Source: Blasia pusilla
Lineage: Eukaryota
Length of the DNA stretch: 64,000 nt
Assembly: GCA_050084515.1 (NCBI GenBank)
Contig: CM114271.1
Span: forward strand, 41,664,001-41,728,000
Reading direction: 5' to 3'
Shown: piece by piece, positions 1 to 64,000 of the stretch
How positions within the stretch are numbered: position 1 is the stretch's first letter
Layout of the letters: the number at the start of each line of letters is the position of its first letter
The notes under the pieces: generated by a model
Told to the model about the DNA's origin: nothing
What the model saw: only the letters and a program-made list of their open reading frames with translations
Database searches by the model: none
Position numbers and translations under genes: made by a program

Positions 1-3000
1 TCCAGACCTGCTCAGTGTAAAGACCAGGGAGCTGTTTTTGAAGAACAAAGCAGCCGAGTTGGACCGGGAGATGGGCCTTATCCGCACGCAAGAGGAAACC
101 GGAAGGCATGTGCGGATGTTGACCCATGAGATTCGAAGTACCTTAGACAGACATACTATCTTGAATACCACCTTGGTGGAGTTGAGAAAGACTTTAGCCT
201 TAGAAGAATGCACTTTATGGATGCCAACTAGGAACGGTTTAGACTTACAATTGTCGCATACCTTGAGACAATCGAGCCCCATGCCAACTACAGTACCTAT
301 TCACCATCCAACTATCAAGCAGGTGTTTAGCAGTAACCGTGCTGTCGTTATTTCTCCAAACAGCCCTGTTGCAGTCACAAGACCACGGACAGGAAAGTAC
401 ATGATTGGAGACGTTGTTGCAGTAAGAGTTCCTCTTCTTCACCTTACTAATTTCCACATAGGGAATTGGCCTGAATCTTCAAAGCGCCCATTTGCTCTCA
501 TGGTGTTAATGTTGCCCTCCGATAGTGCAAGAAGGTGGCATGTTCACGAGCTGGAGCTAGTGGAAGTTGTTGCGGACCAGGTGAGCATTCATATTCAATG
601 CGGATAGTTTGCAATGCCGATTGCTTTGTGCACTCTGTTCTCCATGGAGGTTGGCACAGCTGCGTAGTTTGTGTGGAGGGCTGCTGGTGTGTTCAATCAG
701 CAGATAGCAGTAGTTATACAATCACTAGTCAAAGGAGGAGTGAAACAGTTTGATTCTTGATAAAAGGTCATGTAAAGCAGGTTTCTCCTCTGTCTCAGAG
801 ATGCATGTCTGGTGCTCTAAATTGTATTTCTGCCTGTTGTTCTCTTCTTCATGCTGGAGCTTTAGTCTGACATAAGCTATAATAGCTGTCTGTACATGCA
901 ATATTCTGATTCCTAGCACAATCACATTTTCTCTGATTGTTGGAACAATATTTCTTGTCAAGTACAGGTTGCAGTTGCTCTATCTCATGCAGCCATTTTG
1001 GAAGAATCGATGAGGGCCAGGGATCTACTCATGGAGCAAAATGTTGCATTGGACATGGCTCGGAGGGAGGCAGAGACGGCTATCCGTGCCCGCAATGATT
1101 TTCTTGCGGTTATGAACCATGAAATGAGAACACCTATGCATGCGATCATTGCCTTGTCTTCGCTTCTTCAGGAAACTGAAATGACACCAGAACAGAGGTC
1201 TATGGTAGAAACTGTTCTCAAAAGCAGCAATCTACTTGCCACCCTCATCAACGACGTACTAGATTTGTCCAGACTTGAAGACGGTAGTCTTGAGTTGGAT
1301 ATGAGAACTTTCAATCTTCCCCATGTTTTCCGGGAGGTAAAATTTATCTCCAGTTGGCCCATGGTCTTTTGATAAACTTTCTTTACCCAGTGCAATGGAT
1401 GCCAGTTTTGCATTTTTAATTGCATGTAATTCCTCCATTTTGGTGTTGGTTCTTAGTTTCTGGTCTCGATCTGACACCGTGATTGCCAATGCTGGTTTTC
1501 AGGTAATGAATTTGGTTAAACCTATTGCTTCTGTAAAGAAGCTTTCAGTATCGCTTAGTCTGCACCCAGAGCTTCCTGAGTATGCAGTGGGTGATGACAA
1601 ACGGCTAATGCAAACTGCCCTCAACGTGGTCGGAAATGCAGTGAAGTTTACGAAGGAGGGTAGTGTGACTGTTAATGTATGTCTTGAAAGACCAGAGTAC
1701 TTACGTGATGCTCGGTTCCCAGATTTCCAGCCAGCACATGGAGAGCACCATTGCTATATCAGAGTACAGGTATGACCATCTGTTGAATTTCAATGTTCCC
1801 TGCAGGAATGTATCTTTTGAAATCCCTAGTGTAGTGCGGTTGCAGGCTGTTGTGTCATCTCACCATCTGTCTGGAGTTGCAGGTGCGGGACACAGGATTA
1901 GGATTGAATCCACAGGATATTCCTAAGCTATTCAACAAATTTGTTCAAGCTGATTCCACTACTACTAGGAACTACGGGGGTACTGGTCTTGGTCTGGCCA
2001 TCTGCAAAAGGTGTGTAGGATTAGAAGGTTTTAAATCTGATGGTGAGATTGAATCTAGCACTCTGTGTGGCAGGTGGTGTATGTTTTGCCTTGTAGATGG
2101 GGGAATGTTGCAATGGACTGGTATCTTTGATCTTTGCACAACCTGGAATGGTGCGATTGTATAAAAAATACTACTGCTTAACAAGTTCTTTAGGGTCTCC
2201 CACTTTTATCAACCATCTTTCTGATCTGCAATAGCCGTCTTTGTAGTAGCAAGATAGTGGTGTTTCTTCTTTCTTGTTTGGTATATCCCTCTACTGAGTT
2301 ACAGACACCGAACGTTGGCTAGATTCCAACTCATCCATTTTGGTTTGATTCGCAGGTTTGTGAACCTGATGGAAGGTCATATATGGATTGAGAGTGAAGG
2401 TCTAGGTAAAGGTTCCACAGTAATTTTTATTGTAAAGCTTTCTCTTCCGGAACAGGTGAATGATATTGACAGGCAAATTTCTCCAGCCGTACAAGCAAGT
2501 CACCTACGCACTGACTTTAGTGGGGTTAGAGTTCTTGTCACCGATGATAACGGGTACGCACTGAATTTGTGCTTCATATGTCAACTTTCATAAGCTTGCT
2601 AGCTTGAAGTGATGTTTCATATGGTACAGCTTTTGTGACTTCTCAAATGTACTACGACACTGACCCTAAGTGACATGTATCCTGTGCAGTGTTAATCGCA
2701 TGGTGACAAGGGGCCTACTCATCCGACTTGGGTGTGATGTAACTGTGGTTAGCTCTGGACGAGATTGTTTACAAGTCATCTCACAACCTGGGCAGTTATT
2801 CAGAGTATTGCTTCTGGATGTGTGCATGCCAGATATGGATGGGTATGAGGTGGCTGTTAGGATCCAAGAGAAGTTTGCTCGTCATGAGCGGCCTCTGCTT
2901 GTTGCTTTAACTGCCAACACTGACAGGGCAACCAGGGAGCGGTGCATGAATCTTGGCATGGATGGGGTGGTGCTCAAACCTATCTCTCTGGAGAAAATGC

Positions 3001-3062
3001 GGGTGGTGTTGACTGAACTCTTAGAACGGGGATCTCTGGTTGACAGTCTTAGGAGATCCTAG
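1..3062 (+). CDS. ETR1: Ethylene receptor, subfamily I (GAF + histidine kinase + receiver), 5'-truncated by the window edge; exons <1-580, 968-1336, 1503-1769, 1883-2010, 2356-2553, 2690-3062
   Basis: Diagnostic peptides: [23 protein letters not shown] (GAF linker), [18 protein letters not shown] (H-box), [24 protein letters not shown], and receiver [11 protein letters not shown]. All five introns are GT-AG and join in frame. Stop TAG at 3060-3062. Confidence 0.95.
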
Positions 3063-6000
3063 AGTTCTAAAGTTAGATAGCCCCAGGAGCTTTTGTGTCT
3101 ACCAGGGAAAAGCTCCGAAGGATCTTTTGATACAATAGTGTCAGACATGGGCTCTTCACCACAGAAGAGAAGGTTTGAGATATGCAGGTGAAACATATAT
3201 TAGTGGGTCATTCATTATCCTCTAGTAACTTAGGATTGTACAGTGTTGTGCAGTGGTTTATTGCACCTCACACTTCTATCTGGATAGATTGGTGTGTCGC
3301 AGCCAAGGGGCAACATGCATTAATGGGTGTAAGAATCATTGATTGCTGTCTCAGCATCCAGGCTTCCTGCCATGCCTGCCAGTTCGAGTGTTCAGAAAAT
3401 TCTCAATGAAGACATAAATATGAAGCTGCAAGAGTAGTTATGCAGGCCTCTTCTAAATCCTGCAAAAGTTTGGGCTATGGCATACCATGCCCAAGATTGT
3501 ACCATACTCTGCATATTGTCACTTGAATAAGCAATGGTGGTAGTCAGTGGAGGTTTCCCTTACATGCCCTGTATATTGGACCTCCTGAAAGTATAGTTCA
3601 AGAGTGTAAATTGGTTTTCTATTCGAGAAGAAATGTGATGGAAATTGCATTGACTATTTCTTAGTGTACCATATTCTAGAAGAATTGACAGAAATGTCTT
3701 CCCACCTTGTCTAGTTAACCTGTTACTCTGCCCATCCGTATCAGGTGAGGTCGACACTGTTGTAAAGAGTTTTCCGGTGAACTCCTGGAAGCTATGCGCT
3801 AGAAGGTCACTCTGACAAGCACCAACTCTAGATTAGATAGTCGTCATGGGAGGTTCTTCAGTTCTCTAGCATTTTCCAGCCAGGGCACTCACATGTGTGA
3901 CATGTGCTACATGCTGCATTCAGTTTGTCTTGCCCCTGTTGTCTTCATACCAGGCTCTAGTCTTGGAAGAAAACTGTTAGGATTTCAGAAACCCGCTGAG
4001 AAAAATTATGACCATATTGATGGTCTACTCGGTTACTAATAATCGTAACTTTCAGCTACTTCGTCTTTCCGGATGTGGCACAACATCCCAAGTCAAAGTC
4101 TACTGCAGAAATGGATTGTCGGAATGCTAGTGTCAGCGAAGAAGAAGTGGCGATATTCACAAAGGAATACAAATATGGTGAACATCCTTGTCCTATGCTG
4201 ACACTTACCGTTGGATGCCTTCTTAGCTTGGAACCTGTTCGAAAGGAAAGGAAGAAGATTGCATTCATCTACTCCTTTCTGTTGCTGTATGACTTCCATG
4301 TCATGGAATTCACACGTATATAATACTTGGCGACCCCGAGACGGTGAGATAAGTAGACAGAGTAGGTGATAATTTGAATTTTGTTGATTGAGACATATTA
4401 AATGCGTAGAATCAGAGAGGATAGAGATTTGAGTGGAATTTTCTTTTATTAGTCAGTTAATAATTTATTTAATGTTATAATGGGTGATTATAAATACTAA
4501 TAAAGTTGAATGATAATGATAAGTAGTCAAAAATTTAGAATGTGTTCCTTAATTCCTATTTGATGGAAAGGAAAAATAAATTGTAATAGAGAAGGAATAT
4601 ATTTTGTTCAAATTTATAGAAGAACAAATTTTTAGGATATCGGAATATCAGTTAAATTTAAATGGAGGATTATAATTACTTATAAGAGTGAAATGTTATT
4701 ACTCTTCTATGATATTATTTTCATTTGGTTTATTTAAAAATTTATCTTATTAGTTTGCATGTAATATTGTGGGAAAGGAAAATGAATTTTAATGAAATGG
4801 GAAAATGATTTAGTTAATTAAAATCAATTGCTAATTTAATTAGTAAATGTCATTTTGTTGGGAAGAGTGGAAGGGAAAGAATAATTATTGTTTGAACTTT
4901 TACGGAGGAATGAAATTATTTAGGGAAGTTGGGCATTATTTAAAGGTGAGTTGATAGTCTTTAGATCAAGGAGATCATCCTCAAGAAATGGTCCTAGTGG
5001 GTATACTAGGCTAGAGGGTCTCTCCATAGGAGGCACCAAACGCTGGCTAGGATTACACTCAAGGGTAGTTACGTGCCCGTAGGGCGTTCTAGTTGCAATA
5101 GATCTTCCACATGTCTAACAAGGCCTTGTGGGCATGGTACATTGGGTGCACGACCTCGGTGTACATAGTACGATGTTTGTTGCTACAGATAATAGTAAAA
5201 TTTGGAGATATTTTGTATATAAATGGACTTTTTGAAACTTTGCAATTATTTTAATGGAGTTTGAGAAATGTATTTGCCAAAATTTGCGAATTGAAAAATA
5301 CATAATGTAAATAAAATAAAGGAAGATTGCAATTTCTTTGTGAGTAAGAATTGCATATTAGTCGCAAATTTGTGACTATTTTGCGACTACTTGATGATTT
5401 TCATGTGAATAGTTGTGAGTGTAAAAAGACAACACTTCATAGCCATGGTGTAGTTGCAAAGTGCGGCTCGGGATCACAATTGTGCGAGTGTCTTGCTACT
5501 ATAGTGTGGATGTTGTGCGGCTTTGTGCACTTGTAAAGTGGGTTCAAACATAATAGTATCTATGAGTCCATGACATGAAGGTGGTTTAGACAACACTTAT
5601 AATCTCCTTTGCGACCTGATTTCTTTGGTTCAAAGTGACCAAAAATACCCCACACACAACAATAAACCACCTTACACCTAATCATACACAGAATCAAATC
5701 AATCATAATGTGGATCTTTCTAGAATAAAAATTGGCTACAAAAAATTTTGCTCTATGATATTGTGAATAAAATTCAAATTAGATCCATCGTTACTATGCG
5801 GGAATCCATGTGTGATGCATTGTCGATAGCACCTTGCGCTTTGAAGACTAAATTGTAGAAACATAAGTGGCTCCAAGCCTCCCCTTGGAGTATACCCATG
5901 TCCAAGCTTCCAAGGCTCTAGGAAGATGACTTGTGAACACATGTCAATCCAACATACAAAACGGATTACTAACTTAGCAAGAAACATCCAAGGGTGACCT

Positions 6001-7729
6001 TTGCACACAAGTCACCAAAGGAGACCAATATATCACTCTTGGACTCTCTACGCATGTGCCCTCTCTACCAAAGTGCAATATCTACTCTTGCTCAACTACG
6101 AAAATTGTGATATTATGCCTTGACGCTCATACTCGCAACATGGCGCATCCTACCCTTGTGGTCGGGACACACCATGGATGATCACAAAATCACTCCAACA
6201 ATGTGAAGTTTGAGTTCCTAGTTTGGGTGAAACTTGCACATTTAGGTTTCCTATCTCTTGAATATTTTATTCTTGACCTATTTGGGTCGAAAATGGAATT
6301 CTTTGAGAACGCCAAGATCACGCTCTATGCTCCCATATAATGACATGACATGATAATTGACATCAAGTACAAAAAAGAGTCAATTTGATATGGTATACTC
6401 GAGTATGGGTTAACACATGACTATTTCTTTGAATGGGATATCTTAATTAAAAATTATGGCATCATTTATCTTTCCTCCCTAAATAACCATGTTTTAGTTT
6501 AAGACAAACCATATGACCGTAAATTTATTTAATGGTATGTAAGGGCAAATAAATGCTTGAGAAGAAACAAAGTATGCATAAAAGGGTGATGGGAGAACCC
6601 ATTCGAATTATAAAACAAGGGAGAATCAAGGAGTCAAGAATGCCAAGGCCACACATAGCCGAGGTGAAAAGAAAGGGGTTTCCTACTAGCTAAACTCATC
6701 AACGATAAATACAATATCAATTACGCCTAGAGAAAGATGCCTACCAAGAGGGCCTTTGTTAATGGCGTCTCACACTTTTTGAACTTGCCTTAAAAATCCA
6801 TTGGTAAGCTCCATGTGCTATGCAAAAGAGTTTTCATCATTCTTTAACTTAATTCTCTATTGTCATTACTTCACTCCTAACGATTAACTAAGATCTTTAA
6901 AGTAACATATGTCAAGGAACATTTATCAACAATTTTGTAAGCCCATCATCTTTTAATTAATAATTCAGATAGACCGTAAACATTTAGATCCTCTCTTAAT
7001 CTAATACTAATTGGAGGATCCACATTTTTGTACTTGCTCCTCTATTTGACATACCCTTTTGGTACCTCATACCTTATCTACTATAAAGCCATAAAAAAGA
7101 TATGGACAAGACGTCAAAAAATATGGACACAAATTTGAGATTTCCTCTATATATATATATAAAATAATTGATGACCCTTTATGCATAATAAGACAAAATA
7201 GCACCAAGTTTGAAATTTTGTCCCTTTATTTACACCTAATATTTGGGAAGGGAAAATAAATGGAAGAGGGAAATATTTTCAATAATTAAAATTAACTAAG
7301 GATTTAATCAATGAGTGTTTTTTTGGTAGGTGGAGTGGAAGAGAGGAATAGGTATTCTTCAAATTTTTATGGGAAGGTGGAATTATTAAGGGGAGTAAGA
7401 TATTATTCCCCTTAATAATAATGTCTTAATTTTAATAAAAATATCTAGCAAATTGGATTTTTATTATGATTTTCAAAATAATTTTTTTAATTACGACCCC
7501 AAATATAGGGACATTTTTTTAATAACATTTTGTGGTTGTGCCACAACACCCTTTTGAACAAAAGTCATTTGCATATAACTAACACTAACATTAATTCTAA
7601 AAATAGATTTTATTTTTATTTTCAGCATTAAGGCTTTAATGAAAGGTATAACCTTGATGGATAAAAAAAACTCCTTATTGATGAAAGTGAAGGGGCTGCA
7701 CACTAGTCTAAACTTTAAAATGAAAAATA

Positions 7730-9590
7730 TCATACTATTAAAGGCGTTAGCCGTGGCTAAGAAGCTCCCCATGAACGCCATGTATGAAGCCTATCAGATA
7801 TTCAGTTGTTGTTTAATTTTCCCTCTACTAAGCTAAGATTTGAACAGAAAATAGATTTTTAAATAGTAATTATTATTTTTGTTTTAAGATACATTTAAAT
7901 TGAAAAAATAGAATCCCAAGAAAAAATTTTACCTCTTTTTCATTATCAATTTATTTTTTCATTTTAGAAATAAAAATTATTATTTCAAAATTTAGGAAAA
8001 AAACCAAAAATTTTAATTTCAAGTTAATTTTGGGAGGGAAATAACATATTACTTTAGAAATATGTCATTTAATCTCCTTTTCAAGCTTTAATTGTGAAGC
8101 ACTTTTTAAGAATATTTTGAGACAAACTTTGGATCAAAATGAGTGAATTTTTGTAACTAATTGAGAAACTTTGAAGACTTCTATCAAATTTTCCATGAAT
8201 TCTTGAGTTTTTAATTTTAACCTATACTAAGCAAAAAACAAGAGGGTAAGGGTTTCATAATAATTAATTAATTATAAATAATTAAATTCAAACATTTCCC
8301 TGATGAAATCTTCTAAAGTCTCTTCCATTTTTTCTTAATCTTTCCTCATTTGAAAATTTACAATTAGTTTTTCAAGGTTCATGCAAAAAAAATTTTAAGT
8401 TTAGTTTTGAGGGGAAATTAAGTTTTCTTTTGAGAAAAAATGAAAAGGATAATAGGACAGTAATGAGACAAGAATTATTCTTCAAACTAAAGGAAGACAT
8501 ATTATTTCTTGATTATTTTAAACTTTCAAGTTAGATTGGGAGAAAATTCTAATTCCTCTTTTGGGAAAAAAATCATCAAGATAAGTGATTTTATTTTATT
8601 TATTAAAAGAAAAGGATTGGAAAAGGGATAAATTGTTTTTCAAAATTGAAGGAAAATATCATATTGTTAACGGCGTTAGCCGTGGCTAAGAAGCTCCCAC
8701 GAACGCCACGGGCGAAGCTTGCTAGATACTCAATTATTGTTTAATTTTCCCTATACTTAGCTAAGATTTGAATAGAGAAGAGGTTTCTAAAGAATTATTA
8801 TTTTTTGTTTGAAGATAAATTAACATTACTAAAATAAAATCCCAAACAAAGTAACCTCTTTTTCATTATCAGCTTATTTTTTCAATTTATAAATGGAAAT
8901 GATTATTTCAAAATTTAGGAAAAAAAACAAACTTCTAATTTCAAGTTAATTTTGGAAGGGAAATTACATATTACTTTAGAAATATGTCATTTAATATCCT
9001 TTTAAAGCTTTAATTATGAGATATTTTCTTAAGAATATTTTGAGACAAACTTTGGATCAAAATGAGTGAATTTTTTTACCAATTGAGAAACTTTGAAGAC
9101 GCTTTTCAAAATTTTCCATGAATTCATGAATTTTTTTAATTTTATCCTATACTTAGTAAAAAACAAGAATGTGTAAGGTTTTCATAATTATTAATTATTT
9201 ATCATTAACTCAAATTCAAACATATTCCCAAGTGATATCTTCTAGAGTCTCTTTGATTTTTTTTAATCTTTCCTCATTTGAAAATTTAAAATGATTTTTT
9301 CAAGGTTCATGCAAACAAAATTCAAAGTTTAGTTTTGTGTAGAAATGAAATTTTTCTTTTGGGAAAAAATGAAAAGGATAATTAATAGGACACTTATGGG
9401 ACAAAAATTGTTTTTCAAAATAAAGGAAGACAAATTATTTCTATTTTCTTTGTCATTTTCAAGTTATATTGGAGAAAAATTAAATCCCTCTTTTGGAAAA
9501 AATGACCCAAACAAGTGATTTTCTTTTATTTACTGAAAGAGGATGATTGGAAAAAGGATCCATTATTTTTACAAAATTAAAAAAATCTGT
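7730..9590 (+). repeat. Imperfect tandem duplication of an AT-rich ~929-bp unit (7730-8658 / 8659-~9590)
   Basis: Colinear shared blocks, e.g. GGCGTTAGCCGTGGCTAAGAAGCTCCC, GAGACAAACTTTGGATCAAAATGAGTGAATTTTT and CAAGGTTCATGCAAA, in both halves. Confidence 0.85.
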
Positions 9591-9830
9591 GAATAATTGT
9601 CTTGAGCCAAGTTAGATGTATTAAAAAATCATTTTATTTATTTTTTAAAAATTAAACTATATTCATAGCGTGTCCTTAATTTCAAATGAATTTTTTTCCC
9701 GTGCAATGCACGGGCAAAAAATATTAGTAGTAATTAGCACGTCCCTTAACCTCTAATTTCACATTAATTTTTTATTCCCAATCATCTCAGCCCGATAACC
9801 CGGTGCGATGCACGGGCAAAAAATTATTAG
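7730..9830 (+). mobile_element. Non-autonomous Helitron-like element(s): two ~929-bp tandem units each starting A|TC, followed by two 3' hairpin ends
   Basis: A|TCATACTATTAAAGGCGTTAGCCGTGG at 7730 and A|TCATATTGTTAACGGCGTTAGCCGTGG at 8659. 3' hairpins CCCGTGCAATGCACGGG (9698-9714) and CCCGGTGCGATGCACGGG (9799-9816) are each followed about 10 nt later by TTAG|T, read as a C>T-decayed CTAG|T. Confidence 0.65.
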
Positions 9831-10212
9831 TAATTATTACGGACCTTAGAATATCATTTTCTTGCGCGAGCGCGGAAAATGATGGAGGTAGACTCACCCC
9901 AAACCCTTCGAGTTGAGAGCGCTCACGATAGTCAGAGAACTCGAGCACTTATTGCTCCCATCGTGTCCCCCCTGTGTTGCGGATTCTAGTGACGGGTGTC
10001 CCAAACCCCTTCCCCCCATGGGGATCGGAATTCCCCACCCGGCTACATTTTCCCGGCAACGGTGAAGATCCGCCAGATGATCCGGGACACTCATGGATAT
10101 CCGCAGACGGATATCCGTGAGCAATGTGGATGGTATGTGGATGGTAGGGTGTGGATGGTGTGGATGATACATGTTCGTTTTGAAATTCAAATCTGAAAGT
10201 CTAGGTTATAAA

Positions 10213-10350
10213 GCGGAGGACGGTGCATTGTGGAGGACGGAGTAGCTGCGGAGGACAGTGCAGTATGGAGGACGGAGCAGATGTGGAGGACGGTGCAGCT
10301 GCGGAGGACGGAGCTAAATGGGCGGAGCTGTGACATTTGAGGACGGAGCT
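10213..10350 (+). repeat. Subterminal short tandem repeat with GGAGGACGG core
   Basis: About 7 copies of (G)GAGGACGG/GAGGACAG spaced ~15-30 bp apart. Confidence 0.75.
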
Positions 10351-10393
10351 ACAGCTGCTGATTTTGTCCGTACAGATTTTCAAACTGCTGATT

Positions 10394-10625
10394 TCCGTTT
10401 GGAGAGATTTACCCTCCGTTTGCAGAGATTTCCCCTCCGATGATAGGGATTTTCCCTCCGTTTGCAGAGATTTCTTCTAGGATCGCAGAGATTTCCCCTC
10501 CGTTTGCAGAGATCTCCCCTCCGTTTCACAATTTCGCCCTTCGTTGCATGATTTTTCCCTTTGTTGCTTTAATTTGGTCTCTGTTGGAGAGATTTGCCCT
10601 CCGTTGCACAAATTTGCCCTTGGCA
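10394..10625 (+). repeat. Subterminal ~21-bp tandem repeat (CCCTCCGTTTGCAGAGATTTC-like)
   Basis: Repeated GAGATTTCCCCTCCGTTTGCA units that decay toward the 3' side. Confidence 0.75.
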
Positions 10626-11729
10626 GTGCTTTCGGTTCATAACGTATTAGTTTCGTTTTTCTCCGAACCTTGGAGATGAACATGTTTATGAACACATTCA
10701 TCTCCGGAGCGTATAAAGGGCCCGTTGTATGGGTGAATCGCCTATCGATTTTATCGTTTGTTCTGTAGGGTTATAAGATGACACTGACAGAGAATTAGCG
10801 GAGGTGTGCCACACAGTTCTGTGCTTGTTTTTGTAATTCTTAGAGTTGCATTGCCGGAATGCCTTACGTTTCTTACAATTGGGCCAGATCACACTAGTGT
10901 CCAATTGATTGTGGTTCTTTCTTAAATAGACGGGAAGTCACTTTTCATTGTCACTTTACCTATATAAGTGTATTCGGTGGCGCATGTTAAGTCATGCGTT
11001 GTGATTCAGCCTCTGGTGCTTGATTATGTATTTGGTGGGTCAGTTGGTCTCTGTAGTTACCTTCTTCTTGAAATCTCTTTATTTCCATTGATAAGTTCAG
11101 AATATATCGTGAAGGTGTATTAGATGGGTTCTGGTGTTGCATGTGACCATGTCATTCAAAGATGGCCGATTTGGAAAGTTGTGGCTCTAGAAGGCTTTCT
11201 GATTCGCTCCTCTGCCCCTTTTATTCGCATGTCACAAAAAGGTTATCTGGTCTGCAGGGTGGAGTGCGGATTGTCTTGATATCCGTTGCCCTGTCAGTTG
11301 CCACCAGGATGTTTCCCATCTCCCACGTTGGCGTCTATTGGGTCTGAGGGGATTGAAGGTAACTGAAGGGGATTCAATGGCAGTTCTTGTGTAGACAAAA
11401 TCATCCATCCACTTTTTGTCGCACTCATCGATAGTAAGTAGGTGTCTTATGAATTATACCCTGGTATCATGTGAACACCAAATGCTTATTGTTCTTAAGG
11501 TGTCATCCGTGTAGTTCCCTAAACTGAGTGGATATTGCATTTGAGAACCTGGACATGGCTGGAATACCTCCTTTGTGTCCGTTAAGACAATCATGAAAAA
11601 TATGATTTACTTAAAGAGAATCGATTGGGAATTTTAGTGATAGTCGACAAGTCTTCTTTGTACAATAGTGTTGATTATGAAACAAAGCGACAAGGAGGAG
11701 GAAAGGGTGCAGAATAGAAAAAATTGGTC

Positions 11730-13790
11730 ACCAAAATGGATATCATGAAACTTCACAAGACTGTCGGTAGGATCGTGGTAAACAGAAAGCATTCCATCTT
11801 CCACACACATTGCATTCAAAGAAAAAAAAATTCTATAAAATTGGAAATCCTTGTTCCATTCTTTAACCCGAAGAAATAGAAAACAAATGTAAAGCTATGA
11901 AATAAAGTGAATGCATAAGTGGATGATATGGTAAGCATTCCATCTTAGAATTAAGGACGCCGGGAAATTAGGGGAAAATTCACAAGATTATCGGTAGGAT
12001 TGTGGTAAATAGAAAGCATTCCAATATTTTTTAAAATTGTAAATCCTTGTACCATTCTTTTACGCGAAGAAATAGAGAACAGATGCAAAGCTATAACATA
12101 AAGTGAATGGATAAGTGGACAATATGATAAGCATCCCATCTTATAATTAAGGACGCCGAGGAATTATGGGAAAGTTCACAAGACCGTCGGTAGGATCGTG
12201 GTAAACAGAAAGCATTCCATCTTCCACAAACATTACACTCGAAGAAAATTAATTTGTTTATACAAAAGAAGAAATCCTTGTACCATTCTTTTACCCTAAG
12301 AAATAGAAAACAGATGTAAAGCTATAAAATAAAGTGAAGGCATAAGTGTATGATATGGTAGGCATTCCATCTTAGAATTAAGGATGCCGGGAGATTATGG
12401 GAAAGTTCACAAGACCGTCGGTAGGATCGTGGTAAGGAGAAAGCATTCCATCTTCCACAAACATTACACTCGAAGAAAATTAATTTTTTTCTACAAAAGT
12501 AGAAATCCTTGTACCATTCTTTTACCCGAAGAAATAGAAAACAGATGTAAAGCTATAAAGTAAAGTGAAGGGATAAGTGGATGATATGGTAAGCATTCCA
12601 TCTTAGAATTAAGGTCGTTGGGAAATTATGGGAAAGTTCACAAGACTGTCGGTAGGATCGTGGTAAACAGAAAGCATTCCATCTTCGACAAAACATTACA
12701 CTGAAAGAAAAAAAAAAAATTCTACAAATGTAGAAATCCTCGTAGCATGCTTTTACCCGGAGAAATAGCAAACAGATGTAAAGCTATAAAGTAAAGTGAA
12801 GGGATAAGTGGATGATATGGTAAGCATTCCATCTTAGAATTAAGGTCTCCGGGAAATTATGGGAAAGTTCATAAGACGGTCGGTAGGATCGTGGTAAACA
12901 GAAAGCATTCCATCTTCCACAAACATTACACTGAAAGGAAAAAAAAATTTCTACAAAAGTAGAAATCCTTGTAGCATGCTTTTACCCGGAGAAATAGAAA
13001 ACAGATGTAAAGCTATAAAATAAAGTGAAGGGATAAGTGTATGATATGGTAGGCATTCCATCTTAGAATTATGGACGCCGGGAGATTATGGGAAAGTTCA
13101 CAAGACTGTCGGTAGGATCGTGGTAAACAGAAAGCATTCCATCTTCCACAAACATTACACGGGAAGAAAATGAATTGTTTCCTACAAAAGTAGAAATCCT
13201 TGTACCATTCTCTTACCCGAAGAAATAGAAAACACATGTAAAGCTATAAAGTAAAGTGAAGGGATAAGTGGATGATATGGTAAGCATTCCATCTTGGAAT
13301 TAAGGTCACCGGGAAATTATGGGAAATTTCACGAGACTGTCGGTAGGATCGTGATAAACAAAAAGCATTCCATCTTCCACAAACATTACACTGGAAGAAA
13401 ATTAATTGTTTCCTACAAAATTAGAAATCCTTGTACCATTCTCTTACCCGAAGAAATAGAAAACAGATGTAAAGCTATAAAGTAAAGTGAAGGGATAAGT
13501 GGATGATATGGTAAGCATTCCATCTTAGAATTAAGGTCGCCGGGAAATTATGGGAAAGTTCACAAGACTGTCGGTAGGATCGTGGTAGACAGAAAGCATT
13601 CCATCTTCCACAAACATTGCACTCAAAGATAATAAAATTTCTCTATAACATTGGAAATCCTTGTACCATTCCTTTACCCAGAGAAATAGAAAACATACGT
13701 AAAGCTATAAAATAAAGGAATGGATAAGTGGACAATATTATAAGCATTCCATCTCAGAATTGAGGACGCCGAGAAATTATGGGAAAACTC
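11730..13790 (+). repeat. Tandem array of ~9 copies of a ~231-bp unit inside the MULE
   Basis: Marker TCGGTAGGAT at 11764, 11991, 12187, 12418, 12649, 12880, 13109, 13340 and 13571 (spacing mostly 229-231). Each unit contains an (A/G)GCATTCCATCTT-like word twice. Confidence 0.95.
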
Positions 13791-14354
13791 CCCACGATTT
13801 TTGAATCCGGTGTGCTAGAGTTATCTTTGCAAGTGAAGTTTGTATCTCAAGTATCTTTCGAGGAAATGGAGAGTATTTTATGTATCCCCATGGAGTGGAA
13901 AGCATTTTACTCTTGCAACCTATCTTCTCAATTTATGTAAGAAAAATAATGAGGACAGAATCCAAACATCATCTAAAAGGACACGTTGCCCCTACCTGTG
14001 AAATGAGAGTGTGTATATATTCTGTGCGTCTACTTGTTATGTCAGAATAGATTGATAGAACACCCTGATAGCTCCATGAAGGGATTCATTACAGATAAAG
14101 TAAGGGAAAAGGATTCTGAAATGATCATGTTTTTAATGAAAATATATTCCAATATGCCCTGAGATACTTAATGCTCATACAATGAAATCATTTGTCCAAG
14201 GCCAAAATGGTGAAATAAAGCACCTTTTAAAGTCAAGTAAGACAATTTGGAATCAAACGAGGTAGAAAATCAATTTTGAGACATTTACTTAAAATGTGAG
14301 CTCACATATTACTTTGAATAGAATTCATGAGTTGGGGGGATTTCTAAGTAAGCT

Positions 14355-14945
14355 TTAGGGGCAGAGATCAAAGGAAAGCTGAGCACGTAGAAATTCCCAA
14401 GCACTACGGTTCTGATCTAAACATTGGAGCACCTCTCTATTTGCCACACTCAATTGAAGGAGATTGTCATCTGTCAAGAGTGCTTGTACCTGCAACACAA
14501 ACTTCTCAATGATTTGAGGTAAGCCATCGATGGTTTTTTCAGACATGGACCTTTCGAGCTTCTGTAGAGAAATGCGCATAGATAGAAATCCATGCACAAT
14601 CGTTTCCATAGTATTGCAAACATCTGAAATGACCTTCAACCTGGCTGATAACTCCTGCAGTTCTACAAGTGATCCCTTGTGAGACTTAGCTGGCTTCTTT
14701 CCTGCAGGCCCCATAAAAATCTTCACAAATGCATCGTTGAAGTTTTTGTTCAAATCTCACAATGATAAGCTGGTAGTAGAAATTTCAGAGCAAGAAACAC
14801 TTCCAGCTCCTTCCTTCACGCGTTTTTCAGTGTCGCCATCTGATTCATGGCCTCTTTCCCCATCCTGAAGTCCTTGTGCAGGTCTGGAAGGTTGTTGGAG
14901 CTGGATCACTCCTTTGGTCCTCTTCATTGCACGAGTTTTTTCCAT
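14355..14945 (-). pseudogene. MULE accessory ORF of unknown function (~196 codons, one in-frame TGA)
   Basis: ORFs 14757-14945 and 14355-14753 are in the same frame, separated only by TGA-GAT. The C-terminal half looks helical (LVELQELSARLKVISDV..., FVLQVQALL). Confidence 0.5.
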
Positions 14946-15264
14946 GGTGATAGATCAAAATTGAATCATGGAGATCAAAAGAACTTCTTCACACTCGTTT
15001 CCGTTTCCCTTGATTCATAGTCGCTTCATCTCCAGTGAACCCGAAGATTGAAAATATTCATCTGAACTGAGCCCCTATGTATCGCGATGTCCCTCTCTCA
15101 AAAATACAAATGCCTAGGGCCGACGGAAGACCCTATGATCGATGCCGTTAATATATGTGGCGCTACCCGTGGAGATCTTGTGAAGATCCGCCAATCTGGA
15201 ATACCTTCCATGAATTCCAAAGCCCCAATCCTCCATATACACCGATCTCAAAACTACAACCAAA

Positions 15265-18200
15265 TCACGTGCATGTGGCACCATCCATATTCAAAACCAT
15301 TGATCTTGCCTGTGTGTCTAGCTCATCTTGCAGGCCCAATCTCTTCTTTCTTGGTCTTGGCTTTGGAAAGGATGGTAATCTACTTGAGGTTCCATCCTGG
15401 GATGGACACAAAACTGTGTTATATCCCAATCGATGTTGTGTACTCTGTCTCTTTTTTTTTGACCGACCGCTCAATGTTGGACTTCACTCGTTTGATGTAA
15501 TTATTTTTTGGAAACCATCATTGTATGTCCGAAAGGGTTTCATTTCTTTGTGTCAAGCCGTTTCTAACAACAACTTTTCTTTGTTTCAATCCGACCATTT
15601 ATTTCCCTCAACATTTTAGACGCCATTCTCAGAAGCAAGTCACTACCATGGCAATGATTTTGCAACTCAGAGTACAATTTATCCATAGTAGCCTCCATTT
15701 CTTGGGTTAAACCCGATAAATAAGATTCTTCGACTACTGGTGTTGTCTCAAGCGAAGGGCTTATATTTGTCTCTATGTATGGAATGCATTCTGAAAGACA
15801 CTTCAGATTCAAATAATTAGATTATAGCTGAAACCTGAAAACCAAAGCCTAAATAATATCAAAATTACTTCAATGTACTTGCACTACAAGATTTTGTATT
15901 AGTATTTAAAAGGAAACCTGGTATTTCGTTGAGATCGAGGAGGCTGCCGGAGATATGACTTTCAGTAGATCTCGAATTCGTCACTGACATTTTTAGTTGT
16001 GTAATTCCTCCCCATTTGCTGCCCAATCTTCTTCCAAGTATATTCACAAGGTCCTCTTCGTTGTAATCCTCTCGTAACAAAGCTGCAATCTGGAGAGAGA
16101 TCTCATCATAGAAATCATGATATTTGCATTAGAAGATGGACAATAAGACAATTTGTGGTACCTAAAAAGAAAAACAAAAGTATTACTTACCATGTGCTTG
16201 CAGATGTTCCCCTTTAGGGACCAAGGACACTCACAATGACCCCATTCGGTGTCATAGTTGTATACTTCATACCATTTTGTTGGTATTGTTTGGCTCATGA
16301 CACGTGCCATCTTTACTTGCCCCCTTGATTCAATAAGCTGCACATCGCCTGTTGGGATTTCTCTTCCCTTCAATACTGCATTATTCACATATTGCTCTTC
16401 TGTTGCGTTTTGTATAAAAACCCTTTTTTTCAGCAAGTGAATGTGAAAATACCAAGCCTCTACAAAACTGCTAAGCTTCCAAACTAGGTAGTCTCCTCTT
16501 CTTTGAGCAATACTCCTCTTGTCATCAGCAAGAACTGCTTTCATGCTTCCATGATATGCTTCAATTGCAGCGTTCGTGTCTTGGTTTGCATGAGGGTAGT
16601 CCCTTGCCGCTCTCACCCATTTACCTGTGCTCAAACAAGAATACACTAAGATGTATAGTTAATCCAAACACCTGCAATATTAATATTCTAGAGAACCAAC
16701 CAAAGAAAATATCACTCATGAACACCGATTATGTAAGTATTCCAAATATATCAGAGAAACAAAGACACCCACCTAATTTCGGCTCCCAATATGTCCTTAT
16801 ATAGTTGATGAATGCAACTTCCTCTTTGAAGTCTGAATAGAATTGTTGCAGCAGGATCTTTGCATCATCCAAGATCACACCTCTGGTGTATGTGCCACGC
16901 CGATTTACGTACATAATTTCTCCTAGTCGTCGTGACATGAGAGCTCTCATGATTGGATATCTAACCTTTCGCTTCAGCTGCTTCAACCAGTCATGGCGTA
17001 CATGCCAGAGACATAATATGATACTTGAGTTGGCAAATGTTACCCTACAAGTAAAGGTACTGGTGAGTTACAACATGATTAAAAACCAATACCTGGAATA
17101 CCTTCCATCCATGTGACCAATATGCCTGTGTAACATAATGAAAAGTCATATTGAAAAACAAAAACAAAAATATGGAATGACTCTGTACCAAGAGAATACT
17201 TCATTGCATATCCTTAATGTACCTCAATGCATTTTGGCATCGTCTACTATGATTGCATTCGGCTCCCAAGAGGGTTGTTGTGTTCTACACTTGGTTACCA
17301 CTGCATGTAGCCATTTCACCAAGTGCACCTCCTTGGAGCTACTAGTCAGAATCCATGCTACCGGTATTCTAGTGTGGTGCTCATCAAACACTAAGATGGT
17401 ATACAAAGGAAACTGCACATAGAACTCCACCACATAAGGAGTGTTGCAGGTAGACATGAAATTCAACTTTGCAAGATTTTATTTAGGGTAGATATGAGTA
17501 AAGAGTAACAAACCTTGCTTCGATTGGTGCCAAACATACTATCCATGCTGAGAATACTGTTGTGTCTGTATTTCACCATCAATTGCAATTGCCAAGCGCT
17601 CTGGAATCCCAATATGAATGGTCTTGTATCATCAAAATAAGGCTCATAAAAGAAGACCTTCTCTGGATAGAGGTTTACAAAGGTACTCAAAGATTCATTT
17701 TCATCTATACAAAACTGGAAAGTCTCCATATTCAAGGACTTCTTTGCATTTGCAATATCATGCATTTGTAGGAAATCATCCCTCGTCATGCTCCCCTCAA
17801 AGTCTGGAGAGGTGTTAGATCTCATTTTAAGCATCATCCCATGCTCGCACATAATCTGATGGGGCTTTACCCCAAGTCAAAGCCTCTCCTTTATGTAACA
17901 TCTCAACTCCTTTGAGATCCTAGGAGCATACATTTTCGGAGTGTCCAAACTTAGGGGGTCGTTATTGCCATGGCATGGCATCCCATCCTTGTCAACATGT
18001 AATCTACGTTTGTAAATGATCTTTGCCACATGCATTGGACCCTTGATTTGAGATCTGAAAAGTGACAGAGACACCTCGCCTTCCAACTATCTCCAGTACA
18101 ATTTTTTTGGGCACGAGGCCGACTTCCTTGGCCTGATTTGGGAATGCTTGACCTGAAAAAAAACAAGAGGAATGCATTCCATCATACATAAACAGTATTT

Positions 18201-18744
18201 CTCTAGCAGGGACAACAGAAATGGAAATAAATTGCATGCATTATAAACAAGAACAAAAGATGATTGATCACCTTCCTTGTCTAACCTTCCTTGTTCCTAT
18301 CATTATTCCACTTAAAAAAAATATACCACTTATCCGTGCTCACCTACTCACAACCGGTTGATGGAAGTGTCGCTTGTCTTGAGGTCCGTAAGCACAATAG
18401 TACACGGTGTATGATGATTCCTCGCCTTCATCTTGTCCTAATCTTTCTCCTCTGCACCTAGATGTGCCCTTCCAAAAGCTAGTGGGGTTTACATTGTCTC
18501 CATTACCCTCCCCGATAATAAAGTCCTCCAACCTATGCCAGGGGAGATACGCTGCATTATATCGATCCCAATGGAGATCTTTTGTTGATATGTACCTTGT
18601 CGGCAAGTCTGCTTGGAGTTCCATCATCTTCATGGCTAGAATTCTTCTTGTCAATGCACTTCTACTTCCAAATGCATTCTCCTCCACTTGATCATGTGAT
18701 GGAGGAAGGGTTGATGTCAAGTCAACAGGATTATCAATGTCCAT
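15265..18744 (-). pseudogene. Multi-exon MULE/SWIM zinc-finger transposase, disrupted by frameshifts and stops; approximate exons 18744-18344, 18152-~17514, ~17415-17223, 17044-16773, 16624-16191, 16089-15918, 15790-~15265
   Basis: Motifs: YCAYGPQD, RCLCHF, HVDKDGMPCHG, PFILGFQSAWQL, SMDSMFGTN (first catalytic D), FPLYTILVFD..IPVAW, IIVDD (second D), LCLWHVRH, TNAAIEAYH (E), SWIM CECPWSLKGNICKH. GT-AG junctions. Lesions: frameshift ~18060, TGA at 17877, deletion ~17232. Confidence 0.88.
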
Positions 18745-20643
18745 ACTTACCTGTACACAAGCATTTGATTATAATGCAAGAGAAAAGTCATGTGATCTTC
18801 ACGAAAAAAAAAGACAAGTAACGAAAGTAAATGAGCAGTAAGATTGAGGGAAATGACGAAATGCCTTTCAATAGCACAGATTCTACACAAACTTCTCAAT
18901 GGCATCGGAATTATCACGTTTCATCTTCGTAGGAAAGGAATGATTTTAACACAGTACTCTACAGCGCTTGCAGTGAATCCTAACTAGTATTCACAGAGTC
19001 GTGTAATTTTCAAAAAATACCCATTTACTCTCCTTTACAAGTATCACAAAAAATGGGGCGAATGTTCAAAATGTAAGCACACTAATACCCTAAACAGAAA
19101 GTAAAGTTAACCTATAGTACCAAATCAAACCTCAAATATGATAGCCATAAAAAAAAATTACTTTAAATACATACTAGACAAAAAAACAAGCTCAATCATT
19201 CCAATATATCACATAAATCATGTGGTAATCGTTTGTGTACCTCGAAAGTAATCAATCTCACAAAGTAAAATATGTGAGAAGTGACGGAATACCTTTCGAT
19301 TGTACATACTCTACTCCTAAAGCATTGCAATATAGATACTGTGAGTCTCTATATGAAAACTGAATTTTAACAACAATACCGCCCTATAGTTCAAGTGACG
19401 GAATACTATTCCGTAGTACATTGTATACTCCTAAAGCCTTAGATAACATCCAAATCTTCAAGAATGCTTTTCAAAAGACATGAGTGTAACAGAGTCTTCT
19501 GTAGCTCTTGTAGAAATTTAATTTTCAAAACATACGCCTTTACTCTCCTACTCCTTTTAGTCTCCTAATGTCTACAATATAGATACTCTAGGTGCCTATA
19601 TGGAAACTTAAATTTACGAGGTTAAGACCACCCTGCAGCTGAAACACTATAGGAATCTTCCAATAAAACATGGCAAGTAATCAAACTAAAAAAGCAGTAC
19701 ACAAACACTAAGAGTGTGAGAAATGTTGGAATACCTTTCGGCGGTACAAGCTCTAACAGAAATCCTATAAGTATCAACAACTTACTCATCTCAAGAGCAG
19801 AAAAAAAAACCGATTATTCATGTAGGCAATGATTTACATGGGAAGCAAGAAGGTTTAAGGTATACTTGCCTATGAGATCAAACAACAAGTAAAACAACAA
19901 ACTCACTCATTCCAAAGTAGTAGAAAAAATATGTGATATTTAAGAAGAGGAAGAGAATGAATGAATGTCACAAATACCAATGAAAGACCAAGAGCATTAA
20001 GATGAAAAAAATGCCTTGGATAGATTTTCTCTATTTCTAACAATTGGAGTGAGATCATTCTCACTATACGCATTTTATAGTCGTCTACTTTCAAACTAAC
20101 AAAGTCAAAAAATTAACAATATGGTAGTGGCCTTGGCATAAAGCCTTCCGATATTACTATATCTGCTCCAAAAAATGCACTATGATTGTGACATTGACGG
20201 AATAGTTTCTGGTACTACAATATATTCGATCTGAAAGCCCCATTTGCAAGAAAAAGCACAAGTTTGCTTCACATCATATTACTGTATGCATAATTGTAAG
20301 ATGGTTGAAAGGAATGTCTATAAGAAAGATGTCCCAATTTTCGGCCATGTGAAACCAGAATCTGATCCAACCTGAAAAAAAACACATCAATAGGAACAAG
20401 AGAATTATCAACAAGACTTTGTTATCCAAGGTGATCTCCTCAACATGTTGAAAGAAACAAGAACTAACAAAAGAATGCACTCAATAACAGAATTACATTT
20501 CTTTACCTAATTCTTACGCCGGATTTCTTTACCTAACTCTTACGCCCCATTATTGATTTGTCATATACATTTTTCCTTTTTTCCCGTCGAGTGGGTGGTG
20601 TAGCCAACATATCTTGAAGGACCTCGGACCTTGTCTTCCCTAG

Positions 20644-23232
20644 TTATCTACACTCCTCCATAGTGGGAGATAAACCCGTGTGTCGTGGAATATTTTTGGG
20701 CCTTATGTCCATATCACCCACAAGAAGTTCCATGTTTGACTCCGCTATGATTTGGGTGACATAAAGTTGGGAGGCATTTGGCAAATCTCTTTCCACCTCC
20801 CCGCACTCGGCAGCATCAGCTACTTGGCTCGTGGATGGAGGAATAAACCACTCACCGTTGATCTCATAGAGATCTCTTAGAAGCTGGCTATCAGAAATCT
20901 GATTAATGGAATCCACATCATCCAAAGAAGCGAAGCCCCCACCGTGTATATTATCCTCCTCTCCATTCTCCATTGAAACCTTCTTCTTTCCCTTTCTACT
21001 TCTTGGAACATATGAAGAACCAACCTTCAAAAGATTTTTCCTCAAAGCAAAAAGGTCACGGGTAGAAGGTCTCTCAATGGATGAACCTCCAACAACAGGA
21101 TCACCATAATCACCAGCCAAACCCCCTTTGGATGTCTCATGACAATCCAAAGCACTACCAACAAGGGTAAAGAGAACATCAGGTGTAGAGATATGGGATA
21201 TACTATCATTTATGCATCCCACTTGGCTACACAAAGTCTCTAAAATACCCACAGTGTCAACGCCAACATCTCCTAAATCATCCACTCTATGAGCTCGTGC
21301 CATTCCCTCCAAATCACCCTCCAACATCTCTGATGAAACTTTCACCAAGCTCGGAATACCTTCTGGAATATCACATGCGGTAATTCCAATCTCACCATCA
21401 TCCCCACCACCATCACATCCAATTTCTGGAATGCCTTTCTCCAAACCTGCAACACTAGAAGGTATTCTGAGACTTGCCTCCAAAACTCCAATTGAATCTA
21501 CCATGTCTACATGCAAGGGAGAAGGCTCACCAACACATTCCCCATCCACATGAGAGCTATCATGTAGGTCCAACTCAACACGGGAAGCTCCAATGCCGCC
21601 ACCACCACCACACACATTGGTTGGGATACTTTCCATCACTGCACCACTATAAGATACTCCAATAACAACTTCTGGTGCTCCAGCTGAAAGTAAAGTCTCT
21701 TCATGCGAGGGAGGAGACTCACCAACATATTCCCCGACCACACAAGAGCTACCCTTCAAGATTTCCCCTTGTGGAAGGTTCATCTCGACACATGAAGGGC
21801 CAATGGACACATCACAACTCCTAGGTGCTGGAATAGTTTCCTGTGCATCAGTAGTACATGGTGCAAAATCTAGACCAACCTGGTCTTCAACCGTCACACA
21901 AGGGATCTCAATAGGGGAAGAAGAAGGGGCAGTACCCGATATAGTTTTTTCTCTCTTCTTCAAGGACTTGGGTACATGTGGAAGCCCAACCTTGGAGCAA
22001 GAGTCACCTCCCATAGATCTCGTGCGCACTCTGACCTTTCTAACATCTTCCACATGCGTCAAACCAATATGGTCCTCCCTACTCTCACCAAAATCTTCTA
22101 CACTCCTTGCTGTAAACTTCTCAACAGCAGGCTTACAAGCCAACTTACTTCGCCTATTTGGGCGCAAGACTTGAAAGTCACTTATATCATCACATTCATC
22201 TCCTTGAGAGGTGGGAGGTGGTTTGCTAGAGCTACTCCCTAATGTAGATTTATGCACATTCCTCCTAGACCAATCTAAATCTACATCCTTCTTCTCCCTT
22301 GGGACATACTTGGAAGCTCTTTTTTCGCAAACCTCTTTGACCTCCTCCAAGTTTCTTCTCTCCAACCATTCATTCCATTGTTGCCTAGCCATGAAATCCG
22401 AGTACTTGGCTTGATCTCTTTCAAGCCAAGCCATTAAGTTTTGTTTCTTTCGAGCAATCCAAGCTTGTGTCTCCTTCAATTGTTGAGATCTCTCATCTTT
22501 AAAAATGGAAGGAAGCACACCCAAGCACATTCCCTCTTTCTTCTCCTCTACTCCCCAAAGTTTCTTCACCGAATCCAAATAAAGAAAGTAATTCTTCCCC
22601 CTCCCAATCTGGTCTGCAGAACGTAGTTCACTAACTCTCTCAATGGCAACCAAGCATACTAAGACAATCACATCCATCATCAAATTGCTTTCACCGCAGT
22701 CTCGTACTTTCACAAGACACATGTCATACTTTTCTCTATCCAATAAGTCATCCCAATCTTGGATACCAAGGCACTTGGGGAGATCACACTCCATTAAAGC
22801 CAACAATGCTGGCTTCTTGAACAAGTGTGGGATGACAGGATCTTGTTCCATTGTCAACCATGTCTCAGACCAATGTTGTCTAAATCTGTATAATTTTTCC
22901 CTCTTCATCTTTTCTAGACGCCCGATAGCATCTCCTGATTTTCTCATCAAATCTTTCTCTCTCGCTTCTCACTAATGTTCCTCTTACGGCCCTTCACAGT
23001 GGTCGTCAGGATGCCTACCCTGCATTTTCCAAAGGTACTAAGTAACTTGGGTGCGGTGAGGGTGTTTCTTAGTTAAGTCTTGATTGCACTTTGTTTTGTT
23101 CTTTCTTGAGTAAATGCGACTACAAACTAGACACATCCACTTTGTGCCGTCATGCAAATACCTCCAATAGGTATTTTCCCCCAATGCAACGCCACAAACT
23201 ACCCGGGTGGAAACTGAGGTCGGAGTAGACAT
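20644..23232 (-). pseudogene. Large intronless MULE accessory ORF (~863 codons): N-terminal C2H2/BED-like finger, charged helical region, long low-complexity acidic C-terminus; 768 codons still open
   Basis: ORF 23038-23256 and the 768-aa ORF 20644-22950 are in one frame, joined across four stops (TAG, TAA, TAG, TGA). The N-terminus has WMCLVCSRIYSRKNKTKCNQ[D]LTKKH. ATG at 23232. Confidence 0.6.
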
Positions 23233-23737
23233 GGGAAAGGCACTCCTGAAACACATTCAATAAAGTATCTCAAACCATGACATGAACATGTTCCAAAGGG
23301 ATAAAATCTAACAAGACCCACTAGTTCTGGGCAATGAACATTCCCACTAAATGTTTGATGTGAAATCTATTCGTAAACCTTGGTATTCTTCTAAAACCTC
23401 CCTTGGTTTCAAAGCCCGAATGCCTTCCATTCCTCCCTAAACCATCTTACTACAAGTTGTGTATCAATCTAAAAGAGGAGAAAAATCAAGCAAAGGGTTC
23501 GAAAAAATTTACAATCAATTGAAGCACAACAAGTAGCCACCTAAACTACTTGTGTGGTTAGGAGTTAATAGAACCTAAAACAATGACTGTTACATGTCAT
23601 CCGATTAGACAAAAAATTCATCTACAATTGGCGTTCTAAAGTGAATGGATCTTTGTAGCATTTTTAGAGAAAAAAATGAAGACATGCAATTGAAACGAAC
23701 AAGGTCTGTTGGTCGCCTGGCTGATTGGTAATTTCAG

Positions 23738-24146
23738 AGCTTCATCATTAAAATCTCATCTCAAGAACCGAGATCTTCAATCTAGAGTGGACAAAGATCA
23801 TCTTGAGGAGAGCAGCATTGCTCTCTTGCAGCAGGAGTTGCAGAGGGTAAAGAATCTGACCTTGCAATTAGAAGAGGAGCACAGCGCCAAGAAACTGAAG
23901 TGGAGTAAGAGAAGAGAATAGTTGTAAAGTCAAGTGAAGGAGCTCAAAAAGAATGCAGAACACTGTGATATGGATCGGAAAATTCTTTAAGACAAGTGCT
24001 CAGATTTCCAGGTCAGAATTAACGAGCTCCAAACAAGAGTGGAGAAAGCTACTGTCTCACAAAGTCGTGCTACTCAATTGCAGGAAGAGTTCACAAAGGT
24101 CAAGAATTTAATCTCAATGCGAAGACTGCATGTGCCTAGACACTAA
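23738..24146 (+). pseudogene. Coiled-coil coding relic with internal repeat (captured exon or accessory gene)
   Basis: After the acceptor TTTCAG at ~23737 one frame reads ...RDLQSRVDKDHLEESSIALLQQELQRVKNL...RRE*L*SQVKELKK...IL*DKCSDFQVRINELQTRVEKATVSQSRATQLQEEFTKVKNL. The stops are TAG/TAA. Confidence 0.45.
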
Positions 24147-25810
24147 AACATTCATTCCTGGTGTCATCGTCCAAAAGAGCTGCATGGGCATCGTCTATGC
24201 CAATATTTTCTTGTTGCTCGTGGAAAGCGCCTTTGATAGCTGCTTAGAAAATCGCTCGCTGATCTCGAGCACTCTAAAGTACAAAATATTAGCCTAGTTT
24301 ATTTAGAATCTAACCAACTTGTTGCGCACCAAGTCTTTGATGACAGTTTTCTAGATGTCAAAAAGACCATCGGCGTCCAAGTGATGAACAAAGCCGGACC
24401 CTGTCGTTCTACCATAATTGTTCTCTGCTATTGCTTGGGTATTTCACTCTGTTTAAGTTTCGTTCATGAGCTATCCATATGAGAATCTCAACAGACAAGG
24501 CATCATAAAGTTGTAGTTTGTTCTGTGAGTCTGAGTATCGCATCTAGTTTAGTATTCTCCCGTTGAAATTTCGCATAAGACGGGATGCTTTTCTTCAGTC
24601 ATGGAAGCATAGTGTTGAAAATCTCTGGTCGAGCTCCATCTAGGTTGTCTGGAGAGAACCCGATGTCTTGGAATGTCTACTCTACGCACGTAGTGACTAC
24701 GGGTTAGACGAGACGAAATCGTCTGTGACTTCATCTCCCACGAATAAAGTTTGGATGTATGCATGAGAATAAAGTGCGACTTGGAGCTAACGAGGATTGG
24801 ATCTCTACTGTTTCGCTCTTCTCGAGCGCTTGCGATGGATCCGTGTTGATTAGCCGTTTCCATCTTTGTTTGTTTTTTGTACGACCTCTCATCAGGAACG
24901 CCCAAAATACCTCCATACTTAATGGCTTTTAGTCACATCGGGACGTAGAACTACTTATTAGATAAATACGTGGAGGAGAGATTTCCCCCGGCTTCACGTG
25001 CAGGTAGTGTTGGCATGCGAGCGAGACAAATAGAGGAAGGTACGGAGCGGCCGGAGGTTGACTGATTGGGTCCAAAGATAAGATCTTCGTTCATGTGTGC
25101 GGCTTTCTAGGCTAATTCATTAGATAGACTCATTCACCACTATAGCTAACTTGAGTAAGACTTTGCGAGTAAATTCGATTAGTATTCCATGCACATAGCG
25201 AATACTAGCCGACCCAAATGTGCGAGTTAGAATTAGATTTCTCTGTTAAGATGGATGTTAATCACATCAAGTAAGATCGGAAATCCTCACCGAATATCCG
25301 GACTAAGTACATTCTTGACGACTAGAGAGTCGAACCATAATGAAAGAAACAGTCATCGCGCGCCCCAAGCGGCAATCGAGCATTCTGCGAGCTTAAAATT
25401 TCTCTTGAATAACTCGAACGGTTAGGAACTTGCTCAATCCTCGTCCGATATCCACATGCAATCCCAAGATTAAATGGTCCGTGCGGTTCAAAAGATTTGA
25501 ATTTCCGTCAAAGCGTCTACAATGATGATTAAATTAAGGAGGTGTTCAATGATGACATGCTAGGCATCCGAATTTCTACTAACTGGATTATCTTTTTCTC
25601 ATTCTTGGTTTCCGTAGTCAATCTTAGAGAGGAGGTTTTTCCATCTTTACGAGACGTATAACACGCATCGTTAGTTTACTGTTAGTGTTGAAAGTCTGGT
25701 TTTCACAAGACTTATCAATGGGAACACCACCATTTCCACAAAGAAAGTCAAGTATTCTCAACCGCAACAGATGCCCAAACACAGGTTGGAGTCGAGCAAG
25801 GCGGCAACAT

Positions 25811-25997
<187 letters not shown>

Positions 25998-26557
25998 GAT
26001 CTTATAAAAAGTCAGTAGTTGGTAGTTGGGGGAGAAAATCCGTGGCTACAGATCGCACAGTGAATAGGCAGCCAAAAAGAACTTGTCATGTGCAATAGGG
26101 ACGGGACTATAGTGAACGGAAAAGAATGATAAAAAAAGATACGACAGTGAATATTCGAGCATACCTCAACGGCGGAAAGTATTCCAGATGCACCTCCGTG
26201 ATTAAGACGATTCAAAGTTGGTGAGCTCTAATGAAGTTTGCCACCACGTTTGCCTTCATTTGTGAACCACCAAATCGAGCGAATCATTCCAGAAAAATCG
26301 ATACTCCATTCTCCAACACGAACATGCATGCTCTGTATATTCGGGAAGACTTAAAAACGGAAAGTATTCCAGATCAACCTCGGCTTACATTCGGCTCCGT
26401 GTATTCAAGTTTTCCTCTGAACGCCACCGGGTCCGCCTTTCCGTCAGAGTCGCCAAAACGCGCCAACACCATTCGTAAGATCGTCTCCGCCCTACCTCTA
26501 ACATGAACGAGTAACCTGCGTCTCAGCCCGAACATGAACGAGTAACTTGCGTCTCAG

Positions 26558-26904
26558 CCCGATCTCCCTCGGAAGGTATTCCAACTAGGTTTCTTGAAAA
26601 AAAAACTGAAGGCCCCCCCGTCCTGGTGCCCGATCTCCCTCGGAAGGTATTCCAACTAGGTTTCTCGAAAAAAAAATTGAAGGCCCCCGTCCTGGTGCCC
26701 GATCTCTCTCGGAAGGTATTCCAACTAGGTTTGTCGAAAAAAAAACTGAAGCCCCCCCCGTCCTGGTGCCCGATCTCCCTCGGAAGGTATTCCAACTAGG
26801 TTTCTCGAAAAAAAAACTGAAGGCCCCCCCGGTGCCCGATCTCCTCGGAAGGTATTCCAACTAGGTTTCTCGAAAAAAAAAACTGAAGGCCCGCCCCTGG
26901 TGCC
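26558..26904 (+). repeat. Subterminal tandem array, 5 copies of a ~70-bp unit (CCCGATCTCCCTCGGAAGGTATTCCAACTAGGTTTCTCG-A9-CTGAAGGCCCC...)
   Basis: GATCTC marker at 26561, 26632, 26701, 26772 and 26838. It is preceded by a 2x31-bp duplication at ~26500-26561. Confidence 0.95.
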
Positions 26905-28704
26905 CTGAGTCTCTTGGTGCGGCGGCGTGAAACTCCGCTCACTCCCTGCTCGCCAATTGCAAAACTGAGGTGTCGAACTCGAAATTGGAGAAGGTCATTA
27001 GTGGCTACTAGACGGTTGGATCTGAACGAACCCAAATCTACACCGTTCATCCTTATGACCCAACTATTCGTCACACAAAGAAGGTGGGGATCGACTTTGG
27101 AGACACGGAGGCAGCTCATTGGTTGTTGCTAGGATCGAGCCTCCGTGCAAAACTTGGAGCACAGATAAACGACGAAGGTAGCCCAAACATGAACACATTC
27201 TTTCGCCGAACCGCTAAGGCCATTCGCATGCCCATATGCAATGGCATCGCGGCATATGGGTGGGATGGGTACATAGGTGATGGGTACTTGGGTGCAGGCC
27301 GACCCGCCGCGGATATCCGACCCACAGGGCGGATATATAGCTGGTCGGCCGGAACTACTCTTCCGGCCTACTCGGGGAGAGGGTGAGAGCGGGTCAGGGG
27401 TGGGATGACGGGTGGGTAGGGGGCGTAGGGGGGTTCCGGGGGTTCTGGAGGACCAGAGCCCCAGAGCCATAAAGGCTCTGAGTTCTCGGTCTATCGAGAG
27501 CCAGTTGAGAGATACCTCTAGAGGTAGCTCGGAGCGTCGGAGTTAACGGAAGTAACTAACCTCTCTGTGAGGTCTGGCCCCGCTCCGGCCCTCTCTTGAG
27601 AAGCGGCATTTCAGTTTGTAGTACGCATGCGCGCCGTCTGCTCGTCCTGAGTTCTGAGGGTTTTGAGGGTTTTGCGGACGTGGGTGGGGGGGAGCGAAGA
27701 GTGAAATGCAGGCAGGCAACGGAGATGGCGTGGGCGGAAAAAGCCCGAAAACGAACTCCTCGAGGCAGGTAGCAGGGCAGGTTGAACGTGAATGTGGAAC
27801 CTACGAGCGTCGTTGAACGGTGGCTGACCCTTTGTGGCTTTGGATCCGAGCTGGCAAGAATGACTCCCGGGGTATTGAGTGCATTTGGTGGGAATTGGGA
27901 CGCCCAATTATGTGGATGGTGATTTTGAAAATTTATTCAATCACATCCGAGAAATTTGAAGATCTTCCAGCGGAAGGCGAATTTCGCTGTAATTCAGGTC
28001 AATGCAAGGTGTGGTTGTTGTGGGATGGCGTTGTCGACAGGTAAATTTGAGGAATTCCCTGTGGCTACACATTTGACTCGAGGATTTGAATGATTTCAGG
28101 TTCATTTAATATAAGGGTATGCGATGGAATTAGTTGATAAGGATTCTATGTGCTGTAGTTGATAGGATGCTGTAAAGGGTTTTGGAGAGAATTTGTAAGT
28201 GTCCTGAAAAGATTCTGGGAAAGTTATTACGTGAATGAAGGGTTACGATTCGAAATCAGTTCGTAATATTTAGGGTTTGATATCTTAGGCTGGAATATCA
28301 GACTATGTGTTGAAAGTTCAATCTTCAATGCCCCGCTGGGCTTAAGTTGTCCTGACAAAATCTCTCTGGAAGAACTTCAGTGAAGCATACATGTAGCGAT
28401 TCCTGTCTGATTCTTAGTTGCCACGGTCTCTGGGATCCTGGGTTTCACTAAATTTGCAAAATTTTGTGGGTTTGAAAGCTGACAGGGAGTAGAAGCAGCG
28501 AATTTACGGGGAAAAAAGTGCAGAGCGATGAGCTTCCGTTTGGGAACGCAACTTTCTGGCTAACTAGAGAAGGATGGAAGCTGCCAACTTTCTGGGGACT
28601 GTCGACACTTAGGGCCGAGTTATGGTCCTGAACTTGTGATCTGTACCTTATTCTCCCTTGGCTCCCCTTTTTGCCGTCCCGAAGAGAAGCCAAACGTGTT
28701 ACAA

Positions 28705-31700
28705 ATGGAGACGAGCAATGGGGAAACAAGGAAGTCCTTAGAGAGGGCAAGTGACACGATGATGGTGGATGCACCCTCTGAATCGCCGTTTACCTTACTG
28801 AATCAACCGAAGTTGGAACTTTTTGATGCCATACCCGCCACTACTGCACCCACCGTAGCAAAGCCTCGATTTGAACCAAAAGTTAAACCTCGGGGTCCCC
28901 AAGCAAAGTCTCGAGTGTCGAAGCTCGCCCCACTTCCTCCTCGACCGGAGACACTTCAAAGCGCTAGCTCAGCACTCTCAAAATTAGATATATCTCCTAA
29001 CCCGAGTATTGACGTGAAACTCTCAGAGGCAGTTCCTCCTAGGTCTCAAAATGGGCCGAGTGATTCAATCGGCGGGGAGACTTTCAGTTCAGCGTCTACG
29101 CCTGGCCTCGTAAAGGTTAAGACAGAGTCCCTGCCGAAGGTGAAATTGGAGTCAGATGTCAGCGAGTCTATGCTGGTTGCTAAGGAAGAAGATACGTCTC
29201 TGAGGTTGGATCAGGAATTTCTCTTTGGAGCAGGTTCTGTCCCGAAACAAGAAAATCAACCACAACATGCTGATGAGCGAGTCAAATCTGATGTAGACCG
29301 TGTTGTACGCGAAATTGACGTGTTCGTGTCTCGCTCCGTCGATCCAGATACACAGGTTTTTTTGGGTTTTCGTTCTCTCCTTCTGTTGTAACTACTTTCG
29401 GCGTAGAGGAGAATATGATGAGTGCCATCCCTGTCAGAATTGCGTTTTGTAACCCTGCCTCAAGTCATGATGATGATACCTACTCAGAAAGATTGGGTGA
29501 ACTGCTTCATTTGAATGTATGTTTTGTTTTAATGGAGTTGCGTCATGAATTTCTGAAAGATACTTGATAGCATTCAAGGCCTTTACGAATTATTAGATGC
29601 TGGAGCGGTTTATGAAAATCTTGGTACCCTTGGACTGACTTTGTTTTCTTACCCACTGCTGGATCATAAATCTGATCTTTTGTCTTTATTTCTATGCAGT
29701 TATATCTTCTCCAATATCCCTTGAGGCCTGCATGGCGACCTTATGGATTGGAAGAACAGTGCCAAGAGGTGAAAGAAATTTGCTCTTGACTCTACTTCCT
29801 TATCAAGTGGGTGTTTCTTTATTGCTCCCGGCAAGATGCGTTCCTTTGCCAAAAATTTGTATACTGGGTCTTGTGCCATATGTGGCGAGCTAAGAGTATT
29901 ACTGGTACGTGTAGTGGTATACTGAAATCTTCCAGCCAAGGAGACAAGTGGAGGCCACACTTATTGACAGACATCATGAGAACCACAAGCATTGCTAAGG
30001 GACAATTGTGGGCTATTGGAGCATTTGGGAACTTAGAAATACACAGATGCAGCTTACTGTATGAATGCCTCTCCCAGTCTTTATTTCTTTGCGCCCTGTC
30101 TATGGATCCAAGCTCTTGGCCATCCTGTATAGGGCCTGGGAATGGAGGGATTGGATGCCAGTACTACATGTGGTGAAGAATGATGGATTATATTGTCAGA
30201 TTTGACAAGATAGTCAATCACTCTTCATCACTACTGAGAGCTGACGACATGTGATTTAGTCGAGTCCCTGATAGAAGCTGGTTGCCTTTCGGGAAACTCC
30301 AATATATGTAACGGTCAGAGCCCCTCCGGAGGGATTGCCACAGTGCCCCAGAAATGGAAACAAACAAGCATTGAAAGAAAGCAGTCTTTTATCCCTGCGT
30401 GAAATGTTAAGGCAGAAATTTTCAAGTGTATAATATAGATTGTGAAATAACTATCGAATGTGTCCGTCTTAAATTTAACATATCACACCCTCGTTCCAGG
30501 TTCTGCCTTAACTAAACTTTTGCTTGTGGAGATGGATTACCAAGATTGTGTATGAATGAGAGTGAGTTGTAATTCCCAGTGATTAAACCTAAAATGCTTG
30601 ATTTCATTCGGGTCAAAACCTAGTGGAGCAGTCCTTCTGGTGCCCCCAGTGTTGTGTTTGTTGAATTCCATCTTTGTTAGATGGTGAGGTTTCCCTCAGG
30701 TTTTAGCATGATAGTTTGTGATGCACCCTCTCAAGCATTCCTCACCTGGTTGAACGAGTTTAGGGTTTTCCTGTGGACAGTATGCAAAGCTTTGTTTTGA
30801 GTTTCCTCTCTCTACGTACAGACATGTCTCGCGCAGAAAACTTACCCTTATAACCTCACAACTAACTGATGACATACATGCAAACATGTACTCATCAGGT
30901 CCGCGTGAAGGCAGTGCAGAAAAAGTTGGAGCTAGATCTTGCTATTGATGTTGACACTGAAAACTATGACCCAGATGCAGCTGAACACCTGCAGATCAAG
31001 AAGCAGGTTAGTGAATGCAGGCTGAAGGATTTCTTGGTGTAAGCTTTTGTGAGTTAAAAGTTAGATGTCTACTGTTTTCTGATGATGAAACTTTATTTCT
31101 TCCACGTTATTTATTTATCTTTCTGCAAATGTTTTTTGTCCATTGGATGTAGTGAATGCAACTATTGAATGTTTCATGGATCTTTTGTTTTGTTCTCAGG
31201 GCATCGAGACATTGGGCACATTTAGTTTTAATATTCCATGAGTTTTCTGCTGACGTTTTTCTGATGGCTTATCCTCTCATGCAAGCCAGGGTTCAAGCTT
31301 TACAGTCTTGAATCTTTGATGGATCTGTTGTTCTGTCTTCGGGGGATCTAGACACTGTGTAATCAGTTCTACAAATGTCCTAGGAACTTTCTGCTGACTC
31401 TTTGCTGATGGCTTTTATCTTGGGATGTGATCATGAAAGACATTGTCATCATCAAAGATTGCTCTCACTACAAGTTATGCCATTGGTGTATTACAAGGTA
31501 ACAAGGTTAGTCTTCCTTACCTCTTGTTTCCATGATCGGTGCCACTCTCTCAATTCTGAATGAAGATGGAAGCATAATGTAGACATAAGCCTGGCCCTGT
31601 GATGAAGACAAAAGCACATGAGTACACAGAAGTCTGAAACTTTATGCTTACTAGAGCATATATATGTATTGACATGGTTGAATGTTTCACCATTCTGCAT

Positions 31701-34700
31701 CAAAGAGTGCCCAGATTGTAATCAGTGCCGATAACTTAACCGTACAGTGACAGATGAAGCCCAAGTGAACTGGTTTACACTGTTCTTGATAAACATGGTC
31801 TTGTGGATTGTGTAGTTTATTTTTTGCTCTGGCGAGATGCAGTGTTTACTGGTTGGAATAAGGAATCTCGGAAATTTGTGAACGAATGTCTTTACTATGA
31901 GTACTGATCATTTTCTGCTTCATGGGACTTTTCTGCAGTTGCATCTGAATCCCTTACAAGCTGTAGTTCAATTGCGGCCTTCCATGAAGTACCTGGATGA
32001 GGCTGAGGCTGAAGCAGCCAAGAAAAAACAGGGTGCTACCTCTGCCGTTGATGGAGATGAGGAAATGGCAGATAGTGAGCCTGCTGAGGCAACTCCTGAG
32101 CTTGTTGCATTACAGGTTTCTCTCTCTCTCCCTCAATTCCCTCCCTCCTCTCATATGGTACCTTCTTCACTTGTTCCTCTCTCTACACCCATCCCAGTCT
32201 CGAGCACCGTCCAACCAGGGCGCGGGGTCAATGGTTGCAAGGCTACAACAGGCACTACTTAATTAATGAGTACAGTCTCCCTCAATTCCGAGAGTGTCCC
32301 TCCTCTCATATGGTACCTTCTTCACTTCTTCCTCTCTCTACACCCATCTCAGTCTCAAGGACCGTCCAACCAGGGCGCAGGGTCTATTATCACAAGGCCA
32401 CAACAGGCACTACTTAATGAGTACAGTCTCTCTCAATTCCGAGAGTGTCTCCCTCCTCTCATATGGTACCTTCTTCACTTCTTCCTCTGTCTACACCCAT
32501 CCCAGTCTCAAGCACCGTCCAACCAGGGCGCGGGGTCTATGGTCGCAAGGCCACGACATGCACTACTTAATGAGTACAGTCTCCCTCAATTCCTCAAGCA
32601 CCGTCCAACCGAGGCGCGGGGTCTATGGTCGCAAGGCTACGACAGGCACTACTTAATGAGTACAGTCTCCCTCAATTCCTTTTGCCAAGCTGGTAACACC
32701 AGAATTGTTCAACACATTCAGTAGCGTAGATTCATTGTCCAAAGCTGCTGCACTGGTAAGTAATGTCTATTGGGGATCCCAATCAGGTGAAGTAGATGGT
32801 GTGGTGAAGAGTTTCTTGGTTGACACTTGGAAGCTCCGCACAAACACATTGTTTGGTCGGCACTCACACTAGATGAGAGTGTCTCCCTCCTCTCATATGG
32901 TACCTTCTTCACTTGTTCCTCTCTCTACACCCATCCCAGACTCTAGCACCGTCCAACCAGGGTGCGGGGTCTATGGTTGCAAGGCTATGACAGGCACTAA
33001 TTAATGAGTAATCTCCCTCAATTCCTACACTGCCAGAACATCACATCAGAAGTAAAGCGCTCTGTCATTTTGCATACCATTTGTCCCTCGCTGGAATATG
33101 GGGCAGTATGGGATGCCAACACCAAACAAAGGAACAGGCTTGAAGCTGTGCAGCTGAAGGCGTTTCGGGGCATGATGTCAGCTTCCTCACGAACAGCCCG
33201 AGTTGGTGTGAGATCAGAACTCGGAGTGGAACCCTTGGAGGATAGACGTGACATTGCCAAGTTGAAATGGCCGAGGCAGTTGGAGACAATGAACTCCCAT
33301 TGCTATCCTAAAGAGGTGATGGGGGAAAACTTGGGCCTAAAGAAGACCTGTAAAGCAGGCCAAATCTTGGACAAAAAAGGTTCCATAGATTGTGCAAGCA
33401 ACCAAGTACCCAGCAGGCCTGAACAGTGGGAGCAAGATGAGAAAGCATTTGTGGATACCATGACCAAAGCAGCAGGCAGACGTTCACAGCAGAACAGCAC
33501 GGAGAAAGCCATGAAAATGTCTGCCATCTCTCTCTTGACGGTATATCCTGGAAAGGCAGAACTGGAGAACTATTTGCGGAACCTTGCTTGGGAACCCGGC
33601 TCAAGTTCAAGTTTATGATGGGGGCAATCCCCTGGAACCATAAGAGAAGCAGGATGGGAACACAACTAAGCTCTTGCGCCTTGTGTGACGATGGAGATAA
33701 AACCTCTAGTCATTACTTGGTCTCGTGCCCAAAATTCACAACACACAGAGCAAGAGCATATGCCAATATTGCTAATCTGGTAACACCAGAATTGTTCAAC
33801 ATATTCAGTAGCCTTGATTCATTGCCCAACTCTGCTGCACTGGTAAATAATGTCTATTGGGGATCCCAATCAGGTAAAGTAGATGGTGTGGTGAAGAGTT
33901 TCTTGGTTGACACTTCGAAGCTCCACACAAACACGTGGTTTGGTCAGCACTCACACTATATGAGAGTGTCTCCCTCCTCTCATATGGTACCTTCTTCACG
34001 TGTTCCTCTCTCTACACCCATCCCAGTCTCAAGCACCATCCAACCAGGGCGCGGGGTTTAAGGTCCCAAGTCTATGACAGGCACTACTTAGTGAGTACAG
34101 TCTCTCTTTCAGTTCTCCTCACCAACATGTCATATGGTCAGCACTCGCACTACATGACAGTCTCCCTCCACTCAGATGGTACCTTTTTCACTTCTTCCTC
34201 TCTCTACACCCATGCCAGTCTCAGGCACCATCCAACCAGGGTGGGGGGTCTATGGTCGCAAGGCTACGACAGGCACGACTTACTGAGTACAGTCTCTCAG
34301 TTCTCCTTTGTCCCCAGGTCAGGCACAACCCAGTAATGTGCTACTGGTTCTATGGGTGTAAGCGTATGACAGGCAACGCTTAATACAAAGAGTCTCTATC
34401 TCCTACAAATGCTCAAGATAGGAGTGTTGAACCATTCTGAAGAGCAGGTCTTGCCTAACCCATAAGGCTGTGGGGTCTTTGGTTGTATTACAAAAGGCAC
34501 CTCTCTATGGACTGAGTCTCTATCTGAAAGTTGCAGATAAGTTTCTTGCATGATTCAAAAGATCAGGACTGGTTTTATGTTCTTTGGTGGGTTCTAGAGC
34601 GGCCTCTTATCACAGGTTTCCAGTACTCTATCCCTTGTTCCCTGATATGGATACTTAGATCAATTCTATTTTATTCCGTTTGTAAGAGAAACACTCCTTT

Positions 34701-37700
34701 TTGGCTATTTTTAAGCCCCATATTGAATATTTATCTGCTTTCCCAGGGACATTTCATTGTTGGGTTTATGTACTTCAGGCTTTTTTCACTTATTGATGTA
34801 ATTTAAGATACATGTGTGTTAGTATTGCTGAAAGTACCATCTATGGGGCCATCCCTTCTTGATGTCTTAAAGCATATATCATGCCTTTGCCTCACATGAC
34901 TTGCCAAAATTGCTTTTCTCTGATTAAATAATATGTAGTCAGAGATTATCTTTTTTTTGCTTGACAGAGAAGAGCATGTTTAGGTGAGTGATCTATGCCC
35001 ACATTTATAGCAATAATCAATGCTTCCACAGTGTCTTTGGGATCACTGTCTTCCAGGTGAATGTGCGAAGGCGTGAAACAGAATGGCAAGAAGAAAACAG
35101 GCTACATTCCCATGGATATCTGAAGCAACTGGACGAAGCAGAGGTGTGCTAATCTGGTGTTTGGAGTTAAGCATTGTCTTATGAGAAAATGCTGCACATA
35201 AGGTGTATAATGATGATTAGGGTCAATGAATTTGCATGGGCTTGCCCTGAAAGATGAAAGGTTGTTTTGTCCGAGTTTGTATTTTTCAGTTTGAACACCA
35301 CTAATTTGGTGGATCTGTTACAATTGACTTATATCCCTATTAGCGGTGTTTTTATGTTCCAATGTAGTTTATATTTGGCATTCCTTTCCTCGGATCCATA
35401 TCTTGCATTTCTGGGATCACATTCTTCAGTGTGACCAGTAAGAGATGGAGGGGAATTGTATGTGTCTGCTACATGAATGTTATGGATAGATCGTAAGTAA
35501 CATCTTTTTCATTATATGGTCAACTATTTAAGCTTTTCCTGAATGTTTTTTTTGTGATGATTTGCGCAGCCCTGGATACCCTTAGAACCTCATGGGGTTG
35601 ACAGCCCTGTGACTGATGCAGTTCGCTGTAAAATGATTGCATCATCAAGTTCTCAAATTCCTTTCAAGTTGCGGCCGTATGTATCCCATCCTTATATGAT
35701 TGGGCCTCCAGGATAGTCCTGTGTTTTGTCTGCACTTGTCATCCACCAGCAGAGAACCACAATGCTACGAATTAGGAGGAACTCTACTCATTTGTATGTT
35801 GAAAAGCATATGAATGGCAGTAATGATGCTCATGGTTCTTTCCTGCTGCATCTAATCTCTAATTTGGTCGTAACTTTTGTACGTATATAGGGATGACTAC
35901 ATTAAGAAGCTGGTCCCTGGCCATGGGACTGTAAGTTCAAGTGATGTATTATCTGGTGATGGGAGTGGGAGTGCGGGTTTCTCTAGAAGGTAAGCCTGGT
36001 TGACGTTACCTCCTTGTTGTCCATAGCCTGAGCACCTTGTCATATCACTTGGATGCACATATTGTGCCTCTTGCTCACTCTGTGTGTTTTGACATTGCAG
36101 TTTTTTGAATACGTTGCCACTGGAGAAGCGATTTCACCTTCTCTTGTCAAAGGTCAGCCTTTTAGAGACCAGAGTTTGCCACACTGTTTTGAGGTGCCTC
36201 TGGTACATTAGCAAGTGCTTTCACATATGCTTTCATAATATATGTGTGTCTCAGTTTCTGGAAACTTTTAAACTGGATATGTAGGAGGTTACTGCATGTT
36301 ATTGGTACCTTTCTCTATCAAGATCTGAATTAAAATACCATGCTCCTCCAAGATGAAGGGTCATACTATGGCAACATGAAAAGCTTATCAGCAGCAAGCT
36401 GTAAAGGTCAAAGTGAAATAGAACCAAGATTTTTGGACTCAACAGAGTAATTTCGAACCCAAGGTCAAGGTTATAAACTTTATGTTATGAATTTGGCTTT
36501 TGAAAAGAGTAGTGTGCATCTGAGCCAAATTTATCATCCCCACCAAGTTGCGACTGATATGAAATTATGATAGTGGTCATCTTATCTTCATGTCGGTAGC
36601 CAGTTGTCTTTTAGACTCTTATCATCCATCCATATAAAATCTAGACAGCACTAAATGTGGTCTCTACATGAGAAAGTTCAAACCTATCAGTGGTTGTACA
36701 TGGGATTGGCTCTGTACAGGAATTCCAACTGTGAGTAGTCTACCAAAATTTGGAGAAAGAGAAAACTTACTGGAGCGAACTGTTGGAAATTGAGGATGTA
36801 AGGTACTAGTTTTGCAGACACTTTTATGTCTGTTAACAACGACATCCATCTGTTGTCCATCATCCAGTTCCACTTTTTTGTGAAAAACTTAATTCAACCT
36901 TCCTTTCCTGCAGCCTTGCATTTAGATTGTAGGTTGCTTATATCATGTGCAGTGGAAACATTGCAACTAAGAGTAATGATTACATAATCAGACAATTTTC
37001 AGCATTACAAGTAAGAGCAGTAACTAGATAGTTGTACCATGTGCGGTTAAGTTTTATTTTTTCAAATCATTTTTCAACTCTTCTCTGATACATCTGTTCA
37101 TCTCCTCCTTTCCTCTTTCTATCTCCATAACATTTTATCCTTTGTAACTGCTACGTTAACCCAGTTGATCGCAAACTCTTATTCGTTAATGTGCTCAAAC
37201 AGAAGAAGGTGGTCATCTGTGAGGGTCTTGTGATTCATCCCTTATGTTTACATTGTCTCCGGTCTCCAGCCTCATGATAACATATTATGTTACTTTGCCA
37301 ATTTGACGAACATGGCACTGCCTCCCACAGGATTAAATGCTTAGCTCACATCATTACTCAAAGAACTTTTTTATTTTGGAAGTTCTCTGTACCATGGTTT
37401 TAAGAAAGGTGAACTTAGGTATAAGAATGAAACAAGAGTATCTTTAACCAAGTTCTTCCATCGTACATGTGAGATGACATCCTAGTAAAGCATTTCATAG
37501 ATTTCTCCTATTTCAGGACTGATACCCATCTGTGTTTTGTGGTCGAAATCACAGGGCCGTGTCCATGTTCTACAGTTCGAAAGGTTAATGAAGCTGGCAC
37601 CAGATGACTGCACAGAACAGGATGTTTTGAATGTGCTTCAAGAGAAAGCTGTCCTAGTACAAGGTTGCTGGGTTGCTGCTAGTAGCCTTCGTTTCTCTAA

Positions 37701-39376
37701 GCCGGTAGCGATTATCAGAGACTACCTTCTCTTACTTTTCACTAGGAACAGAGTTGTTCAGCATTCTCAGCTGGAAGACCTTCGGATCTCCAAGGAAATC
37801 TTGAGGGAAATTTTGCTCTCATTTGCTATCCAATCAGGTGTTACAGCAAGCTGGGAGTTTCAGGAAAGTACGGATAGATCATTTATCAAGCGCCACCAGA
37901 CTGTGGTTAAAGAGCAGGCACAACGCTGGGCAGAGGTGGAGAATCATCTTCGAGAGACTGTAAAGGGTCTTGAGGTTTCAAGCTTCAAAGCGGTTGGAAA
38001 GTCTCATATTGATTTGTCAAGTGTGAAGGAAGTCACAAAGAGAGCAGGATTAGGTTTACAAATTGGAGGCCTCACTAAACCATTTTCAGCCTCTGAGAAG
38101 GCCAAAGGGGTTCAATTCAATCTAAGTGCTGATGGCAACAACAGTCCAAAACAAATGATGGATGCGACAGTGCATACTTCTCTCTCTGAAGCAACTCTCG
38201 CTGCCTTGCCAGGGGCATTGCACAAAATTTTTATGAAGCACAATGTTTGCAGGTGTAGTTTTCATCTTATTACTTACCTTTTGTGTACTGTTTGCAACTT
38301 ACTCATTGAAAAGAGAGGTTTTTACAGAAGGTTTCTTTCTCATAATTTCCTGAGTGCAGGTGAAGAAGAGAGCATTATTATTGTTTGAAACTTTCAGATG
38401 TGAGTGTAGACTGCACCATGGTCAAATCATACACTAACAAATTGTAATAGGGGCCTTGATGGGGATACTTGTTGCAAGATGCAATGATGTGCCTATGCAG
38501 AAAGCATGAGGCTGATGATGCTAGGAGGGGTGTTCAATTTTGTCACGCCCTTGCTATATCTTATTCATTGTTACTTTCAACTTTTTCCTTGCAGGTTGCA
38601 GTTTATTTGTCAGAGTCTTCGTGCTATGGCTATAGTTGCAGCAAGTGGATCTAGTAAAGATCCATCTCATCAAGTAGCCGTGGAGGAGGCTAAGGTCAGC
38701 AGCAAAGGCTGCCTCGGCTCCCTTGCCGGAGCTAGAGGCTGCTGTGAGTAAAGTAGCTTCAAACATCGATGGTGTTTATTTCCTGACATCTTTAGGGAAT
38801 GGGACTCTAGATCCCTTCAGGTTCGTTGAGATTTTTGCCCCAACTCTTGAAAAGTGCAGGTTCATGTGCTCAGGCATTGTTTTGTATTCCTATGTTAATA
38901 TTTTGAAGCATAACGCCTTGTTTGCCTTGAGAATCAGGGAAATGTTCCTGACAAGTGGATTTTTTTTCTTAAGTTGTATTAAGCTGAAACTGTCTATGAA
39001 CTGGTTAATCCTTCCAGAAATGTCGTCATAGCCCTCTTGAGGGCAAAAGGACCAGGATCAGGTTTGCGGAAGACAGACATAATGGAAGCCTCAAAACTTG
39101 CACTGAAGACTGAAGTTCCTCAAGCTGTCTATCAAAAGGTAAAGATACAGACTGCTAATGTGGTGCCCTGGTGTCATGAAGTAATCTGTGGAAAAGATCG
39201 AACTCAGAAGTATAGGCCTTAAGTTTTTCCTCCTACTTAGATAGTTGAAAAAGATGTCCCAAGTTCCAATGGTATCATAGCTCTGAGGAGTGTTTGTTTC
39301 ACAGGTTCTCAAGGAGCTGTGCTATACGAAAGGAGGTGCTTGGGTTCTAAAACCTGGAGATGGACGCCCAGCCTAG
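28705..39376 (+). CDS. RPC5: DNA-directed RNA polymerase III subunit RPC5 (Sin-like/POLR3E); exons 28705-29355, 29700-29768, 30899-31006, 31440-31505, 31939-32115, 35057-35143, 35570-35676, 35891-35989, 36101-36152, 37555-38252, 38595-38820, 39018-39138, 39305-39376; one apparent +1 frameshift at ~38696
   Basis: Sin_N-type peptides DRVVREIDVF, LYLLQYPLRPAWRPY, KLELDLAID..NYD, YAIGVL, LHLNPLQAVVQLRPSMKYLD, AVLVQGCWV, RDYLLLLF, and C-terminal VLKELCYTKGGAWVLK. Introns are GT-AG with consistent phases. The start codon is uncertain (28705 or 28759). Confidence 0.88.
32127..34525 (+). mobile_element. Head-to-tail stack of ~9 5'-truncated LINE (RTE/RTEX-like) 3' ends in RPC5 intron 5, separated by the 14-bp sequence TCTCCCTCAATTCC
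   Basis: Copies at 32141-32275, 32290-32426, 32441-32579, 32594-32665, 32680-33011, 33026-34100 and 34119-34292, plus degenerate copies at ~34307-34392 and ~34403-34515. The common 3' end is ...GGTCTATGGTCGCAAGGCTACGACAGGCACTACTTAATGAGTACAG. Confidence 0.85.
33026..34100 (+). pseudogene. LINE ORF2 C-terminal fragment (post-RT thumb region + CCHC-type finger), frameshifted
   Basis: PSLEYGAVWD...RLEAVQLKAFR...VRSELGVEPLEDRRDIAKL and CALCDDGDKTSSHYLVSCP (Cx2Cx7Hx4C) are typical of APE-type non-LTR retrotransposon C-termini. Confidence 0.8.
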
Positions 39377-41890
39377 CATGAGTCTGCTGAGAAGATTCTA
39401 TCGATAATTTCAATACATGGGTTGCTGATAGTAAAGTTCAAATGGTATGGTGTCTAGGAATGGCATCAAGATTTGTGACCAGTAAACGATTTTGATCATT
39501 TCTTGTTCTCCCTGTTCAAAGGGTTGAAGGAACAATACAGGCAGATTGCAAAGAGTTATGGTACAAATGTGTCAGCTCAGGTTTGCGACATGAGCTAAAG
39601 TAATCCTTTCATTTAGACGAGGACGTTGTTTTGGAGGTCCCCCCTTTGGTGTGAAATAAATATCAGGGCATCTTTGATGACTTCTCAGATATTTTTTCGA
39701 AGGAAAGGTACATGCAAGTAACTTAGCGAAGCCTTTTTTGTACTAAATTGCTGCTGCTAAATGTGCTCAAGATATTGAAAAAGCAATCCATGGTAAGGTT
39801 CTTGGTATGTACCAATAAGTTTCTGTACAGTTGTAGCACTCTGAGCGGAATTTGTACCTCTATATGGGTGTCTCCTGATAGAGAATTCAGATGGTTGTAG
39901 TTTATTCTTCCAGGTGCCTTGTGTTCTACAAGAATCCAGAAACACTTGAGACCACTGACTCTACTCACCACAGCTGCATCACATAATGTATGTGCAATTG
40001 CCTATTCCACAGTTTCTACCAACACATTCATGAGTGTCAAACAGTTACCACTTCCTACATGCATGAACAATCTTTATTACTAAAGCAGGTATTCCTTTGT
40101 GGGAGTAGTAAGTAGGCACTTACCTTGAAAGGATGAAGACTTTTCATTTTGAGAACGCAGCGATAGGATTTGAAAATTTGAAAGGATTTGGTAAGAAAAC
40201 CGGAGAAATATGAGTGCCGTAGGGTAATATGAATTCTGGTGGTCTTACATTAAGCAATTGAACAAATTTCTGCCCACTTCTTACAAGAGTAACAAACCTC
40301 TTTCAATGTATCTATGCGGAATGATTTTAAAACTTGAGAGCGAAAAAAGCTGGACTATCTCGTGGATGAGGGCTTTTGAGTTGATTAATGCCAAGAGGAA
40401 GGACTTTGCTCGTTGTAATGTCCGGGGAGAAGTAGACAACAACTGCGGTTGATGGATTAACAATTGTACATGATGGAAAGGTAAAATATGGGATGGTAAA
40501 GGGACAATGGTGCAACTATTGCAAAAAGATGTCATGGCTCCTCCATTATTCCTTTGAAGAGCATTCCTCCAATGAATGCATTATGCGTAATGACTTCTTC
40601 CACATTGTAAGGGAAACCATTTGGGGGGAGTACATCATGCATTGTTCGTAATAGGTGTATCATCAACTCTACGAAACGAATTTTTTGGCCTTTGTTTGAC
40701 TAACCTGATTCATTTTCGCATGGATCTTTAGGTGAATACAAGATAAAATTGTTCTGGTAATAGAACTACATGGATTCAAAATTTTGGTTGTGGTTTTGCA
40801 ATCCTCATTGAAGGTTTCTACAAGTGGAAGCGGTAAGCATTCAATGTGACTCATAACTTCATGTTGCTTGCCTTGGAAACCATTCCGCCAATTCTAGTGG
40901 AGGAAGTGGCCGTAAATCCTAAAAGATGGAGGATATCATACTAATATGGCTATTTCTCCACCTTGAGTGCAAGGATTCAGTCCAACATCAAGTGACTATA
41001 AGAATCCAATGGTTACTTAAGGACTTGCATATGCAAGTTAATGCCAATGAGTTAATGCAAAGGAAACTCTTATGCATAATCCGACATCTTGCAGAGACAA
41101 GGGACTAATTTTGCACTAAATCGAGAAGGTTTGGCGGCAAATAAAAGAGTATAGAGCGGGAAAATCCTAAACCCTAAATGCCTTGCTCACATATTCACTT
41201 TAGGGCTGGCATATCCGTGGAATGGCTTTCGAGCTATTGCATTTGAAACCATTCCGTAGACTCCCCCATCTTAGGAAGACGGAGGACAATCTCCACACAA
41301 AGTTGTGATTGTTTAGCAGCAATTGACTAAGAGCATTGTTATGTCTTTGAGGATGGATTAACGAGTATCCGTTGCCTCGTAGGGTCCCTTTGAGGGGCAA
41401 TATTCCTTAGAGACATGGATCTCCAAGTAAACCTTCATCTTTCACTATGGGGGTATTGTCTCAACAAGACCTCAAATTATTTAATTGCTTTGACAAAAGT
41501 AGCACTCATTTGAAATATAATTTTACCATGTGGGTCTTACTATGCACTTAATTATAGCATGCGGGTCTCCAAGGGCCCCGAGCTATCTATACTTTTAAGT
41601 GTGGTTGGGTTTAAAATATCTTGCGGTGATTTTGGTACATTTGGTTCATATTTCTTCCACTATGATATGCTTGGGTTCATGTAATATGAGGTTATTTTTT
41701 TGTAAGTGGAAATTTTTGTTTATGAATCGTACATGCATTGAGATGTCTCCTTCCTTTACATGTTGGAGATATGTGCCAGCGGTGACTTATGGTCTTGGAG
41801 GCACAAAGTTCTTCGTCTACTTTTGGGGAAAAATATGCTCATTTCACAACTTTATGTGGATAAAAATTGGAAGATTGAGGATGACAAAGG

Positions 41891-41978
41891 GTGGGAACTT
41901 AAGTTGGGCTAACGTAGTGGTGCCACACCCATTGCCATGGGTGTGGCACCACTATGTTAGCCCAACTTAAGTTCCCAC
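41891..41978. repeat. Near-perfect 88-bp palindrome (42-bp arms, 4-nt loop, one mismatch)
   Basis: GTGGGAACTTAAGTTGGGCTAACGTAGTGGTGCCACACCCAT-TGCC-ATGGGTGTGGCACCACTATGTTAGCCCAACTTAAGTTCCCAC. Confidence 0.95.
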
Positions 41979-44900
41979 TAGTTTCCAAGGCATCACATCC
42001 TCTTACCAAAAGTTCAAGTAAGGTTCAATCAAAAAGTTCTATGGATCCCAACCTCTAGATAAAATACAAGTGTCGGAATGTGGTTGAGGATGCCAACCCC
42101 GAACCAATAATCTTGAGAATTTTGCGACTAATTATGATCACCTTTGGTGAGAGTGCAAAATAACTTATGTAAGGGGAGTATATATTTTGGGTTTTAGTGC
42201 AAATATCATCATAAACTCTCTCCCATTGGGAAAATTAGGTCACAGTAATCCTACAAAGCATTTAATTGCCATCCCCATTGTTGAAAGAAAACAAGTTTCT
42301 CCCCTGATCGCCTACACAACTTGGTTTGGAATATTAGAATCCATGAGAATTTTAGGTTTCCACATACAACCCAATTTTTTTTAATTATAACGTTGTTGGG
42401 TCATTCTATGACAAGTTTGGGGATCTATACTATTATGGAAACATGAGTCTTCCTTTTAAATGATAGATCTTTCTTTTCTCTTGCGTATAAGCCTTTTACA
42501 ATTGAAGAATACTTGTGTGTCTTCTTTCTTTTAATCTTGGATGCTTTTTCAATATAGAGATTATTTAATGAAATTTTTACTAGTGTATCGCATTAATATG
42601 TATGTACTAGTGCACTTAATTTCAATAAAGACTTGAATTTTCAAGACAATGCCAACTTAAGCCTCTATCTTTATGATAAAGCTATATGGAAAAATGGCAA
42701 TTAAGATTATCTTGAGTCCATAATCCCTTGAAGAAGATTCTAGTTTTTCCCTTAAAACTCTTGTTTATTACCATGTACTCCACAACTTCAGATTTGTTGA
42801 GTTCTAATAGAATAGGAAGCTCTCAAAATGTCTCTTTACCTTTTCTTCACATTTCCATTTTTAGATTTTTTTCTTCTTTCTACATAGGATTTTTTTGGAA
42901 TCCAAATTTTTTGGAGCAATATTTTTTCTTGAATTTTTGGCTTGATTGTTAGTGAGTATCATTGTATAGCAATATGTTTTCCTCATAGTTTTCAATGTGG
43001 ATTTGTGAGGGAGGGTTTAGTCCACTTGGAGAGTAAATTGAGTTGTGAGCGCATCAAGATTGTTAATGTGAACTCAATTTGTAGGAGGAGTTGCTTGGTT
43101 GTCTAGTGCGAATGCAATTTGTATTATATAGTGGGTGGTGGTGGGTCTAATGTTTATTTAAGGCATAGATTCATTGAGAGTAAGAGATGCGTGCAATAGA
43201 AGAATCTTGCAGATTTCAAAGAACTTGCTTCACATGGTTTGGAAATATGAGTAAGGCTTAGTGTGGATGATAGGGAATGTAGAGTATATGATTGAGTGCA
43301 ATTGCATGTGGGTAGAAACCTTAGATTGATTAGTGTTATGGAGTGAGGAGGTTAATTAACATAAATTTTCTAATTTTACTTATGAAGTCGTGGAGGTCGA
43401 GGTGAAGCGCAGGTTGAAAGGGCTCATCTCTTTGGTTGTCGGTGAGTATCAAGAGGAATAATTACTAGGTCTTAGGTTTGAGCTTGATTGACAAAATCTA
43501 GAGAGGCATTATATGCTTGGGAGCATTGTCATGATGGTTATGTTGGTGGCCAGCCTAATCAAGATACCAATTGCTGAACACTTTTACATGTGGAAGGCAT
43601 AATTTAGGGAGATGCTAGTTGATGGTGGTGGTGAAAGGCAAGGAGTTGGTGATGGAAAAGAAACATCATATTGGCATAATTTTGGAAATGCATAAGATCC
43701 TCAAGCTCTTTGCAATGACTAGCTAGGAGAATAGAGTATACTTAAAGTATTACATTTAAGTGAGAGAAAATTGAGTGGAAAACTACTATTGTGTGTAGAT
43801 CTGTAAGGACACAAGGTCTGCCTATTGGTATTGGGGCGTGGACATAAGCCCGCATCGGGGAAGTAGAGCCTACAACTACCACGTGCATGCCCAAATTTGG
43901 CTCTATTGTGGAACTCTCGGCCGATTTGAAGAGATATAGTGAGATGGAATGAATCAAACACATATCAAGATCATATTGTGCATGCCACTAAACAGGATGG
44001 AAGGTTTGATTGAGGCAATATGGCAATAACTAGAGTCTCGAGTTTGGAAATGCATTACGATAAAGTGAGCATTGATGATGGGTAGAGGTGGCATACCGGT
44101 AATGTTAGAAGTTGCAAATTAGTTGAGAGGGAGTCATGATATTGTAGATGTTGTTCATACAATGTATGAATGTGCAATGTGCATATAGGATGTAGACTTA
44201 GAAGCCCAAGTCACGGGTATAGAGAGAGAACTCAAGTGTTGGTAAATTTTTGGTGCATGAGAGGTTCAAGAAAGCCAACTATATCAATTCAAAAGGGCTT
44301 GACCAAGGCTTGGGGAAATTCATTTGAGTGTTGGGCATACGTGAGGTTCAAACCTATTTTCTACTACCATAATCGCATCACCTGATCTCACATCCACTCC
44401 ACACCCCCATATGGGTAGTTGAAACGTCATTCACCCTAATACATCAAGTCGACCTCAATAAAAAAATGATTTTCTAAAAAACCTCCTTGATCCATAATGC
44501 TCACAAAAAAATTCCACAATAGATCCACAATAGATCATCTTGAGCTTCATTCTCAACACGTCTACACAATTCAATTTTTTTACTTGTTTACCAATCTACT
44601 TTTTGAACTTTTTTTCTCCCCTCAATCAGGATAAAAACATTGCTTTGACTTGCCTACTTATCCACACATACTTAACAATCATGCAACTTTTGTTAATTAG
44701 GAGAATGAAATTCACATGGCTAGTCTTGTTGATGCGAAAGCACAACTCAAAGATGTAGGAGTTAAGTTGGGTGGTTCTACTAAAGATATTACTAACCTAA
44801 TTTGGAAGAATCCAAAGCTTTGTTTACAATTAGTAGTAATTCAATAGATGGTCCATTTTTTAGTTTGGATTTGTTCACTCCGCGGAATTGCATCAATTTA

Positions 44901-45399
44901 TGGATCACTACACTTCCATGTTTCTTAGTTAATCTACTCTTTCACATGTATTTGAGTTGCATATGGTGGTAGCTCACAATATTTTTTGAAAATAAAGTAT
45001 GTACTTCATAATGAAATATTTGAGGCCAAATGCAATGACTCTAGTTTTCTGGAAAAAAATATCTCTCCATTTCCACACCCAAGCATTCCCAAATTTGTTG
45101 TGAGCTTCAGGCACTTTGTCTCAGAATTTATTAACTTGAAGTCTTTACCTGTAGTCATTCCATTCGACATTTGGCCATAGCTTATAGTCGAACATTTAAA
45201 TTTCTGTCCTGAATGATTGCCATGAGAAGTTTTCTCACCCGTTCATACCCAAATTAGAGGCCAAATGCAATCATGAAACATTTTACGAAAAACACTTTAC
45301 TTTTGCATTTCAACTTCCTATACATTTCCAATGTTATCATGATCTTAATGCATATTATGTGGTACTTCATTCACTTGCAATCCTATTCCTAGAACATTT

Positions 45400-46372
45400 A
45401 GTCATATAATTTAATTATTGAATTTAAAATTCCATATTTTAAACAATATCTACTCCTTCCCATCCACTTCTCCCACCAAACTAACACCCACTAACTAAAT
45501 CATTAGTTAGTCTTACTAAATTAAATTATTTCCCTCTTCCATTCAAATTCATTTTCCTTCTCCAAATTCAAATGTGAATCAAGGGAAAAAATTGTATGGT
45601 ATAATTATTTGGTTTTATTTTCTTGTTATGTTTTCTTATCCTATAGGATTACCAATAATTATATAGACCAATAATTATTTCCCCTTGCGATATACTGGAA
45701 TGAATGGAAATGAAAACACTTCACAAATGGAGAATATCAAGAAGCATTACATTATATATGCGTTGAAAATTTGAAATTATAGAGTTAATGAGTAAATAGT
45801 AAGGATAAATTTCCGCTTAAATATATGAATAATCATGAAATTTTCTTTGTTGAAAAATTAACATAATTTATTTTTTAACTCATAAATAAAAAATATATTT
45901 TCAACCCCTATCTCTCAATTAATAAAATAAAATCATTGGTTCAGATCCAAAACTTGTTTCAAAATATTTTTTATAATTTCTTCATAATAAAAACCAGAAA
46001 ATAAAATACAAATTATTTTCATACTTTTGAAGAATAATAAATTTGCACTATTCTATGATTATCTTTTATCATTTTAAAAAAATAGGTAATTTCTTTTCCA
46101 AAGTTTACTTGAAATTGAAGTTAAAATTTTTAAAAATACTGAAAATAATTTTATCTTTAAAATAAAATAAAATCGTAACCTAAAGAGATTCATAATTTTT
46201 CATTTTTTTGACTTTTTCTTAATTTTTTTATTTTCTTAAAATCTTCCAAATTTTGGTTTAACATAATTGAATACTATAAGAAACCACTTTATAATAAAGT
46301 GGTTTCTTATAATACTTGGGTTTGGAAGCCTTATATCGTACTATTAAGAGCTAACGCTATTAATAGTATAGA
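45400..46372 (-). mobile_element. 5' portion of an AT-rich non-autonomous Helitron-like element related to the 7730 family (3' end not located)
   Basis: The minus strand begins A|TCTATACTATTAATAGCGTTAGC at 46372, matching TCATACTATTAAAGGCGTTAGC at 7730. The AT-rich interior resembles 4400-4930 and 7240-7440. The left boundary is approximate. Confidence 0.45.
46275..46311. repeat. Perfect 17-bp-arm hairpin with 3-nt loop
   Basis: TATAAGAAACCACTTTA-TAA-TAAAGTGGTTTCTTATA. Confidence 0.9.
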
Positions 46373-46874
46373 TAAATGATTTGGAGAAAAAACCGTTTAA
46401 TTCAAAAAAATTCGTTATCGATCGTTATTAAAATCAAATTTGCGCTGTTGCACGCCTCGTTGATTTGAAATACCATCGGTAAGCGAGTGAACGCCAATGG
46501 ATCGTCGACAGCGTGACGAACGAGAGCTGTTGTAGAGAGCGAACTCGCACCCTATAAGAGGTCGGTTAATCCCACGTCAGCCGTCATCGTCTTCCCTGCG
46601 TCCGTAGGGTTCTTCATCTCTCATTAGCGACGTCGGAGGAGCTTTGTCATTGTGTCGTTCGCCACGAATTCTGGAGAGGAAAGACAGCAGTAGTCATCGA
46701 GAATTCTCGGGAGATTGGTTCTTCCAGCATAGTTTCCCATGATCGAGCTTGCTCGGCTGGGTGCTTCCGGTAGTGGTTGAGAAGCGCAGATTACGACAGG
46801 GAGACTTCGAGGAGCTTGGTCAACACCCTCCCTCCCTCCCTCCGATCGATCGATCGGGTCGTGGAGCTTTATCG

Positions 46875-49800
46875 ATGGATTCTAGCTCGAGTTTCTTGCT
46901 GGGATCGTCGGCATTCGGGTACCCCGTGCAATACGTGAGCGTGATCGTTGCAGTGATTGCATGCGGTGCTGTTTACCGCTGGAGGCGGAGGGACCTCCCC
47001 GGTCCCATGCCTTGGCCGATTTTCGGAACGGCATTGGAGCATATTTTGAATCAAAATCGGATGCATGACTGGCTCTTGACATACTTCGAGAAGGGCAGTA
47101 CGATTTCAGCGCCTATGCCCTTGGGTTCTTGGTACTATTATACGGTGGACCCAACCAATATCGAGTACATTCTCAAGACCAATTTCTCCAACTTTCCCAA
47201 GGTAATCACTGTGTGGCAAGGTTTTGAGCTGTCACGGGTGGGAATGCAGATGATTGATCTGTACTCAATTTTTGCATCGGAAAAGTATCAAATTCTCCTG
47301 GGAAAAATCAGCTTCTTCGTCCATTCATCAGGATCTTTTCGAATTGCAGGGCGAGACGTTTCATTATCGTATGGAGGAGCTGCTAGGCGACGGCATATTC
47401 AACAGCGATGGAGATACGTGGCGTGCGCAGAGGAAGACAGCGGCTGCCGAGTTCTCGTTGCGATCTCTTCGCAACTTCAGTGCTGATATTTTCCAGGAGA
47501 AAGGTCGTAAGCTCGCAGGTCTTGTCTCGCAGATAGCTTACGACGGAAACTCCGTTGATATGCAGGTGATAAGCCAATTACGAGTGAAACTGAACTGCAT
47601 GGTGTTAGTGTTGCTCGAAACACCACCCGTAACCAAGAATCTATGGCATTATCCAATTATGATCTGGCCGACCGAATCGCTTGACTACCTTTGTTGCATG
47701 TACAATTCATGATCAGTATTTTAAGCCCGACATTAAGCGTTTCTGAGATCGTTGATTTCATGGCCACCTCACGGATGGGATGAACCCCGCGAAATCTTTT
47801 TCAGTGCTATAGTTATGATCGAGAAGAAATTTCCAGTTTTTAATCATTCACAGGTTGTGATCTCACTTTTTCATGGTAGTGACGGAAGTTGGCTCCATCG
47901 TCTTCCTTGGTTTTTTTCTTCTAAGTAACATGCGTAGTGTTGATTACCGACTGGAAGAGTCAAGTATTCGTGAGAAAAGGAACAGGTCCCTTCCTCGACG
48001 GAGAAAGGATCTTTATCTGTCCAGCATTGAATCTAATCGCGAAGACTTTAAACCTTGAAAATGGAGCGATCTAGATGGAGGAGCCAGATGGGGGTACCTC
48101 AAGTGATTCTGGAGTAATTCAGTTGTTCATGATTGTGGTGAGGAGCAGGTACGTGCATGATTCGAGGTCTAACTGTTGACGAATTGGAAAATGATTCCAG
48201 GATCTCTTTCTGCGAATGACCTTGGACTCCATTGGAAAGGTTGCGTTCGGAGTGGAAATCGGTTCACTCTCTAGTCAATTCCCACAACCACAAAATGAAT
48301 TCGCAACCGCTTTCGACTTGGCCAACGAGATTGTTACTCGGCGTTTTATTAACCCTCTGTGGAGACTGGAGCGCTTTTTAAAGATCAGTCTGGAAGCCAA
48401 AATGACTCAATGTATTCGAGTGCTCGATGAGTTCACTTACAACGTGATTGCTAAGAGGAAACTTGAGGTCCAGATCGCGAAGACTTTAAATCTTGAAAAT
48501 GCCAGGGTATGTGCATTCATCACGGATCATCCATCGAGTACACGTATATACTTAGTGGCTCGGGCAATCGATAAAATCGCGAGATTCCGTTTTCAGATAT
48601 AGTCGAAATCGACTATGTCGCTGCCCCAGTTTGAATTCAATTCCAAGTCAGAAATCGTCATCACTTGGTACTGTATATAGGTATCGCTACACTAAAACTA
48701 GAATTGGTTTTTCCATGAAGGTGCTGCAGCCGAAACCTGATATCATCTCTCGATTTCTGGACCTCGGCGAGACTACGCATTATTGTGGTCACATGACGGA
48801 CAAGACTTTACGCGACGTGGTTCTCAACTTTGTGATTGCTGGTAGGGACACGACGGCTGTCACGCTTTCTTGGTGCGTGTATATGTTGACGCAGCATCCA
48901 GAAATTGCCAACCGACTGTATGAGGAGCTCCGCGATTTCGAACAGACAAAGATGAAGTCTTCGAGCGTAGAGATCAACGGAGAACACAATGCTGAGATCT
49001 ACCACAAAACTATGACCCGAAGGATTCATGTCTTTACAGAACTCCTCACTTACGACTCCTTAAAGGAGTTGACGTTCCTTCGAGCCGTTATTTCAGAAAC
49101 GTTGCGTCTCTACCCGGCAGTTCCACTGGTTTGTCAGACTCCGTCTACCTCAACTCAAACACGTCTCCTTGGACTCTAGATCTCACGACCTAACGAGCAG
49201 TAGACGTGATGTAACAACTCGCACAATCCGTTTTTTTTGCCGTGGCTTGTGCATTCTAATAGTTGCAGTGCACTTGCGTCTGTAGGACCCCAAAGGCATA
49301 GTAAACGATGATTTACTTCCAGACGGCACACATCTGAAGAAGGGCAATTTAATCGCCTACTCGCCGTACTGCATGGCTCGCATGACTTCGATCTGGGGAC
49401 CCGATGCCAAGACCTTCAATCCAGACCGATGGCTTCAGGCTGGGAAGTTTGTGCCGCAGTCGGAGTTCAAGTTTGCCACATTTCAGGTTAGTCTGGATAA
49501 CAATGCGAAGGCATGAAAGCAGCCGAAAATGCAGAATGATGGATGGAACAGGATGGTTCGACCACGATGCCATCAATTTCTCTGCTTCTTGTTTGCGTGT
49601 AGTGTCCTCATCTCATAGTGCCCAGCTGCACGATTCCGGGTCGAATCTTTGACCCTTGCGGTACGCCGTACTCTTAAATTTGAATTAGACAAGTTATTGC
49701 ACGTGCGCATATGTATTGTGAGAGATATTAAGGAACTTTTCCCAGTTCTAGTTTCACAGAGACACAGAGACGAAAATCCTCGCTTGTGATACAAACACCC

Positions 49801-49992
49801 GGTGATTCGCAGGCTGGACTTCGCATGTGCCTGGGCAAGGACTCGGCTTACCTGCAATTGAAGATTACCACCGCCATTCTCTGCAGATTCTTTGAGTTCA
49901 CTCGAGCGACGAATGGCGAAGTCCGCTACAGAATGATGGCCACCTTGTTAATCGACCATGGCTTTGAAGTTTTCGCGCGCCTGAGAGACTAG
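46875..49992 (+). CDS. CYP704B: Cytochrome P450, CYP86 clan, CYP704B-like fatty-acid omega-hydroxylase; exons 46875-47201, 47350-47565, 48201-48506, 48730(or 48721)-49128, 49286-49486, 49813-49992
   Basis: N-terminal TM segment + [47 protein letters not shown]-helix [18 protein letters not shown] (ExxR), FNPDRW, heme [19 protein letters not shown]. In-frame GT-AG introns. Confidence 0.9.
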
Positions 49993-50655
49993 TGATGCGG
50001 TGCGCATGCCTTCGGACCTCACATTAAATGTTGATAGGACATCAATTTTCTGCTCCTGAACACATACTTCCTTGAATCCCACCTGGCCCCCCCCGTCTCT
50101 CCGGTCGACCTCAGCTGTCTGGAACGATCCCGATCAGCATCACGCCACACCATAAGACTTTTCTACAGCTGATCGTGTAATCAACGCAAGGAACTGGGCT
50201 CATTCCAGGATTCCAGGCGAGTCGGCGGAGACGGGTGAAACGGTCCACCACAGTATCATCCTCCAGAGAACCGAACGAGATAGCTCAACGACTGTCACAG
50301 CAAATGATTCCTATCTTTGGTTGTGAATTAGTCAGTCAAGGTTTGGTATCTAGTATACGCACATACGAAGTGACAAATACTCGAGGATTTTAAGAGTTTC
50401 ACACTACTAGCCCTACTGGTTGCTACTGGGTCTAGGACGTGAGAACACTAGACCAGCTCTGCTCCACCGCAGCTTCACTAACTCAGTCGTAAAAGATCGC
50501 AAGCTCTCTCCCAAGATTTCTGAGAGGGTTGCGAATTAATTATTATTATTATGAGGGTGGAATAGCCCATCGTTTCTGAACGTTGTCCTCCAATCTCTTC
50601 ATGGATAGGTGGCTCGAATATGATGGGTCTTCTTTTCTTTTCTTTGTATTCACGC

Positions 50656-50803
50656 TTTTCATATATTCGTAAACTTATTATTCACTCTTGACGTCTGAAT
50701 GTGTTCACTAAAACTTTCTTTCACTCTATTGACGGTTTGAGCGCCCTTTTCATATATTCGTAAACTTATTATTCACTCTTGACCTCTGAATATGTTCACT
50801 AAA
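50656..50803 (+). repeat. Two-copy direct repeat (~57 bp, period ~91 bp)
   Basis: TTTTCATATATTCGTAAACTTATTATTCACTCTTGAC(G/C)TCTGAAT(G/A)TGTTCACTAAA at ~50656 and ~50747. Confidence 0.8.
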
Positions 50804-51429
50804 TTTTTTTTCAACGTACAAAAATGGACATTATCTAAATAGATCCGTCCTTGAACCTTTCGGATTGGGTACTTGAGGGTACTTCTAAAGTTGGACATTT
50901 TGGCCTTTGAACAAGTTAAACTGATGGTTGAGAATACTCTCATGGTTTCAAACGAAACGTATTATCTACTTTTATGGCATTCAAACTGTAGCGTTTGTTA
51001 TCATTTCGCTTGGAAGCCCTTACCTTTAACCCCGGGAAAAAAAACACGAAAGAAATGAAATGGGCAAGGAGAATAGAAAGTCCACTTCTCCATGGTGTAC
51101 CTTCCTTCTCTTCTATCTCCGTGACTACCTAGACAGATGTCTTATGACACATGCATACCATTAAGTGAGATCCTTTACCGATATGCCTTAGTGAAGGGGC
51201 AAAGGTTAGATCATCGAGACTCCAGCTTAAGGTAGGACAACCAATATTTGAAGATAAGACTTAGTCAAAAGGTTTGACTCCCGCACGATTCCAACATGAG
51301 GGAGCGTTTGTGTCATTAGTGTATGTAGCCAATAAAAAATCTCTGAATATTCTCACGTAGTTTGAGCTAACTTGATTCAACCAACAACCAAGAATCACAA
51401 CCAAGGAAAAGGAAGAAAAAGGAACTATG

Positions 51430-54400
51430 ATGGTTTTTGGGACTTTTTCCTTTTTCTTCCTTTTTCCCAATACGATCTTTCTCTGTATCTCTCGGTGGTT
51501 GGTCGAATCCAAATTAGCCAAACCACTTTTCGTATGTCTTTTCTTGTCTTTGGAGACTTGCCTACCTTTACTTCTATGTCATCAGAGATGGAGTTGGATT
51601 CTTCATCTACTCGCTTATCTGGTTTTACACGCCCTCCTAGAGCCGTAACCTCTCCCCCTGGTTCACCTCCTCATCGTCGATCTCGCCATTTTCCTCCAGA
51701 TGCTAATACACCCATTACACTTGCTACATTTCTTCCGGATTCTCCTCTTCTCCCTTCTTCGTCTTGTCTTATTGAGCCTAATCCTGATCCATTATTACCG
51801 AATCCTTCTTCTTTGCCATCCCCACATATCTCATCTATGCCCTTGCTTCCAACTCCCATCTATTCTACCCGAATCTCCCCTCTTCCTCCTCCTCCTTCCC
51901 CAACCTATTTACCCCCTCATCGTCAGCCATCACCACCTCTTGCACATCCCACCTCCTCTCCTTGTAACCCTTCTACTTCTCCATTTGTACCAAAGGTTCG
52001 TTGCATACCTTGTGGTAAGGACTTTGCTCCTAATGGGATCAAAAGACATCAGCGGTATTTTCGATCCATGCATGGGCCTTCAATCCCTAACCCGATACCA
52101 ACTCCTACTGCACTCCCCACAACAACTACTTGGACCTGGTTAAGCCAAATTGATCTCCTTCGCTCTTTCCATCCAGGTCTTCCTCGTCCTAGACTCTACA
52201 CTCGCATTCCTATTGCTCTTCGCCCCATCAGCCAACAAGCTTTGCTATTCCCATTAGAAAGGTTAGCGCGTGACCCCACAAATATAAATGCTTGGTATCT
52301 CCTATTACTCTTCCCAGAATAGGTTTTAGTCCTCCCTCCAAGGGGGTGCAACGGGTCATTGTGAAACCTCCACACGTATTCAACGCTTTATGTCAGGGGA
52401 TTGGGAGAATCTCAGAATGAGCATGTACTTCGAGCTGAGGCCTTAGCTGCGGCTCATCCCACTCAACATGCCAATCATGGGAGGCCTTCAATACAACAAT
52501 GCCTTCGACGAAGTCTACTATTGGGGCAGGTTGGTGAGTTTTTACGTGCAGCTTGAGCATTGGGTCCTCTTTCTCAGGCGGTTCCAAGTGCGGAAACAGT
52601 GGCTCTCTTAGAAGCTCTTCATCCTCCTTCAACTGGCGATGCTCCATCTTTTGTGGAAGACTATACAACATACCTTGACTTGGAGCTTGACTTGGAGGTT
52701 TTCACAAGGGCTTTTCTGCATACTCCTCGCTTATCAGCAAGCGGGCTATCAAGGATGGTTTTTGAGCATCTCCGCAATTGCTTTATCCCAGCAGATTCAG
52801 AAGTGGCTTTGTCTCTCTATATAAGGTGTGTGCACATATGGCGACATGTCGTCTCCCATTCTCTATCTCTAGGCTCTTAGGGGCTTGTCGTTTGTTGGCT
52901 ATGGATAAGCCTCCTTCAGGTGTGCGCCCTTTGGCTATTGGAGAGGTTTTATACCGCTTGGTCAGTCGATCCCTATGCTTGCAATTTTTTCCTCACTTTA
53001 CTGCCCACTTACTTGCCCACTCCTGGAGGTTGTGAGGCTGTGGTGCATGGGATTCGCTCCACTATTGATATTCATCCAGATTGGGTAGCAATTCAAGTCG
53101 ATGTGGCTAATGCATTCAATTCAATTTCTCGTGCGGCCATCTTTGAGGAATTACGTTGTGCAGGAGGACAACTCGCGAGCCTCATTCCATTTGTTTGCTC
53201 CTTCTATGCCTATGATACGCCCATTATCTATTCCCATCATGCTACTTTTGGAGAATATAGTATTCTACAATCGGCTTGTGGCACACGTCAAGGTGATCCC
53301 ATGGGGGGCCCACTCTTTGCCATTGCCCATTTTCGTGCCCTTCGAGCATTAGCGCAAGCATTTCCATCTTGTCTTTTCCTTTCTATTGCTGATGACACTC
53401 ACATTTTAGGTCCTCCTTCTGAAGTGGTTCCTGCTTATACCCATTTTGTGGAGCAACTCTCTTTCTTAAACCTTAAAGTCCAACCTAGTAAATGTGGAGT
53501 ATGGTCTCCTTCATGCCTTCCTTCAACATTCACCCCACCTACTCCTGATTTTCCCATTTACATTGAAGGGGTTAGAGTTCTTGGGGTCCCAATTGGCTTC
53601 ATCGACTATGTCTCAAAGTTCTTGGATGAGGCCCTTTTGAAAGACGTGGAATGGCTTCATTTATTACCTCATCTTGGGGATCCCCAAGTGGCTTATGGGA
53701 TTCTCTCCCAATGTTTTCTTCGACGTCCTTCCTACCTTCTTCGCACTTGTCCTCCCACTTCAAGCTTCTTACATCGGTTGGCCTCTTTTGATGCTTCTAT
53801 CTTGGCAACTTTTGGTCAACTTCTTGGCCCGAATACCTTTGAGGGAGAGGATGGTGTCTTTGCTTCACTACAAGCTATCTTGCCTATTTCTTTTGGAGGG
53901 GTAGGACTATCCTCCTGATCCATCTGCTGCCCCTTGCCTTTTTGGGGAGTTGGGCGTTGGTAGCACCGATTATGGCTTCAAGGTTTCTCCAAGGAGATAT
54001 ACCTATCTTGATGGATCATATCACCCATGTCGAGGAGGAGGACTTGTTATTTCAACAACAACTAAGATCTGCACGAGCTCTTCTTCCTCTTGCGACACAA
54101 GAAATTCTACCCCCTTTCAGTCAACTAATTACAGAAGGGCTTGATCGACTTCAAGAGCATATCTCCGAGAATCTGCATCAAATCAACTTTTCCAGCATTC
54201 TCTCCGAGGCATCCTCCGACGCTAATCGAGCTCGTCTACGTTCATGTGGGGGTATCGGAGCGGGGGCGTGGCTTACTGCAAATCTTCTTATTCTTCCATT
54301 TCGTCTTCCTCGAAGTATATTCTCGACAACTTTGCGGTAACGTCTTGGACTTCCCCATCCTTCTCTCTTAGGTGTGCCGAATTGTGTATGCAGGGATCCC

Positions 54401-55170
54401 ATTGATGCCAAGGGTATCCATATTCTCCGATGTGCACATGGTGGAGAACGAACGGCCATACATGATGTCATTAGAGGCGGTAGCATCGGTGGCTCGTCGG
54501 CGGGATATACAGTTGGGCAAGAGCAACTCCATGTCCTACCTTCAACCACACAAGAAACCTCTTGTCGGAGAGTGGATCTTGTTATGTCTCGAGGTGGATT
54601 CCGGCCACTAGGTGATGTGGTGGTTGCTGATCCAACACATTCTGACTTGGTGTGTAGAGCCGCACATACCAAAGGTTTGGCGGCCGAAGCTACAGCAAGA
54701 ATCAAGGAGTTAAGTTATGCTGTGAGACATGCGACTGACGGATTTATTCCTTTTGCAGTGGAAGTATTCGGTCATTTACATGTGTCTTTTGATACTTTCC
54801 TGAAAACATGTGCTCACCACTCCCTCGAGAATCATCACCTTGCCCCTTCCCGTAGTCCTTCTCTCTTGGTTGTTACTACTTATTTTAGGCAATCCATCTT
54901 AGTGGCCTTACAACGTGCACAAGCCTTGGCATTAATACGTCGTGCGGAGGTGGTGGGAGGTCGCTTGCCTCGTCGTCCATTCACGTTAGACCAACCACTC
55001 GTGTTCTTGTCAGATTGGTTTCAGGAAATCAATCGTGTTGCTCGTTGAGCCGGTGTTTACATGGGCTTGTTGCCATTTTCTTTTTGCATTCTTTTATGCA
55101 TTTTTTTACTCCTCTTTTGAGTTGTTATTACCTTTCTTTGTCCTCTTTTGATGTTTATTTTATAATAAAG
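51430..55170 (+). mobile_element. Near full-length CRE-like (RLE-type) non-LTR retrotransposon; single ORF ~51534-55048 broken by stops and frameshifts
   Basis: C2H2-like finger CIPCGKDFAPNGIKRHQRY; RT motifs VRPLAIGEVLYRL, DVANAFNSISR, GTRQGDPMG, IADDTH, VLGVPIG; CCHC knuckle CVCRDPIDAKGIHILRC; RLE RRVDL..DVVVADP..K..Y..FIPFAVEVFG; T-rich 3' UTR ending ...ATAATAAA. Ends are approximate. Confidence 0.88.
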
Positions 55171-55845
55171 TGGATTCATAATAAATTAGCACCGACCGAA
55201 GCCCATAGTTAAGACACGGCCTTGCATTTAAGGGCACGGTAGGCTAGGATCTCGAACCAGGTGGGTCGGTGACAGCCACGTCCGGTTATGTCCGTTCGGT
55301 AAAGAAGGTAGCGAGAGTGTGTTGGGTGGATACCTGGGTCCGTACTCCGTGGACGGCGAGTCGGAGTTGAGGAGGGACCAAGGCTCGGATAGTACCGGCA
55401 TCCTTTGTAAGGGCTGCGGCAATCGAGATTTTCCGATGGTTGCAACTCACGACACGGGGACGAAACCGAAGAGGAATTAGGTATCACCGGTAGGGAGCTG
55501 CTTCAAGTCATAAACGCCGGCCAGCTTGAGGAAACCGGTTGGACTTTCGCAGTAGTGTAACCGGGACTTGTTGAATTATTCAAGCATTTTCCGACCGGGG
55601 GAAGGAGGTTCCGGGCCGCGACATGTGTCAAGAGGGTAGTGGATAAAGGGGCGAGTGTGCAAGGTTCATCCAGCCGTCCCTTCAAGGGTGCGGATGATCG
55701 GGTCTCATTTGCACTCTTGTAGCTTGTCGTTGTCGCTCTTTGTTGAAGTTTTGGGAGCCTTTCATTGGTTCTGTAAACCCTAGAAACCGTCCGAGCCTAA
55801 ACGCTTTACAAAGGGTTTCAAAGTAGTGAACTCTCAAAGTCCCTT

Positions 55846-58094
55846 ATGGAGGATATTTCGGCCAACAATGCATCTAGGGGTAAGAGACAAAAATCCCTGA
55901 CTGATATGGGGTTTATGAAGAGGACTGTCAGTGAACCAGCAATAGAAAGATAGATTCTCCTTCAGATCTTGCCTCTTCAAAGATTGAAGAGAACAACAGG
56001 CTTTGGAAAGATTCTTGGTATCAAGCTTTTGAATGGATTCAATTTGAGCCTCACACGGGGAGGGTATTTTGTAAAGTGTGCAATGACTCAAGAGGGAAAT
56101 CTGTATTTGCTACATCTGGAGCCATCAATGTGAAGATTTCTGCCTTCACAGACCATGGTAAATCCAAGGAACATAAAAAATTGGCTTGGGCTCAGTATAG
56201 TGGTAGAAAAACTCTACAGAAAGCTATTGCAAGCACCAATAGAAACTGTGATTTAGCGGTGATTAATCTTTTTCGAGGAGCATACTTCATGGCTAAGTAT
56301 AATGTTGCATTTTCCTCATTCCCTGGTCTCTGTACATTACTCAAATCTGGATCTATGATGCTCACAAAATCGATGTATGAGGATGACAAGACATGTGCAC
56401 ATATAATAACATGTATTTGTTTGGTAATTCAAAGATTGCTTCTAGCTAGGGTTAGACTTAGTCCCTTTAAGGAATAATGGTAGATGAATCCACTGACATA
56501 TCAGTAACAGGACACCTTGTTGCCTTTGTCACTTACCTTGATGAAGGTCAAGTGTGCACCTCCTTCTTAGGATTGATCAAGGTTGAGAACAAGGATGCTG
56601 AGTCCATTTCAGATTGTTTAGTATCCTTACTTAGGGAATGGGAATTGGATTTTGAGAAGATGATTGGTTTTGGGTCTGATGGGGCCAACACTATGGTAGG
56701 TACTAGGAATGGGGTAAGTGCTCGTTTGAAGAGGAATGTTAATCCTTACATGACAAGCGTCCATTGTGTGGCACACCGGACAAACTTAGCTGCTCTTGGT
56801 GCAGCAAAGAGCCCAGGGTGCAAGGAACTTAGTGATGAGGTGGATAACATTTTGAATTTTGTTGCATTTTATTTCAAGAAGAGTTCTAAGAGGAAGTATG
56901 GTCTCTCTTCTCTACAAGAGGAGCTAAACGATTCTAGGAAAATCATGAAACGTTATCAGAAGGTCAGATGGCTTAGCAGGTGGCAAGCCGTTACCTCTTT
57001 ATATGATAGTTTAGAATCGGTCATGGTCTACTTCTCTACTGTGAATCCGAGGGAAGATGATGGGGTAGCTTCACATCTTCGAAAGAGGTTAAAATCCTTC
57101 AAAATGATTTGCATTTTATACTTTCTGGTTGACATACTTCATTCTATGGCAATGTTGAGCAAGTTATTCCTGATGAATTTTGTTGATATATCTAGCATTG
57201 CTTCTATTTTTCAGACTGAGATAGCACATGTTAGAATGAATTATGTACATGAAAGTGTAGATATGAATGCCTATCTCATTTCTCAATCTAGTGGTTTTCA
57301 TCTCCTTCCGAACTATGGTCCTAGTGATGGATATCTGCAGCGCTTGCAATCAGAGATAAGGGGTTCTTTCTTTCATTCAATCCAAATGGATAGGGATGTG
57401 ACATGAAAGGATTTAGAAGAAACTGTTTTTTTCCAAGGGAATTTTGTTGAGGCCATATGTGTAGCTTTGCAAGAAAGGTTTGAAGACAATAACATCATTG
57501 GAGGTTTTAAGATCCTCAATCCATCCCAAATGCCTTCTACCATATCTAGTTTAAGAGATTGGGGTGTGAGAGACTTGGAAATGTTGAGCTCTTTCTATGG
57601 ACAGGAAAAAACCTTGCATGGCAGGGTGAAAAAGCCTCTTCTAGATGGTGCAGCCCTCAAGAATGAATTATTGACCTTCAAGATTTAGGCCATGACAATG
57701 GAAGGAGAAGTCCTTCAAGGACTTATGGTGTATGGTAAGTGGTAGTCCGAGCCTGAAGGCTAAGTATGCTAATCTTTGTATTTTAGGTGATATAGCTAGA
57801 GTCCAATGTGTATCAATAGCATCATGGGAAAGAGCTTTTAGCATTCAGAATGTCATTAAGAATAGGTTAAGAAATAGCTTAACCTCTTATCACTTGGGAG
57901 CTTTGCTGAGGGTTAATATGGAGGGTCCAAATGAGAATTTTGATGTGGATAAGGTCCTCATTTCTACTATGGACACATGGAAACAGTCAAAGGAATACAA
58001 ATTTGTATATGCTAATCCAGAGTTGTACATTGTTCCTCCCGTTGTACTTGAAGCTGCTGAGGAAGGTGAGCTTAACCCTGACCTTTCATCCTAG
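55846..58094 (+). pseudogene. Intronless hAT-superfamily transposase (ZNF862-like: TTF finger + DDE + dimerisation domain), decayed
   Basis: WIQF...VFCKVC...DHGKSKEH finger, VDESTD, FGSDGANTMVG, VHCVAHRTNL, VRWLSR, LQERF, SIASWERAFS..IKNRLRNSL. Frameshifts/stops at ~56475, 57404 and 57686. Confidence 0.9.
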
Positions 58095-58215
58095 TTTTTC
58101 TATGACTTCATTTCATTTTGCAAATGCTTTTACTAGTTATTTATTTTCTGTAGTAAAACCCCTCCTACAAAGAAAGTTCATTTTATGAATACTCCTTGTA
58201 GGAAGGGTTCTTAGC

Positions 58216-58269
58216 ACCTCTGACCCCCAACTGGTAGGGGGAATTCTGGTTCAACTCCAGCCAGAGGTA
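58216..58269 (+). ncRNA. Putative tRNA-like structure lacking anticodon arm, copy 1
   Basis: ACCTCTG-A-CCCCC-AACTGGTA-GGGGG-AATT-CTGG-TTCAACT-CCAG-C-CAGAGGT-A: acceptor-like stem, D-like arm with TGG loop, and T arm with a B-box match GGTTCAACTCC. Expression unknown. Confidence 0.45.
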
Positions 58270-58309
58270 ATGAAGAGGTGAGTTGAGAAGGCTAAGAAGG
58301 GTTCTTAGC

Positions 58310-58363
58310 ACCTCCGGCCCCCAATTGGGAGGGGGAATTCTGGTTCAACTCCAGCCAGAGGTA
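58310..58363 (+). ncRNA. Putative tRNA-like structure lacking anticodon arm, copy 2
   Basis: ACCTCCGG-CCCCC-AATTGGGA-GGGGG-AATT-CTGG-TTCAACT-CCAG-CCAGAGGT-A; 94-bp tandem period with copy 1. Confidence 0.45.
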
Positions 58364-60948
58364 ACAAAATGAGGAGGTGAAGGCTAGAAGGACTTTGCTT
58401 ATAACCAGAACTAAACTGAAAGATAGAAAATGTGACAACTAAAAACTGGCATGCCAACTCCAAGCCCATTAAAAAGCTGGTGATTCAAATTATATGCAAG
58501 AAATAACCTGAGAAGGAAAAAAAATCTTGGGCAGAAACCTGATAAGGTAAAAAGTCTGACATATTTCAGAAAACCTGAATGTTTCAAATAGTCCCGGTAA
58601 AAAACGGATCTACTAAAAAATAGTGTCCGAGCACCGGGAGGGACTGAGTGACGAGAAAGTCCGTTTAGGGAGGCACGGGGTGGAAAATTAATCAATCCGA
58701 ACGGACGGTTGATCTGACAGAAGCCGGCCGGCGTCCAGTAAATGAGCGAACGGAACGGTTTAGGATTCCCATGGGAATGCCCTAATGTGTAGAACTTCCC
58801 GATCTCGGCAGTGAGTGGGTTGTTTATTGCTTTCGGAATAGTGCAGCGGACTGCCACAATACTAGCTGAGAAATACAAACATGAGGCAGAAGAACAAATG
58901 AAAGTAGTAAAAAATGACGATCGCCGAGCGGACTCAACAACGACGAACACCAACGTGTCGAGTGAGCGATCACTGAGAGCAAGCGGATTGGAGCGGGCGA
59001 GTGCGAAGACCTGACAAAGGAGACAGCCCGCATGACTCCGAGAGATAGTTGCAAAAAGTGAGAGCGCGCCAGAGGAGAAAGCAGCGAGATGATAACACAC
59101 AGTCGGAAGCAACAAAGAAATCAGAAACCTGTGAGGCACGGCAGGAAAGAACAGAGAAGAACGAGAACCAGAACGAAGAGCACGAACAAACGGACGAACA
59201 AATAGTTGCTCCTGCGAGAAGAGAGAGAGAGAGAGAGAGTAAGAGCGCGAAGGACGGCAGCGCGACCCAGATTCCTCGAGATTGGAGAGACGGCGTGAGC
59301 GCGCAAGAGTGCGAAGGGCAGAGAGACCGAATGCGCGGGAGTCACATGGGCTAGAGAAAGCGCGCGGCTTAGAGCAAAATCCGTCCACTCCATCTGACAT
59401 CCGTGACGTCAAGTTTCCAAGTAGACGTGGTGGTAAACCTGACAACAAACACGTACTTAAGACTTTCTTTATGGACATGATTATTTCCGTAATCAAAATG
59501 AAGTCAGCACTCGTCAAGAAAATCACATTTAGAGTTTTGGAAAACTTACATTACCTTTCTTTAGAATGGAGAGGTAAATCAACATCTCAATTTTTTTAGA
59601 AAAATTGTTAGATATGTTCAACATTTGATGTTAAGAAATTTTTATATCATTTCTAATGATGATATGAATAAGATATTTTTTTTGACATTATATCATTTGG
59701 AAATTCTATAAAATCATCTCCAAAGTGAGCTTGCTAAGATGCACAACCCTCTCCCACCTCCAATCCGTAAAAGTTTGTTGTATACACATGTTCAATTCCA
59801 AATTTTGAACTCTCACATGCGACCATAAAGATGATTCTTCAGTGTAGCTTGAATAATTTTTGGATGGTCTCCATGATGAACTACAAGCAAGATTTGGCAA
59901 AAATCCCCACCAAATATCATTAATTTGCAACCAATCAAAACAATCTTCGAGTCTTCCAATTCCTCTTCCATGATATTTTGGAAGGAGAAAATTACAAACT
60001 CAATGTATGGGAATAAGCGAAGCCCTTTGAATTACATATGATAAGCGGAGCCCTTTGAATTACATATGTAGCTTCGCTATTAATTGGTAATCGCTACTTA
60101 AATATGTTAATATTTTTGGCGAGATATCTCTTTACATCACAAGAGTTACAAAGTCATGAATGGAGTAGAGACTTACTTGCAAGTAAAGTTTTTCATCTAT
60201 ATTGATTGAAATCTTGAAGTGTGAATGGGTAGTGCATCCTCCATCAATAGCAAAGCAACTATCCCCGATGAAGCATCCAAAATCTTCTAGACTTGCAAGA
60301 AGAAGATTGTATAAGAACTTAAGAAGGTTTTCCCAATTTCATCAAGTCTGTTGATAAAGAAAATTTTGGAACTAGGTTTAGTAATTCCAGAAATGATGAT
60401 AAGAAGCTTATCGTCTATAGCATTCCAAATATATTTCTTTCCATCATTCAATTTATTATCTCCTAACCTAGGTCATTAATATAATGAATCTTGATTATAT
60501 AGGAGTTTTTTTGCTTCCAAATGCGAATGGGAAGATGGAGCATAGAAATCAGATTGGGGTATATCTAGGAAATCATATGCTGATTTCCTTGATTTTCTAA
60601 ATGATGGTGGACTTTCAATAGTATAATATTAATCATGTCACGTCTATTAGGATAAATCGATGAGATCTAGTAGAGCGCCTTGGAGATACTAGAGGACAAC
60701 CTCATGAGGTCGAGGATGACCTGTTGGAGGCATGGATAACTTGAGAGAGCAAGTTTCCCCATCGTTTCGGCTCATTTGGAGCCATATTGAGGAACTTACT
60801 ATTTCGGGTAAGTTACCATTTTTGGTGTAATTGACTTTCCACTCTGAGACGTGTCCCTTGATCCGCTACAACCAGTCAAGATCCAAAGAGCTTACCTGCG
60901 AGCATAGATTACCCTGGAGAGAGCTTGGGAGAGGGAAGGGGATATACC

Positions 60949-61053
<105 letters not shown>

Positions 61054-61409
61054 TAGATTTTTAGTCCACGGGAAGCTGATCTAGCTTATGGGACCCCTTC
61101 CACATATGTGAAATTGACATCGCATCCGACATGGCACCTTCACATCTAGATTTAGGGTTCTCACTCAAAAGATTTAGTTTCTGTTTTTTTTTTTTTTCTT
61201 TGTAAGGCCTGGAATTTTATCTAGATTTTTAACGTGGGAGCACAGTCAAGGCACACACATGAAAGGCACACAAGGCGTTCTCTCTCTCGAACATGGACCA
61301 TCCATGCCCTAGGTAAGGAACGCCACTGCCCTGGGGTTGAGACCGTCCCCCACTGTCAAGGGGAGAGTTGAACCCAATCCTCTTCAAGAGGACCTTATGT
61401 TTGTTCAAC

Positions 61410-61410
<1 letters not shown>

Positions 61411-61455
<45 letters not shown>
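61411..61455. repeat. (AG)n microsatellite, ~22 units
   Basis: Uninterrupted AG run. Confidence 0.95.
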
Positions 61456-61458
<3 letters not shown>

Positions 61459-64000
61459 TGTTGTGATGAAGAGATTTGATTGATTTATTGGAGATATTTG
61501 GTATTTCTCGTCTCGTTGTGTGGATTCCATGAGTTAGCATGGGATTTTCTGCATTTTTTGTGTGTTCAGTGATAGCGATGTATGTTGTGTAGCGATGTGT
61601 ATGCGCACGGCAATAATCAAAGCATTAGAGACAAGATCAGGAATCCTTATTTTCTGCATAAGAGATGTAGGAAAAAGAAAAGAAAAGGAATTATCTCACA
61701 TCATTCATATAAGATATCATCTATAAGTCTATGAGTGGCGAGGATCAAAAATTGACTCCATAGTTTAGCAGGTCAAGTAGATGTGTTATAAGGTAGAATA
61801 ACAACAAATAGTAGACAAAGCGCATAATATGTGCAAATTTCATAAGCTTCTTGGAAGCATGAGTACGCTTCCCTATCATCCTTGAGAAGACTCATTTGAA
61901 TAGTTCCTCCTCAAAGGTTGAATATAACACTCCATCCATAGTTCGCAAGTACTCATATGTAGTTGGACCTAGAATATGATGAAGTAGCGACCACACGTAA
62001 TAGCCCTCACCTTCAACTACAAAAATATATAATACATAAAACATAGCAAATATTTTTTACAATGCTTCAAAACAAACTTGAAAAGAGTTTAAAAAGTCAA
62101 AATTTGAATGAGATATACTTAGATGAGTTAGATATAAGCGACCAATAGGATTATCACAATTGTGTCTTTTATGAATTCCAAAAATCCATTTTTTTATTGC
62201 TCCAACGATAATAGGAAGAAAAATCTATATATAGGTATTTTCAAGTTGATGAGTCCAAACAATAAGTTGCAAAGCATTGTATAAGAGTTGTCTCTTTTTT
62301 GTAGAATCTCTATCACATTGTCATGATCATTGAAGAAACTTTTTTATAACTTTGGTAGATGAGCTCCCTATCTTATAATGTTTGAATGTTTTTCATGTAA
62401 GTTGAACTTGAAAAGTCTCCAACATACCTCAAAAGAAGAGATATATCTATACTTGATACAATTTAAAATAATGAGGAGAAAGATAAACTATTATAGAATC
62501 AAATAGTTTAGAAGTTTAATTTATTGTTGATATGACCAAAAAGAATATAAACAAAGAATTCTTATATTGCATGAAGATAATATGAGGTTTAATTAATAAT
62601 ATCTATTGATGTGGACGTAGTTGCATCATTTGAAAACTTATATGATATGGCATCTAATCCCTTACACATATATTCATATAAGTATTTCACAGCCAAAATT
62701 ATGCTTACGATCTCCAAATTAACGTGACAATCAAAGAGAGTACATAGTAAAGGATTATAAGGAACAACCCAAGGATTATCCAAAGTTTGATCGCACTTCG
62801 TTATCTTCACTTTATTATCCAATTTTTCATATAGGGAAGAGGCATGCGACACTAAAATATTTCATGAAAAAAACATCGAATCATGGTGAGGTAAACAAAT
62901 ATTATATTTAGGCATAGATTGCATGCCTTCAATAATGGGATAATCGTCCTGGTTCTCTATATTTATGGCTGCAAATAGCTTGTAATAGGCTTTGGTACAC
63001 TTTTTGTTTTCCATATCCATGCATGGAACATTTGGATTGAGTTTTCCTATGGATCTTGAACCACGCAATTACTTATAGTAGATTGAAGTCTTGGATGAGT
63101 GTTTATATTATGTATCTCAACTTATATTATATCATCATAATCAGATGTAGAATGTGGGTTATCCTCATTTGAATGATCAAAATGTGTACATGTCAAATGG
63201 GGTTTTGGAATCCAACCATATGGATGCATCCTACAATCCTACCCAAGTTATTCTTCTCAAGAATAAGCCTTAATTACGCTCTTTTCTTTTTCTCAACAAC
63301 TCTTACAACCAAATTTGATCTATTAGTAGGATGTTGACCTGGTAATAGTGTTGATATGATCTCCTTCCATTTTGGATTGCACATCATCATAAGAAAATAA
63401 TCAAGTGTCGTACAACGGTTATTGCATCTTGATATATTTTTTTCCATATGGTGTAGATCTCTAGTAAAAGAAGAAGCTAATACAATGCGTCTCCCAATTT
63501 TTGCACCATTCCCGTGATTTTGATCTATAGCATCTTTTACACATGGATATAATTCAGCACGCACCTCTTTTTGATTTGAGCAAACCTAGGATATTCATTG
63601 CATCTCTATTCTAGCATAAATATCAATCATAAACTCTTGAGTACGAAGAACACATCAAATCAATAAATTATCATCTCTAGCACTAACATGTATTTTGAAC
63701 TGGAAATGAGGCAGACTTTTAAGGCAATAACTATCTTCTTACTTCCTTAAAGTTGAGCAGAAAATTTTTCCCGTCCCTGCTGAGATTCACATCACCTCTA
63801 ATGAAAGCTTTGGGTGCATGGTCTCACGCAATCAAACTATGCTCACATTTGGATACCATAAATATTGGGTGTTAATAATGACCATTAAAGTGTTCAACAT
63901 CGTTTGGAAGTTTGTGAAAGTTGATGATGGAAGAGCAAAAAGGAAGATTATGGAAGAAAACTTACAAGGAGGGATGGGGGAAGGGATCTAAAGGTTGAAT

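Follow-up and report, generated by a model that had tools for sequence, protein, structure and literature searches.

An array of LINE copies in an RPC5 intron

The window, a stretch of 64,000 nucleotides, carries RPC5 (Pfam PF04801), which is matched by the exon at 31939..32115 (+ strand; E 1.7e-9) and by the region 37561-38100 (E 8e-36). The exon ends ...TTACAG, with a donor GT at 32116, and stranded RNA reads cover its bin at a depth of 6.8 as compared with 0 in the bins upstream. The native start of the intron, gtttctctctc (32116..32126, + strand), forms together with the first spacer of the array a (TC)6 tract at 32119-32130. The next RPC5 exon, at 35058..35145 (+ strand), was read from the sequence (cttccag/GTGAAT at its start, GCAGAG/gtgtgc at its end) in a phase that fits the preceding exon; the joint 32115/35058 was absent among the splice joints displayed from the reads.

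Beginning 11 nt inside this intron, the 14-mer TCTCCCTCAATTCC occurs at six sites, all on the + strand (32127, 32276, 32427 with 1 mismatch, 32580, 32666 and 33012; span 32127-33025). A further match with 2 mismatches, on the - strand at 63702, is unrelated. The seven observed matches compare with 0.65 expected, and 0 of 100 shuffles reached seven. An earlier note on this DNA had reported these recurrences and, correctly, the distance of 11 nt; its exon boundary is corrected here, with TACAG at 32111-32115, the exon ending at 32115 and the intron running from 32116.

Seven clear LINE copies (c1 to c7), head-to-tail and in one orientation, are confined to 32141-34293, and none was found elsewhere in the 64 kb. 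Each of the six 14-mers (S1 to S6) precedes a copy with its own 5′ truncation, and S1 alone has no element upstream. All array features are on the + strand. S1 (32127..32140) is followed by c1 (32141-32275), which is the last 135 nt of the LINE (3′ UTR only) with a 4-nt insertion. The exact 14-mer S2 (32276..32289) precedes c2 (32290-32426; 137 nt), and S3 (32427..32440), which reads TCTCTCTCAATTCC, precedes c3 (32441-32579; 139 nt), the copy nearest to the family majority. S4 (32580..32593; exact) leads to c4 (32594-32665; 72 nt). S5 (32666..32679; exact), where read ends part behind 32669 and 32673, leads to c5 (32680-33011; about 332 nt), which holds the end of the ORF and the 3′ UTR; a loose end lies 'before 32682', and the first 2 nt of c5 may be filler. 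S6 (33012..33025; exact), with a loose end 'before 33021' in 548 X21 reads, precedes c6 (33026-34100; 1075 nt), which contains the C-terminal LINE ORF (the part behind the RT, with a CCHC motif near 33680) and the 3′ UTR. The ORF of c6 is out of frame near 33577-33615, and c6 differs from most genomic reads by small length differences at 33577 and 33581.

Further from the exon, S7 (34101..34118; TCTCTCTTTCAGTTCTCC) overlaps with its last 4 nt the start of c7 (34115/34119-34292; 174-178 nt), a copy with matching B-type spacers on both sides. There follow S8 (34293..34306; TCTCTCAGTTCTCC, 14 nt), the relic c8 (34307..34392), S9 (34393..34403; TCTCTATCTCC), the relic c9 (34404..34516) and S10 (34517..34526; TCTCTATCTG), behind which the native intron resumes. 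The relics were searched for with a profile built from c1-c7 only. The decayed 3′ end c8 was matched by nhmmer with an E-value of 0.0021; it has lost all 5 CpGs, and its read depth is like that of unique DNA. The strongly decayed c9 is marginal (E 0.045), its place, strand and phase fit, and the next unrelated match had an E-value of 0.87. Spacers of one type stand together in unbroken blocks (D,D / B,B / A x6), c6 lying between unlike spacers, A-type upstream and B-type downstream. Either the live target was changed by 3-4 events between rounds, or there is no clean target-site duplication (TSD) at c6. With the insertions the intron grew to 2.9 kb, its earlier length being roughly 0.55 kb, and the donor, 11 nt away, was left intact.

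The seven clear copies show six distinct 5′ breakpoints, c2 and c3 having one in common. At the c6 junction the last 5 nt of S6 (ATTCC) are also the element's own sequence, that is, a microhomology; c5 has 2 extra nt, and the remaining 5′ junctions are precise. The copy lengths in the earlier note agree exactly with ours (about 174 nt was given for c7), and the distal spacers are decayed as it described. As the note also stated, a LINE 3′ end stands before every 14-mer except S1, and these ends are intact; that of c5 reads GAGTAA and not GAGTACAG.

The element family genome-wide

In public reads the element is highly repeated, with a depth of 600-1100 per strand as compared with about 1-3 in the unique flanks; depth over the element exceeds that of the flanks by a factor of hundreds and climbs towards the 3′ end. 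The copies, 72 to 1075 nt in length, are truncated to varying extents on the 5′ side and have one 3′ end in common. The sequence present in the window is only the region downstream of the RT domain, and no full-length copy of the family was seen. The ORF fragment matched 91 library proteins at E<=1e-3 (best 8.8e-14), and all 4 of 4 relatives of 1377-1630 aa contain both Exo_endo_phos and RVT_1. As judged through the domains of its relatives, the element is best read as an abundant APE-type non-LTR retrotransposon (LINE). Pfam found 0 families in the 196-aa fragment, the CCHC piece scoring 19.6 bits against zf-RVT, under the cut-off of 27.5. When the relative P0093 was compared with PDB sequences, the RT domains of R2 and L1 were the sole matches, which does not discriminate between clades. 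A word-indexed protein search gave no relatives of greater length, and a protein atlas gave unnamed clusters only, for which the few recorded taxa, all animals, were not taken as evidence.

In the best-supported read ends, the genome-wide copies end in TACAG(TC)n, which is followed by heterogeneous flanks. Reads leave the array behind 32583 and 32669 into mixed flanks (554 X21 reads, consensus agreement 0.34) and behind 32587 and 32673 into (TC)n (356 and 558 X21 reads). Consensus agreement beyond the tail, at 0.34-0.48, points to no strict sequence-specific target. Since copies elsewhere end in TACAG(TC)n, the 14-mer imitates in its first 4-8 letters the TC tail that the element itself carries, and since reads run off into mixed flanks or (TC)n, AATTCC is sequence of the locus and not of the family majority. 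AATTCC behind the tail was absent from the best-supported read ends (best 24 of 4354 loose ends), and the specificity for the 14-mer that the earlier note had proposed is thus not supported; possibly, given also that 68 of 850 X21 reads keep the C at 32670, a minority of genomic copies carries a similar tail.

The (TC)n sequence is found at 3′ junctions genome-wide and also on the 5′ side of the RPC5 array. At the 3′ ends it could be either a templated tail or target. Distant metagenomic relatives share a conserved 3′ motif with the element but have a plain (C)8-10 homopolymer tail, which favours the templated tail. The common motif, combined with a different simple tail, offers a handle on RNA recognition in this lineage. 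An exact 19-mer of the element's 3′ end had 0 matches in metagenome contigs, and a search for microsatellite tails in the literature gave nothing useful. We claim no RNA structure: Rfam gave 0 matches at the gathering score in the whole window and, in or near the array at E<=1, only a chance miRNA-like match (E 0.56); the 3′ UTR has no unusually stable fold (z-score 0.94; 163 of 200 shuffles fold as well), and folding of the alignment gave only two short hairpins (covariation -0.12 kcal/mol).

Probable repeated insertion into a regenerated target

The reading that we favour, and hold to be reasonably probable, is that the array arose by at least seven, probably nine, independent insertions by target-primed reverse transcription (TPRT) into one regenerated 14-bp site in the RPC5 intron. 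The element RNA would end ...GAGTACAG followed by a (UC)n tail, and the target would be the imperfect TC tract with AATTCC 11 nt inside the intron. The bottom-strand nick presumably falls on the tract's upstream border, where the (UC)n tail could pair with the GAGGGAGA primer, the odd position forming a G:U wobble, and the top strand would be cut 14 nt downstream. Every event would leave the 14-mer on either side of the new copy, and in this way the target would be re-created. Later elements may then enter any such 14-mer, internal ones included, which would give rise to head-to-tail 5′-truncated copies. Older rounds would have taken place at earlier versions of the spacer, TCTCTCAGTTCTCC and then TCTCTATCTCC.

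The six different 5′ breakpoints indicate that the insertions were independent, and on this point the earlier note, which had also read the array as a TPRT stack at one site, is upheld. That the 14-mer is a TSD regenerated at each insertion is supported by its presence upstream of c1 with no element before it, and by an imperfect C, a non-TC letter within the TC tract, which 5 of the 6 spacers share. Genomic tails are without that letter (782 of 850 X21 reads over 32670 have T); the imperfect TC tract is target-derived. Against the proposed mechanism, identical 14-nt boundaries were used at least five times, whereas the family's other copies have varied flanks. Such precision is unexpected for an element of this kind, and the nick specificity is putative. 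The unlike spacers on the two sides of c6 speak against it as well. TC content alone does not explain the hotspot, because the window's 4 (TC) tracts with at least ten repeats (19-178 nt; the longest with 89 repeats) are all unoccupied, while the (TC)6 tract at the array holds seven to nine copies. We rejected a concatemer formed by template jumping in a single event, since AATTCC between the copies is beyond its reach.

Order and origin of the copies

The blocks of spacer types support a coarse order of insertion only: c9 and c8, then c7 and c6, then c5 to c1. We consider it unlikely that growth was strictly polar, with each copy entering the exon-proximal 14-mer only and the youngest standing next to the exon. 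The blocks would fit one evolving live target, further TC repeats precede the exon-proximal 14-mer only, R1 arrays are described (PMC2718515) as extending by insertion into the TSD that lies at the 5′ end of copies already in place, and CpG loss climbs along c1-c9 (rho 0.76, p 0.019). With c8 and c9 left out, however, there is no trend in branch length (rho 0.11, p 0.82) or CpG loss (rho 0.46, p 0.30). Moreover, the mid-array copies c3 and c4 have the shortest end branches (0.016 and 0.026) and keep 5/5 CpGs, whereas the exon-adjacent c1 and c2 have end branches of 0.066 and 0.071 and have lost 2 and 3 CpGs, values that come from a shared length of only 72-139 nt and in which differences between source elements may mimic age. 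Read depth agrees with a younger c3 (about 900 per strand in its bin, as compared with about 160 for c1 and about 120 for c2). The distal relics c8 and c9 look oldest, and c3 and c4 youngest. Of the age polarity put forward earlier, the coarse order with the oldest copies distal stands, and the smooth gradient is not supported.

It has also to be asked whether the RNA template itself included the 14-mer, be it an unusual tail or sequence transduced from a source copy; copies elsewhere would then end TACAGTCTCCCTCAATTCC. The agreement of its first 4-8 letters with the (TC)n tail of the family is in line with this, as is position 32670, where 68 of 850 X21 reads keep the C, above the expectation for one locus; R1 transcripts, too, are reported often to include downstream target sequence (PMC2718515). 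We nevertheless regard this explanation as improbable. No best-supported read end runs into AATTCC (best 24 of 4354 loose ends), the relatives' tails are plain homopolymers, S1 has no element before it, and the microhomology of c6 uses the end of the 14-mer as upstream target DNA; even under such a model, the intron must still hold a pre-existing 14-mer. More improbable still is that one or two insertions were multiplied into the array, for the most part through local unequal crossing-over or replication slippage; expansion by unequal exchange is documented for transposable element dimers (PMC5932611). The near-equal units of c1-c3 (149-153 nt) and the breakpoint and two derived letters common to c2 and c3 would fit it, but exchange does not create new truncation points, and six different 5′ breakpoints abut the same 14-mer end; unequal crossing-over had been raised as an alternative in the earlier note. 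The copy tree, moreover, has the shape of a star, support being found for 0 of 5 inner branches, and 10 of 139 columns distinguish c2 from c3. Within the favoured reading of independent insertions, the breakpoint shared by c2 and c3, also seen in the earlier note, together with the two derived letters, suggests that part of the array, the c2/c3 unit, may be a secondary duplication.

Stacking elsewhere and comparison with known systems

Some read joints link the 3′ end and TC tail to an internal point of the element, for example 32673>33931, with TCTCTC between; the joint 32669>34072 is present in reads and in a DNA contig. These joints suggest that stacks also occur elsewhere in the genome. 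Many joints, with offsets of about 309 or 1087 nt, arise where mapping passes from one paralogous array copy to another, and were not taken as stacks. In the metagenomic relative L001, a second truncated 3′ UTR lies immediately behind the tail. One conceivable basis, which we find doubtful, is that the integration complex homes to DNA resembling its own 3′ end and tail (...TACAG, then a TC tract). The RPC5 exon end TTACAG, with (TC)6 within 3 nt, would then have mimicked the end of the element and seeded the first insertion, and each insertion would have added a true 3′-end/tail/14-mer junction, making a self-renewing landing pad. If so, the stacks, including that in the distant relative with the (C)n tail, would be satellites in the making.

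Within an intron of a protein-coding gene, this locus documents repeated LINE integration at a single 14-bp site with unusual depth and clarity. Because every 5′ and 3′ junction is preserved, the positions of the nicks and the kinds of junction can be taken straight from the sequence in this unclassified LINE lineage. The building of arrays by re-insertion into a regenerated target is an already known route. In the tandem rDNA arrays of R1 in Drosophila, as described by Stage and Eickbush (2009; PMC2718515), the 14-bp TSD stands between neighbouring copies, which arise when an element enters the TSD of one already resident, and the 5′ junctions described there are precise, carry extra nucleotides or show microhomologies of 1-5 nt. 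The RPC5 array is alike in its head-to-tail LINE copies, the 14-bp TSD between them and the three classes of 5′ junction. R1, in contrast, is strict for a single site in the 28S rRNA gene, a multicopy gene, whereas the RPC5 site is intronic, within a protein-coding gene, and flanks elsewhere are varied. Thus, re-insertion into a regenerated target, known from the rDNA-specific R1, seems to work for a dispersed element too. McGurk and Barbash (2018; PMC5932611) describe how a double insertion of transposable elements keeps the TSD in the tandem junction and how distinct 5′ truncations mark independent events; the tandems reported there are mostly dimers in population data, in contrast to the seven to nine layers at one 14-bp site in RPC5. 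Finally, Kibi is described in a review as a microsatellite-targeting APE-type LINE with a (TC)n target in fishes (PMC3812793). Like Kibi, the present element is an APE-type LINE, as far as the domains of its relatives indicate, with (TC)n at its 3′ junctions, and the RPC5 site begins in a TC tract; unlike Kibi, it has no preference for (TC)n microsatellites as such, the four long tracts of the window being empty.

A stack of 5'-truncated LINE copies in an RPC5 intron

The 14-mer TCTCCCTCAATTCC was found on the + strand at 32127, 32276, 32427 (with one mismatch), 32580, 32666 and 33012; our search of the window confirmed its recurrence at all six positions reported in the earlier note. In total the window holds seven matches against 0.65 expected, a number reached in 0 of 100 shuffles, the seventh (63702, - strand, two mismatches) being unrelated. 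A blastn search of the whole window, with the longest copy as query, detected seven co-oriented LINE copies, all within 32141-34293, and none elsewhere in the 64 kb. Numbered outward from the exon, copies c1 to c7 measure 135, 137, 139, 72, 332, 1075 and 174-178 nt, which reproduces exactly the lengths first read from the sequence (~174 for c7). A spacer separates each copy from the 5'-truncated start of its successor, and all copies end in ...ACTTAATGAGTACAG except c5, which ends in GAGTAA. A profile made only from c1-c7 detected two decayed relics further downstream, c8 (E 0.0021) and, marginally, c9 (E 0.045); its top unrelated score had an E of 0.87. The spacers fall in contiguous blocks of six A-type (the 14-mer form), two B-type of 14 nt each (34105-34118, one mismatch; 34293-34306) and two D-type, and c6 is flanked by unlike spacers on its two sides. 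At least five insertions used the same two site boundaries. Copies c2 and c3, which have a breakpoint and two derived letters in common and differ in 10 of 139 columns, may be a secondary duplication.

The host gene is RPC5, as the exon at 31939-32115 (E 1.7e-9) and the region 37561-38100 (E 8e-36) match Pfam PF04801. The exon ends at 32115 (TTACAG/gt), and the first 14-mer begins 11 nt into the intron. With the following exon, read from the sequence, placed in phase at 35058-35145, the intron is 2942 nt long, and the array (32127-34526) occupies about 81% of it. The RPC5 exon is covered by RNA reads; a joint of 32115 to 35058 was absent among the 15 listed of 568 read joints. RNA depth was about 7.8 at 34850-34983, in the strand sense of the RPC5 exons and before the predicted acceptor (35058); an unannotated exon, a retained part of the intron or some other transcript could account for it. 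Near 34968-34983 lies a possible mini-exon, AGAAGAGCATGTTTAG followed by gtgagt. At 32111-32130, the exon end TTACAG is followed within 3 nt by (TC)6 and so resembles the element end GTACAG with its (TC)n tail, a likeness that may be due to chance given the CAG/GT splice consensus.

The 14-mer as probable target DNA

Two contig sets plus raw DNA and RNA reads (one run each), all from the same organism, were aligned to 31500-35500 at 82% likeness. DNA-read depth in the LINE part was 600-1100 per strand versus about 1-3 in the unique flanks; the family is therefore highly repeated. Reads depart from the reference right after 32583 and 32669 (after TACAG+TCTC) into mixed sequence (554 such reads in X21, agreement 0.34), and also after 32587 and 32673, where they enter (TC)n (356 and 558 X21 reads). 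At 32670, where the window has C, 782 of 850 X21 reads have T. Family copies across the genome thus end in TACAG(TC)n with varied flanks, and AATTCC after the tail was not seen among the best 24 of 4354 loose read ends. The proposal that the element is specific for the 14-mer is therefore unsupported. In its first 4-8 letters the 14-mer resembles the family tail. These ends being 24 of 4354, and with C kept at 32670 in 68 of 850 X21 reads, a minority of genomic copies with a tail similar to the 14-mer may exist.

At this locus the 14-mer is best read as target DNA. One copy precedes c1, with no element before it, and five of six spacers carry an identical departure from pure (TC)n, so that the spacers were copied from each other rather than arising as independent tails. 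In addition, the 5' junction of c6 was defined by reads in which family sequence runs on upstream of 33021; the preceding spacer's final five letters (ATTCC) are shared with the element, indicating microhomology of upstream target DNA with the cDNA. The c5 junction has two extra letters, and the remaining 5' junctions are precise.

Insertion order

Compared with the array majority, c1 has 8 differences (five events) in the last 135 columns, c2 10, c3 4, c5 9, c6 8 and c7 11; c4 has 2 over 72 nt. The tree of the copies was star-like (support for 0 of 5 inner branches). Its end branches measured 0.066, 0.071, 0.016, 0.026, 0.019, 0.059 and 0.096 for c1-c7, and that of c8 was by far the longest. 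The array had been proposed to age with distance from the exon; within c1-c7 branch length did not follow position (rho 0.11, p 0.82). Of five CpGs common to all copies, c1 to c9 have lost 2, 3, 0, 0, 3, 3, 3, 5 and 5. The correlation of this loss with position (rho 0.76, p 0.019) fell to 0.46 (p 0.30) without c8 and c9, and the gradient therefore rests on these two distal relics; a smooth rise in age along the array is not supported. Read depth per strand, which points the same way, was about 900 in the c3 bin, 160 in c1, 120 in c2, 60 in c7 and 1-3 in c8/c9; competition of reads for the copy they match best makes this measure exaggerate differences. Of c1-c7, the copies that look youngest, c3 and c4, lie in mid-array, which suggests that internal 14-mers were reused, although differences among source elements could confound this. 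The contiguous blocks of spacer types nevertheless support a coarse insertion order.

Identity of the element and its relatives

Copy c6 holds the C-terminal part of a LINE ORF, with the region beyond the RT domain and a C-x2-C-x8-H-x4-C motif, interrupted by a frame change near 33577-33615. At 33577 and 33581 most of the family's genomic reads carry small insertions relative to c6, and the family majority therefore probably keeps the frame open. In Pfam, the c6 fragment matched zf-RVT alone, below threshold. HMMER against 1.84 billion representatives gave 91 proteins at E<=1e-3 (best E 8.8e-14, 35-48% identity). All four relatives of 1377-1630 aa carry Exo_endo_phos and RVT_1, with no RNase H family reported in them, and by the domains of these relatives the element is probably an APE-type LINE.

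Three distant metagenomic relatives (L001-L003; about 30% protein identity), of which L002 and L003 each have one uninterrupted ORF of 1253 aa or more, share with the window element the conserved 3' terminal motif ...GGTCAATGGTC...GCA...AATGAGTACG (L001 2667-2805, L002 3996-4047, L003 3735-3785). A profile from these three alone had six of the seven window copies as its top matches in the 64 kb (E 3.3e-4 to 0.034). The relatives end in (C)8-10, then unlike flanks, as against (TC)n here; the simple-sequence end thus appears to vary by lineage, as a templated tail would.

No LINE copy lies in or adjoining the window's four tracts of at least 10 (TC) repeats, which are (GA)n microsatellites, or (TC)n on the - strand, at 25816-25993 (178 nt, up to 89 repeats), 60952-61049 (98 nt), 61412-61455 (44 nt) and 59221-59239 (19 nt). 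The (TC)6 tract in the RPC5 intron, in contrast, holds seven to nine copies, and TC content by itself does not account for the hotspot. A tandemly repeated stretch at 26515-26905 reads in frame as repeats of ...PSEGIPTRFLEKKTEGPP...

Proposed mechanism and known systems

In the simplest mechanism, target-primed reverse transcription, the bottom strand would be nicked at the upstream edge of the TC tract, and the (UC)n tail of the RNA would pair with the primer GAGGGAGA, the odd position possibly as a G:U wobble. Reverse transcription would then run from this primer. With a top-strand cut 14 nt downstream, each insertion would duplicate the 14-mer and thereby re-create the target. The core of the original interpretation holds: independent LINE insertions have stacked up at one site whose target was regenerated. 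Nor is stacking unique to the RPC5 locus: several read joints link the 3' end and TC tail to an internal point (for example 32673 to 33931, with TCTCTC between), one of them (32669 to 34072) being found in a DNA contig too, and L001 has a second 5'-truncated 3' UTR directly after its C tail, forming a head-to-tail pair.

The locus is a neat natural record of repeated same-site insertion, and the proposed mechanism has clear published precedents that match it closely. R1 tandem arrays in seven Drosophila species have copies separated by a 14-bp target-site duplication and are accounted for by insertion into the duplication of a resident copy (PMC2718515). When two insertions hit one site, the duplication is preserved at the tandem junction, and independent events are recognised by their differing 5' truncations (PMC5932611). 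The array is probably a further case of this known mechanism, and the three 5' junction classes reported for R1, precise, with extra letters and with microhomology (PMC2718515), are the three found here.

What the first reader, a model, noticed from the sequence alone, without database searches (positions are those of the whole stretch)
58202..58370. Two tandem tRNA mimics without an anticodon arm downstream of the hAT transposase
Seen: about 120 nt after the transposase stop, a 94-bp tandem duplication carries a 54-nt fold in each unit. The consensus is ACCTCTGG/CCAGAGGT (8-bp acceptor-like stem) + CCCCC-AAYTGGKA-GGGGG (D-like arm with GG) + AATT + CTGG-TTCAACT-CCAG (T arm, canonical TTCRA loop) + discriminator A. 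The 8+4 = 12-bp coaxial stack equals the tRNA 7+5 stack, and no anticodon arm is present. Established: RNase P and RNase Z recognise the acceptor/T stack and elbow, and tRNA mimics such as mascRNA define non-canonical 3' ends of Pol II transcripts; GGTTCRANTCC is also a TFIIIC B-box. Inference: this DNA transposon may use tRNA mimicry to process or stabilise its transposase mRNA 3' end, or TFIIIC binding as a boundary against silencing.
Basis: partly seen in the sequence, partly recalled or inferred. Interest (0 to 1): 0.8.

Follow-up and report, generated by a model that had tools for sequence, protein, structure and literature searches.

The report
Anticodon-less tRNA-shaped repeats in a transposon
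A plant jumping gene of the hAT type carries, just after its transposase gene, two tandem copies of a small tRNA-shaped sequence that lacks only the anticodon arm; this shape should be cut by the plant's tRNA-processing enzymes, but no RNA evidence for that could be obtained.

Summary
Two 54-nt folds (58216-58269, 58310-58363) sit in a 94-bp tandem duplication, 121 nt after the stop codon of a broken hAT transposase. Rfam's tRNA model aligns unit 2 end to end at 18.2 bits (cut-off 29), with all anticodon-arm positions absent. D-loop A14, G18, G19 and A21 and the T-loop TTCAA are kept.

It is a family feature, not a private deletion. Genomic reads show a multi-copy element. Most copies carry letters that make both 8-bp acceptor stems perfect, and no insertion appears at the missing arm. 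Depth shows no extra copies, so it is not an abundant SINE.

Chance rate is about 1 per 4 Mb for the loose shape and 1 per 70 Mb for the perfect one. That is unlikely in one window but not across a large genome.

Published kinetics show that plant protein-only RNase P cleaves anticodon-less pre-tRNA like wild type. A processing role is therefore plausible.

It remains untested. RNA reads over the site were about one deep and probably antisense. There is no covariation. An alternative fold competes and wins in this decayed copy.

Verdict: a real, unusual tRNA-shaped module whose function is open.

The parts
58216..58269 (+). tRNA-shaped unit 1. Acceptor 5' strand 58216-58223, D-like arm 58224-58241 (loop AACTGGTA), linker AATT 58242-58245, T arm 58246-58260 (loop TTCAACT), acceptor 3' strand 58261-58268, discriminator A 58269.
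   Evidence: The window copy has A at 58223 where 26 of 28 genomic reads have G.
58310..58363 (+). tRNA-shaped unit 2, same layout with D loop AATTGGGA.
   Evidence: Rfam tRNA model, 18.2 bits, positions 1-71 with the anticodon arm absent. Also. The window copy has C at 58315 where 11 of 12 reads have T.
58199..58392 (+). Tandem duplication with a 94-bp period, units about 58199-58292 and 58293-58392.
   Evidence: (pairwise alignment).
58157..58209 (+). Imperfect 25-bp hairpin that ends 6 nt before unit 1.
   Evidence: I1, 80% complementary. It is present in the minimum-energy folds of the longer contexts.
58291..58309 (+). 8-bp hairpin GCTAAGAA-GGG-TTCTTAGC that abuts the first base of unit 2. 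It spans the duplication junction.
   Evidence: sequence. It forms in the 251-nt and 546-nt folds.
58274..58283 (+). Post-fold segment AGAGGTG, with its counterpart GGAGGTG at 58373-58379. It can pair with the 5' acceptor strand to give a competing fold. 58276-58283 reads AG|GTGAGT, which resembles a 5' splice site.
   Evidence: 58274 is G in 13 of 14 reads.
55935..58094 (+). hAT transposase gene, broken in this copy. Frame changes lie near 56460-56470 and 57696, and there is an in-frame stop at 57404-57406.
   Evidence: Pfam zf-C17orf113, DUF4371 and Dimer_Tnp_hAT. Colinear tblastn to relatives of 650-780 aa. 21 of 30 reads differ at 57404, and 7 of 16 have two more letters after 57696.
58576..58632 (+). 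3' subterminal part of the element. An inverted repeat pairs it with 55560-55582. Family read depth ends near 58632.
   Evidence: I2, 23 nt, 83%; depth falls from about 19 to under 1 after 58630, and 12 reads run on unlike after 58632.

Best explanation
What is shown: a natural tRNA lacking its anticodon domain is built into the 3' untranslated part of a multi-copy hAT transposon family of a land plant, and it is duplicated in tandem. It keeps an acceptor/T stack of 12 bp, a D arm with A14, G18, G19 and A21, and a T loop TTCAA. It lacks only the anticodon arm. It is a family trait.

What is inferred: when the element is transcribed in the sense of the transposase and the transcript runs past 58216, the module folds as a tRNA elbow. 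The plant's protein-only RNase P would cut at 58215|58216 and 58309|58310. RNase Z would cut after the discriminators at 58269 and 58363.

The predicted result is a transposase transcript ending about 120 nt after the stop codon, just after a long hairpin, plus released RNAs of about 54 nt. Whether this helps the element (a defined, hairpin-ended 3' end) or merely happens is not known. The module's origin, a captured tRNA or convergence, is also unknown.
For: 1. End-to-end alignment to the Rfam tRNA model, with exactly the anticodon arm missing.
2. The invariant tRNA nucleotides are present in both units, and the two units differ in the loop only at D-loop positions 16 and 20. That these two positions are variable ones in tRNAs is recalled.
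3. It is a family trait. Genomic read depth is about 25-30 over the element against about 0-1 just outside it. Majority letters at 58223 (26 of 28) and 58315 (11 of 12) make both 8-bp stems perfect. No insertion is listed at the site of the missing arm.
4. With the majority letters, the cloverleaf-like fold equals or beats its competitor. Energies are -32.1 vs -31.2 for unit 1 and -29.0 vs -29.2 kcal/mol for unit 2. Acceptor-pair probabilities are 0.67 and 0.83 in a 546-nt context.
5. The closest named transposase relatives are from a liverwort (54%) and a fern (40%), so the host is a land plant. That land plants use PRORP-type RNase P is established knowledge.
6. Arabidopsis PRORP3 cleaves pre-tRNA without the anticodon domain like wild type (kreact 1.48 vs 1.72 per min, KM 1.7 vs 1.5 nM). 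Loss of the D domain hurts cleavage (PMC4797305, passages).
7. PRORP1 behaves the same way and depends on G18, C56 and R57 (PMC3562450, abstract and passages). All three are present here.
8. Plant mitochondrial t-elements carrying GGTTCRANYCC mark mRNA 3' ends through RNase P (PMC1920247, abstract and passages).
9. The module has the same strand as the transposase.
Against: 1. There is no RNA evidence. In three RNA runs (6-12% of each read), depth over 57960-58325 was 0.8-2.4 in one run and about 0 in the other two. No begin or end pile-ups were found. The few reads had first mates on the + strand, which in the usual stranded design means antisense RNA.
2. No covariation: 2 sequences, 0 compensatory pairs.
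3. In context, the window's own sequence prefers another fold. The 5' acceptor strand pairs with the post-fold RGAGGTG and the T hairpin extends to 8 bp. Energies are -31.6 vs -28.4 and -31.8 vs -24.3 kcal/mol, and acceptor-pair probability is about 0 for unit 1.
4. All four private changes of this copy in 58216-58380 favour that alternative or weaken the cloverleaf.
5. Position 8 is G or A, not U. In the 8-bp form no linker is left before the D arm.
6. The score lies below the tRNA gathering score. Chance shapes occur at about 1 per 4 Mb in the loose form and 1 per 70 Mb in the strict form.
7. A plant-type poly(A) site could lie in the T-rich stretch upstream, which would keep the module out of the mature mRNA (inference).
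8. Only 40 of 191 variant rows were shown, so variation inside the fold across copies is not fully known.
Confidence: 0.35

Rival explanations
1. Inert passenger of tRNA descent. The ancestor of this hAT family picked up a tRNA gene or tRNA-related fragment, or arose next to one. The fragment lost its anticodon hairpin and was later duplicated. It is carried along without any effect on the element's RNA, for example because the mRNA ends upstream of it or because the RNA takes the competing fold.
For: The module aligns to the tRNA model over its whole length apart from the deleted arm. Its decay in the window copy matches the rate in the coding part: 4 majority-differing positions in 165 nt against 16 in 745 nt. 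The two units show no more conservation in the fold than in the 17 nt before it. The competing fold is as stable or more stable. No sense RNA was seen.
Against: A clean loss of exactly the one arm that RNase P does not need would be a coincidence, given that every other arm and the invariant loop letters are retained. No donor tRNA was found. The 21-mer spanning the T loop and acceptor strand hit no tRNA in 185,579 prokaryote genomes or in the metagenome set (3 hits, none tRNA-like). Eukaryote and organelle tRNA sets could not be searched.
Confidence: 0.3
2. Chance resemblance. A G+C-rich three-hairpin fold with a TTCAA loop arose by chance in a transposon's untranslated region and was then copied by a local duplication and by transposition.
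For: The score is below the gathering cut-off (18.2 vs 29 bits). The loose descriptor occurs once per 4.1 Mb and the strict one once per about 70 Mb of simulated sequence. A large genome, or a scan of very many windows, will therefore contain some. Fold z-scores are modest, from -0.9 to -2.8. The two units are not independent.
Against: Per window the strict form is expected in about 0.1% of cases. Features not in the descriptor also fit: A21, R15, G53-C61, Y60 and discriminator A. Their status as conserved positions is recalled tRNA knowledge.
Confidence: 0.2
3. DNA-level role. The two B-box matches (GGTTCAACTCC) bind TFIIIC and act as a boundary or insulator, or the units act as Pol III promoters.
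For: Both units match GGTTCRANNCC exactly, and these are the only two matches in the window.
Against: The motif alone is expected 0.66 times per window by chance. The A-box region fits the recalled consensus TRGCNNAGTGG poorly. No run of four T follows within about 270 nt on the + strand, so there is no Pol III terminator. The stems are perfect in the family majority, and a protein-binding DNA motif would not need that.
Confidence: 0.07
4. The competing RNA fold, or the splice-donor-like motif after each unit, is the relevant feature. In that fold a leader-trailer helix encloses two hairpins. The cloverleaf would then be a by-product of the repeated AGAGGT.
For: The alternative fold is the minimum-energy structure in every context longer than the unit for the window copy. 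Two private changes (58274 and 58315) turn G.U into Watson-Crick pairs in that helix. AG|GTGAGT lies at 58276-58283.
Against: This copy is a dead pseudogene, so its private changes are unlikely to be selected. With majority letters the alternative loses its advantage. No spliced reads were seen (joints: none), though depth was about 1.
Confidence: 0.08

Closest known systems
Laboratory pre-tRNA variants without the anticodon domain, used as PRORP substrates (PMC4797305, PMC3562450)
   Same: Same architecture: acceptor stem, D domain and T domain, with the anticodon domain removed. G18, G19, C56 and R57 are present. Those substrates are cleaved like wild type by plant PRORP1 and PRORP3.
   Different: Those are engineered from real tRNAs. 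This one is natural, sits inside a Pol II-type transposase transcript unit, and lacks U8. Its acceptor/T split is 8+4 bp in the family majority (7+5 with one mismatch is the other way to draw it).
Plant mitochondrial t-elements (PMC1920247)
   Same: Both are non-canonical tRNA-like folds carrying GGTTCRANYCC next to coding regions in plants. The t-elements are used by RNase P and RNase Z to make mRNA 3' and 5' ends.
   Different: t-elements are in mitochondrial genomes. This module is in a nuclear-type context, with a LINE fragment and a hAT transposon around it. Processing here has not been shown.
mascRNA and menRNA at the 3' ends of MALAT1 and NEAT1
   Same: Each is a tRNA-like fold at the end of a Pol II transcript, about 55-60 nt long. 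RNase P cleavage upstream of it defines the 3' end (abstract starts seen in the listing).
   Different: The Rfam search at E up to 10 lists no match to a mascRNA or any MALAT1-type family. The U-rich ENE and A-rich tract that protect MALAT1 are not seen directly upstream, where hairpins lie instead. mascRNA is a vertebrate RNA. That it keeps a small anticodon-like arm is recalled.
tRNA-derived SINE heads
   Same: Both are tRNA-related sequences with a B box inside a repeat.
   Different: Read depth does not rise over the module relative to its flanks (28 vs 24-29). There is no SINE body or tail and no terminator, and the module lies inside a DNA transposon.
ENE triple-helix elements in plant transposon RNAs (Tycowski, Shu and Steitz 2016, recalled; Evade ENE, PMC12501189, abstract start seen)
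   Same: Each is a structured RNA element near the 3' end of a plant transposable-element transcript, proposed to control its stability.
   Different: The structure differs (U-rich internal loop clamping the poly(A) tail) and so does the mechanism. No such motif was recognised here.

Membership tests
tRNA (Rfam RF00005) | Score at or above the family's gathering score, or detection by a tRNA finder. | tested here: not met
   18.2 bits against 29 for unit 2, and no row for unit 1. ARAGORN found 0 genes in the window. No family reached gathering level.
tRNA (Rfam RF00005) | Anticodon arm. | tested here: not met
   All 18 model positions of the arm are absent in the alignment. G26 is followed directly by AATT and the T arm.
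tRNA (Rfam RF00005) | Acceptor stem, D arm with G18 and G19, T arm with a TTCRA loop, and a discriminator. | tested here: met
   32 of 34 pair cells are standard in the window. Both stems are perfect with the family-majority letters.
tRNA-derived SINE | Dispersed on its own in many copies. | tested here: not met
   Genomic read depth over 58204-58264 (28.1) equals that of neighbouring transposon bins (24-28.9). No other copy is in the window.
tRNA-derived SINE | Pol III A box and B box, and a terminator. | tested here: inconclusive
   The B box matches exactly. The A box fits poorly by eye against a recalled consensus. No TTTT follows within about 270 nt.
MALAT1/NEAT1-type 3' module (ENE + A-rich tract + mascRNA-like tRNA mimic) | U-rich ENE hairpin and genomically encoded A-rich tract directly upstream of the RNase P site. 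| tested here: not met
   Upstream of 58216 and 58310 lie GGAAGGGTTCTTAGC and hairpins, not an A-rich tract. The E<=10 Rfam listing shows no mascRNA or MALAT1-related family.
MALAT1/NEAT1-type 3' module (ENE + A-rich tract + mascRNA-like tRNA mimic) | RNase P cleavage at the 5' end of the mimic in vivo. | tested here: inconclusive
   RNA depth was about 1 or 0 over the site, and no end pile-ups were listed.
Plant mitochondrial t-element | GGTTCRANYCC motif within a non-canonical tRNA-like fold. | tested here: met
   GGTTCAACTCC at 58248 and 58342. Fold. Motif definition from PMC1920247.
Plant mitochondrial t-element | Location in a mitochondrial genome, with ends that coincide with mapped mRNA termini. 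| tested here: not met
   The context is a hAT transposon next to a LINE reverse-transcriptase fragment, with multi-copy read depth. Termini were not mapped.
hAT transposon | hAT transposase (dimerisation domain and DUF4371-type core). | tested here: met
   Pfam hits are present, two of them below their curated cut-offs in this broken copy. Alignments to relatives carrying PF14291 and PF05699 are colinear at 45-58% identity.
hAT transposon | Short terminal inverted repeats flanked by an 8-bp target duplication. | tested here: inconclusive
   Subterminal inverted similarity is found at 55560-55582/58576-58598 and 55514-55527/58721-58734. No clean termini or duplication were found by eye. The family read boundary lies near 58632.

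The most novel reading that the evidence does not exclude
A DNA transposon family of a land plant uses a built-in tRNA mimic to make a 3' end for its transposase mRNA without the poly(A) machinery. The mimic is reduced to exactly what protein-only RNase P needs, sits in tandem, and is preceded by hairpins. The resulting 3' end would be PRORP-defined and hairpin-capped. The released, CCA-tailed RNAs of about 54 nt might have roles of their own. This would be a nuclear, transposon-borne counterpart of MALAT1-mascRNA and of mitochondrial t-elements.
Probability: 0.15. Interest if true: 0.8.

Novelty: new variant of a known kind. Interest (0 to 1): 0.5.

Why it matters
tRNA-like processing signals on mRNAs or long RNAs are known from plant mitochondria (t-elements) and from two vertebrate lncRNAs. 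According to the abstract starts listed, MALAT1 and NEAT1 are the only lncRNAs known to use the tRNA machinery for maturation. My four searches aimed at the topic listed no paper whose title or abstract start describes such a signal in a DNA transposon; none of the listed papers was opened. No paper on plant nuclear Pol II transcripts turned up in those searches either, though none was aimed at that.

If this module is cut in vivo, it would show that a selfish element can recruit the host's tRNA enzymes to shape its own mRNA. It would also give a compact natural part, about 54 nt, for defining RNA ends in plants.

If it is inert, it is still a neat natural copy of the laboratory substrate lacking the anticodon domain. 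A simple in vitro assay can tell the two apart.

Tried and rejected
- Whole-genome search: no genome is held for this window.
- Sister copies by DNA pattern. The 21-mer of T loop plus acceptor strand gave 1 metagenome and 2 prokaryote hits. All lack the rest of the fold. L001 shares 24 identical letters only, and there is no tRNA-like hit there at E<=10. These are treated as chance.
- Viral contigs: 0 hits for a 24-mer, and no transposase relative among 21 pattern hits.
- Other copies in the window: none.
- Earlier notes of this scan: nothing for this genome, this sequence or these words. The 8 listed tRNA/transposon notes concern bacteria.
- Sequencing runs: no RNA holder was listed by the index. 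Three raw-read RNA runs of the same species label were laid instead. They gave too little depth to show anything about processing. The RNA pile at 58448-58630 comes from another locus, because the reads run on unlike at 58558 and 58610.
- DNA contigs of transposase relatives (P0001-P0006, from 2.4-3.5-kb contigs) could not be fetched. Their 3' UTRs remain unseen.
- Covariation: only the two tandem units could be aligned, giving 0 compensatory pairs. One search shows only 40 of 191 variant rows, so no family-wide pair count was possible.
- Paper search for the 13-nt motif returned 6 unrelated papers, judged from titles and abstract starts.
- Considered and rejected: a viral-type 3' TLS (no pseudoknot, and the module is internal); a phloem-mobility tRNA-like signal (no test was possible; the closest named transposase relative is a liverwort, and that liverworts lack phloem is recalled).
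- Supplementary files of papers were not consulted.
Full report
**1. What is there**

The sequence at 58199-58392 is a tandem duplication with a 94-bp period. There are two 88-nt copies, 86% identical, and blastn gives 85.3% over 102 nt. Tandem Repeats Finder did not report it.

Each unit contains a 54-nt stretch, 58216-58269 and 58310-58363. Folded alone, each forms three helices:
- an acceptor-like stem;
- a 5-bp all-G/C D-like arm with loop AACTGGTA or AATTGGGA;
- a 4-bp T arm with loop TTCAACT, which abuts the 3' strand of the acceptor stem and is followed by a discriminator A.

In tRNA numbering the module keeps A14, A15, G18, G19, A21, G26, G53, T54, T55, C56, A57, A58 and C61. That these are conserved positions is recalled tRNA knowledge.

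Rfam's tRNA model aligns unit 2 from model position 1 to 71 with the 18 anticodon-arm positions absent. The score is 18.2 bits, below the gathering score of 29, and E is 0.7 for 801 nt against 4227 families. Unit 1 gave no tRNA row. ARAGORN finds nothing, and no Rfam family reaches its cut-off anywhere in the window.

In the window itself each acceptor stem has one mismatch: A.C at 58223 and C.A at 58315. So 32 of 34 pair cells are standard, and there is no compensatory change between the two units.

**2. Context**

The four open frames from 55935 to 58094 carry zf-C17orf113, DUF4371 and hAT dimerisation matches. They align colinearly, without introns, to transposase-like proteins of 650-780 aa. 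The closest named relatives are from a liverwort (54% identity) and a fern (40%), so the host is most likely a land plant.

This copy is dead. Frame changes lie near 56460-56470 and 57696, and there is an in-frame stop at 57404-57406. The relatives' C-termini align up to 58031-58070. The stop at 58092-58094 is therefore the real end of the gene, and unit 1 begins 121 nt later.

A 25-bp imperfect hairpin (58157-58209) ends 6 nt before unit 1. An 8-bp hairpin (58291-58309) abuts unit 2. A LINE reverse-transcriptase fragment lies upstream at 52881-53918.

**3. Family evidence from reads**

No genome is held. I therefore laid one genomic and three RNA raw-read runs of the same species label on 57350-59150, at 80% likeness.

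Genomic reads:
- About 1% of the genomic run was read. It gave a depth of 25-30 over 57350-58264 and 11-19 over 58265-58630. Depth was about 0-0.6 over 58631-58813.
- The element is therefore present in many copies (tens or more), and the common part ends near 58632. There, 12 reads run on into unlike sequence.
- Depth over unit 1 (28.1) equals that of its neighbours (24-28.9). The module is therefore not part of a separate abundant repeat.
- No insertion is listed between 57697 and 58385, so the other copies lack the anticodon arm too.
- Most reads differ from the window at four places in or next to the folds: 58223 A>G (26 of 28), 58274 A>G (13 of 14), 58315 C>T (11 of 12) and 58365 C>A (10 of 11).
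- The first and third of these restore perfect 8-bp stems ACCTCTGG/CCAGAGGT in both units.
- Caveat: only 40 of 191 variant rows were printed, so minority variation in the folds is unknown.
- The halved depth after 58265 may mean that many copies lack the second unit or are more diverged there. No joint was listed that would settle this.

RNA reads:
- Over the transposase 3' end and unit 1, one run had depth 0.8-2.4 and the other two about 0.
- No pile-up of ends and no joints were found.
- The few reads had first mates on the + strand, like all reads of these evidently stranded libraries in this part. In the common library design that means RNA of the - strand.
- The RNA pile at 58448-58630 carries other letters and runs on unlike at 58558 and 58610, so it comes from another locus.
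- The processing hypothesis is therefore neither supported nor contradicted by RNA.

**4. Chance**

A descriptor was scanned over the window and over simulated sequence. It required:
- a 12-bp acceptor/T stack with at most one mismatch;
- a TTCRA loop;
- a D hairpin of 4-5 bp with loop A...GG;
- a total length of 44-65 nt.

It hit only the two units in the window. It hit 34 loci in 2183 second-order Markov windows, or 1 per 4.1 Mb. The perfect form with a 5-bp D stem hit 2 loci in 139.7 Mb.

This agrees with the covariance-model E-value. Rescaled to the tRNA family alone, that E-value gives about 0.013 per 64-kb window (my arithmetic).

So the shape is unlikely in a given window, but a large genome should hold some by chance. 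The B box alone means nothing, at 0.66 per window.

**5. Folding in context**

For the window's own letters, every context longer than the unit prefers another fold. In it the 5' acceptor strand (CACCTCY) pairs with a repeat of the acceptor 3' strand just after the fold (RGAGGTG at 58274-58280 and 58373-58379). The T hairpin grows to 8 bp by using the real acceptor 3' strand.

| Letters used | Unit | Competing fold (kcal/mol) | tRNA-like fold (kcal/mol) |
|---|---|---|---|
| Window | 1 | -31.6 | -28.4 |
| Window | 2 | -31.8 | -24.3 |
| Family majority | 1 | -31.2 | -32.1 |
| Family majority | 2 | -29.2 | -29.0 |

The majority letters were put in at eight non-coding positions inside a script, and only energies and pair probabilities were printed. 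With them, the acceptor pairs have probabilities of 0.67 and 0.83 in a 546-nt context. The z-scores of the isolated folds become -2.8 and -2.1.

The ancestral element could therefore form the cloverleaf-like fold. This decayed copy probably would not. All four private changes of this copy push towards the competitor. Because the copy is a pseudogene, I read that as coincidence rather than selection, but it is listed as a rival.

**6. Mechanism**

Land plants use protein-only RNase P in the nucleus (established knowledge).

- For Arabidopsis PRORP3, deleting the anticodon domain of a pre-tRNA leaves kinetics unchanged (kreact 1.48 vs 1.72 per min, KM 1.7 vs 1.5 nM). Deleting the D domain raises KM more than 50-fold. 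The authors conclude that only the anticodon domain is entirely dispensable (PMC4797305, passages read).
- For PRORP1, the substrate without the anticodon domain is cleaved, and the one lacking both D and anticodon domains is not. G18, C56 and R57 matter, and a 3' CCA is an anti-determinant (PMC3562450, abstract and passages).
- In plant mitochondria, t-elements carrying GGTTCRANYCC sit at mRNA 3' ends made by RNase P (PMC1920247, abstract and passages).

The module here keeps exactly the required parts, lacks exactly the dispensable one, and is followed by ATG or ACA rather than CCA.

My best reading, at confidence 0.35, is that sense transcripts reaching it are cut at 58215|58216 and 58309|58310 and after the discriminators.

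Two further steps are inference only: that this is useful to the element, and that the upstream hairpins protect the new 3' end. The MALAT1-type protector (U-rich ENE plus A-rich tract) is not present.

**7. Rivals**

- An inert passenger of tRNA descent (0.30).
- A chance fold (0.20).
- The competing fold or the splice-donor-like AG|GTGAGT at 58276-58283 as the real feature (0.08).
- TFIIIC or Pol III at the B boxes (0.07).

The SINE reading is rejected by the flat read depth. A private deletion is rejected by the family reads.

**8. Novelty**

My four searches aimed at the topic listed no paper whose title or abstract start describes a tRNA mimic in a DNA transposon. I did not open the listed papers, and the library lacks most subscription papers. 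ENE elements in plant transposon RNAs are known (Tycowski et al. 2016, recalled; PMC12501189, abstract start only), but they are a different structure.

I file this as a new variant of a known kind, namely tRNA-like processing signals. Its function is unproven.

Noticed in passing
window 58448-58630: All three RNA runs pile up here, with depth up to 13-17 at 58570-58630. The reads carry other letters (58587 A>C, 58606 G>T) and run on into unlike sequence at 58558 and 58610 with a consistent consensus. An expressed transcript elsewhere in the genome therefore contains a fragment of about 50 nt related to this element's 3' subterminal region.
   Followed up: partly
window 58632-58813: Just past the family read boundary lies a stretch rich in ACGG/CCGT motifs. 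It ends in the near-palindrome TAGGATTCCCATGGGAATGCCCTA (58761-58784) and has inverted similarity to 55514-55527. Almost no genomic reads match it at 80% or more. It may be the terminus of a rarer subfamily or a rearranged end. No 8-bp target duplication was found.
   Followed up: partly
window 58276-58283 and 58066-58153: AG|GTGAGT, a near-perfect 5' splice-site motif, follows unit 1, and a weaker AG|GTGAAG follows unit 2. A GTGAG...TGTAG intron-like stretch overlaps the last codons of the transposase. No spliced reads were seen, but depth was about 1.
   Followed up: no
window 51366-55048: A non-LTR retrotransposon fragment (RVT_1 match at 52881-53918, with long open frames around it) lies directly upstream of the hAT element.
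   Followed up: no
window 58814-59150: Another repeated sequence, with genomic read depth of about 5-6 and majority letters differing at 58926, 58933 and 58959. A 379-codon open frame on the minus strand (58411-59550) has no Pfam match and looks low-complexity.
   Followed up: no
window 60952-61053, 61411-61455, 60013-60068: There are long GA/AG microsatellites of 51 and 22 repeats, and a 28-bp unit repeated twice.
   Followed up: no
L001 563-586 (minus strand): A metagenome contig with very few open frames shares 24 identical letters with the T-loop/acceptor/trailer of unit 2. It shares nothing upstream, and there is no tRNA-like fold. It is probably chance.
   Followed up: yes
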